Notes under the pieces: model-generated
Seen by the model: only the letters and a program-made list of their open reading frames with translations
Told to the model about the DNA's origin: nothing
Databases searched by the model: none
Assembly (NCBI GenBank): GCA_045544735.1
Contig: JAZPZM010000077.1
Coordinates: 971 to 64,970 of the forward strand
Source: Eubacteriales bacterium
GTDB lineage: Bacteria; Bacillota; Clostridia; Oscillospirales; CAG-272
Reading direction: 5' to 3'
Length of the DNA stretch: 64,000 bases
Position numbers and translations under genes: made by a program
In this document: one piece after another, positions 1 to 64,000 of the stretch
How positions within the stretch are numbered: the first letter of the stretch is position 1
How the letters are laid out: every line of letters begins with the position of its first letter

Positions 1-729
1 TCAATTATATTGCAACTTCACCGCGACCTATATAAATTCAGCGGGAAGTCCATCGGAGGATCTTATAAGGAAACCGATAACGTAATCGCAGAGGAAGACG
101 AGGAAGGGAACAAGCGCGTTCGTTTTGTTCCCGTATCGGCTTGGGAAACCCCAACAGCTATAGATGGCATATGCAAAGCCTTTGATGAAACGCTATCTGA
201 TAGCGACGCCGATCCGCTTCTTATAATTCCAATGTTTATATTGGATTTTCTATGCATTCACCCGTTTAACGATGGTAACGGAAGAATGAGCCGATTGCTC
301 ACCTTGCTGCTCCTATACCGAGCAGGCTATATTGTGGGTAAATATATCAGTATCGAAAAGCTGATAGAGCAAACAAAAGAAACCTATTACGAGGCATTAC
401 AAAACAGTTCCGCCTGTTGGCACGAGGATAAAAACGATTATATTCCCTTCGTGCAGTATACGCTTGGTATCGTTGCCGCGGCATATCGCGAGTTTTCGGC
501 GAGCGTAAGGCTGACGGCGGCGAGCAATATGTCCAAGCCCGAACGCATCAGAGCAATTATACAAGAAACACTTGGTAAAATAACAAAATCAGAAATTATG
601 GAAAAATGCCCCGATATCAGCCAAGTCACGGTACAACGAGCACTTAATGAGCTGGTAATAAGCGGAGAAATTTTAAAAATTGGCGGCGGTCGTTATACCG
701 CATACACGTGGAATCGCGAAAAGGAGTAA
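1..729 (+). CDS. Fic/DOC family protein, 5' end cut by window edge
   Basis: The frame is open from base 1. Fic motif HPFNDGNGRMSR (HxFx[D/E]GNGRxxR) is present. The C-terminal tail looks like a winged helix (KSEIMEKCPDISQVTVQRALNELV). Stop is at 727-729, only 3 nt before the hsdM ATG. Confidence 0.85.
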   Translation, partial: SIILQLHRDLYKFSGKSIGGSYKETDNVIAEEDEEGNKRVRFVPVSAWETPTAIDGICKAFDETLSDSDADPLLIIPMFILDFLCIHPFNDGNGRMSRLLTLLLLYRAGYIVGKYISIEKLIEQTKETYYEALQNSSACWHEDKNDYIPFVQYTLGIVAAAYREFSASVRLTAASNMSKPERIRAIIQETLGKITKSEIMEKCPDISQVTVQRALNELVISGEILKIGGGRYTAYTWNREKE

Positions 730-732
730 AAT

Positions 733-2229
733 ATGATTACAGGCGAACTTAAAAATAGAATTGACGGACTTTGGGATGTATTTGCCGCAGGCGGACTTGT
801 AAACCCTCTCGACGTAATTGAGCAGGTTACATACTTGATGTTCATCCGCGACCTTGACGATACCGATAATCTTCGCGCAAAGGAAGCCGTAATGCTCGGG
901 CTTCCCCATAAAAGCATTTTTGCCGACAAGGTAAAGGTGGGAGAGCGAGAGATCGACGGAAATCAGCTCAAATGGTCGGTATTCCACGACTTTCCTGCGG
1001 GAAAGATGTATTCTACCGTTCAGGAGTGGGTGTTCCCGTTTATCAAGAACCTGCACAATAATAAGGATAGCGCATACTCCAAGTATATGGATGATGCCAT
1101 CTTCAAAATCCCCACCCCCTTGCTTCTCGATAAAATCGTTACCATTCTTGACGATATCTACTCGCAAATGGCGCAGATCAAGGACAGCGACATTCGCGGC
1201 GACGTATACGAATACTTACTTTCCAAGATCTCGCAGTCGGGGCTTAACGGTCAGTTCCGCACCCCTCGTCACATCATTCGTATGATGGTAGAGTTAATGG
1301 ATCCCAAAGCAGACGAAATAATCTGCGATCCCGCGTGCGGCACGTCGGGATTTCTCGTCGCGGCGGGGGATTATCTCAAGGAAAAGCGCAAGGAAGAGAT
1401 TTTCTTCAATAAACAGAAAAAAGCGCACTATATGAACGGAATGTTCCACGGCTACGATATGGACAGAACGATGCTCCGCATCGGCGCGATGAACATGATG
1501 ACGCACGGCGTGGGCAACCCTTATATAGAGTATCGTGATAGCTTGTCCGATCAGAATCCCGATAAGGAGAAATACTCGCTTATCCTTGCAAATCCCCCCT
1601 TCAAGGGCAGTCTTGACTACGATACCGTTTCCGCAGATCTTCTCAAGGTCTGCAAGACGAAAAAGACCGAGCTTTTGTTCCTCGCGTTGATGCTCCGAAT
1701 GCTTCGCGTAGGCGGCAGATGTGCAGTCATCGTTCCCGATGGCGTACTGTTCGGGTCTTCTACCGCGCATAAGGCTATCCGCAAAGCGATAGTCGATGAT
1801 AATCGCCTTGAAGCCGTAATTTCTATGCCCTCTGGCGTGTTTAAGCCCTACGCGGGTGTTTCTACAGGAATCCTTATCTTCACAAAGACGGGATACGGCG
1901 GCACGGATAAGGTGTGGTTTTACGATATGCAAGCAGACGGCTTCAGCCTTGACGATAAGCGCACCGAGGTCAAGGAAAACGACATTCGTGATATCATCGA
2001 GCGTTTCCACAATCTTGACGGTGAAGCCGACCGCGCACGCACAGAAAAATCCTTCTTTGTACCCAAGGACGAGATCGTGCAGAACGACTACGACCTCTCA
2101 ATAAATAAGTACAAAAAGACCGAATACAAGCCCGTAGAGTATGCCCCTACCTCTCAGATATTGGCAGAGCTGAACGAGCTTGAGCTGGAGATCACCAAAG
2201 GACTTGCAGAACTGGAGGAGATGCTTTAA
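733..2229 (+). CDS. hsdM: Type I restriction-modification DNA methyltransferase subunit HsdM
   Basis: 498 aa. AdoMet motif DPACGTSGFL and catalytic NPPF (LILANPPFKGS). HsdM-type N-terminal region. AAGGAG at 721-726, 6 nt before the ATG. Confidence 0.93.
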   Translation: MITGELKNRIDGLWDVFAAGGLVNPLDVIEQVTYLMFIRDLDDTDNLRAKEAVMLGLPHKSIFADKVKVGEREIDGNQLKWSVFHDFPAGKMYSTVQEWVFPFIKNLHNNKDSAYSKYMDDAIFKIPTPLLLDKIVTILDDIYSQMAQIKDSDIRGDVYEYLLSKISQSGLNGQFRTPRHIIRMMVELMDPKADEIICDPACGTSGFLVAAGDYLKEKRKEEIFFNKQKKAHYMNGMFHGYDMDRTMLRIGAMNMMTHGVGNPYIEYRDSLSDQNPDKEKYSLILANPPFKGSLDYDTVSADLLKVCKTKKTELLFLALMLRMLRVGGRCAVIVPDGVLFGSSTAHKAIRKAIVDDNRLEAVISMPSGVFKPYAGVSTGILIFTKTGYGGTDKVWFYDMQADGFSLDDKRTEVKENDIRDIIERFHNLDGEADRARTEKSFFVPKDEIVQNDYDLSINKYKKTEYKPVEYAPTSQILAELNELELEITKGLAELEEML

Positions 2230-2633
2230 TGGGCAAAAAGAAAGACAAACAACGGATTATCAATAATATTCAAGAGTTAAAGCTTGAAATCGATTACGAT
2301 AAGCTTGCTGATGCAATAGTGAAAGCCGAATTGAAAGCAAAAACAGAAAAAGAGCAAACGGAGAGAAATAAAAAAGCGGGCAAACTTTTTCGTTTTTCTG
2401 CTGTAGCATATGTTTTGTTTATAATAACTTTTTTGGCGCTTTCCGTTTTATTATTAATTATCAATGATAACAATCGCGCTTTTGCGATGATCTTATTATC
2501 TGGTATTATGGGGCTGTTTCTGTATATACAATATATTATTCATATCGACGGAGGTGCAGATCGGATGCTTAATGCTATTACTCTTATAACGGCACTTGTA
2601 TCTTTGATATTTTCCGTCATGAAGGTGGCATAA
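2229..2633 (+). CDS. Small membrane protein (charged N-terminal helix plus 3 predicted TM helices), unknown function
   Basis: 134 aa. The ATG overlaps the hsdM stop (TAATG 2227-2231) and its own stop overlaps the hsdS ATG (TAATG 2631-2635). Lys/Glu-rich N-terminus, then hydrophobic segments FSAVAYVLFIITFLALSVLLLII, AFAMILLSGIMGLFLYIQYIIHI and MLNAITLITALVSLIFSVMKV. I recognise no family. Confidence 0.6.
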   Translation: MGKKKDKQRIINNIQELKLEIDYDKLADAIVKAELKAKTEKEQTERNKKAGKLFRFSAVAYVLFIITFLALSVLLLIINDNNRAFAMILLSGIMGLFLYIQYIIHIDGGADRMLNAITLITALVSLIFSVMKVA

Positions 2634-3751
2634 TGGCGAGATTGGGTGATTATGTGAAAATAAAAACAGGAAAGCTTGATGCAAATACATCAAGTGAAAC
2701 CGGACAATATCCTTTCTTTACTTGTTCTGTTGCTCCGTTGCGAATTGATACATATAGCTATGATTGTGAGTGCGTTTTGGTCGCGGGAAACGGCGATTTG
2801 AATGTTAAGTATTACAACGGAAAATTTGATGCTTATCAGCGCACTTACATCATTGAAAGCAGAGACAAAAACATTTTGACTGTTCCATATTTGTATTGCT
2901 TTCTTGATCGGTATGTGGAAGAATTGAGAAAGCAATCCATCGGTGGTGTAATCAAATATATCAAACTTGGAAATTTAACAGAAGCACAAATTCCCATATG
3001 TTCAATTGAGAAACAAAATGAGATTGTTGAAAATTTTGATAAAGTGAACACACTAATTTCTCTCCGCAAGCAGCAACTTTCAAAATTGGACGAGCTTGTC
3101 AAATCCCGATTTATCGAACTGTTTGGCGACCCTATTGATAACCCCAAGCGTCTGCCAGTAAAGCCATTGAAAGAGTTATCTACACTAATAACAAACGGAA
3201 ATACGCCAAAGGGTGGAAGCGAAAATTACGTTGAAAAAGGAATTCTATTTTTACGCAGCCAGAATGTTTGGAGAAATCGAATCGAACTTGATGATGTTGC
3301 TTACATTGACGAAGCCACACATTACAGCCTGAAAAAGAGCAGTTTGAAGTATAAAGATATTTTGATTACCAAGACAGGACGAATCAACACCGAAAACAGT
3401 AGTCTTGGCAGGGCAGCTTTGTATCTGGGCGATGATGATGCAGCAAACATCAATGGACATGTCTATCTTGTTCGCCTTGATGGTTCTGTTGTTCCAGAAT
3501 ACGTTCTTACAATTCTCATCAGTGATGCATATCGAAAGTATATCCGCAAAGTGTGTGTTGGAGGAATTGATAAGAGACAGATTAATCTTGACCAAGTAGA
3601 AGATTTCCCAATTATCCTTCCATCAATAGAACTGCAAGAGCAGTTTGCATCCTTCGTCGAACAGATTGATAAATCAAAATTGGTAATTCAAAAGAGCCTT
3701 GAAAAGCTCGAAATACTAAAAAAAGCATTGATGCAAAAATATTTTGGGTGA
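2633..3751 (+). CDS. hsdS: Type I restriction-modification specificity subunit HsdS
   Basis: 372 aa with two target-recognition halves. They are separated and followed by the conserved helical spacers (SIEKQNEIVENFDKVNTLISLRKQQLSKLDELVKSRFIELFGD and SIELQEQFASFVEQIDKSKLVIQKSLEKLEILKKALMQKYF). Confidence 0.9.
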   Translation: MARLGDYVKIKTGKLDANTSSETGQYPFFTCSVAPLRIDTYSYDCECVLVAGNGDLNVKYYNGKFDAYQRTYIIESRDKNILTVPYLYCFLDRYVEELRKQSIGGVIKYIKLGNLTEAQIPICSIEKQNEIVENFDKVNTLISLRKQQLSKLDELVKSRFIELFGDPIDNPKRLPVKPLKELSTLITNGNTPKGGSENYVEKGILFLRSQNVWRNRIELDDVAYIDEATHYSLKKSSLKYKDILITKTGRINTENSSLGRAALYLGDDDAANINGHVYLVRLDGSVVPEYVLTILISDAYRKYIRKVCVGGIDKRQINLDQVEDFPIILPSIELQEQFASFVEQIDKSKLVIQKSLEKLEILKKALMQKYFG

Positions 3752-4422
3752 AGAATGAGTTTATGAAAGAGAAGTATTACTTTAGAGGAAGTTGGCGTTC
3801 CATAAGACAGGAAACCGATGCAACAGGTAAAAAATCATTAATTTTCAAAGCGGCGCACAAAGGCGATAAGGCCGATTATGCAGACTATAATAATCTATTA
3901 GATTTGGCGTTCAATGCAAGAAAAAATGCTAATGCTCTGTTTAACTTGGTAATGGAAAAATACCAAGGTCTCAATCCGGTTGATATCGATGGATTTGAAA
4001 TGCTTGTTGCTCTTATTAATCTTTCAAGTGAACTTTATATGAAATGCCTTATTTATTATTACCAGCTGAACCAAGGAAAACAGTGTAAAGGTCTTCATAA
4101 TTTGATAGACTATTTTTTGAAATTGCCAAATGATATTCAAACAGACCTTAAAACCATAGATGATGATTTCGATTTGCAGTTAGAAAGCATTTCCAACTAT
4201 TTCAATGAGTTTAGATATAGCTTTGAATACAATGTTATTTTTGCAGAAAAATTTGCTTTTTCTTTTGCAGAGAAGTTAAATCAAATATGTAATTCTATTA
4301 AGATTAAAAGACCAGCAGAAGTTGTTTTTAGTCAACACCGGGCGGTTATTAAACATGGAGAAAAAACTATTTGGGATTCGACCAAAAAATATAATGGTCC
4401 GATAATTTCCAAAGATGACTAA
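3748..4422 (+). CDS. Hypothetical protein, possibly HEPN-like all-helical fold
   Basis: 224 aa. GTG 3748 overlaps the hsdS stop (GTGA); an alternative ATG is at 3763. The pattern KGLHNLIDYFLKL ... LESISNYFNEFRYSFEY resembles the classical HEPN signature (H-x-L...L, then R-Y). An Rx4H (RAVIKH) lies near the C-terminus. The fold call is inference only. Confidence 0.5.
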   Translation: MKNEFMKEKYYFRGSWRSIRQETDATGKKSLIFKAAHKGDKADYADYNNLLDLAFNARKNANALFNLVMEKYQGLNPVDIDGFEMLVALINLSSELYMKCLIYYYQLNQGKQCKGLHNLIDYFLKLPNDIQTDLKTIDDDFDLQLESISNYFNEFRYSFEYNVIFAEKFAFSFAEKLNQICNSIKIKRPAEVVFSQHRAVIKHGEKTIWDSTKKYNGPIISKDD

Positions 4423-4437
4423 AAGATGAGGTATCAA

Positions 4438-7400
4438 ATGACCAACTTTGATTTCCTAAAAAACACCCCTGATTTTGACGCGTTTACGGACGTGGCGATC
4501 TCGGCGGAGAAAATATTACATATTGACGTGGACGCTTGCGTGCTGAATTGCCGCAGAGCAATGGAGTTTGCGGTCAAATGGATGTATTCCGTTGACCGCG
4601 ATCTCGTCATGCCATATCAGGACAACCTCGTCAGCCTTATGAATGACGAGAAGTTCCGCGACATTATTGGCGCGGACGTCTGGAGGCGTATGGAATTTAT
4701 CCGTAAGCTCGGCAATACTGCGGCTCACGGCGGCAAAAAGGTGAGCCTCGAGCAAGCGGAGCTTTGCCTTGAAAACTTATTTGTTTTCCTTGACTGTGTT
4801 GCATATTTCTACGCTCCCGAATACACCGAGCAGCAGTTTGATAAGTCCTTGCTTGCGCTTACGGTGGACGAGGCTCTTTCCTTCGTTCCCGAAAATGATA
4901 TCGATATTGCCAAGCTGATCGAGGAAAACAAAGCGCTCAAGGATGAGCTTACTGCGCGCCGAGCCGAACAGCAGCAGACCTACGTTCCCAAGCCGCTTGA
5001 GCTTTCGGAATACAAAACGAGAAAGATATATATCGACTTTATGCTTGCCGATGCAGGTTGGGTCGAGGGCAAGGATTGGGTTAACGAGGTAGAGCTTCAC
5101 GGCATGCCCAACGCAAGCGGGGTAGGCTACGCCGACTACGTTCTCTATGGCGACGACGGTAAGCCCCTCGCGGTTCTTGAAGCGAAGCGCACCTGTATGG
5201 ACGTTTCAAAGGGTAGACAGCAGGCGAAGCTGTATGCCGACCTGTTAGAGCAGAAATACGGTCGCAGACCTATCATTTTCCTCTCCAACGGCTTTGATAC
5301 GCACATTTGGAATGATAAATACTACCCCGAGCGCAAGGTTGCGTCTGTTTACTCAAAGCGCGACCTTGAAAAGCTTTTCAATCTGCACACGATGCGTGCA
5401 AGCCTCAAAAACGTGGTGGTTGACAAGCACATTGCGGGACGCTACTATCAAGAGGCTGCTATTAAGGCTGTTTGTGAGGCGTTTGACAAAAAGAATCGCC
5501 GCAAGGCGCTTCTCGTTATGGCAACGGGCTCTGGTAAGACGAGAACGGTCATTGCTCTTTGCAAGGCACTGCTTGATCACGGTTGGGTAAAGAATATTCT
5601 GTTCCTTGCCGACCGCAATTCGCTCGTCACGCAGGCAAAGCGCGCCTTTACCAATATGCTTCCCGACCTTTCTGTAACCAATCTTTGCGAGGATAAGGCG
5701 AACTTTGATTCCCGATGCGTATTCTCAACTTATCAGACCATGATGGGCTGTATTGATACCGTCAAGGACGAGAATGACAAAAAGCTCTTTACCGTTGGAC
5801 ATTTTGATCTCGTCATCGTAGACGAGGCGCACCGTTCTATCTATAACAAGTACAAGGATATTTTTAACTATTTCGATGCGCCGCTTGTGGGACTTACCGC
5901 AACGCCGAAGGATGAAATAGATAAGAACACCTATGAGATATTCGAACTCGAAAACGGTGTTCCTACCTATGGCTATGAGCTTGGACAAGCAGTTACCGAC
6001 GGCTTTCTTGTTGACTTTATGTCTGTTGAAAGCAAGCTGAAATTCATCGAGGAAGGCATCGTATACGACGACCTTTCCGATGAGGATAAGGAAGAATACG
6101 AAAACACTTTCGATGATGAAAATGGTAATCATCCAGAAAGGATCTCGTCTTCCGCCATTAACGAGTGGGTGTTTAATGAGGACACCATTCGCCAGGTGCT
6201 TCACATACTGATGCAGGACGGTTTGCGCATCGATTACGGCGAAAAGCTGGGAAAGACGATCATCTTTGCCAAAAACCACGAGCATGCCGAAAAGATTCAC
6301 GAGATATTTGGAAAAGAATATCCCAATCTTCCCGGTTACACGAAGGTCATTGACAACTATATGACTTATGCGCAGAGCGCAATAGACGAGTTTTCCGATC
6401 CCAAGAAATTGCCCCAAATTGCGATCTCTGTCGATATGCTTGACACGGGAATCGACGTCCCTGAAGTGCTCAACCTCGTCTTCTTCAAAAAAGTGATGAG
6501 CAAGGCAAAGTTCTGGCAGATGATAGGACGCGGTACCCGTCGTTGTGACGGACTTATGGACGGCAAAGACAAGGATAAATTCTATATTTTCGATTTTTGC
6601 GGAAATTTTGAATTTTTCCGTATGAACGACGGCAAGCCGACTGCCAATCAGGTTGCTTTACAGGGCGCCATCTTTAAGCTTAAGGCACAGATTGCCTTTA
6701 AGCTGCAGGATATCGCTTATCAAACGACGGATTTAATTGCGTTCCGCAAGTCTTTGGTTGATGATATGGTGCGCAAGGTGCGCGAGTTGAATAAGGAGAA
6801 TTTTGCTGTTCGTCAGCATCTTCGCTACGTTGAGCAATATTCAAATCCCGACAACTATAATTCGCTGACTTATGAGGATACTCTCTTGATAGCAGAAGAA
6901 CTTGCTCCGTTGATCACACCCGATGAAGACGAAGCCTCTGCGGTTCGTTTTGACGCTTTAATGTATGGCATCGAGCTTGCGTATCTTGCGGGCAAGAAAT
7001 ATTCGCGTGCTCGTACCGATCTTTACAAAAAGGTCAGCGGAATTGCAAGCGTGGCAAACATTCCCGAAATCATGGCTCAATCGGAACTCATCAATAAAAT
7101 TTTGCATACCAATTATTTGGATACCGCGGGAATTAACGAGTTTGAGCATATCCGCGAGAATCTTCGCAATTTGATGAAATATATACCCAGAACCGTTGCT
7201 AAGTATATTACGGATTTCGATGATGAAATTCTTTCTGTGGAATGGAACGAATCCGATCTTGAAAACGATGACCTGAAGAACTACAAAGCCAAAGCCGAAT
7301 TCTATATTCGTCAGCATCAAGACGAGGAGGCAATTGCTAAGTTGAAGAGCAACGTTCCCTTGAATGCAGATGATATCAAGGCCTTGGAACGCATTATGTG

Positions 7401-7734
7401 GAGCGAGGTCGGAAGCAGAAAGGACTACGAAGCGGAATACGGAGAAAAACCTCTTGGCGAGTTTGTGCGAGAAATTGTGGGACTCGATATGATGGCGGCA
7501 AAAGAAGCGTTTGCGGAGTATTTGAATGACGTTAATCTTGATGCAGATCAGATTTATTTTGTCAACCAAATCGTTGAGTATATTGTACACAATGGTGTGA
7601 TGAAGGATATGTCCGTGCTTCAAGAGCCTCCGTTTACCGATAGAGGAAGTATCGTTGAAGTCTTTACCGATATTTCAGTTTGGTTGGGTATAAGGAGTGT
7701 CATCGAGAAGATCAATGCAAACGCCGCGGCATAA
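4438..7734 (+). CDS. hsdR: Type I restriction enzyme endonuclease/helicase subunit HsdR with N-terminal DUF4145 (HEPN-type) domain
   Basis: GAGG at 4428-4431 favours ATG 4438 (MTNFDFLK) over ATG 4426. Motifs seen: N-terminal CRRAMEFAVKW...FIRKLGNTAAHGG; nuclease motif GYADYVLYGDDGKPLAVLEAKR; helicase motifs MATGSGKT, VIVDEAH, LTATP and QMIGRGTR; long EcoEI-type C-terminal region. Confidence 0.93.
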   Translation: MTNFDFLKNTPDFDAFTDVAISAEKILHIDVDACVLNCRRAMEFAVKWMYSVDRDLVMPYQDNLVSLMNDEKFRDIIGADVWRRMEFIRKLGNTAAHGGKKVSLEQAELCLENLFVFLDCVAYFYAPEYTEQQFDKSLLALTVDEALSFVPENDIDIAKLIEENKALKDELTARRAEQQQTYVPKPLELSEYKTRKIYIDFMLADAGWVEGKDWVNEVELHGMPNASGVGYADYVLYGDDGKPLAVLEAKRTCMDVSKGRQQAKLYADLLEQKYGRRPIIFLSNGFDTHIWNDKYYPERKVASVYSKRDLEKLFNLHTMRASLKNVVVDKHIAGRYYQEAAIKAVCEAFDKKNRRKALLVMATGSGKTRTVIALCKALLDHGWVKNILFLADRNSLVTQAKRAFTNMLPDLSVTNLCEDKANFDSRCVFSTYQTMMGCIDTVKDENDKKLFTVGHFDLVIVDEAHRSIYNKYKDIFNYFDAPLVGLTATPKDEIDKNTYEIFELENGVPTYGYELGQAVTDGFLVDFMSVESKLKFIEEGIVYDDLSDEDKEEYENTFDDENGNHPERISSSAINEWVFNEDTIRQVLHILMQDGLRIDYGEKLGKTIIFAKNHEHAEKIHEIFGKEYPNLPGYTKVIDNYMTYAQSAIDEFSDPKKLPQIAISVDMLDTGIDVPEVLNLVFFKKVMSKAKFWQMIGRGTRRCDGLMDGKDKDKFYIFDFCGNFEFFRMNDGKPTANQVALQGAIFKLKAQIAFKLQDIAYQTTDLIAFRKSLVDDMVRKVRELNKENFAVRQHLRYVEQYSNPDNYNSLTYEDTLLIAEELAPLITPDEDEASAVRFDALMYGIELAYLAGKKYSRARTDLYKKVSGIASVANIPEIMAQSELINKILHTNYLDTAGINEFEHIRENLRNLMKYIPRTVAKYITDFDDEILSVEWNESDLENDDLKNYKAKAEFYIRQHQDEEAIAKLKSNVPLNADDIKALERIMWSEVGSRKDYEAEYGEKPLGEFVREIVGLDMMAAKEAFAEYLNDVNLDADQIYFVNQIVEYIVHNGVMKDMSVLQEPPFTDRGSIVEVFTDISVWLGIRSVIEKINANAAA

Positions 7735-7751
7735 AATGCTTGGAGGATATA

Positions 7752-8123
7752 ATGACCAAACAATCTTTCCTTGAATACTGCCTAAATACATATGGCACAT
7801 CGCCGGACTATCCGTTTGACGAGGACTTTGATACGGCGGTATTGAGGCACGCGGATAATCGCAAGTGGTATGCGATTGTGATGAAGGTCGCACGGCGCAA
7901 GTTTGGGGTTGACAGCGACGAGGTTATCGACGTTGTAAATCTAAAGCTCCCAACAGAGATGTTCGGCTCATTCGGCGCAGTCGATGGCGTCTATCCCGCG
8001 TACCACATGAACAAACGCCATTGGATATCTGTGCTTCTTCCCGACGCTCCCGACGAGGTGGTGCAGTTCCTTGTAAGCGTGAGCTTCGAGGCGACAAAAT
8101 CTTCTAAGAAAAAATCAAAATAA
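7752..8123 (+). CDS. MmcQ/YjbR family DNA-binding protein
   Basis: MTKQSFLEYCLNTYGTSPDYPFDEDFDTAVLRHADNRKWYAIVM...VYPAYHMNKRHWISV is typical of the YjbR/MmcQ family. GGAGG at 7742-7746. Starts 17 nt after the hsdR stop. Confidence 0.8.
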   Translation: MTKQSFLEYCLNTYGTSPDYPFDEDFDTAVLRHADNRKWYAIVMKVARRKFGVDSDEVIDVVNLKLPTEMFGSFGAVDGVYPAYHMNKRHWISVLLPDAPDEVVQFLVSVSFEATKSSKKKSK

Positions 8124-8126
8124 GTC

Positions 8127-8155
8127 TGGACTTTTGCCATCTCCTGTGGTATTGT
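8127..8155 (+). promoter_or_regulatory. Candidate promoter (TGGACT - 17 nt - TATTGT) inside the shared 13-mer TCTGGACTTTTGC
   Basis: The 13-mer at 8125-8137 is identical to 8510-8522. It lies just upstream of the 8183 gene. Confidence 0.35.
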
Positions 8156-8182
8156 GTTGTGCTACAGGAGGTGGCAAAAATT

Positions 8183-8455
8183 ATGAACGTTATAAACGAG
8201 CTATGGTATGGCAATATCTCGCCGTGCGATGGTGGAGCGAAGAAGGAAAGCGAGTACGCGGAGCTTCTCGGCTACGTCGCGCGACACAAGGACGAGCTGC
8301 AAAAGCGGCTGAATGGCGAGGAAAAAGAAATCCTTGAAAAGCTCATCGATTGTACCAACGAGATGTACGGCATCTCTGAGAGGGAAGCCTTCGCGCAAGG
8401 TTTCACGCTCGGCGCGAGGCTCATCATCGAGGTGATGACGGCTGAGGTTGAATAA
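8183..8455 (+). CDS. Small conserved hypothetical protein (helical, Clostridia accessory-element type)
   Basis: AGGAGG at 8166-8171 precedes ATG 8183. MNVINELWYGNISPCD...GFTLGARLIIEVM resembles small proteins I have seen in clostridial mobile elements. Function unknown. Confidence 0.6.
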   Translation: MNVINELWYGNISPCDGGAKKESEYAELLGYVARHKDELQKRLNGEEKEILEKLIDCTNEMYGISEREAFAQGFTLGARLIIEVMTAEVE

Positions 8456-8461
8456 CCCCCA

Positions 8462-8499
8462 GAGGAATCGCAAAATCATCTGCGATTCCTCATCTTTTT
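8462..8499 (+). terminator. Rho-independent terminator
   Basis: Perfect 11-bp stem GAGGAATCGCA/TGCGATTCCTC, followed by ATCTTTTT. Confidence 0.75.
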
Positions 8500-8511
8500 C
8501 TCAATTCTCTC

Positions 8512-8539
8512 TGGACTTTTGCGTTTTTATGTTTATACT
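8512..8539 (+). promoter_or_regulatory. Candidate promoter (TGGACT - 16 nt - TATACT) inside the second copy of TCTGGACTTTTGC
   Basis: Same 13-mer as at 8125-8137. It precedes the 8582 gene. Confidence 0.35.
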
Positions 8540-8581
8540 TGTGCCCCGCCGCGAAAGGCGTGCTCGGAAAGGAAAAAACAT

Positions 8582-8992
8582 ATGAAAAGATTGATTACCA
8601 TCATCCTCGCGTTTATTATGGCATTCTTCACATCACCGAGTCGGGGTGCAGATGAGCCGCCCGTGACCGCCGAAAAGTCGCCACAAGCGGAGATAACAAC
8701 ATCGGCGGAGGATGTGCCCGAAGAAAGCCACGCGACCGCCACGTCGCCCGTTGGCGTGGGAGAGAAAACAGAAGCTGCGGTGAAACCCGAAGACAAGGAA
8801 ATAGGCTTCACTGAAGAAAAAACCGCCGATAACGTCGGCGAAAGTGAACAAGGTACTGTCGAATACAAGCCGCAGATCGGAGGTCAGCCCAATCCATTCG
8901 AGAATAACACGCCTACCGAAATTGACGATCAGCCCGCCGAAGACTACATAGGCGAAGGCGAAGACCGACCAGGGGAGGGAATACACTTCTAA
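8582..8992 (+). CDS. Secreted acidic low-complexity protein, unknown function
   Basis: Signal-peptide-like N-terminus MKRLITIILAFIMAFFTSPSRGA. The rest is rich in Glu/Pro/Thr. The ORF-track start at 8519 lacks an RBS. Confidence 0.55.
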   Translation: MKRLITIILAFIMAFFTSPSRGADEPPVTAEKSPQAEITTSAEDVPEESHATATSPVGVGEKTEAAVKPEDKEIGFTEEKTADNVGESEQGTVEYKPQIGGQPNPFENNTPTEIDDQPAEDYIGEGEDRPGEGIHF

Positions 8993-9005
8993 AGCCAACA
9001 CAAGT

Positions 9006-9029
9006 CAAGGGGTGAACGAAACGTTCACC
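9006..9029. repeat. Hairpin repeat CAAGGGGTGAACgAAACGTTCACC (family H1)
   Basis: 23/24 identical to 13197-13220. Confidence 0.8.
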
Positions 9030-9035
9030 ATACTA

Positions 9036-9085
9036 CTCAAAGAGGTTCAGAGCTTTGGCTCTGAACCTCTTTGAGTTTGTTTTTT
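9036..9085 (+). terminator. Rho-independent terminator (probably bidirectional)
   Basis: 18-bp stem CTCAAAGAGGTTCAGAGC/GCTCTGAACCTCTTTGAG, followed by TTTGTTTTTTG. It lies between convergent genes. Confidence 0.85.
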
Positions 9086-9127
9086 GTGTATCCCCTTGCG
9101 TTGCAATGCTTCGATAATGGTCCGTGC

Positions 9128-9976
9128 TTAATCTCGTCCGCTGAACACCTTCATGGTGGTCAAAGCGTTCTCCTTCATAGCATTCTGAACGTTCAGGGCA
9201 AGGTTGTGGTAGAAATCCGCTTCCTTGTCTGCAACCGTTCTTCTTGCTTCAGCATAGCCTGCATAGGATAGATATGAGTAATAATTGATTTTGTTTATAC
9301 CTCGCGCGATAACCTCGCGATATTCCTCGTGGGAAATACCGCTTCCGCCATGCATGACAAGGGGCAGATCGGTGTATTGGCGAACCTGCGTGATGATATC
9401 CATGTTCAATACGGGCTTGGTTTGGTATATACCGTGCGCTGTACCAAAGGCAATTGCCAAAGCGTCTATCCCCGTGCTTGCAAGAAATTCAGGCACAAGC
9501 GCAGGGCGCGTGTAAAGATCGGCGGGATCGGTAACCGTGCTCTCTCCGCCGCCCTCTCTTTGAGGAAGCGCCCCAAGCTCTGCCTCTACGTCTACACCGT
9601 GAGCGTGTGCGTAATCCACCACTTCCTTAGTTCCAATTACGTTTTGCTCATAGGGGAGAGTGGAATAGTCGATCATAACAGAAGTAAATCCCAAATCAAT
9701 AGCGCGTTTGCAATATTCAAAATCCTCGCCATGATCAAGATGTACGCACACCTTTACGCCGCTGCGCTTAACAAGCTCGACCATCACGGGTCCGATCTTG
9801 TCAAGGCGTGATACGCTCTCGTGGCATTGAGCATGAGCAATGATAACGGGAACGTTTAGCGTTTCCGCCGCATCCAAAACCGCAAGCAAGCATTCCAAAT
9901 TAGGCGTGTTAAAGCTACCAACGGCAATATTTTGCCTTCTGCCCTCGGCAATTACGTCTTTAAGTCCTACTAACAT
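9128..9976 (-). CDS. Class II ketose/fructose-bisphosphate aldolase family protein
   Basis: 282 aa. Motifs NIAVGSFN, VPVIIAHAQ, VHLDHG, LAIAFGTAHG and VMHGGSG are typical of the class II aldolase family. Confidence 0.85.
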   Translation of the reverse strand: MLVGLKDVIAEGRRQNIAVGSFNTPNLECLLAVLDAAETLNVPVIIAHAQCHESVSRLDKIGPVMVELVKRSGVKVCVHLDHGEDFEYCKRAIDLGFTSVMIDYSTLPYEQNVIGTKEVVDYAHAHGVDVEAELGALPQREGGGESTVTDPADLYTRPALVPEFLASTGIDALAIAFGTAHGIYQTKPVLNMDIITQVRQYTDLPLVMHGGSGISHEEYREVIARGINKINYYSYLSYAGYAEARRTVADKEADFYHNLALNVQNAMKENALTTMKVFSGRD

Positions 9977-9981
9977 ATCTC

Positions 9982-11376
9982 TTACCTCTCAATATCAATC
10001 AATTCATAGCCCAGATACGTTTTGAATGCCTCCTCCAAAACGTATTTCATATGACCTACGCCAACCGTCGTGTGATGCTTGAATCCACCCTTGGCAAGGC
10101 GGATCAGCTTGTTTTGCAGATCGGGAATTTCGGCAACACCGCCACATCCGAAGAAGCTGCCTTCGATCTTATCATCGGTAAATTTCGCTTCACTGACGTA
10201 TACCTTAAGCTTTCCGTCCTCGGTAAAACCGTTTGAAAATGTCATGTCAAATGCGGATATGCGCCCTTCGTTCGTGCCCCATCCGCTTCCCGGGTCTTCC
10301 TTGGCAAACATCTTGTGCTCGGTCACAACACCCTTGGCAGTCATAAGACTCTGCGCAACGGGTCCGCAATGGAACAGGATGACCTTGTTCTCGTCATCAC
10401 CGTAATTGTTATTCCAATCAAGACAAGCCGTAGGACGTCCGCTTGCAAGCTGCATAGCACGCATAGTTATCGCACTGGTAAGGTCTATCTCGCAGGAGCA
10501 TACGATTCCTCTGTCATTCAGCTCGGAGATGAGAACGCAGGGACAAACTCGGAGGATGGTTTCCATCTCGTTCCAACAGCGAAGCGTCAGAGCGTCAAGG
10601 TGATACTCTTCTATGTATTCATCAATAACTACGGATATTTTCGCAAGAGTCAGCATATTCTGCGCGGGCACCTTCGTGAAATCGGCATACTGCAAAAGGC
10701 GCTTGACTCTTGCAAGCACAGCGGCATCGTCGTCGGCTTTTGCCTGCACCTTGAAAATCAACTCGGAGAGGTCAAAGCTTTCTACGTTTATACCGTATCT
10801 CTGCAACGTTACCTCATCAAAGCGCACGGTCTTGAATGCCGTCGTTCTTGCTCCGATGCAACCGAGGTTAAAGCGCTTCATTCCCTTGACTACGCGGCAT
10901 ATAGCTGCAAAATCATCAAGATTTTGGCGAAAAGCTTCGCTCAAAGGATGAACAACGTGCGGTTTCATGACCGTAAAGGGAAGCTTATACTGATAAAACA
11001 CGTCGGTTACGGAGAATTTTCCGCAATACGCATCGCGGCGATGTCTGAAATCCATTTTTCCTATCTCATCGGGGTACGCCTGCATTAAGATGGGAACGCC
11101 TGCATCCTGAAGAGCGGTGATAGCGCCGTTTTCGTCAATAAATATGGGCATACAGAGAATAACTCCGTCATATTCACCCTCGTGACGCTTGAGCCAATCG
11201 TGGTATAAACGCCCCTCATCTCGCGTTTCGATAGCTCCATAGCGAGTCAGACTCTCATCCATCGCAATATAGTCATAGCCTGCATCGGTTACGGCTTTTA
11301 TCATATCGGCTCTCGCGCCGGTGATCAGCTCTCCGGGCATAAATCCTCGGTTTCCAAAATATAACGCAAATTTCAT
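9982..11376 (-). CDS. L-fucose/L-arabinose isomerase family protein
   Basis: About 464 aa. N-terminus MKFALYFGNRGFMPGEL and overall length fit the fucose-isomerase-like family. AAGGAG lies 10 nt upstream of ATG 11376, so the TTG at 11385 is unlikely to be the start. Confidence 0.65.
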   Translation of the reverse strand: MKFALYFGNRGFMPGELITGARADMIKAVTDAGYDYIAMDESLTRYGAIETRDEGRLYHDWLKRHEGEYDGVILCMPIFIDENGAITALQDAGVPILMQAYPDEIGKMDFRHRRDAYCGKFSVTDVFYQYKLPFTVMKPHVVHPLSEAFRQNLDDFAAICRVVKGMKRFNLGCIGARTTAFKTVRFDEVTLQRYGINVESFDLSELIFKVQAKADDDAAVLARVKRLLQYADFTKVPAQNMLTLAKISVVIDEYIEEYHLDALTLRCWNEMETILRVCPCVLISELNDRGIVCSCEIDLTSAITMRAMQLASGRPTACLDWNNNYGDDENKVILFHCGPVAQSLMTAKGVVTEHKMFAKEDPGSGWGTNEGRISAFDMTFSNGFTEDGKLKVYVSEAKFTDDKIEGSFFGCGGVAEIPDLQNKLIRLAKGGFKHHTTVGVGHMKYVLEEAFKTYLGYELIDIER

Positions 11377-11377
11377 C

Positions 11378-12240
11378 TTAAGCAAGCTCCTTTACAAGTT
11401 TATAAATTTTTTTGTATTTTTCGTATTTTCTCTCGTACGCACCCGATGGGGCGGGGGAGAAATGCTTGGTGTAGCGCGTAAATATCTTTCGCGCATCTTC
11501 AAGTGTAGCTATACCGCCAATCGCAACCGATTGAAGCATAGCACAGCCGCACAGACCTGATCGTGAGAGCCAAGCACAAGAAGCGCGGGAACGTTCCATT
11601 CGGGCTTTAGCTTTCCAACGATACTGCCCGCTCGCATCGGAGTAGAGAATAGGGATTTGTTTATTCCGAAGCGCCCCAAGACCTCATCCGAGAATTGCAT
11701 AGCTCTGATGTCAAATGCCCCCGTTCTCGATGCTAAGGCATAGTCTATCACGCGCTTACCCGTGAGCAGATAACCGATGTAATCACCGATAAGCATTACC
11801 TTGTGCGCTTTTGAAAACACGTCAGGCGCATGGCGCTTGATCCACAAAAGCTTTGATAGCGAATACATGCTGTGCGGCACGACACCCGTGATGAGAAACG
11901 CCCTTTCCTCACCGATGGCGGACTTGATCTCCTCCGCTTCCTCCTCGCCGCGCGTGTCGGTGTAGAGCATGGGGTGAAAAAGAATCCTGTCATTCTCATC
12001 CAAAAGTACGAAGGACTCTCCGAGCGACGAGATGCAAATAGATGAGATGTCAAAGTCTCTCGATATCTCCTCTATCATCTCGCGCAAATGACCTTCGATA
12101 GCCGAAACGTCGACGTAACTATCGCCGTCTATTATCTTGAACGCGTATTCCCTGAATAAATATTTTATTATATCTCCATTTTCGGAGAACAACTGACACT
12201 TACAACCAGTTGTGCCAACATCTATGCTCAAATAAGTCAT
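11378..12240 (-). pseudogene. FGGY-family sugar kinase, internally deleted and frameshifted
   Basis: The N-terminal domain is intact (MTYLSIDVGTTGCKCQLF ... GSHDQVCAA) and then stops at 11509. A second frame (11599-11378) encodes only the extreme C-terminus (GCAMLQSVAIGG...YEKYKKIY). The total span is 863 nt, whereas a full-length FGGY kinase needs about 1.5 kb. Confidence 0.8.
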
Positions 12241-12336
12241 TTTCTGCTCCTTTTTTATTATTCTACTTGATTTTTTGCTTGAATTATAGTATTATTTATA
12301 TAAAAGTATGGTAATTTTGTATGAGGAATTACGAAT

Positions 12337-13173
12337 ATGTCAACATTTGATTTTGATGCCCTAAAACAGCTTTTATATGATTTTTATACCTTGACTAATA
12401 TCAAAACCTGCCTTTATGATTCCGAGGGGAACGAGCTTTGCTACTATCCTACGAAATTCAGCGGCTTTTGCGAGATTTTGCGCAAGGATGGGAAAATGGA
12501 CCTGCGTTGCAAGGACTGCGATAAGCACGCCTTTGCGGAGTGCAGAAAAACGCGCAGTCAATATAGCTATACCTGCCACGCGGGCTTACGGGAATGTCTG
12601 TCGCCCATCATTTACAACAATCACATCATCGGCTTCATGATGATAGGTCAGATCAAAAATAACGGCACAGATATCGCAGAACTGGAGAAAGAGCTTCCCG
12701 AATATTTGAGAAGCAAGTTGCGCGCAGCATACGATAGTTTGCCTACCATTTCTGAAGAAAAGTTGATTTCAGCATTTCGTATTTTAGATGCCTGCACAAA
12801 CTACGAACGTTTGAAAACCATGGTAGAACTCTATAACGATCCAATCGAAGCGCAAATAGACAAATATATCTACGAAAATCTTTCAAAGCCGCTGTCCGTA
12901 TCCCATCTATGTTCGCACTTCCATTTGTCGCATTACGAGATATATCAGATATGTAACGAATATTTTTGCGCAACACCCGCCAAGCACATAAAGAATTGCA
13001 GACTCGCATACGCATGCAAGCTGTTGGCGACCACGGATTTTGCCGTGAGCAAGATCGCGTTGCTTTGCGGCATCGAGGATTATAATTATTTTTCAAAGCT
13101 ATTCAAAGCCACTTACGGTATCAACCCCACGGATTACAGGAAAAACAATATCGCTTCCTCTCGCGTGGATTGA
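12337..13173 (+). CDS. AraC-family transcriptional regulator with N-terminal PocR sensor domain
   Basis: Cys-rich PocR-like N-terminus (FCEILR...RCKDCDKHAFAECR...YTCHAGL...IGFMMIGQI). C-terminal AraC HTH (ACKLLATTDFAVSKIALLCGIEDYNYFSKLFKATYGINP). Confidence 0.85.
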   Translation: MSTFDFDALKQLLYDFYTLTNIKTCLYDSEGNELCYYPTKFSGFCEILRKDGKMDLRCKDCDKHAFAECRKTRSQYSYTCHAGLRECLSPIIYNNHIIGFMMIGQIKNNGTDIAELEKELPEYLRSKLRAAYDSLPTISEEKLISAFRILDACTNYERLKTMVELYNDPIEAQIDKYIYENLSKPLSVSHLCSHFHLSHYEIYQICNEYFCATPAKHIKNCRLAYACKLLATTDFAVSKIALLCGIEDYNYFSKLFKATYGINPTDYRKNNIASSRVD

Positions 13174-13180
13174 TTTTTAT

Positions 13181-13283
13181 TATACCTACACACAAACAAG
13201 GGGTGAACTAAACGTTCACCCCTTGCGGTTTGATATATTACGGTTTAACGATGGGTGGAAAAAATGTCCATGCACAATTCGAC
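13181..13283. repeat. Module copy A (shortened): -10 remnant, hairpin H1, conserved box
   Basis: ATTATACC remnant at 13181-13190. Hairpin CAAGGGGTGAACTAAACGTTCACCCCTTG at 13197-13225. Box TTTAACGATGGGTGGAAAAAATGTCC...CAATTCGAC at 13244-13283. Confidence 0.7.
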
Positions 13284-13313
13284 ATGCTTGGGAAGTTGTG
13301 ATTCGGCATAGCT

Positions 13314-13886
13314 TTAATCACTATCAGCAATACGAAGTCCTTGCATTTTCGCGGCGTATTTCAACTCATATACCGTATCTGTCTCGCTTGCATTTGAGAT
13401 GCTGTGCAGCTCTTTTTTGGCATCTTCCATGGAAGCATAAAAACCAAGCAAAGTCCGCTTGTTAATTCCGAAAACGCCTTTTGAAATTCCATAAAGCGCA
13501 CACGTCGGAACTTTTACTTTTTCATTTGCTTTAGTCAATCCCGTAATTAAAGTGGCTTCGCCGTTGGTGCTGATAGTTTCAATTGAAAATTCTTCAAACG
13601 TTGATATCTTTCTCTTGTTAATATCAATGATATATAGTTTTCTCGGAATACGAATATCTTGCCGAACAGGTTGAGTGGATTGCGATATTTCCTCATCTTT
13701 AATAAGATAATCGGTAGAAACTTCAAACAGTTCGCTTATAAGCGAGAGCTTTTCAATGTCGGGAGCGCTTGCTCCGCTTTCCCATTTTGATACTGCCTGT
13801 CGGGATACTTCTAATTTTTCTGCAAGCTGTTCTTGGGACAGCCCCTTGCTTTTTCGTAACTGTTGAATCTTTACAGAAATACTCAT
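13314..13886 (-). CDS. XRE-family HTH protein with uncharacterised C-terminal domain
   Basis: The HTH (LRKSKGLSQEQLAEKLEVSRQAVSKWESG) is typical of XRE regulators. AAGGAAG lies 7 nt before ATG 13886. Confidence 0.8.
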   Translation of the reverse strand: MSISVKIQQLRKSKGLSQEQLAEKLEVSRQAVSKWESGASAPDIEKLSLISELFEVSTDYLIKDEEISQSTQPVRQDIRIPRKLYIIDINKRKISTFEEFSIETISTNGEATLITGLTKANEKVKVPTCALYGISKGVFGINKRTLLGFYASMEDAKKELHSISNASETDTVYELKYAAKMQGLRIADSD

Positions 13887-14032
13887 AATGAAGCTTCCTT
13901 TCAAAATTAGTATATGGCTATTTTAACCTGTAACGAGCATAAAGTCTACCACTAAAACGTGGAATAATGTCAACTGATGGTTGCATTTCTGCCATATTGT
14001 TTGAAAATCAAGTTTTGCGGATTGTTTTTACG

Positions 14033-14158
14033 AACTGATTATACCACAAACCGCCACGAAGCGCAACTGCTTTTATACAAGAAAAGGGGAGAACAAATTG
14101 TTCTCCCTGTATCACAGTTCAACGATGGGTGGAAAAAATGCCCTCCCATAATTCGGTC
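14033..14158. repeat. Module copy B (~125 bp): minus-strand promoter, hairpin terminator, conserved box
   Basis: About 87% identical by eye to 14815-14941. On the - strand it reads: box, then GGGAGAACAATTTGTTCTCCCC+TTTT, then TTGCGC-17-TATAAT (14066-14038). Confidence 0.85.
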
Positions 14159-14183
14159 TGTTTGAAAAATGAAATTTGCGTGA

Positions 14184-14783
14184 TCAATTGTCTTTCTTGA
14201 TCCAAAACTTGTTTCCCAAATATCTACAAACTTTTTCTTTATATTCGATATACTCTTGACCAAAGGCTTCTATCAGAAAAGATTCTTCCACGTTTACAAT
14301 TTGCAAATGGAACAATCCTACGGCAAAGGCTGTTGCAAACATCAGATACCAATTGAAGAAAGCGCACAGGATACCGATATACATTAAGTCAAATCCCAAA
14401 AAAGCGGGGTTACGACTTATTGAGTAAATTCCAGTAGTGACAAGGCTTGTTTTCGCCTCCCGTTGAACGCCCGCTCTCCAATTGTCTTTCATTTCAGCTA
14501 CCGATGCAATAAAAGCTATGATGCCGAATGCTTCAACAATAACGCCCGCGATCTGCATCGGCAAAGGTATGTTTTCAAAATAAAACAGGATGCTGACGAT
14601 TTGTATTATAGGGAGAATATATGTTGTAATTTTCAGGGCGATCTCAATGAATTTTAGAAAACCTTCTTTTCCTTTTCCGAGTTGGTCAGTGTGTATTCCT
14701 CGCCTTTTTTGACTGATCATTTTGGAAAAATAGCAAATATAAAATATTAACATCAATCCCAAGGCTATAATTTTTAGAGCCAT
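14184..14783 (-). CDS. Isoprenylcysteine carboxyl methyltransferase (ICMT/PEMT) family membrane protein
   Basis: Multi-TM protein with the SRNPAFLGFDLMYIG motif typical of the family. GGAGGG RBS precedes ATG 14783 (MALKIIALGL). Confidence 0.8.
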   Translation of the reverse strand: MALKIIALGLMLIFYICYFSKMISQKRRGIHTDQLGKGKEGFLKFIEIALKITTYILPIIQIVSILFYFENIPLPMQIAGVIVEAFGIIAFIASVAEMKDNWRAGVQREAKTSLVTTGIYSISRNPAFLGFDLMYIGILCAFFNWYLMFATAFAVGLFHLQIVNVEESFLIEAFGQEYIEYKEKVCRYLGNKFWIKKDN

Positions 14784-14814
14784 TTTATTTCGCCCTCCAA
14801 ATTCGTGATTTACT

Positions 14815-14941
14815 AATTGATTATACCATAAACCACCGCGAAACACAACTGCTTTTATACAAGAAAAGGGGAGAACAAATTGTTCCCCCCTATATCACAG
14901 TTCAACGATGGGTGGGCAAAACGCCCAGTCATAATTTGGTC
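14815..14941. repeat. Module copy C (~125 bp): minus-strand promoter for the ICMT gene, hairpin terminator, conserved box
   Basis: On the - strand: TTGTGT-17-TATAAT (14848-14820) sits upstream of ICMT. Hairpin GGGGGGAACAATTTGTTCTCCCC+TTTT. Box at 14900-14941. Confidence 0.85.
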
Positions 14942-15079
14942 AGCCAATGCGAGATGGCGCGGAGAAGGGAATACAGTTTTAAAGTCCAACTAAAAAACAT
15001 TCAAAACTGTGAAAAAATTTCACAGCCTACACGCTTCAACTCGCATATCAGAAATACGCCGTTTATTCAAGAATAATGA

Positions 15080-15117
15080 ACCACCGCCGAGAGCGATCGT
15101 TTGGTTGCTCTCGTCGG
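15080..15117. repeat. Hairpin repeat (family H3) beginning ACCACCGCCGAGAG
   Basis: The 14-mer at 15080-15093 is identical to 16134-16147. Stem CCGCCGAGAGC/GCTCTCGtCGG. Confidence 0.75.
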
Positions 15118-15134
15118 TAAAATTTTACACATAT

Positions 15135-15163
15135 ATTATACCACAAAATCGGTAAAAAATCAA
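15135..15163 (-). promoter_or_regulatory. Orphan sigma-A-type promoter (TTGATT - 17 - TATAAT, TG-extended) firing into an ORF-free stretch
   Basis: The - strand reads TTGATTttttaccgattttgTGgTATAAT. The -10 region (GTGGTATAAT) matches those of modules B and C. Confidence 0.55.
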
Positions 15164-15166
15164 GTC

Positions 15167-15195
15167 TTGTATTTGCATAATCAATGTGTTATAAT
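15167..15195 (+). promoter_or_regulatory. Promoter for the methyltransferase gene (TTGTAT - 17 - TATAAT with TGt extension)
   Basis: Read directly from the sequence. It is divergent from the orphan promoter. Confidence 0.6.
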
Positions 15196-15224
15196 TTATC
15201 AAATCAAAAAAGGAGTGCTGTCAG

Positions 15225-16124
15225 ATGATTTTGAATGCGTTGGATGAAGTTTTGTTTTGGGATGATATTGATGTCTTAAAGACCTTTACAAAGCAGAATT
15301 GCGATAGATTTTATCCACATGATTTTGAAAATTACCATAAGAATCAAGAATCGTTTTTCAAGTCGGTTATCCCCAATAAAGCAGAATTCATTCGTCGATT
15401 AGAAAGCTATGCAAATGTTGGACAGCCTTTTTGGATTTCGGGTAGGAATAAGCTTAGTGATGATATTGATGCAAATTCGATGATTAAGGCTATTTCTGTA
15501 AGTTCTAAAATCGATAATGGAGAACAAAAAGCCAAACAAGCGTCAAAATGGCAAAAAAACAATCCTTCGTTTTGGAAATTCTACACGAATAATATCCTAC
15601 ATCAACAAGAAAATCGTATTCTTGAACTCACGATAGGCGCGGGCGGTGGAACGAATGCGGTTATGAGAGAAATGACACATCGTGACTATTATATGGGTGT
15701 TGATATAGATTTTGTTTGTGCAAAAAACGCTGACGCTCTCGCTAAATATTATAATATAAACGGTTTAGGTATTGCTACATCGTTATGGAAATTGCCTTTT
15801 GAAGATTGCATGTTTACATCGGTTTGTAGTAATGCAGGATTAGAAGAATGCCGAGAAATACCTACGATCATAGAAGAAGCATATAGGGTATTAATGCCCG
15901 GAGGTAAAATCGTTTTGCATTGTTTGAACACTAATAAAATGCAAGCGTATGCAAGATTTGAACAATACGGTTTCTCCGAAAAAGAAATGATATATTGGGC
16001 AAAGCAAATAAGAATGTACACATCTGCTGAAGGTGTCGAAGAACTGTTGAGCACCGTTGGATTCGAATTTTACAAGCGACTGATGGATGAAAAATTAGGT
16101 AGCATTCTCGTATTTGAAAAATAA
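15225..16124 (+). CDS. Class I SAM-dependent methyltransferase with ~130-aa unknown N-terminal region
   Basis: Motif I ILELTIGAGGGTN, motif II MGVDID, and VLMPGGKIVLH. AGGAG lies 9 nt before the ATG. Confidence 0.75.
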   Translation: MILNALDEVLFWDDIDVLKTFTKQNCDRFYPHDFENYHKNQESFFKSVIPNKAEFIRRLESYANVGQPFWISGRNKLSDDIDANSMIKAISVSSKIDNGEQKAKQASKWQKNNPSFWKFYTNNILHQQENRILELTIGAGGGTNAVMREMTHRDYYMGVDIDFVCAKNADALAKYYNINGLGIATSLWKLPFEDCMFTSVCSNAGLEECREIPTIIEEAYRVLMPGGKIVLHCLNTNKMQAYARFEQYGFSEKEMIYWAKQIRMYTSAEGVEELLSTVGFEFYKRLMDEKLGSILVFEK

Positions 16125-16133
16125 ATATATAAC

Positions 16134-16173
16134 ACCACCGCCGAGAGTAACTAAATGATTACCCTCGGCGGTG
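16134..16173 (+). terminator. Hairpin H3 copy, likely terminator of the methyltransferase gene
   Basis: 10-bp stem CACCGCCGAG/CTCGGCGGTG plus an inner GTAA/TTAC pairing. The following T-run is weak. Confidence 0.5.
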
Positions 16174-16194
16174 TGTTTCAATATGGATAACAAA

Positions 16195-16244
16195 GTAAAA
16201 AACAAATCCGAACAGTTCCGTAGTAACGAAACAGTTCGGATTTG
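16195..16244 (-). terminator. Rho-independent terminator of ssrA
   Basis: Stem CAAATCCGAAC/GTTCGGATTTG, followed on the - strand by TTTTTT. Confidence 0.8.
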
Positions 16245-16251
16245 CTTGTTC

Positions 16252-16619
16252 TGGTGGAGGCGAGGGGAATCGAACCCCTGTCCGAAAATCTCTTGATACA
16301 GCTTTCTCCGGGTGCAGTCGGTTATTTAAAATTCCCCTCGTCAGACGAAAGCCGACATTCTTCCGATTTGGGTATCCTTTTTCTGCGTGACTGCCTCAAA
16401 GGATAAAGGGCAATGCACGTTCATCGCTACATGACGCCCAACATCGGGGCCGCGATACTCCCCGCGTGGACGGGTGACCTTACAAGGTCACGTCACAGCT
16501 TACGCTGCGTATGCAAGATTATTATCTGCGTTTAATTTTAAAGGTGAACCGTTTAAAGAGTTGCTCAGCTCTACCCGCTTACCATACCTCAAAATCCCCG
16601 TCGAAACCTTTACGCCCCC
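16252..16619 (-). ncRNA. ssrA: tmRNA (SsrA)
   Basis: On the - strand the 5' end is GGGGGCGTAAAGGTTTCGACGGGG and the 3' end is GGGGTTCGATTCCCCTCGCCTCCACCA. The tag reading frame GCAGATAATAATCTTGCATACGCAGCGTAA (16529-16500) encodes ADNNLAYAA*. Confidence 0.95.
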
Positions 16620-16643
16620 ATAGGGAATAGGGAAGAGGTGATA

Positions 16644-17114
16644 TCAATAATCGTATTTGTTCTTATGGAATCTCTCCACCTCGCGAGCGGTCTGCTTTTC
16701 GGCGGCTACGTCGCGCTTGTCGTAAAGCTTTTTACCGCGGCAAAGTCCGACTTCAACCTTTACGCGCGAGTCCTTAAAATACAAGGACAGCGGCACGAGC
16801 GTGTAGCCCTTTTGGGAAACCTGCGCGTGAAGCTTCAAAATTTCCTTGCGATGCATCAACAGCTTGCGCATACGAAGCGGATCACGATTAAAAATATTAC
16901 CTTTTTCATAAGGACTGACGTGCATTCCGATAACGAAAAGCTCGCCGTTCTTGATATCGCAATAGCTATCCTTAAGATTAACGGCACCGGCGCGAATGCT
17001 CTTGACCTCCGTGCCGCAAAGAGAAATTCCTGCCTCGTATCGCTCGTCAACGAAGTATTCGTGGAAAGCCTTGCGATTTGCCGCTATCTGTTTTGTTCCG
17101 CGTGCCTTGGGCAT
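16644..17114 (-). CDS. smpB: SsrA-binding protein SmpB
   Basis: 156 aa. [15 protein letters not shown]...GTEVKSIR...LLMHRKEI matches SmpB. It is adjacent to ssrA. Confidence 0.95.
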
Positions 17115-17155
17115 TTATCGATTCCTCCTTTGCCAAAGATTTGCGTTGCTTGATT

Positions 17156-17184
17156 ATTATACAACAAATGAAACTATAAATCAA
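17156..17184 (-). promoter_or_regulatory. smpB promoter (TTGATT - 17 - TATAAT)
   Basis: The - strand reads TTGATTtatagtttcatttgttgTATAAT, about 40 nt upstream of the smpB ATG. Confidence 0.6.
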
Positions 17185-17252
17185 GTATTGATTTATTTTT
17201 TATCAAAATAAAATAAACGGAGAAGCGCGTGCCGCCATTTTAAAATGGATAT

Positions 17253-17282
17253 AATTGCGCAAAATCAATATTTTGCGCAATT
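17253..17282. promoter_or_regulatory. Perfect 13-4-13 palindrome AATTGCGCAAAAT-caat-ATTTTGCGCAATT (possible operator)
   Basis: Read directly from the sequence. It overlaps a weak TATAAT at 17250-17255. Confidence 0.4.
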
Positions 17283-17988
17283 AAGGGAATAAGAAAAGCT
17301 GTTTTAAATCACTTTGAGCGATTTCAGCGTTCTTATTTATAGTATGGTTGTAAATGCACTAATTAGATGCTTGGTATGCATTCTTGCATCTAACGTATGT
17401 TCGCAGATGCAGATAAATGACAAAACGAGACTTGGACACGCTTTGCGACGCACAACAGCGCAAGCGTTTTTGGTGTCCGCGCCCCTTACGGCAACCTTAC
17501 AAGACGTATAACGAGCATTCGTGCGTTTTTTTCGCACAAGAATCGTTTTTTGCGATATTTTTGTTACCAATAGTTTTCTTTGGCAAATTTCGTGCCAAGC
17601 ATTTCCCGATAAAAATTTTGCCCACGGACTCTCCATCGTTTTAAGGAAAAATATCAAAAACAAAATCATCCCAAACGTTCATTTTAATTCGTTCGGTTCG
17701 TCCGCGCCCGTCTTAAATCCGCGATGCGCCCCTTGGCAGCAATCATCGGTTCTGCCGCTTGGCTTGCGCTAACTGCTCGTTTGTGTTGCCGTTACTTGTT
17801 ATTCAAGTAGCCACAATAAACGCACCCAATCCAACGCAGCCTTTTTCTCTATCAAATTCAGCTATCCGCAAACGTGGGCTTATATAAGTTATATTTAAGG
17901 AAAAAACAATTATTTTATGGATTTATAAGCCCTTTTGTTTGTTAAAATATTAACAAATGGAGCATTGTTCCCTATATTTTTTGCGTAA

Positions 17989-18669
17989 TTATTTCGTGCT
18001 GTACGGAATGATCGCGTCGATTTTTACATCGCCGTTTCTGTCGGTTATAATAAACATTTCGGGCTTTGCGCCGTCGCTTCCCACGTCGTTTCTGAACGTA
18101 CCGTTGTTTTCTCTTATCTTGTATTCAAGCCAAAATTCATAGCTTTGATAGGTATTGCCGTTTTCCTCGGTTGACGTCATGCGGATGTTCGTAATGCAAA
18201 TATCGTATATCTGCTGCATTGTAAACGCCTCTTTTACACCATACCCTGCGGCAAAATACGCATTTGAAAACATCTTGTTCATCGCGGTGTGATTGCCGTT
18301 TATAGCGTATCTGATATACTTACGAAGCAGCTCGACACCCGCCCTATAGTCCTGAGAGACATCCGCGGAATTTTCGTCATTCAAGCTGATCTTTTCATTT
18401 CTGCGCGTATCGTAAAAATACACGTTTCTGTCAAGCGCAAGATATCTTTCGTCTTCCATAACGTCCTTTTCCCAATCCGCCATATAGAAAAATATCGGTC
18501 GGCTGGGGGGCGTTTCGTCGGAATTGGCGTTTATTATCGCGGTTATCGCAAAATAAGCAACCACAAAAACGATTGATACCATAATAGCAATTATGATTAT
18601 GCGCTTTGAGCGTAATCTTTGTGCCGCGTAACGGTTGGTTTGATTCGTATTTCTTCCTTGTGAATTCAT
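17989..18669 (-). CDS. Hypothetical N-terminally membrane-anchored protein
   Basis: GAGGAAG lies 5 nt before ATG 18669. A single TM helix (IIIIAIMVSIVFVVAYFAITAII) is followed by a ~170-aa soluble domain. I recognise no family. Confidence 0.55.
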   Translation of the reverse strand: MNSQGRNTNQTNRYAAQRLRSKRIIIIAIMVSIVFVVAYFAITAIINANSDETPPSRPIFFYMADWEKDVMEDERYLALDRNVYFYDTRRNEKISLNDENSADVSQDYRAGVELLRKYIRYAINGNHTAMNKMFSNAYFAAGYGVKEAFTMQQIYDICITNIRMTSTEENGNTYQSYEFWLEYKIRENNGTFRNDVGSDGAKPEMFIITDRNGDVKIDAIIPYSTK

Positions 18670-18840
18670 TAAGTCTTCCTCGCGTTTCATTATATTTAAA
18701 CTATATCACAATTATTTGATATTTTCAATATATTTTTTTATTTTATTGTTGCATAATTGTAAAAGTAGACCTTGCTAAATTTAATAAAGTGTGATATAAT
18801 AGTATGAATTATTAATTTTTTCATCGTTTGGAGAAAAAAT

Positions 18841-20061
18841 ATGAAATACTTTATTCTTATTCCCGACGGCATGGCTGACGAAGCCATCTCCGTTCTTAAC
18901 GGTTTAACTCCTATGGAGGCGGCTGATAAGCCTACTACCGATCTCCTTGCCAAGCGTGCAGAGATAGGAATTGTACAAAACGTTCCCGCGGGCATGGTTC
19001 CCGAATCGGATACCGCAAATATGGCGATAATGTCATTTGACCCGAAGGTTTATTCCAAGGGCAGATCGCCACTTGAAGCTGTAAGCATGGGCATAGATAT
19101 GTCGGACGATGACGTTGCGATACGATGCAACACCGTCACGCTTTCGGATGCCGAGCGTTACGAAGACAGAATTATGCTTGATAACAGCGCGGGCGAGATA
19201 AGCACCGAGGAATCGGCGCAGCTTATGGAGGCGCTCAATCAGCATTTTGCCAACGCAGAGCGTAGATTTTACACGGGTGTTTCGTACAGACATTGTCTGA
19301 TCTGGAAAAACGCTTACGATAAATACGATTTTGCACGTCCGCACGATATAGTGGGACAGCCCATCGGAAATTACATCCCCGCGGGTGAATACGGTGAGCC
19401 CTTCCGAAAGATGATGGAGGAAAGCATCCGCGTTCTTGAAAATCACCCCGTAAATATTGAAAGAGTCAAAAAGGGACTCAAGCCCGCCAACGCTATTTGG
19501 TTCTGGAGCCCCGGAAAGCGTCCCGCTCTTCCCTCCTTTAAGGAAAAGTTCGGACTTAACGCCGCCGTCGTTTCAGCGGTCGATCTTATCAAAGGCATCG
19601 GATATTGCGCGGGAATGCGCGTAATAAACGTTGAGGGGGCTACGGGCAACCTTCACACCAATTATTCGGGCAAGGCGCAAGCGGTAATTAACGCCTTCAA
19701 GTCGGGCGAGGATTGGGTATACTGTCACGTTGAAGCGCCCGACGAGTGTGGGCACCAGCGCGATCCTATGGGAAAGGTCAAGTCTATCGAAAACATAGAT
19801 AAAATGATATTGAATCCCGTTTACGAATACCTCCAAAGCACCAACGAGGACTTTGGAATAATGGTTCTACCTGACCATCCGACGTTTATCCGCACGGGCA
19901 CGCACGCGCCCGATCCCGTCCCTTATATGATATATTCCTCAAAAATCGCGAAGGACGGCGCATCCCCCTTTACGGAAAAGAATGCCGCAGCTACGGGAAT
20001 TTTCATTGCTGACGGCTCGACTTTGATGCAAAGATTTTTTAATATTTGTAACGAAAGGTAA
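18841..20061 (+). CDS. Cofactor-independent phosphoglycerate mutase family protein (ApgM-type)
   Basis: 406 aa. N-terminus MKYFILIPDGMADE and the metal-site region HVEAPDECGH are typical of the ApgM/alkaline-phosphatase-superfamily branch. Confidence 0.8.
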   Translation: MKYFILIPDGMADEAISVLNGLTPMEAADKPTTDLLAKRAEIGIVQNVPAGMVPESDTANMAIMSFDPKVYSKGRSPLEAVSMGIDMSDDDVAIRCNTVTLSDAERYEDRIMLDNSAGEISTEESAQLMEALNQHFANAERRFYTGVSYRHCLIWKNAYDKYDFARPHDIVGQPIGNYIPAGEYGEPFRKMMEESIRVLENHPVNIERVKKGLKPANAIWFWSPGKRPALPSFKEKFGLNAAVVSAVDLIKGIGYCAGMRVINVEGATGNLHTNYSGKAQAVINAFKSGEDWVYCHVEAPDECGHQRDPMGKVKSIENIDKMILNPVYEYLQSTNEDFGIMVLPDHPTFIRTGTHAPDPVPYMIYSSKIAKDGASPFTEKNAAATGIFIADGSTLMQRFFNICNER

Positions 20062-20064
20062 AAA

Positions 20065-20694
20065 ATGAATCCTAATATTTCAAACGAGTACGAAGAACCC
20101 GTTGCTTCCCCGAATGGTGAGGGTACTCCTGAAAAAAAGAATCGCGTTTTATCCGAGGTTTTCGATCAGATTGAAACCTTCCTTATAGCGATATGCTTCG
20201 TATTTCTTATGTTCAGTCTTGCGACACGCATATGCACAGTAGACGGCCGCTCTATGGAGGACACGCTTTATCACGAAGAGGTATTGCTCGTTTCCGACGT
20301 GCTTTACACCCCCACACGCGGCGATATAATCGTTTTTCACCAGACGGGATCGTATAACGAGCCCATCGTAAAAAGAATCATTGCCACGGGCGGCGAATGG
20401 GTGGATATCAAGCCCGAAAACAATAAGCTCGTTATCACCGTATACGACGAAAACAAGGAAAATCCCATAGTGTTAAACGAGGATTACGCGGCGTATAAGG
20501 ATTATTTCGTATCCAACAGCGACCACAAATATCCCGTCCAAGTTCCCGAAGGAAAGCTCTTCGTGCTTGGAGATAACAGAAATCACTCGTCAGACAGCCG
20601 TTTCAGACCAATATCGTTCGTTGACGAGCGCAGAGTGCTTGGAAAGGTCATTTTGCGAGTATCTCCGTTTGATAAATTCGGGAGCGTAAACTAA
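20065..20694 (+). CDS. lepB: Signal peptidase I
   Basis: Catalytic-Ser box DGRSMEDTL, then VKRIIATGGEW and GDNRNHSSDSR. Confidence 0.9.
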   Translation: MNPNISNEYEEPVASPNGEGTPEKKNRVLSEVFDQIETFLIAICFVFLMFSLATRICTVDGRSMEDTLYHEEVLLVSDVLYTPTRGDIIVFHQTGSYNEPIVKRIIATGGEWVDIKPENNKLVITVYDENKENPIVLNEDYAAYKDYFVSNSDHKYPVQVPEGKLFVLGDNRNHSSDSRFRPISFVDERRVLGKVILRVSPFDKFGSVN

Positions 20695-20710
20695 AAGATT
20701 GGAGGCAATT

Positions 20711-21583
20711 ATGCCATCACAGATAATACAGTGGTTTCCGGGGCATATGGCAAAAACACGCCGCCTTATTTCCGATAACCTGAAAAACGTTGACGCGGTT
20801 ATTGAAATGCGCGACGCGAGAATACCTACAAGCTCAAAGAATCCCGAAATCGAGCGGCTTATTAACGGAAAACCGAGAATAATACTGCTTAACAAAGCGT
20901 CTCTTGCAGACGAGGAGCAATCGAAATATTGGATAAATAAGCTTAACGATAAAAGCACCGTCTGTATTTTAACCGATTGTACAAGCGGACAAGGGATTAA
21001 CAGAATAGCCGCAGAGATACAAAAGCTGTGCGCAGAAAAGCTTGACCGCTACGCTGAAAAAGGTATGTCGGGCAGACGCTTGCGCGCAATGGTGCTTGGA
21101 ATCCCAAACGTTGGAAAATCCTCGCTTATAAACAAGCTTTCGGGCAGTAAAAAGGCGAAAGTCGAGGATCGCCCCGGAGTTACCCGCGATAAGCAATGGG
21201 TGGCAACCTCGGTAGGCATTGATCTGCTTGATATGCCCGGTGTGCTTTGGCCGAAGTTTGACGACGTGGAGGTTGGCGAAAACCTTGCAGTTACGGGTGC
21301 TATCAAGGATGATATACTCGATACCGCAGAAATTTCAATTATGCTTCTTCGAAAGCTCGTGCGCCTCTACCCCGATATGCTTTGCGCAAGATACAAGCTC
21401 GGTACACCTGCGGATATAGAAGATCTTCAGATGTTTGAGTTGTTCGAGCTTATCGGCAGAAAGCGCGGATTCCTCGTTCGCGGCGGAGAGATAGACCCCG
21501 ACAGAACGGCGTCCGTCATTCTTGATGAATTCCGCGAGGGCATCATCGGGCGCATAACTCTTGATCGCGCGGAGGCACAATAA
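20711..21583 (+). CDS. rbgA: Ribosome biogenesis GTPase A (YlqF/RbgA)
   Basis: QWFPGHMAK, then the circularly permuted GTPase motifs LLNKASLAD and GIPNVGKSSLIN. GGAGG at 20700-20704. Confidence 0.9.
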   Translation: MPSQIIQWFPGHMAKTRRLISDNLKNVDAVIEMRDARIPTSSKNPEIERLINGKPRIILLNKASLADEEQSKYWINKLNDKSTVCILTDCTSGQGINRIAAEIQKLCAEKLDRYAEKGMSGRRLRAMVLGIPNVGKSSLINKLSGSKKAKVEDRPGVTRDKQWVATSVGIDLLDMPGVLWPKFDDVEVGENLAVTGAIKDDILDTAEISIMLLRKLVRLYPDMLCARYKLGTPADIEDLQMFELFELIGRKRGFLVRGGEIDPDRTASVILDEFREGIIGRITLDRAEAQ

Positions 21584-22215
21584 TGGCAAGAGCTAAAAAA
21601 ACGGCAGAGCCGCTTGAATTCACTATCGAAAACGAAGCCGTAGCAAACGGATATACGCGAGTCTGCGGCATTGATGAGGCAGGGCGCGGTCCGCTTTGCG
21701 GACCCGTGGTCGCCGCCGCGTGCGTTCTTCCTCTTGGAGTAGAGATCGAAGGACTTAACGATTCCAAAAAGCTCAACGAGCGCGCAAGAGAGTTGCTTTT
21801 TGATAAAATAACGAGCGTTGCGCTTGATTATTCCATTGCTTCGGCAAGCGTTGCGGAGATCGACGAGATGAATATCCTCGAAGCTACGCTCCTCGCTATG
21901 CGCAGAGCCGTAGCGGGACTTAAAGAGCCCCCCGATTATCTACTTGTAGATGGCAACGTTTTCAGAGGTTTTGACACCGATGGGCGTTTCGTAATAGGCG
22001 GGGATGCAAAATCTCCATCCATTGCCGCCGCATCCATTCTTGCAAAGGTAACGCGTGATAGGCTATGTGACGAGCTTGACGAGCTTTATCCGCAATACGG
22101 CATAGCCGCGCACAAGGGCTACGGAACCAAGGCACATATCGCGGCGTTGCGGGAATATGGACCCGCGGATATACACAGAAAAAAATTCATACGTTTTTTG
22201 GAAAATGATTCTTGA
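21583..22215 (+). CDS. rnhB: Ribonuclease HII
   Basis: GIDEAGRGPLCGPVVAAA and LNDSKKL motifs. 210 aa. Confidence 0.92.
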   Translation: MARAKKTAEPLEFTIENEAVANGYTRVCGIDEAGRGPLCGPVVAAACVLPLGVEIEGLNDSKKLNERARELLFDKITSVALDYSIASASVAEIDEMNILEATLLAMRRAVAGLKEPPDYLLVDGNVFRGFDTDGRFVIGGDAKSPSIAAASILAKVTRDRLCDELDELYPQYGIAAHKGYGTKAHIAALREYGPADIHRKKFIRFLENDS

Positions 22216-22699
22216 TTTTTTCAAAAGGAAAAAGAAGCCCGTGACTTCTCCCCCACCCGACCCTCACGCGAGAATACACCCAAATCAGCTTGGCGACGTG
22301 GGGCAATACGGCGAGGACAAGGCGGCGGAGTATTTATTCCTGCACGGATACAAGATAATTGAAAGAAACATAAAATACGGAAAGCTTGAGATAGATATAA
22401 TTGCGGAAAACGAAAGATATCTCGTTTTTGCCGAGGTCAAGACCAGAACCTTTTATTCCGACGACAACAAGTACGGTCCGCCGTCTGCCGCGGTCAATGC
22501 AAAAAAGAAGAACAACGTAAGAAGTGCCGCAAGAGCTTATCTTAATGAGCGCGGATATGACAAAAAACCACGGCTTGATATAATCGAAGTCTACCTTAAT
22601 AAAAGCCCCGATGGGTATTCTTTGAAATCTATAAACCACATCGAGGGCGCGTTTGGCGGACAGATATTTCCGTCGCAACCGCGAAACTACAGAAAATAA
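22205..22699 (+). CDS. YraN family endonuclease (UPF0102)
   Basis: GEDKAAEYLFLHGYKIIERNIKYGKLEIDIIAEN...VFAEVKTR is typical of the family. Start chosen at ATG 22205, which overlaps the rnhB end. Confidence 0.8.
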   Translation: MILDFFKRKKKPVTSPPPDPHARIHPNQLGDVGQYGEDKAAEYLFLHGYKIIERNIKYGKLEIDIIAENERYLVFAEVKTRTFYSDDNKYGPPSAAVNAKKKNNVRSAARAYLNERGYDKKPRLDIIEVYLNKSPDGYSLKSINHIEGAFGGQIFPSQPRNYRK

Positions 22700-22727
22700 A
22701 ATTTTATATATTTATATGGAGAAAACC

Positions 22728-24209
22728 ATGAAATTCATCAGCACCAGAAGCACGAAGGATGATATGCCGATAAGTTCGGCTATGGCTATCAAGCAGGGAC
22801 TTGCGCCCGACGGCGGACTTTACGTTCCCGAATGCATCCCCGTCGTTGACCAGAGCTTTATCTCCTCTCTCATTGACAAGGAATACTCCGAAAGAGCGTT
22901 TGACATCCTCTCGCTTTTCCTTGACGATTATTCCGCCGACGAGTTAAGAGAATACTGCAACGCCGCATACTGCGAGAAATCCTTCCCCGGAGGAGCCGCT
23001 CCCCTCGTACACGTAAACGAAAACATTTACTCCCTTGAGCTTTGGCACGGTCCTACGTCCGCGTTTAAGGATATGGCACTTCAAATAATGCCCCGTCTGC
23101 TTTCGGGCGCGCTCAAGAAAACGGGCGAGACACGCACGGCACTCATTCTTACCGCCACGTCGGGCGACACGGGCAAGGCGGCGCTTGAGGGACACAAGGA
23201 CGTTCCCGGCGTAAAGATAAAGGTCTTTTATCCCGTGGACGGCGTAAGCCGCGTTCAGAAGCTCCAGATGATAACCCAAACGGGCAGTAACGTTGACGTT
23301 TGCGCTATCCGCGGAAACTTCGATAACGCACAGACGGGCGTCAAGCGCATATTCTCTGACCCGGAAGCCGCTGAAAAGCTCAATGAGATGGGATATTTCC
23401 TCTCAAGCGCGAACTCGATAAACTGGGGCAGACTTTCACCCCAGATAGTTTACTATTTTTCGGGCTATTGCGATCTTGTTAAGATGGGCAAGATCAAGGT
23501 TGGAGACGAAATTAACGTTTGCGTACCCACGGGTAACTTCGGCAACATTTTTGCCGCTTATCTTGCTAAACGTATGGGACTTCCCATCAAAAAGCTGATA
23601 TGCGCGTCGAATTCCAACAACGTCCTGACCGACTTCATTGCAGACGGCAAATACGACAGAAACCGCAAGTTCTACACTACCGCATCTCCTTCGATGGATA
23701 TACTCATTTCAAGTAACCTTGAACGTCTTTTGTACTTCTGCGCAGGAAGCGACAAAACGCGCGAGTATATGAAGGAGCTTAACGAAAACGGCGAATATCA
23801 GGTAGATGCCGACATTCTCGCGAAGATTCGCGAGAACTTCTGCGGCTATTTTGCAGATGAAAGCGCAACTGCCGCAACCCTTCGCAAGTTCTACGATAAT
23901 TACGGATATCTTTGCGACACTCATACCGCCGTTGGCTTTAATTGCGCCGAGCAGTATATCGAGGAAACCGGTGATGCGCTCCCCATCATCACGGCATCCA
24001 CCGCAAGCCCCTACAAGTTCGCAGGAAGCGTTTATCAAGCGCTTACAGACTGCAAGGCGGCTGACGGCTACGCCGCTCTTGAGGAGCTGTCAACGCTTAC
24101 GGGCGTTGCGATCCCTGCGCCCCTTGCAGGACTTGATTCCCGCAAGATCCGCTTTGAGCGCGTTTGCGATCCCGAAGATATGCTTAACGACGTTTTTGAG
24201 AATCTGTAA
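22728..24209 (+). CDS. thrC: Threonine synthase
   Basis: MKFISTRS..., the PLP-lysine region PTSAFKDMALQ, and SGDTGKAALEG. GGAG lies 6 nt before ATG 22728. Confidence 0.9.
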   Translation: MKFISTRSTKDDMPISSAMAIKQGLAPDGGLYVPECIPVVDQSFISSLIDKEYSERAFDILSLFLDDYSADELREYCNAAYCEKSFPGGAAPLVHVNENIYSLELWHGPTSAFKDMALQIMPRLLSGALKKTGETRTALILTATSGDTGKAALEGHKDVPGVKIKVFYPVDGVSRVQKLQMITQTGSNVDVCAIRGNFDNAQTGVKRIFSDPEAAEKLNEMGYFLSSANSINWGRLSPQIVYYFSGYCDLVKMGKIKVGDEINVCVPTGNFGNIFAAYLAKRMGLPIKKLICASNSNNVLTDFIADGKYDRNRKFYTTASPSMDILISSNLERLLYFCAGSDKTREYMKELNENGEYQVDADILAKIRENFCGYFADESATAATLRKFYDNYGYLCDTHTAVGFNCAEQYIEETGDALPIITASTASPYKFAGSVYQALTDCKAADGYAALEELSTLTGVAIPAPLAGLDSRKIRFERVCDPEDMLNDVFENL

Positions 24210-24214
24210 AATCA

Positions 24215-24246
24215 AAAAGGGTTGTCGCATTGCGACAACCCCTTAA
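24215..24246 (-). terminator. Hairpin terminator between convergent thrC and the DUF1540 gene
   Basis: Stem GGGTTGTCGC/GCGACAACCC. The T-run (TTTTTGATTTT) is on the - strand. Confidence 0.7.
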
Positions 24247-24252
24247 GGATGT

Positions 24253-24456
24253 TTAGTCCGCCTTGGGCTTGAAGGTAACGCAAGCGGTATCGCCGCTGTG
24301 CTGAGCGTTAGAAGGACCAACGAGGATCTCCTTTGCGGTGCAATGGGTATCACAATCGTGATACTTGCAATTCTTAACGTCGCAAACGATGCCCTTAATG
24401 TGCTCGCCGCTGCACGCCATTCCCGCAGAATTCTTTTCAGTACTGCAATCTCTCAT
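24253..24456 (-). CDS. DUF1540 domain protein
   Basis: 67 aa. VCDVKNCKYHDCDTHCTAKEILVG...TACVTF is the Cys/His pattern of DUF1540. Confidence 0.75.
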   Translation of the reverse strand: MRDCSTEKNSAGMACSGEHIKGIVCDVKNCKYHDCDTHCTAKEILVGPSNAQHSGDTACVTFKPKAD

Positions 24457-24543
24457 AATTCAAAATCTCCTTTCAAGTGATTTCAATATAATTATGTCAC
24501 TTGTTGCGCCCGTATATTCAATCGAAATATTTGAGGTGAAAAT

Positions 24544-25284
24544 ATGTCATTGTTCGTTATAGCCGACCTTCATCTTCCCGGCGCGGAGGGTGAGCGAAAA
24601 TCCATGTCCTGCTTTGGCAGACGTTGGATAGACTCCGAGGAAAAGCTGATAAAAAATTGGGATGCCATTATCACCGAGGCTGATTCGGTGGTTATACCCG
24701 GAGATATTTCGTGGGCTATGACGCTTGAAGAAGCCAAGGCGGATTTTGAACTGATAAACTCCCTTCCGGGTACGAAATACATCGGAAAGGGAAATCACGA
24801 CTTTTGGTGGACCACCGCATCAAAGATCACGGCGTTTTTTAAGGAAAACGGCATTTCCACCATAAAGCTTTTATACAATAATTCCTATCTGTTGCCCGAG
24901 GGTGTTATATGCGGTACGCGCGGTTGGTTCCCCGACGAGGCAAATCAAAAGACCGTCGGTGAGGTCGATTGGAAAAAGATAGTAAATCGAGAAGCGGCAA
25001 GGCTTGAAATAAGCATTGAGTCAGGGAAGGATTTTCCCGACGATGCGGAAAGAATAGTTTTTTTGCACTTCCCTCCCGTTTGGAGCTCAATAGTCTGCGA
25101 GGACATTATAAGCGTTTTAAAGAAGCATTCAATAAAGCGTTGCTATTACGGACACATCCACGGTATATACACTTGCCCGCCCTCATTTGAGTACGAAGGC
25201 ATCGTTTTTGAGATGATTTCTGCCGATTATCTTGATTTCATCCCGAAAAAAATAGCAAATTCCCCCAAATCTCTTGACAGATAA
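24544..25284 (+). CDS. Metallophosphoesterase family protein
   Basis: Motifs VIADLHL, PGDISW, GNHDFWW and YGHIHG. Confidence 0.8.
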   Translation: MSLFVIADLHLPGAEGERKSMSCFGRRWIDSEEKLIKNWDAIITEADSVVIPGDISWAMTLEEAKADFELINSLPGTKYIGKGNHDFWWTTASKITAFFKENGISTIKLLYNNSYLLPEGVICGTRGWFPDEANQKTVGEVDWKKIVNREAARLEISIESGKDFPDDAERIVFLHFPPVWSSIVCEDIISVLKKHSIKRCYYGHIHGIYTCPPSFEYEGIVFEMISADYLDFIPKKIANSPKSLDR

Positions 25285-25337
25285 AAAATTTATAGTAAAA
25301 TATATAAGAATGTATGAAATTTGAAAGGACTAAAAAA

Positions 25338-26657
25338 ATGACTATCAAAAAATCAGAGATCAAAGAAAACAATCAGGCGCTTGTTGAATTCTCCTTTGAC
25401 GCCGCTACCGTAGAGGCTGAAAAGGCAAAGGTATTCAAGAAGAAGTCTAACAGCTTTAACGTTCCCGGCTTCAGACGCGGCAAGGCTCCCCGTAACGTTA
25501 TCGAGAAGATGTACGGCAAGGAGATCTTCCTTGAGGATGCCATCAACGAGCTTATCAGCTCCGCTTACGCAGAGGTAATGGGCGCAGTTGAAAAGACCGT
25601 AGTTTCCCGCCCCGAGTTTGACGTTGTTTCCTACGACGAAAATGAGCTCGTTCTCAGCGCAACCATGTTCGTAAAGCCCGACGTTACCATCGAGGGCTAC
25701 AACGGACTTGAGGTAAGCGTAGTTCGTCCTCCCGTAACCGACGAGGAGATCGACCGCGAGATCCAGACCGTTCGCCAGAGAAACGCTCGTGAGATCGAGA
25801 TCACCGATCGCGCGGCTGCTATGGGCGACACCGCCGTTATCGACTACGAGGGCTTCGTCGGAGACGTTGCTTTCGAGGGCGGTAAGGCAGAGGGACACCA
25901 CCTCAAGCTCGGTTCGGGTCAGTTCATCCCCGGATTCGAGGAGGGCATCGTTGGCAAGAACGTTGGCGAGTCCTTTGACGTTAACGTAACCTTCCCCACC
26001 GAGTACCACGCTGCTGATCTCGCAGGCAAGGAAGCCGTATTCAAGGTAAAGCTCAACGCGCTCACCTTCGACGAACTGCCTGAGCTTGACGATGATTTTG
26101 CCCTTGACGTATCCGAATTTAACACTTTTGCCGAATATCGCGCTGATGTTGCGGCTAAAATTGAAAAGAGACACGAAACCGCCGCTGACAGAGAGCTTGG
26201 CGAAAAGCTTGAGGCTGCTATCTGCGAGAAGCTCGTTGGTGACATCCCCGAGTGCATGATCGACAACGAGGTCGAGGGCATGGTACGCGACAGCGAGTCC
26301 CGTATGCAGATGCAGGGCATGGACTTCAACGTATACCTCAAGTACTTCGATATGACTCTTGACGCTTACAAGGCTCAGATCCGTCCCGCCGCTATCAATC
26401 GCGTAAAGGCAGAGCTTGCCCTTGAAAAGATTGCAGAGCTTGAGAAGATCGAGATCACCGATGAGGCAATTGATGCTGAATATAACACCATTGCTTCCGC
26501 ATACAATGTTGAGGTAGACTATGCAAAGGCTAATCTTCCCGCAGAGGAGATCCGCCACTCCCTCACCATCCGCGCCGCTCTCGACGCTGTTAAGGCTACC
26601 GCAAAGGTAACTTACCTCGAAAGCGCACCCGTTGCTGAAAACGCAGACAACGAATAA
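25338..26657 (+). CDS. tig: Trigger factor
   Basis: NVPGFRRGKAPRNVIEKMYG and FIPGFEEGIVG (PPIase domain). It is followed by clpP-clpX. Confidence 0.95.
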   Translation: MTIKKSEIKENNQALVEFSFDAATVEAEKAKVFKKKSNSFNVPGFRRGKAPRNVIEKMYGKEIFLEDAINELISSAYAEVMGAVEKTVVSRPEFDVVSYDENELVLSATMFVKPDVTIEGYNGLEVSVVRPPVTDEEIDREIQTVRQRNAREIEITDRAAAMGDTAVIDYEGFVGDVAFEGGKAEGHHLKLGSGQFIPGFEEGIVGKNVGESFDVNVTFPTEYHAADLAGKEAVFKVKLNALTFDELPELDDDFALDVSEFNTFAEYRADVAAKIEKRHETAADRELGEKLEAAICEKLVGDIPECMIDNEVEGMVRDSESRMQMQGMDFNVYLKYFDMTLDAYKAQIRPAAINRVKAELALEKIAELEKIEITDEAIDAEYNTIASAYNVEVDYAKANLPAEEIRHSLTIRAALDAVKATAKVTYLESAPVAENADNE

Positions 26658-26697
26658 TTAAAAACACTATTTCCGCATTGCAAAAGGAGGTCCCCCA

Positions 26698-27312
26698 ATG
26701 AATGATTTTATCAAAAGAGACGAAAGACGCGCCGCACTCGTGCCGATGGTTATCGAGCAAACGGGCAGAGGCGAGCGTTCGTTTGACATTTTTTCCCGTC
26801 TTCTTAACGATCGCGTGATATTCCTCTCCGATGAAGTTAACGATGCTACCGCCTCCCTTGTAATCGCTCAAATGCTTTATCTCGAATCCGTCGATCCTGA
26901 CAAGGATATTTCCTTTTATATAAATAGCCCCGGTGGCTCCGTAACCGCGGGTATGGCTATTTACGACACGATGCAGTTTGTAAAGTGCGACGTTACTACG
27001 ATCTGTCTTGGTCTTGCGGCAAGTATGGGAGCATTCCTTCTTGCCGCGGGAACCAAGGGCAAGAGAATTGCCCTTCCCCACAGCGAGATCATGATACACC
27101 AGCCCCTCGGTCAAAGCTCAGGTCAGGTCTCTGACGTGCTTATCCGCACGGAGCTCCTCGTCCGCACCAGACAGATGCTCAACGAGCTTCTTGCAAAGAA
27201 CACGGGACGCTCTATCGAGGAGATAGCAAGGGATACCGAGAGAGATAATTTTATGACCGCACAGCAGGCTCTTGAATACGGTCTTATCGACCGCATTATC
27301 GAGCATCATTGA
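26698..27312 (+). CDS. clpP: ATP-dependent Clp protease proteolytic subunit
   Basis: [29 protein letters not shown] (catalytic Ser) and IMIHQPLG. Confidence 0.96.
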
Positions 27313-27331
27313 TTTTTTGAAAGGCAATAGT

Positions 27332-28636
27332 ATGTCATCTTACAAAAAAACCGAGCTTCACGTCTGTTCGTTTTGCGGCAGAAACGAGGATGAGGTAAAT
27401 TTCCTTATCCCCTCCAATACCGGTGCTTTCATTTGCGATTTTTGCGTTGAATCCTGCGAGGAGCTTATCGAGGAAAGCATCAGATATGCTCAAAACGTAC
27501 AAGAAGCAGATAAGCTGACGCTCGAAACACTACCTAAGCCTATTGATATCAAGGCATCCCTCGATGAATACGTTATAGGTCAGGATAAGGCAAAGGTTGC
27601 GCTTTCGGTTGCGGTCTATAACCATTATAAGCGAATCCTTACCAAAGAATCAGCTTCTCGCAAGAGACGCTCACGCAAATCTGACAAGGTCGTATCCGAC
27701 GGAGTGGAGCTTCAAAAAAGTAACGTTTTACTACTCGGTTCTACGGGTGTTGGAAAAACTTATCTTGCGCAAACGCTTGCAAAATCCTTGAAGGTCCCAT
27801 TCGCTATCGCTGACGCAACCACCCTTACTGAGGCAGGATACGTCGGTGAGGACGTGGAGAACATACTTCTCCGCCTCATTCAAGCCGCTGATTACGATAT
27901 CGAGCTTGCCGAAAGAGGAATCATCTATATCGACGAGATAGACAAGATATCAAGAAAGAGCGAGAATCGCTCGATAACGCGCGACGTTTCGGGTGAGGGT
28001 GTGCAGCAAGCGCTTCTAAAGATTCTTGAGGGTACGGTATCAAACGTTCCCCCTCAGGGCGGCAGAAAGCATCCCAATCAGGAATTTATACAGATAAATA
28101 CCGAGAATATTCTGTTCATTTGCGGCGGTGCTTTTGACGGCATCGACAAAATTATCGATAAGAGAGAGGGCTCTCAAGCAATCGGCTTCTCCAGCGAGCT
28201 TAAAACAAGCTCCGTAAAGAAGAACAAATCCGATTACTCCGGTGTTGTTCCCCACGACATCGTAAAATACGGACTTATTCCCGAGCTTGTCGGAAGAATT
28301 CCCGTTATTGTCGCACTCGACGGTCTTGACAAGGATGCACTTGTGAGAATTATCAAGGAGCCTCGCAACGCACTCGTTAAGCAGTACGCAAAGCTCTTTG
28401 GGCTTGACGGTATCGAGCTTATTTTCGACGACGGCGCGATAGGCGCAATAGCCGAGCTGGCAGTTGAGCGCAACACGGGCGCAAGAGGACTTCGTGCTAT
28501 TTTTGAATCCGTTATGATGGAGCTTATGTTTGAGATGCCGTCAAGAACTGACGTTGCATCGGTGACCATAACCGAGGATTTTATCAAAAAGAACACATCC
28601 TCTCCCATAATTACTTTAAAGGAATCCGCACAATAA
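27332..28636 (+). CDS. clpX: ATP-dependent Clp protease ATP-binding subunit ClpX
   Basis: Zinc ribbon CSFCGRNE...CDFC, Walker A GSTGVGKT, and IIYIDEIDK. Confidence 0.96.
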
Positions 28637-28637
28637 A

Positions 28638-28680
28638 GCAAGGGTGTTGTTGCTTGGCAACAACACCCTTGCTTATTTTA
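28638..28680 (+). terminator. Rho-independent terminator after clpX
   Basis: 16-bp stem GCAAGGGTGTTGTTGC/GCAACAACACCCTTGC, followed by TTATTTTA. Confidence 0.8.
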
Positions 28681-29514
28681 TGAATTACACCTGTTTTTTT
28701 CACACTGAGTATTGCACGATATGGGAGGATTAAACTCCTTTACGGGGAAAGCCATGCTCTTAAATATACTGCAAGGATTTTCCTCCGGAGGTGCGATGCA
28801 CTCCTTGTCGGGCACCGAATACTCAACTGCGTTAATAAGAAGCTGGGCGGGACGAACGAGCCTGATTACCGAGAATATTCCCACGGAAACAGCAAGGAAT
28901 CTTCCGCCGTCAGCATCACAGTCAGAAAGAGGTGCGCTAACCTTTTCAAGCACACAATCGGGAACGTCGGACGAGCAACAGCAGCAGCAAACGGGAAGCG
29001 AGCTACGCTCAAGAACGTTTGCGCTGAGAATTATGGGGTCTATGACCTCGACTACGGCGGTGGGGGCTTTATGCTCGCACTCTGCAAAATCGGGCTTGGG
29101 ACAAAGTCCTGCATTTTCGGGATCGGACTTAAAGACGCTTACGTTGCTTTCGCCGCCGAAAAGCACCACTCTCTTGTCAATGGTAGCTATGCCCTCAAAC
29201 TCCTGCGGACGGTTTGAACCGATGCAAGCCTCAAAGGTTATCTTTATGAAAAAGCGTATATTCACCGTATAAAAGCCGCGATTGAACCTCACGGGATCTA
29301 CCCCGATGTAGGTCCACGCGATGTACGCGTCTTTTGCACGGATGTTGCCCGTTCTGCTTATTATCTCATTTCCGCAATCCGTCAGCGTGACTCTGACGTT
29401 TTCGTAGCAATCTCGGTCGCGACAGCTATCGTATATCCTACCCGTATCAATGCAACAGGTATCGCGAGCAGTTGGGGGCGTTGTGCAGCCACAGCCAAAT
29501 CTGTTTTCTGCCAT
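28678..29514 (-). CDS. Cysteine-rich hypothetical protein (possible spore coat/late mother-cell protein)
   Basis: 278 aa with 22 Cys by my count. These include GCGC, CC and a run of five Cys (codons at 28975-28989). AGGAGG RBS is present. It lies downstream of spoIIID on the same strand. Confidence 0.6.
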   Translation of the reverse strand: MAENRFGCGCTTPPTARDTCCIDTGRIYDSCRDRDCYENVRVTLTDCGNEIISRTGNIRAKDAYIAWTYIGVDPVRFNRGFYTVNIRFFIKITFEACIGSNRPQEFEGIATIDKRVVLFGGESNVSVFKSDPENAGLCPKPDFAECEHKAPTAVVEVIDPIILSANVLERSSLPVCCCCCSSDVPDCVLEKVSAPLSDCDADGGRFLAVSVGIFSVIRLVRPAQLLINAVEYSVPDKECIAPPEENPCSIFKSMAFPVKEFNPPISCNTQCEKNRCNS

Positions 29515-29565
29515 TATATAGTCCTCCTAAAACATCATATAAAGCACAAACAATGCTTTCAATAA

Positions 29566-29574
29566 TATTTTATG
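29566..29574 (-). promoter_or_regulatory. Sigma-K-like -10 element CATAaaaTA upstream of the Cys-rich gene
   Basis: The - strand reads GGCATAAAATATT about 55 nt upstream of ATG 29514. This is only a match to the CATAnnnTA consensus. Confidence 0.3.
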
Positions 29575-29673
29575 CCATACAACAGAAATTGACATGATTT
29601 TTCCTAAATCTTTTATTTTTGCCCTATTTTGCTTGACTTGTTTATAATAATAATGTATAATTAGTATGTATTT

Positions 29674-29961
29674 TTATGTCTTTGCGGTGTTTGATATACG
29701 CGCCTCTTTTTCGTCGGCATATTTCTTTTTCGTGGCTTCCCCTCCCCTGATGTGCCGCTCCATCTTGTTTTTATCAAGCAGATCCGCAACCTTCCTATAA
29801 AGCGCTTTGTTAGTCCCCTTTAGCACCTTCGTCACGTCCTTGTGTACCGTGCTCTTGCTGATCCCGAAGTGCATGGCAGTAGCCCTGACCGTACTGCTGT
29901 TTTCTATCATGTAAAGTGCGAGAGTTTCGCATCTTTCCTTGGTCTTGGAAACGTATATCAT
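29674..29961 (-). CDS. spoIIID: Sporulation transcriptional regulator SpoIIID
   Basis: 95 aa. The HTH (STVRATAMHFGISKSTVHKDV) and C-terminal basic region (ERHIRGGEATKKKY) match SpoIIID. Confidence 0.9.
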   Translation of the reverse strand: MIYVSKTKERCETLALYMIENSSTVRATAMHFGISKSTVHKDVTKVLKGTNKALYRKVADLLDKNKMERHIRGGEATKKKYADEKEARISNTAKT

Positions 29962-30050
29962 TGTATGACCTCTACAATTTATATTTGCTATAATATATGA
30001 AGAGGCAAATGACGTTAATTCGTATTTTTTGAAAATTTAGGTAATAATAA

Positions 30051-30803
30051 ATGGACAAAATCATTTTTGAGGGTATGACCTCCGTTTCTGCGCTTATTAA
30101 AGCGGCGCGGCAGAATACCCTGCGAAGAAAGATTATAGCAGTATACTTTTCTTCCGACAAGCTAAAAAAAGAAAAGGCTCGCCTTTCTTTTTTGAAGCAC
30201 GCTTCAGCCGAGCTCGGTTTCCCTCTCCGCATCGTTTCCTCTGACGAGGTTGACGAAATGACTACGGGAAAAACGCACGGCGGAATATTTGCCGAGGTCA
30301 CGGATGCTGAATATCCTCCGCTTCCCGCAAGCGATAGCATCACAAGCAACGGTTTTGCGGTAATTATTGAAGGGGTTGAGGATCCTTACAGCCTCGGATA
30401 CGCCGCAAGAGCCTTGTATGCTTGCGGAGCGGATACGTTGATAATCCCCGACCGTTTGCCATCGGGTGCGGATTCCGTGCTTTGCAAGTCCTCGGCGGGC
30501 GCATCGGAGCTTATCGATCTTCGCATATCTGATAGCAAATCAGCAATAGAACTATACAAGAGTGCAGGCTACCGCGTTGCCTGCGCAGAAATAAGAGACG
30601 CCGTTCCGTGCAACGAGGCGAATCTCAAAAGACCATTACTTCTCGTTATCGGGGGCGAAAAGCGCGGTATTTCCTCCGCATTATTATCGCTGTGTGATTT
30701 TAACGTAAAGATTCCTTACGGCGTTGACTTTATGGGTTCGTTGTCCACCGCATCCGCTACCGCTATTTTAGCTTACGAGGTTTTAAGGCAAAATATAGAG
30801 TAA
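30051..30803 (+). CDS. TrmH/SpoU family RNA 2'-O-methyltransferase
   Basis: IIEGVEDPYSLGYAARALYACG, LLVIGGEKRGIS, and IPYGVDFMGSLSTASATAILAYE (SPOUT knot motifs). Confidence 0.8.
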   Translation: MDKIIFEGMTSVSALIKAARQNTLRRKIIAVYFSSDKLKKEKARLSFLKHASAELGFPLRIVSSDEVDEMTTGKTHGGIFAEVTDAEYPPLPASDSITSNGFAVIIEGVEDPYSLGYAARALYACGADTLIIPDRLPSGADSVLCKSSAGASELIDLRISDSKSAIELYKSAGYRVACAEIRDAVPCNEANLKRPLLLVIGGEKRGISSALLSLCDFNVKIPYGVDFMGSLSTASATAILAYEVLRQNIE

Positions 30804-30854
30804 TCAAATATCTTTTATGCGCGTATATTTATAAAAACGCATAGGAGAATTATA

Positions 30855-31499
30855 TTGAATATATCTATATTATCAAAAGTCAAAAAATCCGCAAGGTCTT
30901 TGCTTGACGAATATTCCGTTGCCGCAAGATACTTGTTTTTGCTGATATGCGGCTTCGCGGCAAGTCTTATTTTCGGCGCACTCGTGGGATATTCTTACTC
31001 CGAAAAAACGGCGAATCTTGCGATTTTCGCAATCAGCTCCCCTTTTTCCTCGTGTGAAGGATTGAACGATGCCTTCGGAAAGCTACTCTCTCACGCAATA
31101 ATAGACATTTCATTTCTCGCGCTTGCTTTTGTCGCCGGACTTAGCTGCCTGTGCCGCTCGCTTTTAAGCCTTTTGAATATATCGCGCGGATTTTTGCTTG
31201 GAATTATCACCTGCGTATATTCATCGGGCGCTATCAAAAACGTTATCAATGAACCGTTTGCCGTTTCCGCCGCAGTTGTTGTCACGGAGCTTGTGGCTGC
31301 ATCGATTATTTTAATATTTTATTCCTCGATCGCTGAGGCGGCTTCGTTTCGTTTTATCGCTTCTGCGCAAGCTGAAGCCCCCGTGTTGTTCACAAAATCG
31401 TTTTTTTCGTATTTTTTAATATTCATGCTCTGCTTTGGAGCAACACTTCTGATTCGTATTTTTTCATCTGCAATTTTGCAAATGCTTATAATAATATAA
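30855..31499 (+). CDS. Polytopic membrane protein (possibly SpoIIM-like)
   Basis: 214 aa with about 5 hydrophobic segments and a TTG start. The size and the LIFGALVG segment recall SpoIIM, but the similarity is weak. Confidence 0.4.
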   Translation: MNISILSKVKKSARSLLDEYSVAARYLFLLICGFAASLIFGALVGYSYSEKTANLAIFAISSPFSSCEGLNDAFGKLLSHAIIDISFLALAFVAGLSCLCRSLLSLLNISRGFLLGIITCVYSSGAIKNVINEPFAVSAAVVVTELVAASIILIFYSSIAEAASFRFIASAQAEAPVLFTKSFFSYFLIFMLCFGATLLIRIFSSAILQMLIII

Positions 31500-31523
31500 C
31501 CTCATAACCAGAAAGGCAAAAAG

Positions 31524-32516
31524 ATGTCTGAAAAACGCAAGAAAAAATTCAAATTATTCGACCTTAACAGAGACGGCCCCGGTGTTTCAAAAGATGAAGG
31601 TCCGCTTGTTCCCAATCTTAAAAATATGCCTAAATATTACCTGAGGCATTTTTCAAAGGTTCTTTCTATTAATTTTCCAATGCTTCCGCTTTGGCTAATA
31701 CCTCTGGCGGCACTGTATTTATATATAACCGCCCCCTCTACGCCGTCTCAGGCAGACCCCGTATTCAGCACTCTGTTCGGAAGCTACGCCCTTTCGGGTG
31801 ACACCACCCTCTCTTCCCTGTTTGGCGTATTTGGACTACAGCTCAATCTTCCCGTATTCACGCCCGCGAGAATTTGGGGATATATCGGACTTGCTGTTCT
31901 TCTTGCGCTTCTCTGGGGCTTTATAAACGTTGGCTCTACCTATTGCGCACGAAGTATGCTTCGCGGCGAGCCTGTGTTCGTATGGAGCGATTTCCTTTAT
32001 TCCGCAAAAAGAAATTTCAAGCAAGCACTTTTGATAGGCTTTGCCGACATTTTCTTCATCTTCATGCTCGTGTTCGATTTCATTTATTTCTCGCGCATGG
32101 GCGGCTCATTTATGCTTGACGTTTGCTTCTTCGGAATCTGTGCACTTATCATCCTGTATCTTCTTATGCGTCCGTATATTTATCTTATGATAATTACGTT
32201 TGATATGAAGTTTAAGAAGATACTAAAGAATGCTTTGATATTCTCGATACTCGGAATAGGCAGAAACCTTATGGGATTTCTTGGCATAGCGGTTCTCGTT
32301 GTTATCAACGTCGCGCTTATAATAGCACTTTGGCCGCTTGGCGTTGTCGTTCCGCTTATACTTCCGTTATTCTATCTGCTTCCAAGCATTCAGCTTTTTT
32401 CAGTATACGCCGCATATCCCGTTATTGAAAAATATATGATTGACCCCGTACTCGTTGAAAACGAAGAGGACGAGCCTTCCGACGAGAAGGAAGGTGCAGA
32501 TGACGAGGAGGAATAA
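31524..32516 (+). CDS. Polytopic membrane protein with acidic C-terminal tail
   Basis: 330 aa with multiple TM segments. The C-terminus is ENEEDEPSDEKEGADDEEE. Family not recognised. Confidence 0.55.
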   Translation: MSEKRKKKFKLFDLNRDGPGVSKDEGPLVPNLKNMPKYYLRHFSKVLSINFPMLPLWLIPLAALYLYITAPSTPSQADPVFSTLFGSYALSGDTTLSSLFGVFGLQLNLPVFTPARIWGYIGLAVLLALLWGFINVGSTYCARSMLRGEPVFVWSDFLYSAKRNFKQALLIGFADIFFIFMLVFDFIYFSRMGGSFMLDVCFFGICALIILYLLMRPYIYLMIITFDMKFKKILKNALIFSILGIGRNLMGFLGIAVLVVINVALIIALWPLGVVVPLILPLFYLLPSIQLFSVYAAYPVIEKYMIDPVLVENEEDEPSDEKEGADDEEE

Positions 32517-33239
32517 TTACCCCCTGTCATCTATAAGCTCCGAAACCGTGACGAAACGGTATCCGCGCTCCTTGAGCTTTGGCAAAATGTTTCTCAGTGC
32601 CTCCTCGGTATGAGCCCTTCTGCTGACGTAATCGTGCATCAGAATGATGTCGCCGTCCTTTACGTTTTCCAAAACGTTCTTTTCTATTTCCGCGGCTGAC
32701 GTCCCCGCCCAATCGCGCGTATCTATACTCCACAATACGACGGTATAGTCACGCAACGCGCAAAACTGCAAAACGGTAGTATCGTAATTTCCTCCGGGCG
32801 GGCGCAGAAGTCTCGTGCTGTATTCGTCGTGATGATATATTTCATCGTCGCAACCGTCAATCGCTCGGCTTACCTCGTCCTTGTCAAGACCTGCCAAAAA
32901 CGTATGGTGGTTCGTGTGGTTGCCTATCTCGTGTCCCTCTGCGACAATTCTATCGAACATATCGGGGTAATATTGCACGTTTTCACCAACTACGAAAAAC
33001 GTTGCCTTTGCTGATTCGCTTTTCAAGATATCAAGTATCCTTGCGGTGCGATATGGGTGAGGTCCATCATCAAACGTCAACGCGACGCGCAGATCGTTTC
33101 CGCTTCCCGACGAATATATAACACGCACGTTCTTTGCCTCGCAAGGAATTCTCATTATATTTGTTACACAGACGAGAGCAACGCCTACCGCGCAAATACG
33201 ATGCAGGTTATCTCTCAACCAATTCTTCAAGCGTTCCAA
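32517..33239 (-). CDS. Polysaccharide deacetylase (NodB homology domain)
   Basis: LTFDDGPHP, ATFFVVG and HEIGNHTNHH. Confidence 0.88.
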   Translation of the reverse strand: MERLKNWLRDNLHRICAVGVALVCVTNIMRIPCEAKNVRVIYSSGSGNDLRVALTFDDGPHPYRTARILDILKSESAKATFFVVGENVQYYPDMFDRIVAEGHEIGNHTNHHTFLAGLDKDEVSRAIDGCDDEIYHHDEYSTRLLRPPGGNYDTTVLQFCALRDYTVVLWSIDTRDWAGTSAAEIEKNVLENVKDGDIILMHDYVSRRAHTEEALRNILPKLKERGYRFVTVSELIDDRG

Positions 33240-33993
33240 AACGATATCCCTCGCTTATCAATGAGTCTATAACGTCGCCAAGTATTTTGGCATTTGTGGA
33301 TGAGGTCGGATGCAACAAAAGAACTGCTCCGTTGTGAACGTTATCAAGTATCTTTTTCTTCGCCGCGTCAGCGGATGGTTGCTTGGCATTGTCCCAATCA
33401 GCATAAGCAAAGCTCCAAAATACCGTTTTATAGCCGTATTCGGATGCAAATTCAAGATTTCTCTCATTGAAGCGCCCCTCGGGCGGACGATAAAATTTTT
33501 GCATATCCTTACCCGTCAGCTCCTTATACGCCACCTCAAGCGCGTGAAGCTCGGAATAAAACTGCGTTTTATCGACTGTTTTGGTCATATCCTTGTGGTG
33601 TGCCGTATGGTTACACACAAGGTGTCCCTCTTCTTCCATTCTTTTTATAAGCGCGGGATTTTTCTTTAATAGGTTTATAAGAACGAAAAATGCCGCGGGG
33701 ACTTTTTTCTCGTTTAAGATATTGAGTATTTTTTCAATATTTCCATTCTCATACCCCGCATCAAAGGTAAGATACACCACCTTTTCGTCCGCGCTACCTA
33801 TCCAATACCCATCATTTCCATTAATAAATGAAAATTCGGGCGGAAGCACGGGCTGTGCGTGATCTGCCGCACGCTTACAATACCAAGAATAGCTTTCGTT
33901 CTCCTTTGCGCCTACGCAAATGGAAAGCATCACTACTGCGATAAGCAGCGTAACGAAACGAATGCTCAATGACAATGTTTTTTTATAAAGCAT
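33208..33993 (-). CDS. Polysaccharide deacetylase, PdaA-like (delta-lactam biosynthetic type)
   Basis: YLTFDAGYENGN, PAAFFVL and HLVCNHTAHH. GAGGTG RBS precedes ATG 33993. A signal/anchor N-terminus is present. Confidence 0.8.
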   Translation of the reverse strand: MLYKKTLSLSIRFVTLLIAVVMLSICVGAKENESYSWYCKRAADHAQPVLPPEFSFINGNDGYWIGSADEKVVYLTFDAGYENGNIEKILNILNEKKVPAAFFVLINLLKKNPALIKRMEEEGHLVCNHTAHHKDMTKTVDKTQFYSELHALEVAYKELTGKDMQKFYRPPEGRFNERNLEFASEYGYKTVFWSFAYADWDNAKQPSADAAKKKILDNVHNGAVLLLHPTSSTNAKILGDVIDSLISEGYRFGTLEELVER

Positions 33994-34102
33994 TTCACAC
34001 CTCGAAAAAATATTTTCGAAATTATTATAACTCAAAAAAACTCATTGACACAAAACAATTATTTCTATAAATTACAGCATACTGAAAACAGAGGATAGTT
34101 TT

Positions 34103-35275
34103 ATGACAAAGCTGATTTTACGTTTATTCGTTCGAAATAGCGAAAAAACCGATGACCCGACCGTCAGAAGTGCGATAGGCAAGCTTTCGGGAGCGTTTGG
34201 CATTTTTTCCAATATTATTTTATTCGTATTAAAGCTTTTCGTCGGTATAATCACGGGCTCTATCGCAATCACCGCGGATGCCTTGAACAACCTTTCCGAC
34301 GCATCAAGCTCCATCGTTATGCTGGTCGGATTTAAGCTTTCCGAAAAGCCCGCCGACAGCGAGCATCCGTACGGCCACGCGAGATTTGAATATCTTTCGG
34401 GGCTCGTCGTGGCGGCTATGACGCTTATAATCGGCTTTGAACTTGCCAAGACATCGATCGAAAAAATCATCTCCCCCTCCCCCGTCTCTTTTACCGTTCC
34501 CGCCGCTATAATACTTGTTGCATCGGTCATAGTTAAGCTGTGGATGTTTTTATTCAATCGAAAGCTTGGAAAGCTCATCAATTCATCCGCTCTCATGGCA
34601 ACCGCAATCGACAGTAGGAACGACGCAATATCCACAAGCGCGGTAATACTGTCCGCAATAATCGCGCTTTTAGCTGACGTTCAGCTTGACAGCTACATAG
34701 GTCTTGCCGTTGCGCTGTTTATTCTTTACAGCGGCGTAAAGCTTGCAAAGGAGACTATAAGCCCGCTTCTTGGTGAAAACGCGCCGCCTGAGCTTCGTCA
34801 GGCTATCATCGACATTTTAAAAAGCGAAGAAAAGGTTCTCGGCTACCACGACCTTATGGTGCACGATTACGGTCCGGGTCAGCGCTTTGCCAGCCTGCAC
34901 GTCGAAATGGATTACAGAGAAGACCCAATGCTCTGCCATGAGCTTATAGATGACCTTGAACGAAAATGTGAGGAAGAGCTTGGTGTCAAGCTCGTTATAC
35001 ACTACGACCCGATCGTTGTAGGGGATGAGGAACTTGACCGCATAAAAGCCGTCGTTGTTTCTATATTAAAAAAGGAAGACGAGCGAATCTCCATTCACGA
35101 TTTCAGATCGGTCAGAGGAACGGAGCACACGAATCTGATATTTGACGTTGCGCTACCGCCCGAAAGATTCAACGATAAAAAGAAAATAAAGGATACCCTT
35201 GACGCCGCGTTATCGGAATGCGAAAGCACAAAGTATTATACCGTCGTGACGTTTGACATGGCATCTTTCAATTAA
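34103..35275 (+). CDS. Cation diffusion facilitator family transporter
   Basis: Six TM segments, with ITADALNNLSD and HPYGHARFE. A C-terminal cytoplasmic domain is present. Confidence 0.88.
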   Translation: MTKLILRLFVRNSEKTDDPTVRSAIGKLSGAFGIFSNIILFVLKLFVGIITGSIAITADALNNLSDASSSIVMLVGFKLSEKPADSEHPYGHARFEYLSGLVVAAMTLIIGFELAKTSIEKIISPSPVSFTVPAAIILVASVIVKLWMFLFNRKLGKLINSSALMATAIDSRNDAISTSAVILSAIIALLADVQLDSYIGLAVALFILYSGVKLAKETISPLLGENAPPELRQAIIDILKSEEKVLGYHDLMVHDYGPGQRFASLHVEMDYREDPMLCHELIDDLERKCEEELGVKLVIHYDPIVVGDEELDRIKAVVVSILKKEDERISIHDFRSVRGTEHTNLIFDVALPPERFNDKKKIKDTLDAALSECESTKYYTVVTFDMASFN

Positions 35276-35292
35276 ACGCGAGGATTGTTAAA

Positions 35293-35829
35293 ATGAAGAA
35301 ATCTCTACCGAATTATATCACGTGCTTTCGTATATTAGGCGCATTCGTTATGCTTTTCTTGAAGCCATTTTCCGTTGCGTTTTTTGTTACCTACAGCATT
35401 TGCGGCATCAGCGACCTGCTTGACGGCTTTATTGCACGCAGGACAAAAACTACTAGTGAGCTTGGCGCAAGGCTCGACAGCATTGCCGATCTTTCCTTTT
35501 ATGCGGTAATGTTTTTGAAGATCTTCCCCACCCTTATAGATACGCTTCCCCTTTGGCTTTGGTGTATGGTTGGCGTAGTTCTTACTCTGCGCGGCTCGGC
35601 GTACTTGGTTGCGGCTATAAAATACAAAAGGTTTGCTTCCCTTCACACCGTAATGAACAAGCTGTCGGGACTTGCTGTATTTTGCATCCCATATATCATT
35701 CAGCTTTCCTTTGCGGTCCACTACTGCCTTGCGACCGCTATAATCACGGGAACTGCGTCGTTTGAGGAATTGCTCCTACATATAACAAACAACGATTACG
35801 GCAAAGCCTCAAGCCTTAGAAAGAAATAA
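35293..35829 (+). CDS. CDP-alcohol phosphatidyltransferase family protein
   Basis: DLLDGFIARR...G..LD.IAD motif in a polytopic membrane protein. Confidence 0.8.
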   Translation: MKKSLPNYITCFRILGAFVMLFLKPFSVAFFVTYSICGISDLLDGFIARRTKTTSELGARLDSIADLSFYAVMFLKIFPTLIDTLPLWLWCMVGVVLTLRGSAYLVAAIKYKRFASLHTVMNKLSGLAVFCIPYIIQLSFAVHYCLATAIITGTASFEELLLHITNNDYGKASSLRKK

Positions 35830-35878
35830 TAAAAAGCTCGCCTTACGCTCCTTCTCATAAGGATATTTTCGGAACACG

Positions 35879-35926
35879 GTAGGGGCGAACTGTGTTCGCC
35901 CGCGGGTGACCGCAGCTCTCCCCTAC
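35879..35926. repeat. Nested GC-rich palindrome (REP-like element)
   Basis: Outer stem GTAGGGG...CCCCTAC, enclosing GGGCGAAC-tgt-GTTCGCCC. Confidence 0.5.
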
Positions 35927-35943
35927 GGATACACATATAACTT

Positions 35944-35980
35944 TCGGCAGAGCTGTTGTTTTCTCTGCCGATTTGTTTTA
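35944..35980 (+). terminator. Rho-independent terminator
   Basis: Stem TCGGCAGAG/CTCTGCCGA, followed by TTTGTTTTA. Confidence 0.7.
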
Positions 35981-36119
35981 TAATGAGACTAACAAAAAGC
36001 CTCCATCCCGGAAGGAGCCTATGAATGCACCCGTGCATCTTTAGGGGTATGGGCTTTGCCCGATGCGTTTGTAATACAAATGCGAAACTGGTGATAAATA
36101 AGAATTACGGAGCTATGCT

Positions 36120-36686
36120 ATGCACCACAAAGGAACCATTACAATAGAAACAAAGCGACTACGCTTAAGGGCTTTTAAATTAAGTGACACAGAAGCAGCA
36201 TACAAAAATTGGACTTCTGATGAAAAAGTCACGGAGTTTCTTCGTTGGCCAACACATACTGACATCTCAACAACGGAAAAAGTTATTTGTAATTGGGTTG
36301 AAGAAAGCAAAAAAGCGGATTTCTATCAATGGGCAATTGTGTTAAAGGAAATCAATGAACCGATCGGTACAATCAGCGTTGTAGGCAAAAATGACGATTT
36401 GAATATTTTGCATATTGGGTATTGTATTGGCAGTAAATGGTGGCACCAAGGTATAACAAGTGAAGCATTTTCTTCGATTATTCCTTTTTTGTTTGATGAA
36501 GTTGGGGCAAACAGAATCGAATCTCAACATGATCCAAACAATCCGCACTCGGGAAATGTCATGAAAAAATGCGGATTGCTATACGAAGGGACTTTAAGGC
36601 AAGCTGATTTCAGCAATAAAGGAATCGTGGATGCTTGTATGTATAGTTTACTAAAAAACGAATGGAAAAAACGGCAAGAGAAATAA
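36120..36686 (+). CDS. GNAT family N-acetyltransferase (RimJ/RimL-like)
   Basis: TIETKRLRLRAF, IGYCIGSKWWHQGITSEA, and RIESQHDPNNPHSGNVMKKCG. Confidence 0.85.
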   Translation: MHHKGTITIETKRLRLRAFKLSDTEAAYKNWTSDEKVTEFLRWPTHTDISTTEKVICNWVEESKKADFYQWAIVLKEINEPIGTISVVGKNDDLNILHIGYCIGSKWWHQGITSEAFSSIIPFLFDEVGANRIESQHDPNNPHSGNVMKKCGLLYEGTLRQADFSNKGIVDACMYSLLKNEWKKRQEK

Positions 36687-36792
36687 TTTTCAGTTGATTG
36701 ATGCGATCCCCCCGACAGACATTCAAAAATCTGTCGGGGGGATCATCCTTATGAGAAGATCGCTTTGCGGCGAGCTTTTTATTTACGTTTTA

Positions 36793-38190
36793 TTAGTATG
36801 CGATATATTTTTCGATATAAGCTTCAAGCTCGTCGATGGGAACGCGAACCTGCTGCATAGTATCTCTGTCGCGCACGGTTACGCACTTATCCTCAACGGA
36901 GTCAAAGTCGTAGGTGATGCAAAGAGGCGTTCCGATCTCATCCTGACGACGATATCTCTTACCGATAGAGCCCGTTTCGTCAAAGTCTACGCTGAACTTC
37001 TTGGAAAGCATGGTGTAGACCTCATCAGCCTCTGTGCTGAGCTTCTTCGAGAGAGGAAGAACGGCAGCCTTGAAGGGTGCAAGAGCGGGATGGAGGTGAA
37101 GAACTACGCGGATATCGTTCTTTTCGGCATCAATGACCTCCTCGTCGTAAGCGTCAACAAGGAACGCAAGAGCAACGCGGTCTGCACCGAGAGAGGGCTC
37201 GATAACGTAGGGAATGTACTTTTCGTTGGTCTCGGGATCGAAATACGTCATATCCTTGCCCGAATGCTCGGCATGCTGACCAAGGTCGTAGTCGGTACGG
37301 TCCGCAACACCCCAAAGCTCGCCCCAACCAAACGGGAACAGGAACACAAAGTCGGTAGTTGCCTTCGAATAGAAGCAAAGCTCCTCGGGGCTATGATCAC
37401 GGAGTCTGAGGTTTTCGTCCTTCATACCAAGATCAAGCAGGAACTGATGGCAGTAGTTCTTCCAGAATGCGAACCACTCAAGGTCGGTGCCGGGCTTGCA
37501 GAAGAATTCAAGCTCCATCTGCTCGAACTCGCGGGTTCTGAATACGAAGTTACCGGGGGTTATCTCGTTTCTGAAAGATTTACCGATCTGACAAACGCCG
37601 AAGGGGAGCTTCTTTCTCGTGGAGCGTTGAACTGCGGGGAAATTAACGAAAATACCCTGCGCGGTTTCGGGGCGGAGATAAAGCTCGGTGGTAGAATCCT
37701 CGGTAACACCCTGATAAGTCTTGAACATCAGGTTGAACTTTTTAATATCGGTGAACTCCTTGCATCCGCAATCGGGGCAAGCGATCTCTTTTTCCTTGAT
37801 GTAGGCTGCCATCTCGTCAAAGGTCCAGCCCGCAGGATTGTCGTCAAGTCCGTTTGCAAACGCATATTCCTCAATAAGCTTATCGGCTCTATGACGAGTC
37901 TTGCACTCCTTGCAATCCATAAGGGGATCGGAGAAGCCGCCAACGTGACCCGAAGCTACCCAAGTTTCAGGATTCATTATGATAGCGCAGTCAAGACCTA
38001 CGTTATACTTGCACTCCTGAACGAATTTCTTCCACCACGCCTTTTTTACGTTGTTCTTGAACTCAACACCGAGAGGTCCGTAGTCCCAAGAATTTGCAAG
38101 TCCGCCGTAAATTTCGGAGCCGGGGAAAATGAAGCCGCGATTCTTACACAGAGCGACTATTTTGTCCATTGTTTTTGCTTTGTTGTCCAT
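36793..38190 (-). CDS. glyQS: Glycine--tRNA ligase (class II, GlyQS type)
   Basis: 465 aa. [21 protein letters not shown], and [21 protein letters not shown]. Confidence 0.95.
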
Positions 38191-38205
38191 TTTTCAATAT
38201 CCTTT

Positions 38206-39354
38206 TTAATTATATATTTTTCTGAAATTTGAAAATGCTCTTATCGCATCATCGTCGTTGATTATGGTGAGAACCTTGTTTCCAACCATCTTCTTGGTGG
38301 TAGGAACGTTTATCTCGATCTGCGACGTGGAGTACTTGAACATCATATCAATGTTTTCAAGTAGTTTTTCCGCGGTAAAATCGGTATCGCAATTATCGAT
38401 AAGCTTGACGATGCTTTTAGGAGCGGAAGCGTAGTTAATAATGTTCGTGTACTGAGAATACATTTCCCTGACGTACCTTATGGCCGTCGTCGACTGCGTG
38501 TTTATTGCATCGTTATACGCATCAAACACAAGAAGGTTCAAAGCCCCCGCGCCGTCAAGCAACCGTCTGCCCATAGCCAAGCTGATATAAAGGTCGCGCC
38601 CCGGATCGTTCAGGTAAAGATTTGTTGGAACGGTACAACTGACACCTCCCGGCAAAAGCGCGTCCTGAAGCTGTGGGAAAGTCTCAAACGAGGTGAGGAT
38701 GTAGTTGTCAATGCTTACACCCGTCAACGCATGAATACGGTCTATCAAGAATCGCATTCCGTGTTTGGCATAAACGTCAGCAAGCTGAACGTAGACGCCC
38801 TCAACCATAACGTATGCGTTCGTTGGGAAGATCGTGAAGCTCGTATGCCCTCGCTCCTTGTCGATACGCATAAGGATTATCGTTGTGGCGTTTATCTCGC
38901 GGTATGGAACCTCATAAAAGCCGTCCTTGAAGATGAGCGAGCCGTCATCAGCAACGTGATAGTTTGAGTAGTCAACGGTCAGGTCCGACATCACCGAGAG
39001 CTTTGCGGGTTTCGCAAGGTCCTTCGGAATGGACGGCGACGGGACTATCTTTTCTATACCGTAAAGACGCTTTAACACCTCGGGGTCATAGTTTGAATAC
39101 GTTGACGGGCGATAGTCGGTCAACACCATCAGCACGTTGGTGGACGTGCCACCGTCGCCGTAAAACGACGGAACACCGGGCTGATCGTTGTCGCCTTGCG
39201 GATCGTCTGCGGAAGGTTTGTTAGCTTCTCCCCCTTCAACGTACGTTTCCGAAAGGTTTATAACGATAAAGTGAGCAATGGGGTATGCAACGAAAATAAA
39301 AACAAAGATCGCAATAATAAAAGTCAGAAAGAAGTTTTTAACGGCAGAAATCAT
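38206..39354 (-). CDS. LCP (LytR-CpsA-Psr) family protein, divergent
   Basis: An N-terminal TM anchor, then MRIDKERGHTSFTIFPTNAYV...ADVYAKHG...LTGVSIDNYILTSFETF, which resembles the LCP core. Confidence 0.55.
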   Translation of the reverse strand: MISAVKNFFLTFIIAIFVFIFVAYPIAHFIVINLSETYVEGGEANKPSADDPQGDNDQPGVPSFYGDGGTSTNVLMVLTDYRPSTYSNYDPEVLKRLYGIEKIVPSPSIPKDLAKPAKLSVMSDLTVDYSNYHVADDGSLIFKDGFYEVPYREINATTIILMRIDKERGHTSFTIFPTNAYVMVEGVYVQLADVYAKHGMRFLIDRIHALTGVSIDNYILTSFETFPQLQDALLPGGVSCTVPTNLYLNDPGRDLYISLAMGRRLLDGAGALNLLVFDAYNDAINTQSTTAIRYVREMYSQYTNIINYASAPKSIVKLIDNCDTDFTAEKLLENIDMMFKYSTSQIEINVPTTKKMVGNKVLTIINDDDAIRAFSNFRKIYN

Positions 39355-39446
39355 ATCTATATCTCCTTTCCTAAAATTTCAACATGGATATTATATAACA
39401 AAAATTATAAAATAGCAATAGAAATAAGTAAATTAGATATTAATTA

Positions 39447-40589
39447 TCAGTTAACCGAACGTTCACCGAGTATATTTCTGTACTTATTATAAAATTCCTC
39501 GTATCTTCCCTCGTCAAGGGCCTCGCGTATCTTCTCCATAAGCTCGTTATAGAAATAGAGATTGTGAAGCACCGCAAGGCGCATTCCGAGGTTTTCCTTA
39601 GCCTTAAGAAGATGTCTGATATACGCGCGGCTGTGATTGCGGCACGCGGGACATCCGCAATTTTCGTCTATGGGACGATCGTCAAGGGCGTATTTTTCAT
39701 TGAGAATATTGACCTTTCCGTGCCAAGTAAAGAGGTTGCCGTGGCGAGCGTTGCGGCTGGGCATAACGCAGTCAAAGAAGTCCACTCCGCGATATACCGC
39801 CTCAATGAGATTGAGCGGAGTACCAACGCCCATAAGGTATCTCGGCTTGTCCTTGGGCATATACGGCTCAACCGCATCGATGATGCGGTACATATCCTCG
39901 GTAGCCTCACCGACGGCAAGACCGCCTATCGCGTATCCGTCAAGGTCATATTCCGCAATCTGCTTCATGTGCTCGATACGAAGATCCTCGTAGGTGCTAC
40001 CCTGATTTATACCGAAAAGGAGCTGGTGAGGATTTATGGTATCAGGCAGAGCCTTAAGTCTTGCCATTTCTGCCTTGCATCTGAGAAGCCAGCGTGACGT
40101 TCTCTCGCAGGATTGCTTTACGTATTCGTAGGGAGCGGGATTTTCAATGCACTCATCAAACGCCATAGCGATGGTTGAAGCGAGGTTTGCCTGTATCTGC
40201 ATACTTTCCTCGGGTCCCATAAAAATACGCTTGCCGTCGATATGAGAGGCGAATTTAACGCCTTCCTCGGTTATTTTTCTGAGCTGGGAGAGTGAGAAAA
40301 CCTGAAATCCGCCGCTATCCGTAAGGATCGGGCCCTTCCAGTTCATAAACTTATGCAGACCGCCGAGATCGTGTATGAGCTTATCGCCCGGACGAATGTG
40401 CAGGTGATAAGTATTGGAAAGCTCGACCTGACAATTTACGTCAATAAGGTCGATGGCAGAAATGCCGCCCTTTATTGCGGCACAAGTGCCAACGTTCATA
40501 AAAACGGGAGTCTGTATGTCTCCGTGTACCGTGTGGAGAACGGCGCGTCTTGCGCGGCCCTCGGTTAAAATCAATTCAAACATTTTCAA
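39447..40589 (-). CDS. tgt: Queuine tRNA-ribosyltransferase
   Basis: TPVFMNVGT, ILTDSGGFQVFS, GLAVGE, and zinc site CGCPAC..HSRAYIRHL. Confidence 0.95.
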   Translation of the reverse strand: MKMFELILTEGRARRAVLHTVHGDIQTPVFMNVGTCAAIKGGISAIDLIDVNCQVELSNTYHLHIRPGDKLIHDLGGLHKFMNWKGPILTDSGGFQVFSLSQLRKITEEGVKFASHIDGKRIFMGPEESMQIQANLASTIAMAFDECIENPAPYEYVKQSCERTSRWLLRCKAEMARLKALPDTINPHQLLFGINQGSTYEDLRIEHMKQIAEYDLDGYAIGGLAVGEATEDMYRIIDAVEPYMPKDKPRYLMGVGTPLNLIEAVYRGVDFFDCVMPSRNARHGNLFTWHGKVNILNEKYALDDRPIDENCGCPACRNHSRAYIRHLLKAKENLGMRLAVLHNLYFYNELMEKIREALDEGRYEEFYNKYRNILGERSVN

Positions 40590-42487
40590 CTTCTCTTAAA
40601 TCTATGATTTAGTTCGTTGCGGCTGATCTCAAATGCAACGGGTCTGCCGTGGGGACAGTAAGTAATTTCGGGGTTTTCAAAAAGATCCTTTACGAGCTTT
40701 TCGATATATTCCTGCGGGTAGACGCGCCCCGCCTTTATGGATGCCTTGCACGATGCCTGATAAAGTGCCTTTTCGAATACTTCGTCGGCGTTTATCGATA
40801 CACATCCCGTGCTGTTTTTTATTGCATCGGCAAAGCCCTCAAACATCGAAGGAACGTCGTTTTGCGGTATTCCCGTGGGAATTTCGCTTACGTAAACCGT
40901 GTTTTTAGTGGTTTTGAATTCAAAGCCCACACCCTCAATGCTTCGGCGGTACTCCTCTATCGCGGCAACCTCGTCACTCATCAGCATTATTTCAATGGGA
41001 ACTGCGATCTGCTGTGAGGTGCGCTCCGTGGAGTACAAAAGCTTTTTCATTTTCTCAAAATTGAGTCTTTCGTGCGCCGCGTGCTTGTCAATGACGAGCA
41101 TCGAGGACTCCTTTTCTACGATAATGTACGAATTAAAAAGCTCACCGACTATTCTGTATGAAATGTTGGGGATAATGGGCGCGACGGGTAGCTTTTCGGG
41201 TTCAGCCTTCGGCTCTTTTTCGACAATATTAACGAGTTTCGCTTCTTTTTCAGCAATATTAACGCTTGCGCGAAGGGGGCTATCATTTGCCGCAGGTGTT
41301 GGCTGAGCTTGCGATCTCGGCGCTACGGTCGGCACAGGCTCGGTGTAAGCCTCCGTAATATTTATCTGCGCGTGCGGCTTTAGCGCGCCCTCAAGTCTTT
41401 TATCACGAACGGGAACGAACGCCGAGCTCACTCGGAAATTTGCACCGCCCGCAAAATTCATTTTAGTGCCACCGCTAAGCTCAAGCTCGGGGCGCTGTTG
41501 GTTCTCTTGGAGCGCCGACCTTACGGCGTGGTAAACGCTATCAAATACCGGGCGCTCGTTGGAAAACTTGACCTCAAGCTTTGAAGGGTGAACGTTAACG
41601 TCGACAACGCTCGGAGAAAGCGTTATGTTTAATATACAGCCGGGGAATTTATCAGGCGGTATATAAGAGGAATACGCTTGCTCAATAGCAGCAGTAGCAG
41701 TTTTGGTTTTGATGTATCGACCGTTTATAAAGAAATTCTGATAATTTCTGTTAGCTCTCGGCGCGTCGGGTGACGTAATGAAGCCGCTTATCTCCACCCC
41801 GTCCATTGAAGCTTTGACGGGTAGTGTTTTTGCGGCAAAATCCTTGCCGTAAACAGATCTTACAACTCCCGCAAGCTTGCCGTCTCCCGCGGTTTCAAGC
41901 TTCACCGAACCGTCCGAAATAAGCCTGAATGCTATTTCGGGGTGCGAGAGGGCGATTTTTTCAACAACCGTCGAAACCGCCATTGCCTCGGTTTGATCTC
42001 TTTTTAAGAATTTAAGGCGCGCGGGAACGTTGGCAAAAAGATTTTCGACTATTATAGTCGTGCCGTCCGTCGCCCCTCGTTCCGTGATCTCGCCCGTTCT
42101 TCCCGAATTTATCTCAAGCATCGCGCCAAGTGCGGCGTCTTTCGTCTTTGAAATAATTCTCACGTCGGCAACGGAGCAAATCGCGGCAAGCGCCTCGCCG
42201 CGAAAACCGAGAGTGATGATTCCGTCAAGGTCTTTTGCGGTTTTTATTTTGCTCGTCGCGTGTCTTTTGACGGCAACGGGCAAGTCTTCGGGCGACATAC
42301 CGCAACCGTTGTCGGTAACGCGCATCAGCATAATACCGCCGCGCTGTATTTCAACGGTGATTCGGTCAGCGCCCGAGTCTATGGAGTTTTCGACAAGCTC
42401 CTTGATTACGGAGGCAGGGCGGTCGACTACTTCGCCCGCGGCTATTAAATTGGCAACCTCGAAGCTTAAAACGTTTATCTTTCCCAT
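40586..42487 (-). CDS. mutL: DNA mismatch repair protein MutL
   Basis: IAAGEVVDRPASVIKELVENSIDSGA, GFRGEAL, and C-terminal CPHGRP. Confidence 0.95.
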   Translation of the reverse strand: MGKINVLSFEVANLIAAGEVVDRPASVIKELVENSIDSGADRITVEIQRGGIMLMRVTDNGCGMSPEDLPVAVKRHATSKIKTAKDLDGIITLGFRGEALAAICSVADVRIISKTKDAALGAMLEINSGRTGEITERGATDGTTIIVENLFANVPARLKFLKRDQTEAMAVSTVVEKIALSHPEIAFRLISDGSVKLETAGDGKLAGVVRSVYGKDFAAKTLPVKASMDGVEISGFITSPDAPRANRNYQNFFINGRYIKTKTATAAIEQAYSSYIPPDKFPGCILNITLSPSVVDVNVHPSKLEVKFSNERPVFDSVYHAVRSALQENQQRPELELSGGTKMNFAGGANFRVSSAFVPVRDKRLEGALKPHAQINITEAYTEPVPTVAPRSQAQPTPAANDSPLRASVNIAEKEAKLVNIVEKEPKAEPEKLPVAPIIPNISYRIVGELFNSYIIVEKESSMLVIDKHAAHERLNFEKMKKLLYSTERTSQQIAVPIEIMLMSDEVAAIEEYRRSIEGVGFEFKTTKNTVYVSEIPTGIPQNDVPSMFEGFADAIKNSTGCVSINADEVFEKALYQASCKASIKAGRVYPQEYIEKLVKDLFENPEITYCPHGRPVAFEISRNELNHRFKRS

Positions 42488-42506
42488 TCCCCGACTCCTT
42501 TCCTTG

Positions 42507-45098
42507 TTATTTTAGTCTTTTTTGAAGCTCGTAAAGCAGATTGAGTGCCTCGAACGGCGACATATTGTTAACATCCGCGGCTCTTATATCGTCAATTATT
42601 CTATCGTTTATGCAATCGTCAACTGTGATAAGGGTATCGTCCTCTTGCTTTTCGACAGCGCCGAGAACGTTTGCCGCTCTTGAACGCGCCTCAACATCCG
42701 CCAGAACCTCGCGAGCGCGCTTGATGACCTCGGAAGGAATTCCCGCAAGCTTTGCAACCTCGATGCCGTAGCTGTCGTCGGTCGAGCCGGGGACTATTTT
42801 GCGCAGGAAAACGATGCCGTCGCCGCGCTTTCTTGCAGCTATGTTGTAATTCACTATACCCTCAAATTCATCGGCTATCGACGTAAGCTCGTGGTAGTGA
42901 GTTGCAAACATAGTCTTTGCGCCTACCTTACGGCTTTGCGTATATTCAAGGATAGCCCTCGCTATGCTCATTCCATCGAAAGTTGACGTTCCCCTGCCGA
43001 CTTCATCGTAAATGATGAAGCTGTTTTTGGTAGCAGAACGAAGGATGGTCGCAACCTCCGACATTTCAAGCATAAACGTGGATTGTCCCGATGCGAGATC
43101 GTCCGATGCACCAACGCGCGTAAATACGCGGTCAACTATGCACATATCCGCGGACGCGGCGGGAACGAACGAGCCGATCTGCGTCATAATGACCATAAGC
43201 GCGACCTGACGCATATAGGTGGATTTACCCGCCATATTGGGACCCGTGATTATCATCACGCGGTTATTTTTCATATCAAGATGCGTGTCGTTTGGAACGA
43301 AATACGCATCCTTGACGAATTTTTCGACAACGGGATGCCGTCCGTCCCTTATGTCGAACATATTTTTATCGTTAAGCGACGGGCAAACGTAGTTATTCTT
43401 TGCCGCAACGGATGCAAGCGAGCAATAAACGTCAAGCCTTGCAAGGCAAGCCGTGACCGTTCTTATTCTCGCCGCCGCTTCTGCCGTAAGATTCCTTACG
43501 CCGCAAAAAATATCGTATTCAAGCGCGGAGAGCTTGTCCGAAGCACCGAGAACGGTAGACTCAAGCTCCTTTAGCTCCTCCGTGATATATCGCTCGCCGT
43601 TCGTTAGCGTCTGCTTTCTGATGTATCGGTCGGGCACCATATCAACGAAGCTCTTGCTGACCTCGATGTAATAGCCAAACACTCTATTGTAGCCGACCTT
43701 GAGAGTCTTTATGCCCGTGGCTTCCTTCTCTCTGTCCGCTATTTTTTGTATCCAGCCCTTGCCGCCGCTTACTATCTCGCGGAGCTTATCAACTTCTTCG
43801 TTGTAGCCCGCTCGGATCATACCGCCCTCTCTTACGCTGAACGGAGGGTTTTCGTCCGTTATCGCCGCGTCGATGGCATCACGCACGTCCGCAAGGGGAT
43901 CAAGGCTTTCGCGCAGCGCCTTCAGCTCGTCTCCCTCGCACGCTGACAAAAGCTCTCTGATAGAAGGGATAAGCGAAAGCGTTGAGCAAATCGAGCGAAG
44001 GTCGCGCGCATTTGCGCTTCCGTATATCACCTTGGTTACAAGTCTGTCCATATCAAGAACGCCCGACAAGAGATCCGTCAGGTCCTCTCTTAATATGTAA
44101 TTATCGAAAAGCTCGCCCACGGCACTCTGCCGCCTCGTTATCATTGCGAGATTGAGAAGCGGACGCTCTATCCATTGGCGGAGCATACGCTTGCCCGGCG
44201 CGGTTTTCGTTTTATCAAGCACCCAAAGCAGACTTCCCTTTTTATCCTTTGAGCGCATGGTCTCGGTAAGCTCAAGATTGCGCCTTGTGGCAACGTCGAG
44301 CTGCATATACTGACCGCTTTCGTAAATATTGAGGTCACGCATATACGAAATATCGGTCTTTTGAGTAAGAGCTATGTACTCAATAAGTCCGCCGAGCGCA
44401 CAGATAAGCTCGCGCTTTTCCTTGTCGTTGCTTCTTATTGCATCGGCAAACTGAAGCTCCACGCGCGAGAGTGCCTCGGAATACTCAAAGCTCTCTCCTC
44501 TGCCGTCTTCAAGCATCGCGTTAAGCCTTGAACGGATAAACGCGGAAAGTTCGGGAACGCTTGAAGCGCTTACGTTTATAAGCACCTCGCTCGGTGAATA
44601 CGTGGCAAGCTCATTAAGAAGGTCGGCGGTACAATCTGCGCCGATAAAATCGGTGGCAAATATCTGCGCCGTTGAAATATCGGCAAAGCATATACCGCTT
44701 CCGTGCTCGGAAATACATATAGAGCAAAGGTAGTTGTTCTTTGCTTCGTTGAGCATTTCAGCTTCTCTTACCGTACCCGGAGTTATCAAGCGGATAACGT
44801 CGCGCTTGACAAGCGTTTTGGTCTTTGACGGGTCCTCTATCTGCTCGCAAATAGCTACCTTGTAGCCTTTTTCAATAAGCTTTGCAATATAGCCGTCCGC
44901 GCTGTGGAATGGAACTCCGCACATAGGTGCGCGCTCCTTTTCTCCGCAATCTCTGCCCGTCAAGGTAAGCTCCAGCTCTCTTGACGCCGTTATGGCGTCG
45001 TCAAAAAACATCTCGTAAAAATCTCCGAGACGGTAGAAAAGCAAACAGTCCTTGTATTGATTTTTGATTTCAAAGTATTGCTCCATCATTGGAGTCAT
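42507..45098 (-). CDS. mutS: DNA mismatch repair protein MutS
   Basis: TPMMEQYFEIK...FYRLGDFYEMF, Walker A GPNMAGKST, and DEVGRGTST. Confidence 0.96.
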   Translation of the reverse strand: MTPMMEQYFEIKNQYKDCLLFYRLGDFYEMFFDDAITASRELELTLTGRDCGEKERAPMCGVPFHSADGYIAKLIEKGYKVAICEQIEDPSKTKTLVKRDVIRLITPGTVREAEMLNEAKNNYLCSICISEHGSGICFADISTAQIFATDFIGADCTADLLNELATYSPSEVLINVSASSVPELSAFIRSRLNAMLEDGRGESFEYSEALSRVELQFADAIRSNDKEKRELICALGGLIEYIALTQKTDISYMRDLNIYESGQYMQLDVATRRNLELTETMRSKDKKGSLLWVLDKTKTAPGKRMLRQWIERPLLNLAMITRRQSAVGELFDNYILREDLTDLLSGVLDMDRLVTKVIYGSANARDLRSICSTLSLIPSIRELLSACEGDELKALRESLDPLADVRDAIDAAITDENPPFSVREGGMIRAGYNEEVDKLREIVSGGKGWIQKIADREKEATGIKTLKVGYNRVFGYYIEVSKSFVDMVPDRYIRKQTLTNGERYITEELKELESTVLGASDKLSALEYDIFCGVRNLTAEAAARIRTVTACLARLDVYCSLASVAAKNNYVCPSLNDKNMFDIRDGRHPVVEKFVKDAYFVPNDTHLDMKNNRVMIITGPNMAGKSTYMRQVALMVIMTQIGSFVPAASADMCIVDRVFTRVGASDDLASGQSTFMLEMSEVATILRSATKNSFIIYDEVGRGTSTFDGMSIARAILEYTQSRKVGAKTMFATHYHELTSIADEFEGIVNYNIAARKRGDGIVFLRKIVPGSTDDSYGIEVAKLAGIPSEVIKRAREVLADVEARSRAANVLGAVEKQEDDTLITVDDCINDRIIDDIRAADVNNMSPFEALNLLYELQKRLK

Positions 45099-45133
45099 GG
45101 CATTGCCCTCCTTCCTCTCGGAAAATCAATTTA

Positions 45134-45532
45134 TCAGTGGCAGCCCGAGCAGGTACTGCAATCGTGTGTGCAGCCGCCATTGGGGTCCTCACCCGTTACG
45201 ACCTGCATGATCTTGTTGTTTACTTCGGTAAGAAGTCCACGTACCGCATCCTGCTTTTGAGAAAACTCAACCAAGGTCTCGGCAGCGGTGATGGTTTCGT
45301 AAAGAGCGTAAAGTCTTTTCTGAATGCTCTCAACGAGAAATTCGTTTACGGGGTTCTTGGCGGTTTCCTCAGCGAGAACCTGCTGCTGAATGGAATACTC
45401 GCGTATCTTGGTCTGAAGAGCCTCGTCGGTAGAATACTTCTTTTCTGCCTCCTCGTAAGCCTTCATAAGCTCGCTGTCCTTGATAGCCTCGCCGACCTTT
45501 TCGGCAAGAGCGATGATTTCTGTTCTTTCCAT
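45134..45532 (-). CDS. YlbF/YmcA family protein with Cys-rich C-terminal tail
   Basis: AGGAG lies 9 nt before ATG 45532 (MERTEII). The helical body is YlbF-like. The tail is GGCTHDCSTCSGCH. Confidence 0.7.
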   Translation of the reverse strand: MERTEIIALAEKVGEAIKDSELMKAYEEAEKKYSTDEALQTKIREYSIQQQVLAEETAKNPVNEFLVESIQKRLYALYETITAAETLVEFSQKQDAVRGLLTEVNNKIMQVVTGEDPNGGCTHDCSTCSGCH

Positions 45533-45552
45533 GGTTTTTATCTCCTGATTTT

Positions 45553-46968
45553 TCAATATTTTTCTCCGTACATCACAAATGGATGCGTTTCGGTGATTTT
45601 TACGTTTACGTATTTGCCCTCAAGGCTGCTATCACCCTTGAAAAGCACTATTTTATTCCCTTCGGTTCTGCCCTCAAGCATACCGTCGTTGTTTTTGCTT
45701 GTGCCGTAGCAAAGCACTCTTTGCTCTGTGCCAAGCAGCTCGGCATTCTTTTCCTCGGCGATCTGCGTTTGCAGTTCAAGAAGTCGACGAAGTCGCTCGC
45801 CCTTTACGTCCTCGGCTATCTGATCCGCCATTTCTGCGGCGGGCGTGCCCGTGCGAGGCGAGTATATAAAGGAATACACCATATCGTATCTTACGCGGCG
45901 TAGCACGTCAAGCGTTGCCTCAAAATCCTCCTCCGTCTCGCCCGGAAAGCCGACGATTATATCGGACGTAAGCGTTACGTCGGGCATTTTTTCGCGGATA
46001 TATCCTACGGTATCGAGATACTTTTCTACCGTATATCCTCGATTCATAGCTTTGAGTATGGAGTTGCTTCCCGATTGAAGCGGCAGATGGAACTGCTTTG
46101 CAATATGCTCCGACGACGCCATAACGTCAACAAGCTCGCGCGTGGCGTCCTTCGGGTGGCTCGTCATAAAACGCAGCTTATAATCCCCCTCAACCGAGGA
46201 AAGACGGCGCAGAAGCTCTGCAAAATTACAATCAAAGGTACATTTCTGTCCGTAAGAATTAACGTTTTGTCCGAGCAGGGTTATGTCGCGATATCCGCCC
46301 TTTACAAGAGCGCGAAACTCGTCCTCGATAACGCGCGGATCGCGGCTTCGCTCCCTGCCGCGGACGTAAGGAACTATACAATACGAGCAAAAATTATTGC
46401 ATCCGTACATTACGCTGAGCCACGCGCGATAACGCGAGGAGCGCGACGGAGCAACGCCCTCGGCGATCGGAGGCTCGTCCGTCGGAAGAAGAAAATCGCG
46501 TTTGCCGCCCTCCAGCCTTTTGACAAGGAGTTCGGGAAATTTATAAAGCTCCGACGTGCCGAAGGTGAAGTCGACGTAGGGATATTTCATTTTTATCTCG
46601 TCGGCGCGGTGCTTTTGCGAAACCATACAACCGCACACGGCGATAACGAGCGAGGGCTTATTCTTTTTGCAATGTTTATACTGACCGACGACGGAAAGAG
46701 CCTTTTTCTCGGCGTGCTCTCGCACGGCGCAAGTGTTGACCACGATAAGATCGGCAACGTCGGGAGAATCGGTGAGTGAATATCCCATAAGCGCCGACAT
46801 TCCCGCGATGCTCTCGGCATCCGCCTCGTTTTGCTGACATCCGAAGGTGTTTATAAATATTTTCAGTGCTTTGTCTGAATTGAGGGAACGCACCTTAGCA
46901 ATACAAGCGTCTCGCCTTGCCGCCTCCTGTGCGCTGATAACTCTGTTTCTGTAATTCATTTTTGACAA
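45553..46968 (-). CDS. miaB: tRNA-i6A37 methylthiotransferase MiaB
   Basis: TFGCQQNEADAE, radical-SAM CNNFCSYCIVP, and a TRAM C-terminus. Confidence 0.93.
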   Translation of the reverse strand: MSKMNYRNRVISAQEAARRDACIAKVRSLNSDKALKIFINTFGCQQNEADAESIAGMSALMGYSLTDSPDVADLIVVNTCAVREHAEKKALSVVGQYKHCKKNKPSLVIAVCGCMVSQKHRADEIKMKYPYVDFTFGTSELYKFPELLVKRLEGGKRDFLLPTDEPPIAEGVAPSRSSRYRAWLSVMYGCNNFCSYCIVPYVRGRERSRDPRVIEDEFRALVKGGYRDITLLGQNVNSYGQKCTFDCNFAELLRRLSSVEGDYKLRFMTSHPKDATRELVDVMASSEHIAKQFHLPLQSGSNSILKAMNRGYTVEKYLDTVGYIREKMPDVTLTSDIIVGFPGETEEDFEATLDVLRRVRYDMVYSFIYSPRTGTPAAEMADQIAEDVKGERLRRLLELQTQIAEEKNAELLGTEQRVLCYGTSKNNDGMLEGRTEGNKIVLFKGDSSLEGKYVNVKITETHPFVMYGEKY

Positions 46969-47076
46969 CCGTTTACAATATAATTAAAATAATCTAATAT
47001 ATTATACAACAAAACCGTTTTCGTGTCAAGTGAAATATATTCAAAACCCCATTGTGACGAGCACAATGGGGAAAAT

Positions 47077-47646
47077 TCAGTTGAATAATTTGCGCATTTG
47101 GTGCCCGTTGCCCGAAATTGCCGCAAGCAACGCGTCGGGAACAAGGTCAAAATCAGCCACCAAGGAATGCGGTTTTGCCACGGGATCGTCCTGCAAAAGC
47201 GGGACGAAATACACGTTTTTACGGGAATAGAGCGTAGCAATGTTTTTTAAATTTCCCGAAAGCGCGTCATTCGTGGCAAGTGCAATTATAAGCGGTCGGT
47301 CACTGCGAAGGTGTGCCTTTGCCGCCATCGTTACGGTAGTATCGGTAATACCCAAAGCGAGCTTCGCAAGCGTGTTTCCCGTACACGGACAAATAACGAG
47401 TGCGTCAAGCACCTCGCGCGGACCTAATGGCTCCGCCGCAATAATTGTCTTTATAGCCTTGTTTTCGCAAATATCCTCAACAGCCCAAACGAGCGACTCA
47501 GCCGTTCCGAATCTCGTGTCCGAAGTCGCGGATATCTCGCTGATTATAGGAAGGATCTCATATCCGTTATCCTTTAATTTTCTAAGAATTTCAAGAGATT
47601 TTTTGTGGGTGCAAAACGAACCGCACATAGCATATCCGATCTTCAT
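47077..47646 (-). CDS. dpaB: Dipicolinate synthase subunit B
   Basis: 189-aa flavoprotein-like protein. MKIGYAMCGSFCT...ICPCTGNTLAKLA. It is adjacent to dpaA. Confidence 0.88.
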   Translation of the reverse strand: MKIGYAMCGSFCTHKKSLEILRKLKDNGYEILPIISEISATSDTRFGTAESLVWAVEDICENKAIKTIIAAEPLGPREVLDALVICPCTGNTLAKLALGITDTTVTMAAKAHLRSDRPLIIALATNDALSGNLKNIATLYSRKNVYFVPLLQDDPVAKPHSLVADFDLVPDALLAAISGNGHQMRKLFN

Positions 47647-47699
47647 TTCATCACCACTTACAGAGATATAGAAAAACAGAAAAGCAATATTTGTCTTTT

Positions 47700-48581
47700 C
47701 TATTTTTCTTCAAGATTACTTAAATAATTAAGAACTATCTTACCGATTATCATTCCCGCCGACCGTGGAAAATACTTTCCCGGCAGCGATAGCGCTTTCA
47801 AAACTCTGAGTCCTCTCTCCTTGGCGTAGTTAAAATCAAAGCCGCCGGGACTTGAAGCAAGGTCAACATAGAGAGTTTCCTCGCGGGCGGATTTGAGCAC
47901 TTCGGCGTCAAAAAGCACGCACGGAACCGTATTGAAAACTACGTCGTAGCCACCCGCGACGAGACGCGAAAGCGAGTCTGCGGATATACTCCTCGGTGTC
48001 ATACCCGATATTTCTATCCGTGCAAGCTCCGAGTCCTTCCGTGCGGCTACGTCCACCCTTGCCCCCATACGCCAAAGCAACGAGGCAAGCGCCTTGCCTA
48101 TTCTTCCGTATCCGACAACGAGAATGCTTGAGGAAAATATCGTGCGATCGAGATTTTCAAAAGCAACGGCTACCGCGCCCTCGGCCGTCGGTAAAGCATT
48201 CAATATCTGAAGCTCCTCGTTCAAAAAGTAGTCGATAGCTTCCCTGCTTTGCTCTTTGGCGTAGCTCAAAAAAGAATCGGGCAATTTTCCGCCCAAAACA
48301 ACGCCGCTTGATGCGTCAAGGATGTCGCGAAGATGCGGAACGTCCTCCGTAAAGCTTGGCGAAACGTTGAGCCTGCCCCCACCGTCCTCTGCCACGATGG
48401 GAATAATTATCGCATCAGCCGATGCAAGCGCCGAGCGCCACTTGGCGCAACGCACAGCTCCGCCGATGTTTCCGTTTACAGCCCAAGTAGCCGTTTCGTA
48501 TCCGGTCTCCGCAAGCATTGCCGCAAGTGCCGCTTGCCGCGCGTCTCCTCCGAGAACTGCAATTTTTTTGATTTTTTTCAT
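47700..48581 (-). CDS. dpaA: Dipicolinate synthase subunit A
   Basis: GGGAGG RBS precedes ATG 48581. KIAVLGGDARQ and the NAD-binding VVGYGRIGKALA. Confidence 0.88.
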   Translation of the reverse strand: MKKIKKIAVLGGDARQAALAAMLAETGYETATWAVNGNIGGAVRCAKWRSALASADAIIIPIVAEDGGGRLNVSPSFTEDVPHLRDILDASSGVVLGGKLPDSFLSYAKEQSREAIDYFLNEELQILNALPTAEGAVAVAFENLDRTIFSSSILVVGYGRIGKALASLLWRMGARVDVAARKDSELARIEISGMTPRSISADSLSRLVAGGYDVVFNTVPCVLFDAEVLKSAREETLYVDLASSPGGFDFNYAKERGLRVLKALSLPGKYFPRSAGMIIGKIVLNYLSNLEEK

Positions 48582-48793
48582 TACCGCCTCCCGTGCCAAG
48601 AGTTGAAAAAGCACCTATTATAGATTATGACACATCTCCCCAGCTTGCGACAAAAAAAGGGCTGATTTAGCGCAGAACAAAAATACAAAAACAAGTAAAG
48701 AAAAAAGACCGTTTTTTCGTCCCAAAGGATGTGAAAAAGCGCTCTTTTAAGGTAGAAATCCTTTCGGATTTCGATTTTTATACGTATTTTTTA

Positions 48794-48849
48794 GCCGCGA
48801 TTTTGCCCTCTGGCGTACCCTCGTACGCCGATGGCGGCAAAATCGCGAC
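48794..48849. repeat. Nested palindrome (REP-like element)
   Basis: Outer arms GCCGCGATTTTGCC / GGCAAAATCGCGaC enclose GGCGTAC-cctc-GTACGCC. Confidence 0.5.
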
Positions 48850-48875
48850 TTCTGCATCTAACTGATACAGCCCTT

Positions 48876-49571
48876 TCATAATATTTTTATGCCTGCCGTA
48901 TTTTTCAAATTTACGATATTCCCCGTTTGGGTTTCAACGTTAAGGGTAAAATCGTCGCATATTTCTCGCGCAAGTGCTATTTCGCCGCTGTCAAGTATTA
49001 CTTTTTTTCCCACCGTAGTACAAAGTGAGCGGTATTCAAAAAGAAAATCGTCGTTAAGCGAGCGCACTATAAGCTCGGCAATGGCTTGAGCCACGGCATC
49101 GCCGTCGCACTCAATGTTGAGGCTGATCGCATTTCCGCACAGCTTCTGAGGAAGCGGAGCGCTGCCGAGATTTATACCAAAGCCTATGCGAAATGCGGTT
49201 ATTTTATCCTTTTCGATGGAAGTGGCGCTGAGTATTCCGCCGTATTTTTTATCTTGGTAAAGGAGATCGTTTATCCATTTGATGCGAAGTCCGTCGCGAT
49301 ATTCGGAAAGCACGCGAGTTGCGCAAACAGCGGCAAGCGAAGTCAAACGGCTGACGAGCGGAAGCTCCGTTTTCAAGTCAAAATCCCGTTTAACGAGCAA
49401 GGTTGCGTATATACCGTTACCACGCGGGGAGCAAAAGCTATGGTCGCCCTGACCTCTGCCTGCGGTTTGCTCTTTTGTTAAAAACAAATATTCGCCCTTT
49501 CCAAGAGTGGGCAGAATACGCCCACTCTCCAAAAAGGTCGAATCAATACTTTCGTATTTGAAAACTTGCAT
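48876..49571 (-). CDS. birA: Biotin--[acetyl-CoA-carboxylase] ligase (no N-terminal HTH)
   Basis: EQTAGRGQGDHSFCSPRGNGIY and KWINDLL motifs. Confidence 0.85.
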   Translation of the reverse strand: MQVFKYESIDSTFLESGRILPTLGKGEYLFLTKEQTAGRGQGDHSFCSPRGNGIYATLLVKRDFDLKTELPLVSRLTSLAAVCATRVLSEYRDGLRIKWINDLLYQDKKYGGILSATSIEKDKITAFRIGFGINLGSAPLPQKLCGNAISLNIECDGDAVAQAIAELIVRSLNDDFLFEYRSLCTTVGKKVILDSGEIALAREICDDFTLNVETQTGNIVNLKNTAGIKIL

Positions 49572-50563
49572 TATCTTTCCTCGCGGAAATACGACTTACC
49601 AAGCGCCGCAGGGGGCTGATGCTCCTTCTTCTTTCTTGAGCTTGTAAACACAAGAACGATTATGGTAACGAGGTAAGGAAGCATCTTGATAAGCTCCTTG
49701 GTGCTGCCCGAAAGTCCGGGGATAAAGATACAAGCGATATAAAGTCCGCCGAAAACGTAGGAGCTGAATATTGCGCTACGCGGCTTCCACAAAGCGAAAA
49801 TAACGATAGCGATAGCAAGCCATCCGCGGTCGCCAAAGCCGTTATTCGTCCACGCGCCCGTCGTGTAATCCATAACGAAATAAAGTCCGCCAAGTCCCGC
49901 TATTGCGCCGCCTATGCAGGTTGCAAGATATTTGTATTTTGAAACGTTGATACCTGCGGCATCTGCGGTTGCGGGGTTTTCACCGACGGCGCGGAGGTTG
50001 AGTCCGACTCGCGTACGGTTGAGAAACCATTGTGCAAAGAGCGCGATAAAAATAGAAAGGTAAACGAGGAAGCCGAAGGAAAAGAACGTCTCGCCTATAA
50101 TGCCAAGATGGTCGGACAAAAACGGAATCTTCGTTTTATACGCATTTCCCGTAACGAGAAGCGAGATAGAACCGCTCTCGCCAAACATTTTAAGGAGAGA
50201 GCCGCCGTAAAAGTTGCCAAGCCCTACGCCAAGGGTGGTGAGAGCAAGACCGACGACGTTCTGATTTGCCTTCAGGGTAATGGTAAGGAAGCTGTAGATA
50301 AGCGCGATAAAGGTCGAACCCGCAAGAGACGCGAGAAGCGAAATAATAACGCAAAGCACGGGGATGGGCTCGGCGCAGAAATGCTCGTAAAGATAGCCGC
50401 CGATTATACCCGAAATACCGCCGATATACATAATACCAGGGATACCGAGGTTGAGGTTTCCACTCTTTTCGGTGATGATCTCACCCGTTGCACCAAAAAG
50501 CAAGGGAGTGCCTTGAATGATAGCGGCGGCGATGAATGCCATTATTGAGGTAAGTACACTCAT
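49571..50563 (-). CDS. ABC transporter permease (BMP/nucleoside-type)
   Basis: Polytopic, 330 aa. Its ends overlap the neighbouring operon genes. Confidence 0.85.
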   Translation of the reverse strand: MSVLTSIMAFIAAAIIQGTPLLFGATGEIITEKSGNLNLGIPGIMYIGGISGIIGGYLYEHFCAEPIPVLCVIISLLASLAGSTFIALIYSFLTITLKANQNVVGLALTTLGVGLGNFYGGSLLKMFGESGSISLLVTGNAYKTKIPFLSDHLGIIGETFFSFGFLVYLSIFIALFAQWFLNRTRVGLNLRAVGENPATADAAGINVSKYKYLATCIGGAIAGLGGLYFVMDYTTGAWTNNGFGDRGWLAIAIVIFALWKPRSAIFSSYVFGGLYIACIFIPGLSGSTKELIKMLPYLVTIIVLVFTSSRKKKEHQPPAALGKSYFREER

Positions 50564-51693
50564 TTCGTCTCCTCCTTTTGCTTTTTATGACGGAAATTGA
50601 TCTTATAATTGATAAAGAACTCGCTACTGATGATGAAAAGAATTATAACTCCCGTAAGGACCTCGCCCACACTCGAATTAAGACGGAGTGAGGATGCTAT
50701 CTCGCCCGCACCTCTTTGCAGGAAGCACACGAGCAGGGATGAAAACACCATAACCACGGGGTTGAACTTTGACATCCACGAAATCATAATAGCGGTAAAA
50801 CCGTTACCTCCCACAGAGTTCGCGGTAATAGAGTGGGCAGTTCCCGCAGCAAGAATCCATCCCATAACGCCGCAAAGCGCGCCGGAGATAAGCACGGTGC
50901 GAATAATCACCTTCTTTACGTTGATGCCTATATATCTTGCGGTATTCTCGCTTTCACCGACGACGGCGATCTCGTAACCCTGCTTGGTCTTTTTGAGATA
51001 AACGTATACGATGACCGTAATTATAGCAACGATTATTATGTTAAGAAGGTATTTCTGTCCCGCTATCGACGGAAACCATCCGCTTTGAGTGTTGGCGTTT
51101 ACAACGCCAAGTATCATTGAGCCGCTGGGAACCCATATCATAATGAAGAACGAAACGAGCTGCATCGCAACGTAGTTCATCATAAGGGTAAAGAGTGTTT
51201 CGTTAGTGTTCCACGTTGCCTTGAAAAAGCCGGGAATACCCGCCCAAACCGCGCCTGCAATAACGCTGGCAAAGAACATAATGACTATAAGAAGCCACGA
51301 GGGGATCGCGTCGCCAATGTAGAACATACAAGCAACGCTTGCGAGCATACCGATAAGCACCTGCCCCTCTGCGCCCGTATTCCAAAAGCGCATTTTGAAA
51401 GCAGGCGTAACGGCAAGAGAGATACCGAGCAAGATAGCGGCAGACTGTAAAAGATTCCACAGCTTGCGCGACGTACCAAAGCTACCGTTGATCATCGAGG
51501 AAAAAACGTTTATAGGATTTTCACCCGTCAAAAGCATGACGAGAAGCGCGCAGAAAAGCATAGCAACAAGCAGCACGGCGGCTCTTATTCCCCAAGACTT
51601 AAGACGCGGCATATCGTTACGCTTAGTGATGTGGATAAAGGGCTCGTGTGTCTTTTTCGTGACGACCGAAGCGTTTACTTTTTCATTTTGCAT
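50560..51693 (-). CDS. ABC transporter permease (BMP/nucleoside-type)
   Basis: Polytopic, 377 aa. It is translationally coupled to its neighbours. Confidence 0.85.
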   Translation of the reverse strand: MQNEKVNASVVTKKTHEPFIHITKRNDMPRLKSWGIRAAVLLVAMLFCALLVMLLTGENPINVFSSMINGSFGTSRKLWNLLQSAAILLGISLAVTPAFKMRFWNTGAEGQVLIGMLASVACMFYIGDAIPSWLLIVIMFFASVIAGAVWAGIPGFFKATWNTNETLFTLMMNYVAMQLVSFFIMIWVPSGSMILGVVNANTQSGWFPSIAGQKYLLNIIIVAIITVIVYVYLKKTKQGYEIAVVGESENTARYIGINVKKVIIRTVLISGALCGVMGWILAAGTAHSITANSVGGNGFTAIMISWMSKFNPVVMVFSSLLVCFLQRGAGEIASSLRLNSSVGEVLTGVIILFIISSEFFINYKINFRHKKQKEETK

Positions 51694-53227
51694 TGCTGTT
51701 TTCCTCCTCTCCTACGGTTTTGGTCATAAGATATCCTATTTCATTCTTGGTGGCATTTCTACCATCAACGATACCCGTTATTTTTCCGCTTCCGATAACC
51801 ATAATGCGATCGCAAAGCTCAACGAGAACGTCAAGATCCTCTCCTACGAAGATAACGGCAACGCCTTTTTGCTTTTGCTCGTTGAGAAGATCGTAGATGA
51901 GGTAAGAGGAATTAACGTCAAGACCTCTTACGGGATACGCCGCCATAAGCACAGTGGGGGCAGACGCGATCTCGCGCCCGATGAGGATCTTTTGTACGTT
52001 TCCACCCGACAGCTTACGGACTGCCACGTCCGTTCCGGGCGTTACAACGCCAAGCTGCTCGATAATTCTTTCAGCAAGTGCCTCGGGCTCTTGTCTTTGA
52101 ACGAACATAGAGCGTCCGCTACGGTAGCTACGGAGCATCATATTATCGACGATGTCCATATCTCCAACGAGTCCCATGCCAAGTCTGTCCTCGGGAACGA
52201 AGGAAAGGCGCACACCAAGCTCTCTTATCTGAATCGGAGTTTTATCTCTGAGATTTTCTTCTTTGCCCGTTTTGGGATCGTGATATATTATCGAACCGCC
52301 ATCGAGCTTTTGGAGTCCCGCAATAGCCTCAAGAAGCTCTCGCTGACCGCTTCCCGCAATGCCTGCGATACCAAGTATCTCGCCCGAACGCGCAACGAAG
52401 CTTACGTCATCAAGGAGCTTGACACCGTCTCTGTTATGGCAATTTATATGCTCAACAACGATCCTGTCCTCCGAATCTATTGGCTCGGGGCGATGAATAT
52501 TGAGCTCAACCTTCTTACCGACCATCATCTCGGTAAGCTCATCCTCATTCGTTTCGGCAGTATTGACGGTGCCGACGTACTCGCCGTGTCGAAGAACCGC
52601 CACCTTATCGGAAAGCGCAAGCACCTCGTGAAGCTTATGAGTAATGATGATTATCGCCTTTCCGTCATTTCGCATACGGCGAACGACGTCAAAAAGCTTA
52701 CCGGCCTCCTGCGGAGTAAGAACTGCCGTGGGCTCGTCAAGGATAAGGATGTCTGCGCCCCTGTAAAGCACCTTGACTATCTCAACGGTCTGCTTCTCGG
52801 AAACGGACATTTCGTATATCTTTTTGTTAGGGTCTATGTCAAACCCGTATTTTTCGCTTATTTCGTTAACTCGCTTTGAAACCTCGGCAAGATTGAATTT
52901 CCCTTTCTCGTTAAGTCCGAGAACTATGTTTTCCGCGGCGGTAAAAAGGTCCACCAGCTTGAAATGCTGATGAATCATACCGATCTTAAAATTGAAGGCA
53001 TCGTGCGGAGAGTTGATGGAGACCTCGTTTCCGCCGATAAATATCTGTCCTTCGTCGGGGTGGTAGATGCCCGATATCATATTCATAAGCGTGGTCTTGC
53101 CGCTTCCGTTTTCACCGAGGAGCGCAAGTATCTCGCCGTTGTATACGGAAAGATTTACGTTCTTGTTTGCCTGAATACGACCAAAGCGTTTGGAAATGTT
53201 GCGCAATTCAATGGCGACCTGATTCAT
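51683..53227 (-). CDS. ABC transporter ATP-binding protein (duplicated ATPase)
   Basis: Walker A GENGSGKT, signature VSEKQTVEI, Walker B ILILDEPT, and a second cassette (LSGGNVQK). Confidence 0.92.
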   Translation of the reverse strand: MNQVAIELRNISKRFGRIQANKNVNLSVYNGEILALLGENGSGKTTLMNMISGIYHPDEGQIFIGGNEVSINSPHDAFNFKIGMIHQHFKLVDLFTAAENIVLGLNEKGKFNLAEVSKRVNEISEKYGFDIDPNKKIYEMSVSEKQTVEIVKVLYRGADILILDEPTAVLTPQEAGKLFDVVRRMRNDGKAIIIITHKLHEVLALSDKVAVLRHGEYVGTVNTAETNEDELTEMMVGKKVELNIHRPEPIDSEDRIVVEHINCHNRDGVKLLDDVSFVARSGEILGIAGIAGSGQRELLEAIAGLQKLDGGSIIYHDPKTGKEENLRDKTPIQIRELGVRLSFVPEDRLGMGLVGDMDIVDNMMLRSYRSGRSMFVQRQEPEALAERIIEQLGVVTPGTDVAVRKLSGGNVQKILIGREIASAPTVLMAAYPVRGLDVNSSYLIYDLLNEQKQKGVAVIFVGEDLDVLVELCDRIMVIGSGKITGIVDGRNATKNEIGYLMTKTVGEEENSNAK

Positions 53228-53303
53228 TTCTAATTCCTTTCAGCAGTTTTTTCGCTATCAAAAGAAAACGCACCGCAAAGCTGTATCCTCTTTTCATAAC
53301 GAA

Positions 53304-53327
53304 AAACACCTCTGGGGATGCCGATTT
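53304..53327 (-). terminator. Intercistronic hairpin between the binding-protein and ATPase genes (partial terminator/stabiliser)
   Basis: Stem GGGGATGCCG/CGGCATCCCC. On the - strand it is followed by AGAGGTGTTTTT. Confidence 0.5.
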
Positions 53328-53353
53328 CGGCATCCCCAAATGGCTTTATAAAC

Positions 53354-54592
53354 TTATTTGCTTGCCTCGATACCGTCGATAATAATATCAAAGTAAGGAG
53401 CGGAGCGCTTGCCGTCGGCGGACTCATCAAAGTATCCGTCGTGAACGACGTTAGTGTCGGGAGTGAAAGCGGCATCGGAATCAACGTCTGCCTTATACTC
53501 GGTAAGAGTCTTTCCTCCAACGGTGAACTTGGAGGTATCAAATACCTTCAGAGTGCCGGCCTTGAACTGTGCCATAGCGGCGTCGATAGCCTCCTGAGTG
53601 CCGGGAGCTGCGCAAGCGGCGTTCAGCTCGGTGAGCTTAACGGAGCCTTCCTGAATGCCGCCGCACCAGTCGTAGGGGATCTCACTACCCTTGCCGTCTC
53701 TGGTCTTCTCGATGATGAGCTTCATGTAAGGAGTCCAGTCGATCTTAGAGGAGATGAGAGCGGTGGTGGGAGCGATGCTGATGGTGCTGATGTTGTAAGC
53801 AACGTTAGGAACGCCTGCCTCTTCACAAGCCTTGGGAGCGCCCTCGGAGTCAGCGTGCTGACTGAGGAGTACGCAGCCTGCTGCGATAAGAGTCTCGGCA
53901 GCGGTCTTTTCAAGTGCGATATCGAACCAAGAGTTGGTGTACTCAACCTTCATAGTAGCGGTGGGGCAAACGGAGCGAGCGCCGAGGAAGAATGCGGTGT
54001 AACCCGACTTAACCTCTGCGTAGGGCCATGCGCCAACGTAACCGATAACAGCCTGCTCGGCAGTAATCTTGCCGCTGGCGATCATCTCGTTAAGCTTCAT
54101 ACCTGCGGCGATACCTGCAAGATATCTGCCCTCGTAGATGGAAGCGAAAGCGTTGTGGTAGTTGGAAAGCTTTTCAGTGTGAGCCTTAGTACCGGTAGCG
54201 TGACAGAACTGTACTTCAGGGAACTCTTTAGCTGCCTGAATCATAAAGTCCTCGTGACCGAAGGAGTCAGCGAAGATGAGGTCGCAGCCTTCGTCAACAA
54301 GCTCGCAAGCGGCGTCGTAGCACTCAGGACCCTCGGGGATGTTAACCTTCATAATTACATCCTTTTCAGAGAGACCCATTGCAGCAGCTGCTGCATTTGC
54401 GGCATCAATAAAGTTTTTGTCGTAGGTGGAGTTTTCATCGTGCAAGAAGATGAAACCTACCTTGATCGACTTGGCATCGCCGTTGCCGGATCCGTCGTCA
54501 TTGCCGGAGCCTGCATCAGAGCAAGCGGCAAAAGAACAAGCGAGTGCAACAACCATAACGATCGCCATAATAAGTGATAAAACTTTTTTCAT
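53354..54592 (-). CDS. BMP family ABC transporter substrate-binding lipoprotein
   Basis: Lipobox LACSFAAC after a signal peptide. BMP/PnrA-like body (VGFIFLHDENSTYDKNF). Confidence 0.88.
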   Translation of the reverse strand: MKKVLSLIMAIVMVVALACSFAACSDAGSGNDDGSGNGDAKSIKVGFIFLHDENSTYDKNFIDAANAAAAAMGLSEKDVIMKVNIPEGPECYDAACELVDEGCDLIFADSFGHEDFMIQAAKEFPEVQFCHATGTKAHTEKLSNYHNAFASIYEGRYLAGIAAGMKLNEMIASGKITAEQAVIGYVGAWPYAEVKSGYTAFFLGARSVCPTATMKVEYTNSWFDIALEKTAAETLIAAGCVLLSQHADSEGAPKACEEAGVPNVAYNISTISIAPTTALISSKIDWTPYMKLIIEKTRDGKGSEIPYDWCGGIQEGSVKLTELNAACAAPGTQEAIDAAMAQFKAGTLKVFDTSKFTVGGKTLTEYKADVDSDAAFTPDTNVVHDGYFDESADGKRSAPYFDIIIDGIEASK

Positions 54593-54688
54593 GGTTTTCC
54601 TCCATATGGATAAAAATTTATAATCAGCGCTATGCGCCGAATATACAAAAATGAACAGTTTTTTACAAAACTATTTTCATACGTACAT

Positions 54689-54717
54689 ATTATAACAATA
54701 AAACCCCAAACTGTCAA
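54689..54717 (-). promoter_or_regulatory. Consensus sigma-A promoter of the ABC operon (TTGACA - 17 - TATAAT)
   Basis: The - strand reads TTGACAgtttggggttttattgtTATAAT. Confidence 0.75.
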
Positions 54718-54757
54718 GAATAAAACCGAAATTGCGAGTGTATATTTTTACAAAAAA

Positions 54758-57088
54758 TCAATCAAAAACCAGCGAAACGATATCACAATCAACGAATACC
54801 CTGCCGTATGACTCGATATCCCCTATTTGCGCGACGCTCTCAAGAACCTCCCTCTCGGCAATATACAGATTCTTTGCGCTTGGGAGCCAAAGCTCCTTAT
54901 CAAGCCTCGGACGAGGCCCGTGAGAACCTATTATCAAAGTCTCAACGTTCCCCACCTTCGCAATACACGAGGAGCTTACGTAAGCAAGGCTTTGATCTTC
55001 GTCTTTTATGTAAATTGACGTGTTCGGGTGATAAAAGCCTTCGGGGATTTTTACACCGGATATATTTATTTCTATGGACCCCAACACCGCCAGCACCTCA
55101 TCCGCCATATACATAAAGCAAGCAACACCCTCGCGCTCGGCAATGTAGAAAAGGCGCGCCATTATCTCGGCATCCAAGGCACTTGCAGGCGTGGGAATAT
55201 ATAGGCGGCGTACGCGCTTGGACTGCATAAACGAGCCGAGCACGCCGACGTGTCTTTCGTGATAATGCGTAAGAAGCACGGCTTCCACTTCCGTCGCGCC
55301 GCGCTCTGCGGCAATTTTAAACCCATCGTACAGCACGGAGGATGAGCCGCTTGTAATATCGCAAATAACGGCTTCGTCACCCTTGGTCATAACTATCGCG
55401 TCGTTGTTACCCACGGAGATGAAGTCCGTTCTTACGGAGTCGGCGGTAGCGTTATACGTCAGCACTCCGGCGATAACGATCGCAAGTCCGAGATACGACG
55501 GCAGTACCGCAAGAAGCCGCCTCCTTAACTTTAGCGAAACCAAAAGGACGGTAAGCGCGGTTGCTACGATTACAACGGGAACGACGAAATCGTGGCGTAA
55601 GGAAAGCATAACGTGATGAAGCTCGGAGAATGCCGAAGTAATATCAAGGATAATTTCTCCAACCGCCTCCGCTCCCGAAGCAACGAGCGCACCTACGATA
55701 GGAACGCCGCCGAGGACGAGCGCAAAAAGCGAAAGCAAGATAAACGCCGCGGCAACGGGCGAAAGCAAAAGGTTGGAGGGAACGGACGCAAGTGACAGAG
55801 TTCCAACGCTATAGCAAACCGGAAGGAGCATAAATATCCACACCGCGAAGGCGACCACGATGGCAGACGCCACCTTGTTTACGGCGTTTATAAACGCTAT
55901 AAAGCGCTTACGCCTTTTGTTAAGCTCACCTCGCCTTGAAGGATCAGCTTCAAGCTCCAAGCGCATTTCAAAATGATTCTTACGAAGGATTTTCGTAAAC
56001 GCCTCGGTAAGAGAGGGCGTAACTATAAGTATACCCAGCGTTGCGCAGAACGAAAGAATAAAGCCGAGGTCAAGTATCGCCGCAGGAGACACGATAAGTA
56101 TTACCCACGCGGCAAGACCAAGGGACGAAAGGCTGTCGTCCGACATTCCCAAAAGGTAGCTGACGTAGGTTATGCCAAGCATAATAGCCGCCCTCACGGC
56201 GCTTATGGGAAAATCTATAAGAAAGAGATAGAAAACGATAAAGCCCAAAAGCAGCACCAAGCGCGGCCCTTTGCCAAGCCCCAACCAAAACAGCAACGTT
56301 CCGACGACAGCGGCGATAATAGATAGATGCAGACCGCTTATTGCAAACAAATGCGATACCCCCGCGCGCGAAAAATCTCTGCGCGCCGATGGCGAAACGT
56401 CCGCCGTATCTCCCAGCAGCATAGCGGATGCAAGCACGCCCGACTCTCCGTCTATGATATTTTCAAGTCTTGCCGCGAGCCGTGCATTGAACGATGACAT
56501 TTTGCTAAAAACGGTCTCTCCCACCGTTCCTACCACGGTGTAATCTTCGCTCTCCCCGGATATCATTTTAAGGAATATCCCTTCGGAAAGCGGATTGGCG
56601 TATCCATCGTCAAACGCGAGCGCATCCTTAAGGCTTGCGCCGTAAAATACTGCGACGTCGCCGCGCTTAAGGTCTGCCACGTAGTTGCATTCAAGCAGCG
56701 CGTCAACGTCACACTCCTCGCCGTCTACGCTTTTGATATTTATCTCGTAATCCGTGTAAAAAGTGCCCGTGCCGCGAACGTCGGTTATTTCGCACCTTAC
56801 TTCCCTTTCCTCGCCCGTAAAACGAAGCGAGCCGAGGTAGCCCACGTCATAGTAAGCAAGGCAGCTGATCAAAACGCCAAGGCTTATAAGCACGACAACG
56901 GTGTTTGCGAAAAAACGATATGGGGTTATATTTTTTCTGACGAGCAAAATCAAGCACAAAAGCAAGCCCGCAAGCAACAAAAGAGCAAGCACGAGCTTGC
57001 CCGTTTTGTCAAAGCTGTAACCGCAGACCGCCATAACGGCGGCAAGCGCACCCGCTTGAAGCATCGGTCTACCGCCGAAAACGTCCAT
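54758..57088 (-). CDS. comEC: DNA internalisation-related competence protein ComEC/Rec2
   Basis: 776 aa. Polytopic competence domain (SHLFAISGLHL) plus a C-terminal metallo-beta-lactamase domain (LLTHYHERH). Confidence 0.88.
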   Translation of the reverse strand: MDVFGGRPMLQAGALAAVMAVCGYSFDKTGKLVLALLLLAGLLLCLILLVRKNITPYRFFANTVVVLISLGVLISCLAYYDVGYLGSLRFTGEEREVRCEITDVRGTGTFYTDYEINIKSVDGEECDVDALLECNYVADLKRGDVAVFYGASLKDALAFDDGYANPLSEGIFLKMISGESEDYTVVGTVGETVFSKMSSFNARLAARLENIIDGESGVLASAMLLGDTADVSPSARRDFSRAGVSHLFAISGLHLSIIAAVVGTLLFWLGLGKGPRLVLLLGFIVFYLFLIDFPISAVRAAIMLGITYVSYLLGMSDDSLSSLGLAAWVILIVSPAAILDLGFILSFCATLGILIVTPSLTEAFTKILRKNHFEMRLELEADPSRRGELNKRRKRFIAFINAVNKVASAIVVAFAVWIFMLLPVCYSVGTLSLASVPSNLLLSPVAAAFILLSLFALVLGGVPIVGALVASGAEAVGEIILDITSAFSELHHVMLSLRHDFVVPVVIVATALTVLLVSLKLRRRLLAVLPSYLGLAIVIAGVLTYNATADSVRTDFISVGNNDAIVMTKGDEAVICDITSGSSSVLYDGFKIAAERGATEVEAVLLTHYHERHVGVLGSFMQSKRVRRLYIPTPASALDAEIMARLFYIAEREGVACFMYMADEVLAVLGSIEINISGVKIPEGFYHPNTSIYIKDEDQSLAYVSSSCIAKVGNVETLIIGSHGPRPRLDKELWLPSAKNLYIAEREVLESVAQIGDIESYGRVFVDCDIVSLVFD

Positions 57089-57091
57089 AAC

Positions 57092-57997
57092 CTAAAGCTC
57101 CTCTACAAAATGATCCTTAAAGCCGTTGCCAAAAACGGCAACGGATCTCGTTACTATCACAAACGCCGCCGCGTCCTCTTCCTTTATAATATCGCGCACT
57201 GCGGGAAGTCGGCGGGGGCGAACGACAATAAGCAATATTTCCCTACTCTTGCCCGTATGCTCACCTTGACCGTAAAGCATAGTCGCCCCAACGTCAAGCT
57301 CGGCTCGAGCGCGCTCGGAAATCCGCCCATTGCTCACGCTTATGACATAAACGAGCATCGCACCGTCCGCGCCGTAAAGGATTTTATCAAGCACGACGGT
57401 CTGCGCAGCAAGCGCCAGCACCGAATAAAGAGCCGCATCAACGTCACCAAGCACCACCCACGAAGTCAGAACGACGGCTCCGTCAAAGGCTAAAAAAGCA
57501 ATGCCCGTATTAACATGCCTCAACCTCAACTTTAACAGCTTTACCGCGATGTCCACTCCTCCCGTGGTCGCACCGCACCTTAACACGATGCCAAGCCCCA
57601 ACGCAACGAGCACGCCGCCCGCAGTCGCGCCAAGAACAGCGTCGTGTGTTAAAGCGTTCACGCGCGACGAAAATATATCCGTAAAAAGCGCGCTTACGCC
57701 GACAGCAAACAGCGTATCAATAAAAAAACGCCTTCCAAAGATTTTCGCTCCTATTAAAATAAGCGGCACGTTGATAACCAAAAGCCAAAAGCCTATAGGC
57801 AAAAGCGGAAACACCGCGTGTATGATCAGGGCGATTCCCGAAACGCCTCCCGGAGCAAGGCTCGACGGCTCGTAAAAGCAAGCCACACCCACTGAAAAAG
57901 AAACGCATCCCGCAAGAATGAGCAAATATCTCTTTACCGCTTGACAAGGTGTGCCCCAATCCCTTGTTTTCGACACGTTAAATAAATGTATCAACAT
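57092..57997 (-). CDS. YitT family membrane protein (DUF2179 C-terminal domain)
   Basis: Polytopic N-terminal half, with GGVSGIALII and GATTGGVDI. The C-terminal soluble domain is typical of YitT. Confidence 0.8.
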   Translation of the reverse strand: MLIHLFNVSKTRDWGTPCQAVKRYLLILAGCVSFSVGVACFYEPSSLAPGGVSGIALIIHAVFPLLPIGFWLLVINVPLILIGAKIFGRRFFIDTLFAVGVSALFTDIFSSRVNALTHDAVLGATAGGVLVALGLGIVLRCGATTGGVDIAVKLLKLRLRHVNTGIAFLAFDGAVVLTSWVVLGDVDAALYSVLALAAQTVVLDKILYGADGAMLVYVISVSNGRISERARAELDVGATMLYGQGEHTGKSREILLIVVRPRRLPAVRDIIKEEDAAAFVIVTRSVAVFGNGFKDHFVEEL

Positions 57998-58090
57998 ATT
58001 TTAACATATTTTTTACCCAAAATCAACTTGTAGTATTGATAAATCCGCGTTTTGTGTTATAATTAAATAAAAAAATCAAGTGAGGAACAT

Positions 58091-58978
58091 ATGAAAAAAT
58101 CAACAGCCAAGAGGCTTTCAAAGCTCCCATTGCCCGTATTGATAATAATCATCGTGGCGATGATCGTCTTTGCGGCATATCAACATTTCCGCACCGACGA
58201 CGCGCCGCCCGCCGTTGCCGACTCGGCGGAATTTCACTTTATCGACGTCGGGCAAGGCGACGCCGTGCTTATAAGAACGCCTGCGGGAGACGTATTGATA
58301 GACGCAGGCAAGAACAGCAGCGAGGAAGGGCTTGATCTATACCTAAAATCGCAGGGCGTAAAAACGATAGAATACGCCATCTTTACCCATCCGCACGAGG
58401 ATCACATAGGCGGCGCGGATATGGTTATTAAAAATTACGATATAAAAAACGTTATTTTGCCCAACTGCCCCTCGACCACAAAAACATACACCAATATGCT
58501 TACGGCAATATCACAGAAGGGCTTGACCGTCAAAGAAGCTCACAGCGGTGATAAATACCGAGTGGGTGAGCTTGTACTAAATATTCTCGGTCCCGTGAGA
58601 AACGATTACAAAGAAGTAAACGATCACTCCGTCGTGATCCTCGCCGAATGGGGCGGCACGCGAGTTATGCTTGCGGGCGACGCGGAGCTTGAGGCGGAAA
58701 ACGATATCCTTAAAAAATTCGGAAACAGTAATATCAACTGTAATATTTTGAAGCTCGGACACCACGGCTCGTCATCGTCAAGCGGCGAAAAGTGGCTCAA
58801 TGCGCTTTCCCCCGACATCGGCATTATTTGTTGCGGAAAGGACAACGAATACGGTCATCCCCACTCAGAGATAGTCGAAAGGCTCAGTAAATTCGGCATC
58901 AAGTCATACCGCACGGATGAGCTTGGCTCACTTGTGTTCGTTTCCGACGGAAAAACCGTTTCTCAAAAAGACAACTGA
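58091..58978 (+). CDS. Membrane-anchored MBL-fold hydrolase (ComEC-C-terminal-domain-like)
   Basis: N-terminal TM helix. FIDVGQGDAVLI, FTHPHEDHIGG and LGHHGS. Confidence 0.85.
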   Translation: MKKSTAKRLSKLPLPVLIIIIVAMIVFAAYQHFRTDDAPPAVADSAEFHFIDVGQGDAVLIRTPAGDVLIDAGKNSSEEGLDLYLKSQGVKTIEYAIFTHPHEDHIGGADMVIKNYDIKNVILPNCPSTTKTYTNMLTAISQKGLTVKEAHSGDKYRVGELVLNILGPVRNDYKEVNDHSVVILAEWGGTRVMLAGDAELEAENDILKKFGNSNINCNILKLGHHGSSSSSGEKWLNALSPDIGIICCGKDNEYGHPHSEIVERLSKFGIKSYRTDELGSLVFVSDGKTVSQKDN

Positions 58979-59018
58979 TAATATTTTATCTTTTTCTCGA
59001 CAAATAATACATTTTCTC

Positions 59019-59047
59019 TTGACTTATTTTATCTTTACAGTTATAAT
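59019..59047 (+). promoter_or_regulatory. mscL promoter (TTGACT - 17 - TATAAT)
   Basis: Read directly from the sequence. Confidence 0.65.
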
Positions 59048-59080
59048 AAGTACAATTGAATTAGCACGGAGGTTTTTATT

Positions 59081-59620
59081 ATGGCTAAGAAAAAGGACGG
59101 CGGCTTTATCGCCGATTTCAAAAAGTTTATTACTCGCGGCAACGTTGTTGACATGGCAGTCGGTGTTGTAATCGGCGGTGCGTTCGGTAAGATCGTTACG
59201 GGCTTCGTCAACTACATAATCAACCCCTTCATCGGTATCTTTATGGGCTCGGGCAGCCTTGACAGCATCAAGACCGTTATCACCCCCGAGGTCCTTGACG
59301 AGGCGGGCGAGGTCGTTACCAAGGAGGTTGCTATCCTCTGGGGTACTTGGATCCAGACTATCATCGATTTCCTTATCGTAGCTTTCTGCATTTTCGTAAT
59401 GGTTCGCATTATCTCAAAAATGTCTAACAAGATGCACGCCAAGGCGATTGCCGAAAAAGCTGAGGCTGACAGAATTGCCGCTGAAAAGGCAGAGGCTGAC
59501 AAGAAGGCAGCCGAGGAAGCTGCTGCCGCAAAGGCTGCGGAGGATGCCGCTCTTCGCGCCTCGCTCATCAATCAGGAAAAGCTGCTCAGCAACATTCTCG
59601 ACGCTATAAAGAAGAACTAA
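59081..59620 (+). CDS. mscL: Large-conductance mechanosensitive channel MscL with extended Ala/Glu/Lys-rich C-terminus
   Basis: FKKFITRGNVVDMAVGVVIGGAFGKIV is the MscL TM1 signature. At 179 aa it is longer than typical MscL. Confidence 0.92.
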   Translation: MAKKKDGGFIADFKKFITRGNVVDMAVGVVIGGAFGKIVTGFVNYIINPFIGIFMGSGSLDSIKTVITPEVLDEAGEVVTKEVAILWGTWIQTIIDFLIVAFCIFVMVRIISKMSNKMHAKAIAEKAEADRIAAEKAEADKKAAEEAAAAKAAEDAALRASLINQEKLLSNILDAIKKN

Positions 59621-59626
59621 TTTTGG

Positions 59627-59652
59627 AAGGGGTGGCTCGCCACCCCTTTTTA
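59627..59652 (+). terminator. Rho-independent terminator after mscL
   Basis: Stem AAGGGGTGGC/GCCACCCCTT, followed by TTT. Confidence 0.7.
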
Positions 59653-59664
59653 AGGAGAATTAAG

Positions 59665-60360
59665 ATGATCATTTCTATTTTAGGTGACAGCATATCGACC
59701 TTTGAGGGATATATCCCCGAGGCAGACGGCGTGAATCTCAAGCACAGAAAAAGATATCCGCAGGACACGCTTCTGACTGACGTAAACGAAACGTGGTGGA
59801 TGCGCGTTATAAACGAGCTTGGCGCAACGCTCGGCATAAACGACAGCTGGGCCGGTTCTTGCGTCAGAAACAAGATCGACGGCAATCAGGGCGACGTTGG
59901 CGAGGATGCCGCTATGGCGTCTCTTACGAGAATTAAGAACCTCGGCTCTAACGGCTCTCCCGACGTTATTCTCTTTTACGGCGGAACTAACGACGCGGGC
60001 AGAAACTATACGCTTGGAGAATTTGATCCCGAAAATGCTCCCGCAGCTGCTGATTTGACGGCGAAAAAGTGGGATTCCTTTGCTGACTCTTACGTTTGCG
60101 CGATACTTAGAATGAAGCATTTTTATCCAAACGCTAAAATTTACGCTATGACACCGTCGTTTACCAAAAGCTATTACCCCGACGAGCGACTCGCGAGCTT
60201 CGTTGACGTAATACAGCGCATCTGCGCGCACTACGGCGTGCCGTGCGTGGACCTCAGAGAGTCGGGCTTGCGCGTTGATATGCTCCCTGATGGACTTCAC
60301 CCCAACGCCACGGGAATGAAGTGCATTTCAGAGGCTGTAATGAATGGTTTTTTCAGATAA
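59665..60360 (+). CDS. SGNH/GDSL hydrolase family protein
   Basis: AGGAG precedes ATG 59665. Block I ILGDSIS, block III YGGTNDAG, and block V DGLHPN. Confidence 0.82.
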   Translation: MIISILGDSISTFEGYIPEADGVNLKHRKRYPQDTLLTDVNETWWMRVINELGATLGINDSWAGSCVRNKIDGNQGDVGEDAAMASLTRIKNLGSNGSPDVILFYGGTNDAGRNYTLGEFDPENAPAAADLTAKKWDSFADSYVCAILRMKHFYPNAKIYAMTPSFTKSYYPDERLASFVDVIQRICAHYGVPCVDLRESGLRVDMLPDGLHPNATGMKCISEAVMNGFFR

Positions 60361-60410
60361 GAAAAACTTGAAAAAAATTTGAAAAAACTTGAAAAAATTT
60401 CAAAAAAACT
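60361..60410 (+). promoter_or_regulatory. Phased A-tract UP-element-like region upstream of the tRNA promoter
   Basis: Five A5-7 tracts at about 10-bp spacing: GAAAAACTT GAAAAAAATTT GAAAAAACTT GAAAAAATTT CAAAAAAACT. Confidence 0.6.
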
Positions 60411-60411
60411 A

Positions 60412-60440
60412 TTGACAAACGAGAAAACAAGGTGTATAAT
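60412..60440 (+). promoter_or_regulatory. Consensus sigma-A promoter (TTGACA - 17 - TATAAT) of the tRNA-Leu genes
   Basis: Read directly from the sequence. The tRNA begins about 25 nt downstream. Confidence 0.8.
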
Positions 60441-60465
60441 ATCAATGTTGTCGATACAACGACAT

Positions 60466-60550
60466 GCGAGAGTGGCGGAACTGGCAGACGCGCACGTTTG
60501 AGGGGCGTGTGGTTCACACCGTACGGGTTCAAGTCCCGTTTCTCGCACCA
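60466..60550 (+). tRNA. tRNA-Leu (anticodon GAG)
   Basis: Acceptor stem GCGAGAG/tTCTCGC. Anticodon loop TTGAGGG. Long variable arm. T-arm ACGGG-TTCAAGT-CCCGT. CCA is encoded. Confidence 0.9.
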
Positions 60551-60553
60551 AGC

Positions 60554-60583
60554 AAAACCGACCGCAAGGTCGGTTTTGTTTTA
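60554..60583 (+). terminator. Hairpin + T-run between the two tRNA genes
   Basis: Stem AAAACCGACC/GGTCGGTTTT with loop GCAA, followed by GTTTT. Confidence 0.6.
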
Positions 60584-60590
60584 GATTTAA

Positions 60591-60677
60591 GCGGGTATGG
60601 CGGAATTGGCAGACGCGCTAGATTCAGGTTCTAGTGGGGGCAACTTCGTGAAGGTTCAAGTCCTTTTACCCGCACCA
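60591..60677 (+). tRNA. tRNA-Leu (anticodon CAG)
   Basis: Acceptor stem GCGGGTA/TACCCGC. Anticodon stem-loop CTAGA-TTCAGGT-TCTAG. Long variable arm. CCA is encoded. Confidence 0.9.
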
Positions 60678-60722
60678 TATCGAGTGTTCATAACGAAAGT
60701 GATGAACACTCGATATTTTTTT
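60678..60722 (+). terminator. Rho-independent terminator after tRNA-Leu(CAG)
   Basis: 15-bp stem ATATCGAGTGTTCAT/ATGAACACTCGATAT, followed by TTTTTTT. Confidence 0.85.
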
Positions 60723-60741
60723 GCCTATATTTCGTTATTTG

Positions 60742-60770
60742 GAGCAGGATTCCTGCTCTTTTTTCTTTTG
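60742..60770 (+). terminator. Second + strand hairpin/T-run abutting the recombinase stop codon
   Basis: Stem GAGCAGG/CCTGCTC, followed by TTTTTTCTTTTG. Confidence 0.6.
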
Positions 60771-62722
<1,952 letters not shown>

Positions 62723-62733
<11 letters not shown>

Positions 62734-63586
62734 CTCGGTTCTCCTTTCGGCGTAATTGCTCCAAGCGGCGCTTGTGAAGCAAACTCTTGATATCAGCAAC
62801 AATATCCTTCGGGAGCATATTGCGTGGATAATATTGCTTGATATCGTCCATATAGATCACAATACGCTCTCGTTGATTGGCTTTTGCCTCGCTCATAATC
62901 TCGCGTATGACGTCCTCTCCAAGTGCACCCTCATCTGCGAGTTTTCGCATACGGACGGTCTGTGAGTGGGATGATGTTAGGTCATCCATATCGCAGATCT
63001 CATAAATGAGCCGTTGAGTGAGATGATGAAGCTTGGAAAGCTCTACCGCAGGAGTAAGTGCGATCCTGCCCTCATCCACCATTTGAAGCAGTTCGGGGAT
63101 AAGGCGCGTAAGGCTGATATATCTCTGCACTTGGCTTTTGCTCTCGTCACTCTCGGCGGCAATCTTTTCCACCGAGGTCAACCTCTGCCCAAGTTGGGCA
63201 GAAGTCAGATCGGTACGCTCGCCTTGGCGCTTGATGGCATCAAGCTTCATTTTGTAGGCGAAGGCTTTCTCGGACGGTAGAATGTGATCGCGGTGAAGAT
63301 TGGCATCGACCATAGCGACAACCGCCTCCTCATCGCTCATCTCGCAGACGGTGGACGGGATTTCGGTCATACCGAGCCTTTGATATGCTCTGAATCGGCG
63401 ATGTCCCGAGATGATCTCGTAACCGCCCTCATATCTCGGACGGACGATGATAGGTGAAAGCAAACCGCTTTTACCTATGCTCTCGCAAAGCGTGTCCATC
63501 TCCACGTTATCCTCTACCTTGTAAGGATGATCTTTGAATGGGTGTAACTCGGAAAGAGGTATATTTCTGTCAGTTCCTTTGATCAA
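62723..63586 (-). CDS. ParB/Spo0J-like nuclease-domain protein
   Basis: LHPFKDHPYKV, GLLSPIIVRP and EIISGHRRFRA (ParB box II-like). Confidence 0.85.
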
Positions 63587-63999
63587 TAGCTTTCACCTCC
63601 GTTAATAATCACGTTGTCAAGCTCGGTAGGCTCATTCATTACCGCGTTCTGCTGTGCATCGTACCAAGCAAACAAAATCTCAATGATCTTGTCCTTGACC
63701 TCCTTCGGCTTCATATCGGGAAAGAAGTCCGAAATCTCGTCAAAGGCGAATTTCACGCTCTGCTTCTTGGATGCCTTTTCTTTTGGTTCGGTGGTGTTGC
63801 ATTTGAAGTAGCCGCGAATATCCTCCTCGTTAAGCTCTTTGGTTTTACTTGCATTTTTCATTTCTTCTGTTTTGTCTGTGGTGATAGACATAGACTTGTC
63901 CATAAGCATTGCCCATACACTAAACTGCTCAAATTCACGCAGATAGGAATAGTTCACGCCTGCGGTTAGCGAAACGATGCCCTCATCCACCATTTTCAA
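63583..63999 (-). CDS. Second ParB-like protein, C-terminal part only (runs off the window)
   Basis: The ORF is open to the window edge. KMVDEGIVSLTAGVNYSYL parallels QMVDEGRIALTPAVELSKL of the neighbouring ParB-like protein. Confidence 0.6.
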   Translation of the reverse strand: MKMVDEGIVSLTAGVNYSYLREFEQFSVWAMLMDKSMSITTDKTEEMKNASKTKELNEEDIRGYFKCNTTEPKEKASKKQSVKFAFDEISDFFPDMKPKEVKDKIIEILFAWYDAQQNAVMNEPTELDNVIINGGESY

Positions 64000-64000
64000 A

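Follow-up and report, generated by a model that had tools for sequence, protein, structure and literature searches.

Nested between the hsdM and hsdS genes of a type I restriction-modification (R-M) operon, in the window (the whole stretch of 64,000 nucleotides from a Eubacteriales bacterium that was analysed), lies a small gene predicted to encode an integral membrane protein of an unannotated family, built from a basic N-terminus, a helix with a conserved 14-residue motif, and three transmembrane (TM) helices. This TM gene is an optional cargo of the hsdM-hsdS slot in a Fic-linked type I R-M lineage of gut Clostridia, and its product is probably an accessory anti-phage component. Our best explanation, to which we assign a probability of roughly 35%, is that the TM protein may work as an R-M-linked membrane effector docked via its cytosolic helix, in the manner of Ronin and PrrC.

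The gene and its neighbours are collected in Table 1. The original prediction described a 134-aa ORF between hsdM and hsdS with 1-nt overlaps at both ends, and base-by-base reading confirmed it, with TAATG at each end of the TM gene providing the overlap with the hsdM stop on one side and with the hsdS start on the other. The three hydrophobic helices that it mentioned were also found, both as three segments above 1.6 in 19-residue Kyte-Doolittle windows and as AlphaFold2 helices (residues 23-77/78, 80-106/107, and 110-133) of modest confidence (pLDDT 67, pTM 0.33-0.34), and, in line with the missing signal-peptidase site that it noted, the first ~50 residues are hydrophilic and therefore leave no N-terminal signal peptide in the protein. 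The N-terminus is basic and helical. All full-length family members, which range from 134 to 219 aa, have three TM segments, and in most of them TM2 and TM3 are joined by a cytosolic loop with the conserved sequence EKDRNY. Averaged over the family, K+R residues number 4.3 ahead of TM1, 0.7 and 2.9 in loops 1 and 2, and 1.0 in the C-tail, and therefore an N-in topology is predicted, with both the motif and the TM2-TM3 loop on the cytoplasmic side.

Table 1. Features of the type I R-M operon and of its embedded TM gene (positions in the window).
Feature	Position	Strand	Basis
Fic-family gene that opens this operon type; truncated by the window start to its 3' part	10..729	+	Pfam Fic 1.4e-13 and C-terminal wHTH
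hsdM, type I methyltransferase subunit, 498 aa	733..2229	+	N6_Mtase 3.2e-66; HsdM_N 3.5e-10
hsdM/TM-gene junction	2214..2231	+	GGAGGAG 2214-2220; hsdM stop TAA 2227-2229; TM-gene ATG 2229-2231
TM gene (134-aa, predicted N-in, three-TM membrane protein, unnamed family)	2229..2633	+	ORF list and base-by-base reading
Cytosolic core motif EIDYDKLADAIVKA (EIDYDKLAxAIVKA in the family), residues 20-33	2286..2327	+	41-sequence alignment
Hydrophobic helix 1, residues ~54-79	2388..2465	+	hydropathy; AF2 helix 23-77
Hydrophobic helix 2, residues ~84-106	2478..2546	+	hydropathy; AF2 helix 80-107
Hydrophobic helix 3, residues ~113-134	2565..2630	+	hydropathy; AF2 helix 110-133
TM-gene/hsdS junction	2622..2635	+	AAGGTGG 2622-2628; TM-gene stop TAA 2631-2633; hsdS ATG 2633-2635
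hsdS, specificity subunit, 372 aa	2633..3751	+	Methylase_S 3.9e-19, two stretches
Second embedded gene (hsdS-hsdR slot, HEPN-like), 224 aa; begins with a GTG that overlaps the stop of hsdS	3748..4422	+	phmmer links
hsdR, 1102 aa, N-terminal DUF4145 domain, EcoEI_R_C C-terminus	4426..7734	+	ResIII 4e-41; EcoEI_R_C 3e-19; DUF4145 3e-14; HSDR_N

Judged by its sequence evolution, the ORF is a real gene under purifying selection, because its relatives are widespread, its dN/dS is low, and the motif peptide is fixed while the synonymous sites vary. The relatives comprise 38 genome loci, found through the protein as strict-motif members, and at least 1,000 protein clusters, all unnamed. Among the 12 TM-gene pairs whose dS was not saturated, compared over a length that includes the region after the motif, 10 gave a pairwise dN/dS of 0.11-0.39, and the most distant pair, the window versus locus L025, gave 0.61. 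The original prediction had named a spurious ORF and a lack of TM segments as outcomes that would count against it, and when both were checked neither was found, the gene being conserved in related hsd loci. A spurious ORF is already contradicted by these conservation data, and the related idea of a translational spacer that tunes hsdS expression can point to the overlaps at both ends, which oblige ribosomes to cross the TM gene in order to reach hsdS, and to the C-terminal K-G-V-G codons of the family (GGGGTGGGATGATG), which double as the hsdS ribosome-binding site and carry its start. Nevertheless, neither a spurious ORF nor a spacer would explain the conserved architecture of so many related clusters, the purifying selection that extends beyond the motif, or the invariant motif peptide, and in operons that lack the TM gene hsdM is directly coupled to hsdS, so that we hold both to be extremely unlikely.

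The motif is the most constrained part of the protein. In the 41 unique sequences aligned, its E, I, Y, second D, L, and final A are invariant, and the first D, the K, and the first A have an exception in one sequence only. At the level of the codons, synonymous differences in the core motif are frequent (0.25-0.63 of pairs), while non-synonymous differences are almost absent (0-0.05 of pairs for the eight positions of EIDYDKLA). A 5' end conserved as DNA, as in a recombination site or an RNA element, was therefore discarded, given that the synonymous positions vary freely and it is the peptide that is fixed. The motif is kept across TM proteins that are otherwise 30-40% identical and is duplicated in tandem in some relatives, and from this invariance and duplication we infer that it may act like a docking peptide. 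Within the loci examined it is confined to the TM family, with no copy in the other proteins of the operon, and no mention of EIDYDKLAxAIVKA was found in the papers searched. The N-terminal stretch quoted in the original prediction contains the motif, which was overlooked there.

The operon type that carries the TM gene has the order Fic-hsdM-[cargo]-TM-hsdS-[cargo]-hsdR. In 24 of the 38 genome loci, the gene directly before hsdM is a Fic orthologue (64-88% identity), HsdM is 57-95% identical to its orthologues in related loci, and all 30 hsd-embedded genome loci with enough downstream DNA to show it have hsdR. In 34 of the 38 loci, and likewise in four further loci (L122-L125), the TM gene itself immediately precedes hsdS in an operon of this type; it was never seen in the hsdS-hsdR slot (0/32), being always the last gene before hsdS in hsd operons. 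It overlaps hsdS by 1 or 4 nt (TAATG or ATGA) in 25 of the 34 loci, and where it directly follows hsdM, the overlaps there are -1, -4, or -8 in most cases, an arrangement from which the TM gene is usually expected to be translationally coupled to hsdS, and also to hsdM when adjacent to it.

A different picture emerges when the survey is anchored on hsdM instead of on the TM protein: of 69 related operons in which hsdS is recognisable, just 2 have the TM gene. This discards the TM protein as a core R-M subunit and, because so few operons carry the gene, indicates that the R-M system works without it; the original remark that a membrane protein is foreign to canonical type I R-M agrees well with the 67 operons that lack it. 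About 40 of the surveyed operons have nothing in the hsdM-hsdS gap and others have unrelated genes there, and the cargo across both slots in different genomes includes AbiH, PDC-S34, PDC-S50/Schlafen, HEPN-like, and DUF2971 genes. The "wedge" between hsdM and hsdS, taken as fixed in the original prediction, is in fact optional cargo. In the window, the second slot is occupied as well: its 224-aa gene, without any Pfam, NCBIfam, PADLOC, or PHROGs match, is linked by phmmer (1.8e-6 and 8.4e-5) to proteins of 142 and 162 aa encoded between hsdM and hsdS in loci L099 and L040, and one member of the family to which these two proteins belong has a weak HEPN match. On the HsdM tree, the TM gene has a patchy, gain-and-loss distribution that includes operons on deep branches, and exchange of cassettes through homologous recombination in the conserved hsdM and hsdS flanks could account for its tight confinement to a single operon lineage.

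The same numbers bear on the possibility that the N-terminal helix holds the methyltransferase or the R-M complex at the cytoplasmic membrane, near the point of DNA entry, without any killing. Such an anchoring role would share the position and coupling evidence with the effector reading, a cytosolic motif helix joined to a membrane anchor is what it would call for, and membrane association of EcoKI has reportedly been described by Holubova and co-workers. We nonetheless consider it distinctly unlikely in view of the 67 of 69 related operons that lack the TM gene, the members found alone in housekeeping contexts, and the presence of three TM helices plus a conserved cytosolic loop, which exceed the needs of a simple anchor.

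Database searches placed the TM protein in no known family. It matched nothing in Pfam or NCBIfam, and no family of PADLOC-DB v2 (5027 models, including 145 PDC candidates) at E values up to 1, so a known defence family was discarded. Its sole PHROGs match (E = 0.025, "membrane protein") was not meaningful, no relatives were found in viral contigs, phage records, or plasmids, and its Pfam score for Phage_holin_3_6 was 13.4 bits, below the 28.4 cut-off; on these three grounds a holin or phage origin was also rejected. Structural comparison was equally silent, with one meaningless match (E = 8.4) in a Foldseek search of the PDB with the first of two AlphaFold2 models (both at pLDDT 67) and nothing below E = 0.03 in a profile search of PDB sequences. 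We also considered, and rejected, the TM protein as an antitoxin of the upstream Fic protein. Fic antitoxins are defined by the inhibitory-helix motif [ST]xxxE[GN], which residues 1-52 do not contain, and this idea is weakened further by operons without the TM gene that still carry a Fic-family gene upstream of hsdM, as seen by tblastn in the hsdM-anchored loci.

Not every relative belongs to this operon lineage, and while nesting of the TM gene between hsd genes is seen and no mobilome domain was detected, some relatives lie among housekeeping genes. One distant member adjoins a different type I family, with an EcoR124-type hsdR and hsdS. Within the DNA examined, hsd-free members were found after groEL (L023), with GH127 glycosidase/pyruvate kinase flanks in two samples (L127, L128), and in one other locus (L126), and two family members (L024, L026) lie in defence-like neighbourhoods without an hsd gene in the DNA examined. 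Moreover, a partner family of 197 aa, c5, precedes the TM gene in six loci, one of them hsd-free, and was never seen without the TM gene in the loci examined.

These observations give room to an R-M-independent membrane defence gene that rides in the operon and either blocks phage DNA entry, as in superinfection exclusion, or forms an abortive-infection pore, its helix sensing a phage or host factor or driving self-assembly. A slot that is empty or filled with unrelated cargo in other operons, members outside hsd loci, the independence of TgvAB-type embedded systems from the type I system around them, and the pairing with c5, which suggests a self-contained two-gene module in some cases, all speak for it. 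Against it stand the invariable position before hsdS, the 34 of 38 strict-motif members in a single operon lineage, the missing relatives in viral contigs, phage records, and plasmids, where exclusion genes are common, and the lack of PADLOC and PHROGs matches, and although we take this autonomous gene seriously, on the whole we lean against it. The stand-alone copies beside groEL, pyruvate kinase, and transport genes could also indicate a cellular role outside defence, in envelope or stress physiology, for a gene that entered the operon repeatedly and stayed in it through linkage, and more than half of defence-embedded genes are without an assigned role; but the specific position of the gene and its translational coupling in 34 of 38 genomes, neighbouring cargo made up mostly of defence genes, and the patchy gain and loss on the HsdM tree make this unlikely.

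The original prediction had proposed a membrane-disrupting effector or an anchor for the R-M complex, and this proposal is partly supported. An accessory defence role fits the setting because the slot carries known or candidate defence genes elsewhere and because Ronin offers an experimentally demonstrated precedent for a small membrane toxin linked to hsdS/hsdM, whereas the anchor, together with an obligate dependence on R-M, is weakened because family members occur in non-hsd, even housekeeping, contexts. In the R-M-linked effector that we favour, the TM protein would be made in step with HsdM and HsdS and inserted N-in, and its motif helix would dock on M2S1 at a conserved surface, an arrangement that would keep the protein inert. 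A phage anti-restriction protein, or some other insult that disturbs M2S1, would then release the TM protein, which would self-associate in the membrane, collapse membrane integrity, and thus abort the infection. In favour of such an effector are the purifying selection and N-in topology, the position before hsdS, the defence cargo in both slots, the Ronin and PrrC precedents, and the invariant motif. Against it, a toxin kept in check by HsdMS should not stand alone, unless an hsd operon is present elsewhere in the genome; just 2 of 69 related operons carry the gene, embedded systems mostly act independently of their hosts, RonA and the PADLOC models show no sequence similarity to the TM protein, and the confinement to one lineage could simply be due to cassette exchange.

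Genes nested in restriction operons are a rich source of new anti-phage systems, and PrrC and Ronin are so far the worked examples in which an accessory gene guards a type I enzyme. The TM family is large, with 1,000 clusters or more, has no entry in Pfam, NCBIfam, PADLOC, or PHROGs, and is confined to gut Clostridia, a poorly studied group, and it offers a handle in the form of a 14-residue cytosolic motif joined to a three-helix membrane domain and translated together with HsdS. Should the motif dock on the methyltransferase, membrane-effector "guardians" of restriction would have arisen independently in Firmicutes-type bacteria, and a peptide probe for type I complexes would result; if it does not, the operon is still a clear two-slot cargo carrier of defence genes.

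Compared with known systems, the TM protein is small like phage holins and abortive-infection membrane effectors, and like them it has several TM helices and a charged end in the cytosol; however, it scores below the curated Phage_holin_3_6 threshold, has no meaningful PHROGs match, and has no relatives in viral contigs or phage records. The two cargo slots of its operon represent the same phenomenon as the "guilt by embedding" of defence genes in type I R-M, BREX, DISARM, and Hma systems, where more than half of the embedded genes have no assigned role (Payne et al., bioRxiv 10.1101/2024.01.29.577857). Of the embedded systems characterised so far, most function without depending on the system that hosts them (bioRxiv 10.1101/2024.01.29.577857; PMC11411939), as does TgvAB of Vibrio cholerae with respect to its surrounding type I system (PMC11411939). 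In contrast to those embedded genes, the TM family is slot-specific, always before hsdS, and has no PADLOC v2 match, and Payne et al. use neither "transmembrane" nor "membrane" in their main text (bioRxiv 10.1101/2024.01.29.577857).

PrrC, encoded within EcoprrI, is kept silent by the R-M enzyme and is released when T4 Stp inhibits that enzyme. PrrC/RloC and the TM gene are thus both accessory genes nested inside a type I hsd operon, but PrrC is a cytosolic ABC-ATPase/anticodon nuclease, whereas the TM protein is predicted to be membrane-embedded, has no ABC-ATPase or anticodon-nuclease domain by Pfam, NCBIfam, or PADLOC, and is encoded in the hsdM-hsdS slot.

Ronin of E. coli ECOR55 consists of RonA, HsdS, and HsdM, RonA being a membrane toxin of 61 aa that is lethal unless HsdMS suppresses it and that Ocr, ArdA, or Aop1 can trigger; the system, which usually has no hsdR, functions as a decoy (Silas et al., bioRxiv 10.1101/2023.04.06.535777). 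The gene order in E. coli D5 is ronA-hsdS-hsdM, with ronA (L131:2506-2691) located 16 nt upstream of hsdS, so that both systems have a gene for a small membrane protein with a basic N-terminus immediately upstream of hsdS. Homology was nevertheless rejected, with 2.3 bits for the D5 RonA against the TM-family HMM with all filters off and a best BLASTP E value of 0.45 against the window protein. RonA has one hydrophobic segment in its 61 residues, whereas the TM family has 134-219 residues, three TM helices, and the cytosolic motif; Ronin usually lacks hsdR, and the TM-gene operon has an intact, full-length one; ronA homologues are reported as always hsd-linked (bioRxiv 10.1101/2023.04.06.535777), and the TM family has members without an hsd gene in the DNA examined; and the hosts are Enterobacteria in one case and Clostridia in the other. 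In its boldest form, which we offer tentatively and hold to be doubtful, the comparison would make the TM protein a Gram-positive counterpart of Ronin within a fully functional type I R-M system, a three-TM toxin latched to HsdM2S1 by its 14-residue peptide and freed by phage DNA mimics or anti-restriction factors, with the motif serving as a general "R-M docking tag" and the at least 1,000 relatives as guardians of restriction that are widespread among gut Clostridia.

In the window, the gene of the small membrane protein (the TM gene) is flanked by confidently assigned hsdM and hsdS genes and shares a single base with each of them, as read directly from the sequence, with purine-rich ribosome-binding sequences before its own start and that of hsdS (see the table). 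The original prediction had placed it there, with 1-nt overlaps at both ends and three hydrophobic helices, and this was confirmed by the reading of the junctions, by hydropathy, and by AlphaFold2. A Fic gene, of which the window has the 3' part, precedes hsdM, and hsdS is followed by a second embedded gene and then by hsdR.

Features of the hsd region in the window
Feature	Position	Strand	Details
Fic-family gene	10-729	+	C-terminal winged helix
Ribosome-binding sequence GGAGGAG	2214-2220		before TM gene
hsdM stop TAA	2227-2229		last A is first base of TM gene ATG
TM gene ATG	2229-2231		
TM gene	2229-2633	+	ORF, 134 residues
Ribosome-binding sequence AAGGTGG	2622-2628		before hsdS
TM gene stop TAA	2631-2633		last A is first base of hsdS ATG
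hsdS ATG	2633-2635		
Second embedded gene	3748-4422	+	224 aa; GTG start; 4-nt overlap with hsdS stop
hsdR	4426-7734	+	DUF4145 at residues 27-117 (3.4e-14)
YjbR-family ORF	7680-8123	+	4.9e-16; listed TTG start
Terminator-like hairpin	8462-8491		strongest of the region

The hydrophobic segments of the window protein lie at about residues 54-79, 84-106, and 113-134, and three such segments are present in every full-length family member. AlphaFold2, run once with 22 and once with 131 aligned sequences, gave a single long helix that starts at residue 23 and continues through TM1, plus two more TM helices, at modest confidence (pLDDT 67, pTM 0.33-0.34), and by their Lys+Arg counts the N-terminus and the loop between TM2 and TM3 are cytoplasmic. 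The family signature comprises a basic N-terminus, the invariant core EIDYDKLAxAIVKA and, ahead of TM3 in most members, a conserved EKDRNY loop, shortened to HIDGGADR in the window protein. The invariant core lies within the N-terminal stretch quoted in the original prediction, where it had gone unrecognised. Some relatives (P0129, P0146, and P0147, the last at L130:562-1062) carry a tandem double IDY[DE]KLxxxIV motif ahead of the TM region, and this doubling suggests a putative modular binding peptide.

Nothing above threshold was found for the TM protein in Pfam, NCBIfam, or PADLOC, nothing meaningful in PHROGs, and no match in the PDB, either by profile search of sequences or by Foldseek of the first AlphaFold2 model. 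A single-sequence search returned 24 relatives, and a profile search 1,165 clusters at 90% identity, or 1,050 representatives at 50%, 575 of them below 1e-10; all are named solely “hypothetical protein” in any source, and the viral contigs, phage records, and plasmids searched held no relative. The eight EIDYDKLA positions change amino acid in 0-0.05 of pairs among 41 unique gene sequences while their synonymous sites differ in 0.25-0.63, and it is therefore the peptide, rather than any DNA or RNA element, that is under selection. Of the 12 pairs with unsaturated dS, 10 give a whole-gene dN/dS of 0.11-0.39, with similar values past the motif. An artefact or a mere translational spacer, even though the C-terminal K-G-V-G codons of the family (GGGGTGGGATGATG) contain the hsdS ribosome-binding site and start, is thus hardly credible, and these features show, at the level of sequence, a real gene whose product is an N-in, three-TM membrane protein.

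A protein-anchored scan, with each species represented by one genome, located the TM gene in 38 loci, all in Clostridia of animal and human guts, 34 of them sharing the operon type Fic-hsdM-(0-2 other genes)-TM gene-hsdS-(1-5 other genes)-hsdR, with HsdM 57-95% and HsdR 36-93% identical to the window proteins. In every locus of this type the TM gene is the last before hsdS, and in 25 of the 34 these two genes overlap, by 1 or 4 nt. Where the TM gene directly follows hsdM, it overlaps that gene by 1, 4, or 8 nt. An independent look-up added four further operons of the same type in pig-gut assemblies, with no other embedded gene. The Fic-family gene is the conserved first gene, directly upstream of hsdM (L004-L041), and all related operons looked up share with the window an HsdR with DUF4145 before HSDR_N and helicase domains and an EcoEI_R_C end. 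Wherever the upstream gene leaves no overlap, whichever gene it is, a conserved spacer of ~22 nt (AAATTCGGATTTGTGGGGATGA-like) precedes hsdS, at the hsdM-hsdS junction in L061, L062, L065, L066, and L068 and at the TM gene-hsdS junction in L036 and L092. After hsdR in the window, the YjbR-family ORF, taken from its listed TTG start, overlaps the hsdR end by 55 nt; a start at the internal ATG near 7752 would abolish this overlap.

Both cargo slots of these operons, hsdM-hsdS and hsdS-hsdR, hold other genes in related operons, among them AbiH, PDC-S34 (8.7e-179), a Schlafen/AlbA_2 protein matching PDC-S50 (7e-57), HEPN-like proteins, and one DUF2971 protein, with each family confined to a particular slot. 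The 224-aa protein of the window had no match in any library searched and is distantly related to two hsdM-hsdS-slot proteins of 142 and 162 aa (phmmer 1.8e-6 and 8.4e-5), whose family has a weak HEPN match, with a shared pattern S-x-E-[LI]-[YF]-[ML]-K ... F-[NE]-x-[FW]-R-Y-x-[FY]-E. Taken together, the arrangement shows a TM gene co-translated with the methyltransferase genes, in a slot rich in defence genes. In many related operons (L036:9702-11728, L039, and 12-14 metagenome loci), the first hsdS is followed, within the hsdS-hsdR slot, by a tyrosine-recombinase-like gene of 322-346 aa and by additional hsdS copies, whole or half. This arrangement, which resembles a specificity-switching shufflon, is absent from the window.

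The reverse survey, through HsdM at 76-86% identity, served as the main control and gave 80 metagenome loci. An hsdS could be recognised in 69 of them, of which just 2 carry the TM gene, a frequency not directly comparable with that of the protein-anchored scan, as the two drew on different collections. In about 40 of all the loci analysed nothing lies between hsdM and hsdS, which are then directly coupled, and the remaining intervals hold unrelated genes such as the 293-304 aa and 142-163 aa families. The TM gene is therefore optional cargo of the slot, and an R-M subunit is ruled out. A membrane tether for the R-M enzyme, from a gene so constantly placed before hsdS and yet carried by so few of these operons, is improbable. 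Carriers fall into a few clades of the HsdM tree, with non-carriers in between, and include its deepest branches, which points to an old association with repeated gain or loss.

In the DNA examined, family members also occur outside hsd loci: downstream of groEL (L023), in neighbourhoods linked to Fic or DUF2971 genes (L024, L026), in the midst of unrelated genes (L126), and, in two samples (L127, L128), flanked by GH127 glycosidase and pyruvate kinase genes; another has a resolvase and an hsdR-hsdS pair of EcoR124 type as neighbours (L130). In L024, which has no hsd genes, the Fic gene lies two genes upstream of the TM gene. A cytosolic family of ~197 aa, c5, directly precedes the TM gene in six loci (L002:6963-7556, L008, L016, L025, L026:7388-7996, and L032), one of which lacks hsd genes; it had no match in any library searched, was never seen without the TM gene, and may form a two-gene module with it. 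A hitch-hiking membrane protein with a non-defence role, a reading that the copies beside groEL or pyruvate kinase favour and the defence genes of the slot oppose, seems unlikely.

The best-supported mechanism, to which we give a probability of about 0.35, is that of a guardian membrane effector linked to the R-M enzyme, in which the invariant helix would be a latch on a conserved M2S1 surface and the three TM helices the lethal part. Against it stand the stand-alone copies, the rarity of the TM gene among related operons, and the usual independence of embedded systems from their host system (PMC11411939; bioRxiv 10.1101/2024.01.29.577857). An autonomous membrane defence gene, merely lodged in the slot, is conceivable though doubtful.

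The R-M-linked effector is made concrete by two precedents, namely PrrC, which sits inside EcoprrI and becomes active when that enzyme is inhibited by T4 Stp (PMC12707154), and Ronin (RonA with HsdS and HsdM), whose 61-aa membrane protein is lethal alone, neutralised by HsdMS, and unleashed by Ocr, ArdA, or Aop1 (bioRxiv 10.1101/2023.04.06.535777). In one Ronin locus from that paper's supplement, ronA precedes hsdS by 16 nt and matches the TM gene in relative position, but the TM protein has no sequence similarity to RonA, and the link is therefore one of analogy and not of membership. Defence genes nested in type I operons, and a small membrane toxin tied to hsdS/hsdM, are already known; new are the unnamed family itself, absent from all libraries searched, its architecture of an invariant 14-residue cytosolic motif, sometimes duplicated, with three TM helices, its strict position before hsdS within a complete R-M operon, and its host range, and the TM gene, with its putative function, is a well-defined and experimentally tractable candidate.

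Follow-up and report, generated by a model that had tools for sequence, protein, structure and literature searches.

In integrons, the gene cassettes are mostly promoterless and are accompanied by an adjacent intI tyrosine integrase gene, an attI site and a common promoter, Pc. The attC repeats that separate the integron gene cassettes of Vibrio cholerae are about 125 bp long, and an attC site contains an inverse core site R'' (RYYYAAC) and a core site R' (GTTRRRY), which constitute an imperfect inverted pair 50-150 bp apart. To our knowledge, integrons are essentially unknown in gut Clostridia. Phage morons, described by Hendrix and colleagues (reviewed in PMC3594210), are autonomous promoter-gene-terminator units of deviant GC content, scattered in prophage operons and unrelated to one another in their promoters and terminators. 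Putative mobile promoters (Nijveen, Matus-Garcia and van Passel, PMC3575422) are a descriptive category that requires 46 or more of 50 non-coding bases to be identical ahead of genes that are not homologous, and Correia elements, MITEs, ERIC and REPIN are named in the same paper as promoter-bearing intergenic repeats. The minimal mobile elements of Neisseria (Saunders and Snyder, 2002, as cited in PMC1797815) are, as far as that citing paper summarizes them, alternative small gene sets found at one syntenic site.

The locus described here belongs to an uncultured gut Eubacteriales species and was analyzed in a 64-kb stretch of DNA (the window, meaning the whole stretch) together with contigs from related strains. 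We propose, as a probable although far from certain reading, that a small strain-variable array of single-gene cassettes directly downstream of ssrA is punctuated by a lineage-restricted terminator-promoter junction module of ~140 bp, which would make captured genes autonomous and provide the homology for gain, loss and exchange of cassettes by RecA-type recombination. In the ssrA direction, the intrinsic terminator of the module would stop the upstream transcript and, ~20 nt past it, a TG-extended -10 promoter (TTG-17-TGnTATAAT) would restart transcription, so that a gene between two modules would be expressed on its own, regardless of its neighbors. Since every junction contains this 140-bp sequence, it would serve also as a recombination handle.

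Like phage morons, the cassettes are single genes whose GC content deviates from the surroundings; each has a promoter and a factor-independent terminator to itself (here predicted), and their occurrence among relatives is patchy. Unlike morons, they form a chromosomal array beside ssrA in which one homologous junction is reused, and no phage structural or lysogeny genes lie beside the array in the window. As in the putative mobile promoters, near-identical non-coding sequence is found upstream of non-homologous genes: the module copies B and C, upstream of the XRE-190 and ICMT genes described below, are identical over 40 consecutive nt and have 50-nt windows in which no more than two positions differ, which places them within that definition. 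The module differs from this category in adding an upstream terminator and a box, in standing at every array junction, and in the population evidence for cassette exchange at the array. With the minimal mobile elements, in the summarized form in which they are cited, the locus shares the alternative gene content at one syntenic site and, presumably, exchange by homologous recombination without an element-encoded enzyme, which in those elements would follow transformation; in that account the homology lies in flanking housekeeping genes, whereas here it lies in an internal repeated module, which would allow gain or loss of a single cassette.

If the proposed reading is true, the module would be a natural plug-and-play expression adaptor, which protects an inserted gene from transcription arriving from upstream and supplies it with a strong promoter, and strains would swap genes via ordinary recombination at the module with no element-encoded enzyme required. 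In gut Clostridia, gene content could in this way vary by simple means, and 'promoter reuse', so far only a statistical description, would gain a concrete mechanism. The module is also a candidate compact terminator-promoter part for Clostridia engineering, and could act as a marker for small accessory cassettes beside ssrA in metagenomes.

Results and Discussion

The Cassette Locus in the Window

The array adjoins the 3' end of ssrA and is poor in GC, with a content of 0.35-0.40 across positions 12000-16000 compared to ~0.48 in the flanks. The homology of five related strains to the window ends exactly at position 16252, the 3' end of the tmRNA gene ssrA (16252-16619, minus strand), which suggests that ssrA anchors a variable cassette locus. 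The array has ssrA, smpB and housekeeping genes as neighbors on one side, and a PocR/AraC-type regulator gene and an FGGY kinase gene on the other; the convergent regulator gene (12337-13173, plus strand) forms the distal boundary of the island both in the window and in the contig L001. Two cassette genes are bracketed by module copies on the minus strand, namely a gene for a 199-aa membrane methyltransferase of the PEMT/ICMT family (14184-14783, between copies C and B; hereafter ICMT) and a gene for a 190-aa XRE-family HTH protein (13314-13886, between copies B and A; hereafter XRE-190). A 299-aa class I SAM methyltransferase gene (15225-16124, plus strand) also belongs to the variable island, and related hairpins lie on either side of it (16136-16173 and 15080-15118). 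Between the stand-alone promoter P4, described below, and the box of copy C, there is a gene-less stretch (14940-15134, minus strand) with hairpins at 15118-15080 and 15028-15004, which is also present in contig L012 and may represent a cassette without a gene or give rise to a small transcript; its interpretation as a decayed hydrolase gene was rejected, as neither tblastn nor blastn gave a signal. Exact-sequence look-ups of the XRE-190, AraC/PocR and methyltransferase proteins of the window returned no record.

Anatomy of the Module

Three related copies of the module are found on the minus strand of the window: A (13181-13290), B (14027-14164) and C (14809-14947). A preliminary description had placed them near 13181, 14033 and 14815, and the repeat search recovered all three at about these positions, as the families 13236-13290, 14110-14164 and 14893-14947 and as a 90% identity over 81 nt between 14027-14107 and 14809-14889. 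By gapped global alignment, B and C are 84.2% identical over their full extent (14027-14164 and 14809-14947) and 87.4% identical (111 of 127 positions) over the limits used in the preliminary description, whose estimate by eye was about 87%. The box core, CCACCCATCGTTRAACYGTRATA, occurs three times in the 64 kb (0.00 expected from 100 shuffles), and the terminator-to-promoter junction, CTTGTATAAAAGCAGTTGYGYTTCG, occurs twice in the window (0 expected).

On the minus strand, the module is composed of a box of ~45 nt, a G-rich hairpin with a U-run and, in B and C, a promoter of the form TTG-17-TGnTATAAT. In copy C, the box (14939-14891) is followed by the terminator stem (14890-14868), the U-run (14867-14861) and the promoter (-35 TTGTGT at 14848-14843, TGn at 14828-14826 and -10 TATAAT at 14825-14820), and then by a shared leader, GTAAATCACGAATTTG, and the ribosome-binding site of the ICMT gene. 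Copy B presents the same succession, with the box at 14156-14108, the terminator stem at 14107-14087, the U-run at 14085-14079 and the promoter elements TTGCGC, TGn and TATAAT at 14066-14061, 14046-14044 and 14043-14038, respectively, after which comes an XRE-specific leader of ~150 nt. Copy A, which stands at the array end, contains a box (13282-13236), a 12-nt insert, a variant terminator stem (13226-13196) with the arms GGGGTGAAC and GTTCACCCC, and a U-run (13195-13187). The earlier claim that box, terminator and promoter are all present in each copy thus stands for B and C, while in copy A it holds for the box and the terminator and fails for the module promoter. The TATAAT of copy A (13184-13179) aligns with TGTATAAAAG, just past the U-run of B and C, and not with their -10 element, and transcription from it would enter the convergent AraC/PocR gene at the 3' end.

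Predicted Terminator and Promoter

Terminator-like hairpins were called by a consensus scan at 14107-14087, 14891-14867 and 13226-13196, with folding energies of -13.8, -17.3 and -24.0 kcal/mol, respectively, and z-scores of -3.8 to -6.6 against shuffles. Across 13 copies, 95.4% of the stem cells are paired and three of the ten pairs have changed on both sides, a pattern that indicates that the stem is maintained through compensatory substitutions. The -10 element TGnTATAAT is identical in all 12 promoter-bearing copies. Both the B and C promoters have a 17-nt spacer and a TG at -15/-14, and direct reading of the sequence reproduced exactly the coordinates 14066-14038 and 14848-14820 previously assigned to them. 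They were missed by a simple sigma-70 scan because their -35 hexamers are weak and match the consensus at only three of six positions. The scan did call the fourth promoter that had been proposed, P4 (15135-15163, minus strand), as TTGATT-17-TATAAT with a TG (TTGATT-17-TGGTATAAT). P4 stands alone and adjoins, in divergent orientation, the promoter region of the methyltransferase gene on the other strand; around the -10 and the start it is akin to B and C (80% identity over 25 nt; repeat family D4). Sites resembling TTTGTGGTATAAT number 12 in the window against 1.8 expected, and one of them is directly upstream of smpB, which suggests that this is the usual promoter form of the organism.

As judged from these features, the module probably acts both as a terminator and as a promoter. 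The earlier idea of insulated expression cassettes agrees with this anatomy, and the compensatory changes in the stem among 13 copies and the invariant -10 in 12 argue in its favor.

The Box

The box is as conserved as the functional parts of the module, although the junction-module model does not explain this conservation. The most economical reading is that it is a 3'-UTR sequence which extends the homology, and its role is putative. The possibility that it is a coding relic or a small ORF was discarded, since the frame is broken by changes of T-run length in the copies L017_1 and L012_2; module-spanning ORFs had no homologue among 5.8 billion proteins, and a phmmer search against 1.84 billion representatives retrieved only two irrelevant repetitive matches.

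A different explanation is that the box and the terminator together form a cis-regulatory RNA or protein-binding element that regulates read-through between cassettes; candidate roles are those of a conditional terminator or anti-terminator, of an element in the 3'-UTR that affects stability, and of an operator to which the XRE proteins of the island would bind. Consistent with this, every full copy has the box directly ahead of the terminator, the C-rich segments of the box could, as judged by eye, act as competitors in pairing with the G-rich 5' arm of the stem, XRE-family genes are recurrent as cassettes, and most copies allow a putative box hairpin (AUG..UGG / CCA..CAU), in which 80.5% of cells are paired. 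Nevertheless, in the compensatory test of the aligned copies no pair of this hairpin had changed on both sides, and its stability was no better than that of shuffles (z -0.06 to -1.4). The length of the T-run varies and the minimum free energy folds differ between copies; moreover, the two elements occur separately, since L006_up keeps the box without the terminator and L010_1 keeps the terminator without the box. Rfam, run at gathering and at permissive thresholds, passed only tmRNA, and the best scores on the module were far from threshold (SSRC38, 24 bits with a cutoff of 80; DapZ, 22 bits with a cutoff of 56). We regard a regulatory element of this kind as unlikely.

Copies and Cassettes in Related Strains

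The preliminary description had allowed for there being no further copies anywhere, in which case the repeat would be a locally duplicated stretch that lacks functional architecture. By nhmmer and alignment, 14 further copies were found in contigs of related strains, and they share the order of box, hairpin, U-run, -35, TG and -10. Partial copies resemble array ends: the copies at the end of an array are box and terminator only (window copy A and L001_A), and those at the start are terminator and promoter, or promoter only (L010_1, L020_up and P4). At least seven unrelated genes are flanked by the module, in differing orders, namely those for ICMT, XRE-190, XRE-154, a 344-aa nucleotidyltransferase and two different alpha/beta hydrolases, and a 112-aa ORF.

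All strains have smpB-ssrA in common and then diverge. In the window and in L001, ICMT is followed by XRE-190. In L017, ICMT is absent, and a hydrolase gene (hydrolase-240) is joined to XRE-190 by a single hybrid C/B module. The nucleotidyltransferase gene takes the position of ICMT in L012, and in L020 ICMT is inserted ahead of it. L006 has ICMT followed by XRE-154 with a flavodoxin-like gene. In L023, a single cassette is found, with the module accompanying the nucleotidyltransferase gene at an unrelated chromosomal site. These arrangements bear out two earlier suggestions: that the module is portable, although within a narrow lineage only, and that recombination between copies could delete or duplicate the ICMT gene, for which L017 (gene lost), L012 (gene replaced) and L020 (gene placed differently) are natural variants. 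Each variant arrangement comes from one metagenomic contig, in some cases with a coverage of 1.4-6x, and individual contigs may contain chimeric joins at the repeat; against this, the module sequences differ among contigs, and the copy in L023 (L023_1) is only ~83% identical to the window copies.

For a simple local duplication of an intergenic region that is neither mobile nor functionally organized speak the confinement of the window copies to 1.8 kb and the lack of any copy in viral contigs, phages, plasmids and, as a weak negative, the JGI metagenome collection. However, the genes flanked by the copies are unrelated, the copies of other strains flank five further genes in differing orders, and the terminator stem is kept by compensatory changes. 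Copies within one genome are 84-87% identical, compared to ~96-97% for orthologous copies between strains, and thus appear to be old, retained paralogues. We consider a simple duplication highly improbable.

Distribution Outside the Lineage

The search of 185,579 representative genomes with a box pattern, which fits only four of the 12 known boxes, retrieved the same species (L001) and one chance match in Alistipes; the representative metagenome-assembled genome of the species had one matching stretch. Box and junction patterns gave chance matches or none in IMG/VR, and the junction pattern gave two chance, eukaryote-like matches in the JGI metagenome contigs, a collection evidently without samples bearing the species and hence a weak negative. 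BLASTN of positions 13150-15200 against phages and plasmids showed similarity only in the XRE coding region, and in the window outside the array there was no module copy except a 30-nt terminator relic. The idea that the module travels with its genes across species was rejected, because homologues in other Clostridia lack it: these are 78-84% identical (79% for ICMT in L021 and L022, 78-83% for the nucleotidyltransferase in L024 and L025) and share just ~20 nt of native 5' and 3' flank. As judged from these comparisons, portability is apparently confined to a narrow lineage.

This distribution bears on a rival origin of the module as a Correia-like or MITE-like miniature transposable element, non-autonomous and furnished with a promoter and a terminator, that has been repeatedly inserted between genes. 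Like Correia elements, MITEs, ERIC and REPIN, the module is a short intergenic repeat (about 140 bp) that can supply a promoter and a terminator-like hairpin; its predicted promoter fires outward, it lies upstream of non-homologous genes, and it occurs at a second locus in L023. In addition, the 5' flank TTTTCAAACAG..ATTATG of the post-ICMT copies loosely mirrors, by eye, their 3' end TATAATCAGTTTGTAAA. But the TTTTCAAACAG flank is the native ICMT 3'-UTR, as it is also present downstream of the module-less ICMT orthologues. When the two ends of the module were compared for inverted 12-mers, the best match had 8-10 of 12 positions and was equalled by 29-166 of 300 shuffles in four of the five copies tested and by 5 of 300 in the other, so that terminal inverted repeats do not exceed chance in four of five. 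Unlike these elements, the module shows no target-site duplications and no dispersed, high-copy pattern in the sequence available. We regard an origin as a transposable element as very unlikely.

Proposed Recombination Between Module Copies

Homology between arrays breaks at the upstream edge of the box (14941), just past the -10 (14038), within the shared leader (14798) and, between L020 and L010, in the interval from -35 to -10. The breakpoints fall at or inside modules, at varying positions. The copies have undergone mosaic and concerted evolution: the four-gamete test fails for 29 of 36 pairs of informative sites in the promoter half (65 nt), and the L001_B and L001_C copies have in common a strain-specific variant, CGCGGCTG, that is absent from B and C of the window, which points to conversion between copies within one genome. 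The promoter half would thus be a recombination mosaic with within-genome conversion.

According to our proposal, cassettes would be lost, gained, exchanged and rearranged when module copies engage in homologous (RecA-type) recombination or gene conversion, either with one another in a single genome or with DNA received from related strains; an excised circle of one gene and one module would likewise re-insert in the Campbell manner. That homologous recombination moves the cassettes is what the patterns in these alignments suggest. It accounts for the shuffling, not for the first acquisition of module flanks by unrelated genes.

Alternatively, the box could be an integron-like or SCC-like site at which a trans-acting recombinase excises and integrates circles of gene plus module, the candidates being large serine recombinases. 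These enzymes are encoded directly upstream of a cassette in L001 and beside ssrA in L015, L016 and L019. The box is conserved without an evident transcriptional role, and GTTRRRY (as GTTGAAC or GTTAAAC), which matches the integron core site, is found in most copies. The locus also resembles integron arrays in its unrelated single-gene units separated by a repeat of ~125-140 bp, with content and order variable between strains, and the L023 cassette lies at a foreign locus with the whole module on its 5' side. On the other hand, a single GTTRRRY was present in five of the six copies examined, having been lost in L023_1, and the same-strand partner RYYYAAC, expected 40-150 nt upstream, in none. 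Integrase or recombinase genes were found neither among the window genes scanned beside the array nor in the precomputed Pfam calls for the syntenic flank of L010. Unlike integron cassettes, those described here have their own predicted promoters, and the breakpoints are spread over at least four positions of the repeat, not gathered at one point. Furthermore, the box is missing from some functional junctions (L010_1 and L020_up), the four-gamete mosaic fits homologous exchange, and the recombinase element of L015 is inserted 57 nt past ssrA in a sequence unrelated to the box. Such a site is an unlikely explanation of the box. In its boldest version, which we hold to be rather improbable, the locus would be a new self-expressing cassette platform in Clostridia: the box would be the dedicated site of a trans-acting enzyme, with the serine recombinases of the ssrA locus as candidates, and circles of one gene and one module, each with its own terminator and promoter, would be captured and released in an integron-like manner. 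Within the homologous-exchange reading that we prefer, the large serine recombinases found at the locus in other strains may still make a site-specific contribution.

Finally, the box was also considered as an att scar, that is, a copy of the ssrA 3' end, and this was rejected because no second copy of that end exists in the window, as a direct repeat at the distal island border or elsewhere. This result, along with the failure to find an integrase gene near the array, also sets the locus apart from islands placed in the tmRNA gene by an integrase, which such a repeat and such a gene would mark. The upstream region in L001 carries, besides the serine recombinase gene, a SWIM protein gene and XRE genes, with nothing identifiably phage-like. 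L020 carries a partial copy of the ssrA 3' end, which is part of another element.

Anatomy of the junction module

Direct reading of the minus strand over 12800-15400 and a repeat search recovered all three related copies that the preliminary description had claimed, as copy A (13181-13290), copy B (14027-14164) and copy C (14809-14947). The estimated 87% identity of B and C was reproduced on the span first compared (111/127, 87.4%) and is 84.2% over their full extent. The box core CCACCCATCGTTRAACYGTRATA occurs at 3 sites in the 64-kb window, where 100 shuffles gave none, and the terminator-to-promoter junction twice in the window against zero expected. The hairpins described as terminators are labelled terminator-like by the scan in all three copies, and have folding energies of -13.8, -17.3 and -24.0 kcal/mol, which makes them much more stable than shuffles. 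The promoters of B (TTGCGC-17-TATAAT, 14066-14038) and C (TTGTGT-17-TATAAT, 14848-14820) lie exactly where they had been placed, both with TG at -15/-14; a simple sigma-70 scan did not list them, because their -35 hexamers match at only 3 of 6 positions. The fourth, stand-alone promoter (15163-15135) was found by the promoter scan, and its -10 and start region are common to the module (repeat family D4). Copy A fits the description only in part, since its box and terminator were borne out but the module promoter is absent.

The best-supported account is that the intrinsic terminator of the module would stop the transcript arriving from upstream, that its TG-extended -10 promoter would then restart transcription, and that homologous recombination and conversion would use the shared 140 bp as their substrate, so that cassettes could be added, removed, swapped and reordered. 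We infer terminator and promoter activity, as well as RecA dependence. This promoter form is common in the organism (12 sites versus 1.8 expected, one of them upstream of smpB). Across 13 aligned box-terminator segments, pairing in the terminator helix amounts to 95.4%, and both sides have changed in 3 of 10 pairs, as in GGGGAGAAC/GTTCTCCCC versus GGGGTGAAC/GTTCACCCC and GGGAAGGAC/GTTCTTCCC; together with the module anatomy, these compensatory changes support the proposed interpretation as insulated expression cassettes, as far as sequence can tell. In the same segments, pairing reaches 80.5% in the putative box hairpin, which has zero compensatory changes and a stability no better than shuffles; neither these structure tests nor Rfam support a box acting as a regulatory RNA or operator.

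Genomic setting beside ssrA

The array lies beside the tmRNA gene ssrA (16252-16619, minus strand, smpB just upstream), where GC drops from about 0.48 to 0.35-0.40 over 12000-16000. The interval from ssrA to the convergent gene of a PocR/AraC regulator (12337-13173) contains an opposite-strand SAM methyltransferase, the PEMT/ICMT-family membrane methyltransferase (ICMT) and a 190-aa XRE protein (XRE-190). The ssrA 3' end is not repeated elsewhere in the window, and the scan of the genes surrounding the array gave no recombinase gene. A hairpin just past the tmRNA terminator (16136-16173) recurs in diverged form about 1 kb away at 15080-15118 (72% over 39 nt), and the pair brackets the methyltransferase gene on the opposite strand (15225-16124), as though the hairpin had been duplicated when this gene was inserted. 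Downstream of the stand-alone promoter, some 190 nt lacking an ORF (14940-15134, minus strand) run straight to box C and its terminator and hold two hairpins (15118-15080 and 15028-15004). This stretch is kept in contig L012 and gave neither an Rfam match nor a hydrolase remnant; it may represent a cassette that is empty, or else a small RNA about 270 nt long.

Cassette content in related strains

A scan of 185,579 representative genomes, based on strict exact patterns like the other collection scans that came back negative, gave a single further genome with the box, the Eubacteriales MAG L001. It is 97.4% identical to the window over 13135-14941, ending exactly at the upstream edge of copy C; past 14941, the window content gives way to genes for an alpha/beta hydrolase and for a large serine recombinase of 494 aa. 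Further contigs of the species came from exact-protein look-ups with ICMT, SmpB and a 99%-identical ICMT. In five SmpB contigs the window homology ends precisely at the ssrA 3' end, and gene content 3' of ssrA varies from strain to strain. L012 shows no difference from the window as far as 14798, within the shared leader, and then carries a 344-aa nucleotidyltransferase in the place of ICMT, followed by another module. In L010, ssrA is followed by about 385 nt, a box-less terminator-promoter module and the nucleotidyltransferase, while in L020 an L010-type flank leads to a promoter-only copy, ICMT, a full module and the nucleotidyltransferase. L017 lacks ICMT and has, after ssrA, a 240-aa hydrolase, one module (5' part C-like, 3' part B-like) and XRE-190. 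In L006, window homology stops directly after the -10 (14038), and ICMT is followed by a module, a different XRE gene (154 aa) and a flavodoxin-like gene. A second MAG, L023, holds a lone cassette (box, terminator, promoter, nucleotidyltransferase, A-type terminator) at an unrelated chromosomal position that has a membrane-protein gene on one side and a sortase/pilin cluster on the other.

At least seven genes of no relation to each other are thus flanked by the module, and their order varies. The comparison set is made up of metagenomic contigs only, several of low coverage, where each arrangement was seen once and chimeric joins at the repeat are possible in individual contigs; the copies themselves differ in sequence from contig to contig. 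These contexts, with the cassette at the L023 site, support the portability proposed earlier, and ICMT occurs in nature as present, absent, replaced and repositioned, which supports its predicted deletion or duplication by recombination. A plain local duplication is contradicted by the cross-strain data.

The copy upstream of ICMT in L006 (1-40) keeps box and promoter, while its terminator hairpin is missing in full (box...GTTAATT|CCTTTTCTTG), which would make it a natural read-through variant with which to probe insulation. In L017 (2280-2866), foreign DNA encoding a small resolvase/invertase-type serine recombinase splits XRE-190 after the HTH domain, and a nest of GATGAAATCC and GGATTTCATC inverted motifs (955-1110), at least three per orientation, is found in the ssrA-hydrolase interval, interleaved with short GC hairpins in an iteron-like or cruciform-like manner.

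Evolution and origin of the module

An nhmmer profile brought the copies and part-copies to 17 in all. The 65-nt promoter half has 24 variable columns, with all four haplotypes in 29 of 36 informative site pairs. Both L001 copies carry a strain-specific CGCGGCTG missing from the window copies, which is the signature of conversion between copies within one genome. Homology between strains breaks at no fewer than four places (box upstream edge, -35/-10 interval, just after the -10, leader); partial copies at would-be array starts have the promoter alone or terminator plus promoter and miss the box, and those at would-be ends have box and terminator and miss the promoter.

The box could alternatively be the site of a site-specific cassette system, since other strains have serine recombinases at this locus; nevertheless, attC architecture is lacking, the breakpoints are scattered, the box is missing from some junctions, and the insertion point of the L015 element, 57 nt beyond the 3' end of ssrA and after CTCTTTATAA, is at unrelated sequence. 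The element's large serine recombinase gene (2177-3402 in L015, also in L016 and L019) is convergent on ssrA in these three strains, and the product is only 27% identical to the L001 recombinase. L020 bears at 225-310 a second, partial ssrA 3' end (CGCCTCCACCA plus L010-type downstream flank) preceded by unrelated DNA, which resembles an att scar left by a different element that had integrated in ssrA. A MITE is disfavoured, since terminal inverted repeats are lacking and no dispersed copies turned up in the sequence covered, namely the 64-kb window and the strict-pattern genome scan.

The closest concepts are phage morons, putative mobile promoters, integron cassette arrays, Neisseria minimal mobile elements and Correia-type repeats. 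The locus resembles a chain of morons linked by one reused junction, its mode of exchange can be likened to that of a minimal mobile element, and it falls outside integrons on their defining tests and outside MITEs on terminal inverted repeats.

In other Clostridia, the module is missing beside homologues of ICMT (79% identity) and of the nucleotidyltransferase (78-83%). These module-less homologues share about 20 nt of native flank with the cassette genes, namely an AATTTG-type sequence immediately before the ribosome-binding site and CAAATTTCATTTTTCAAACAG just past the ICMT stop codon; therefore, it was within a single narrow lineage that widespread genes came to be captured between copies of the module. 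Some copies (L001_C, L023_1) have carried a piece of the ICMT 3'-UTR to new contexts, which shows that the copies arose from each other.

A 30-nt relic, GGTGAACGTTTCGTTCACCCCTTGACTTGTG (8998-9029, minus strand), lies some 4 kb away from the array, where it follows another terminator that closes the gene at 9128-9976; it is near-identical to the A-type terminator that copy A and L023 have. Finally, the FGGY carbohydrate kinase ORF at 11509-12240 (minus strand) comprises the N-terminal domain only (243 aa), with the next gene beginning 124 nt later, and is probably truncated or a pseudogene.
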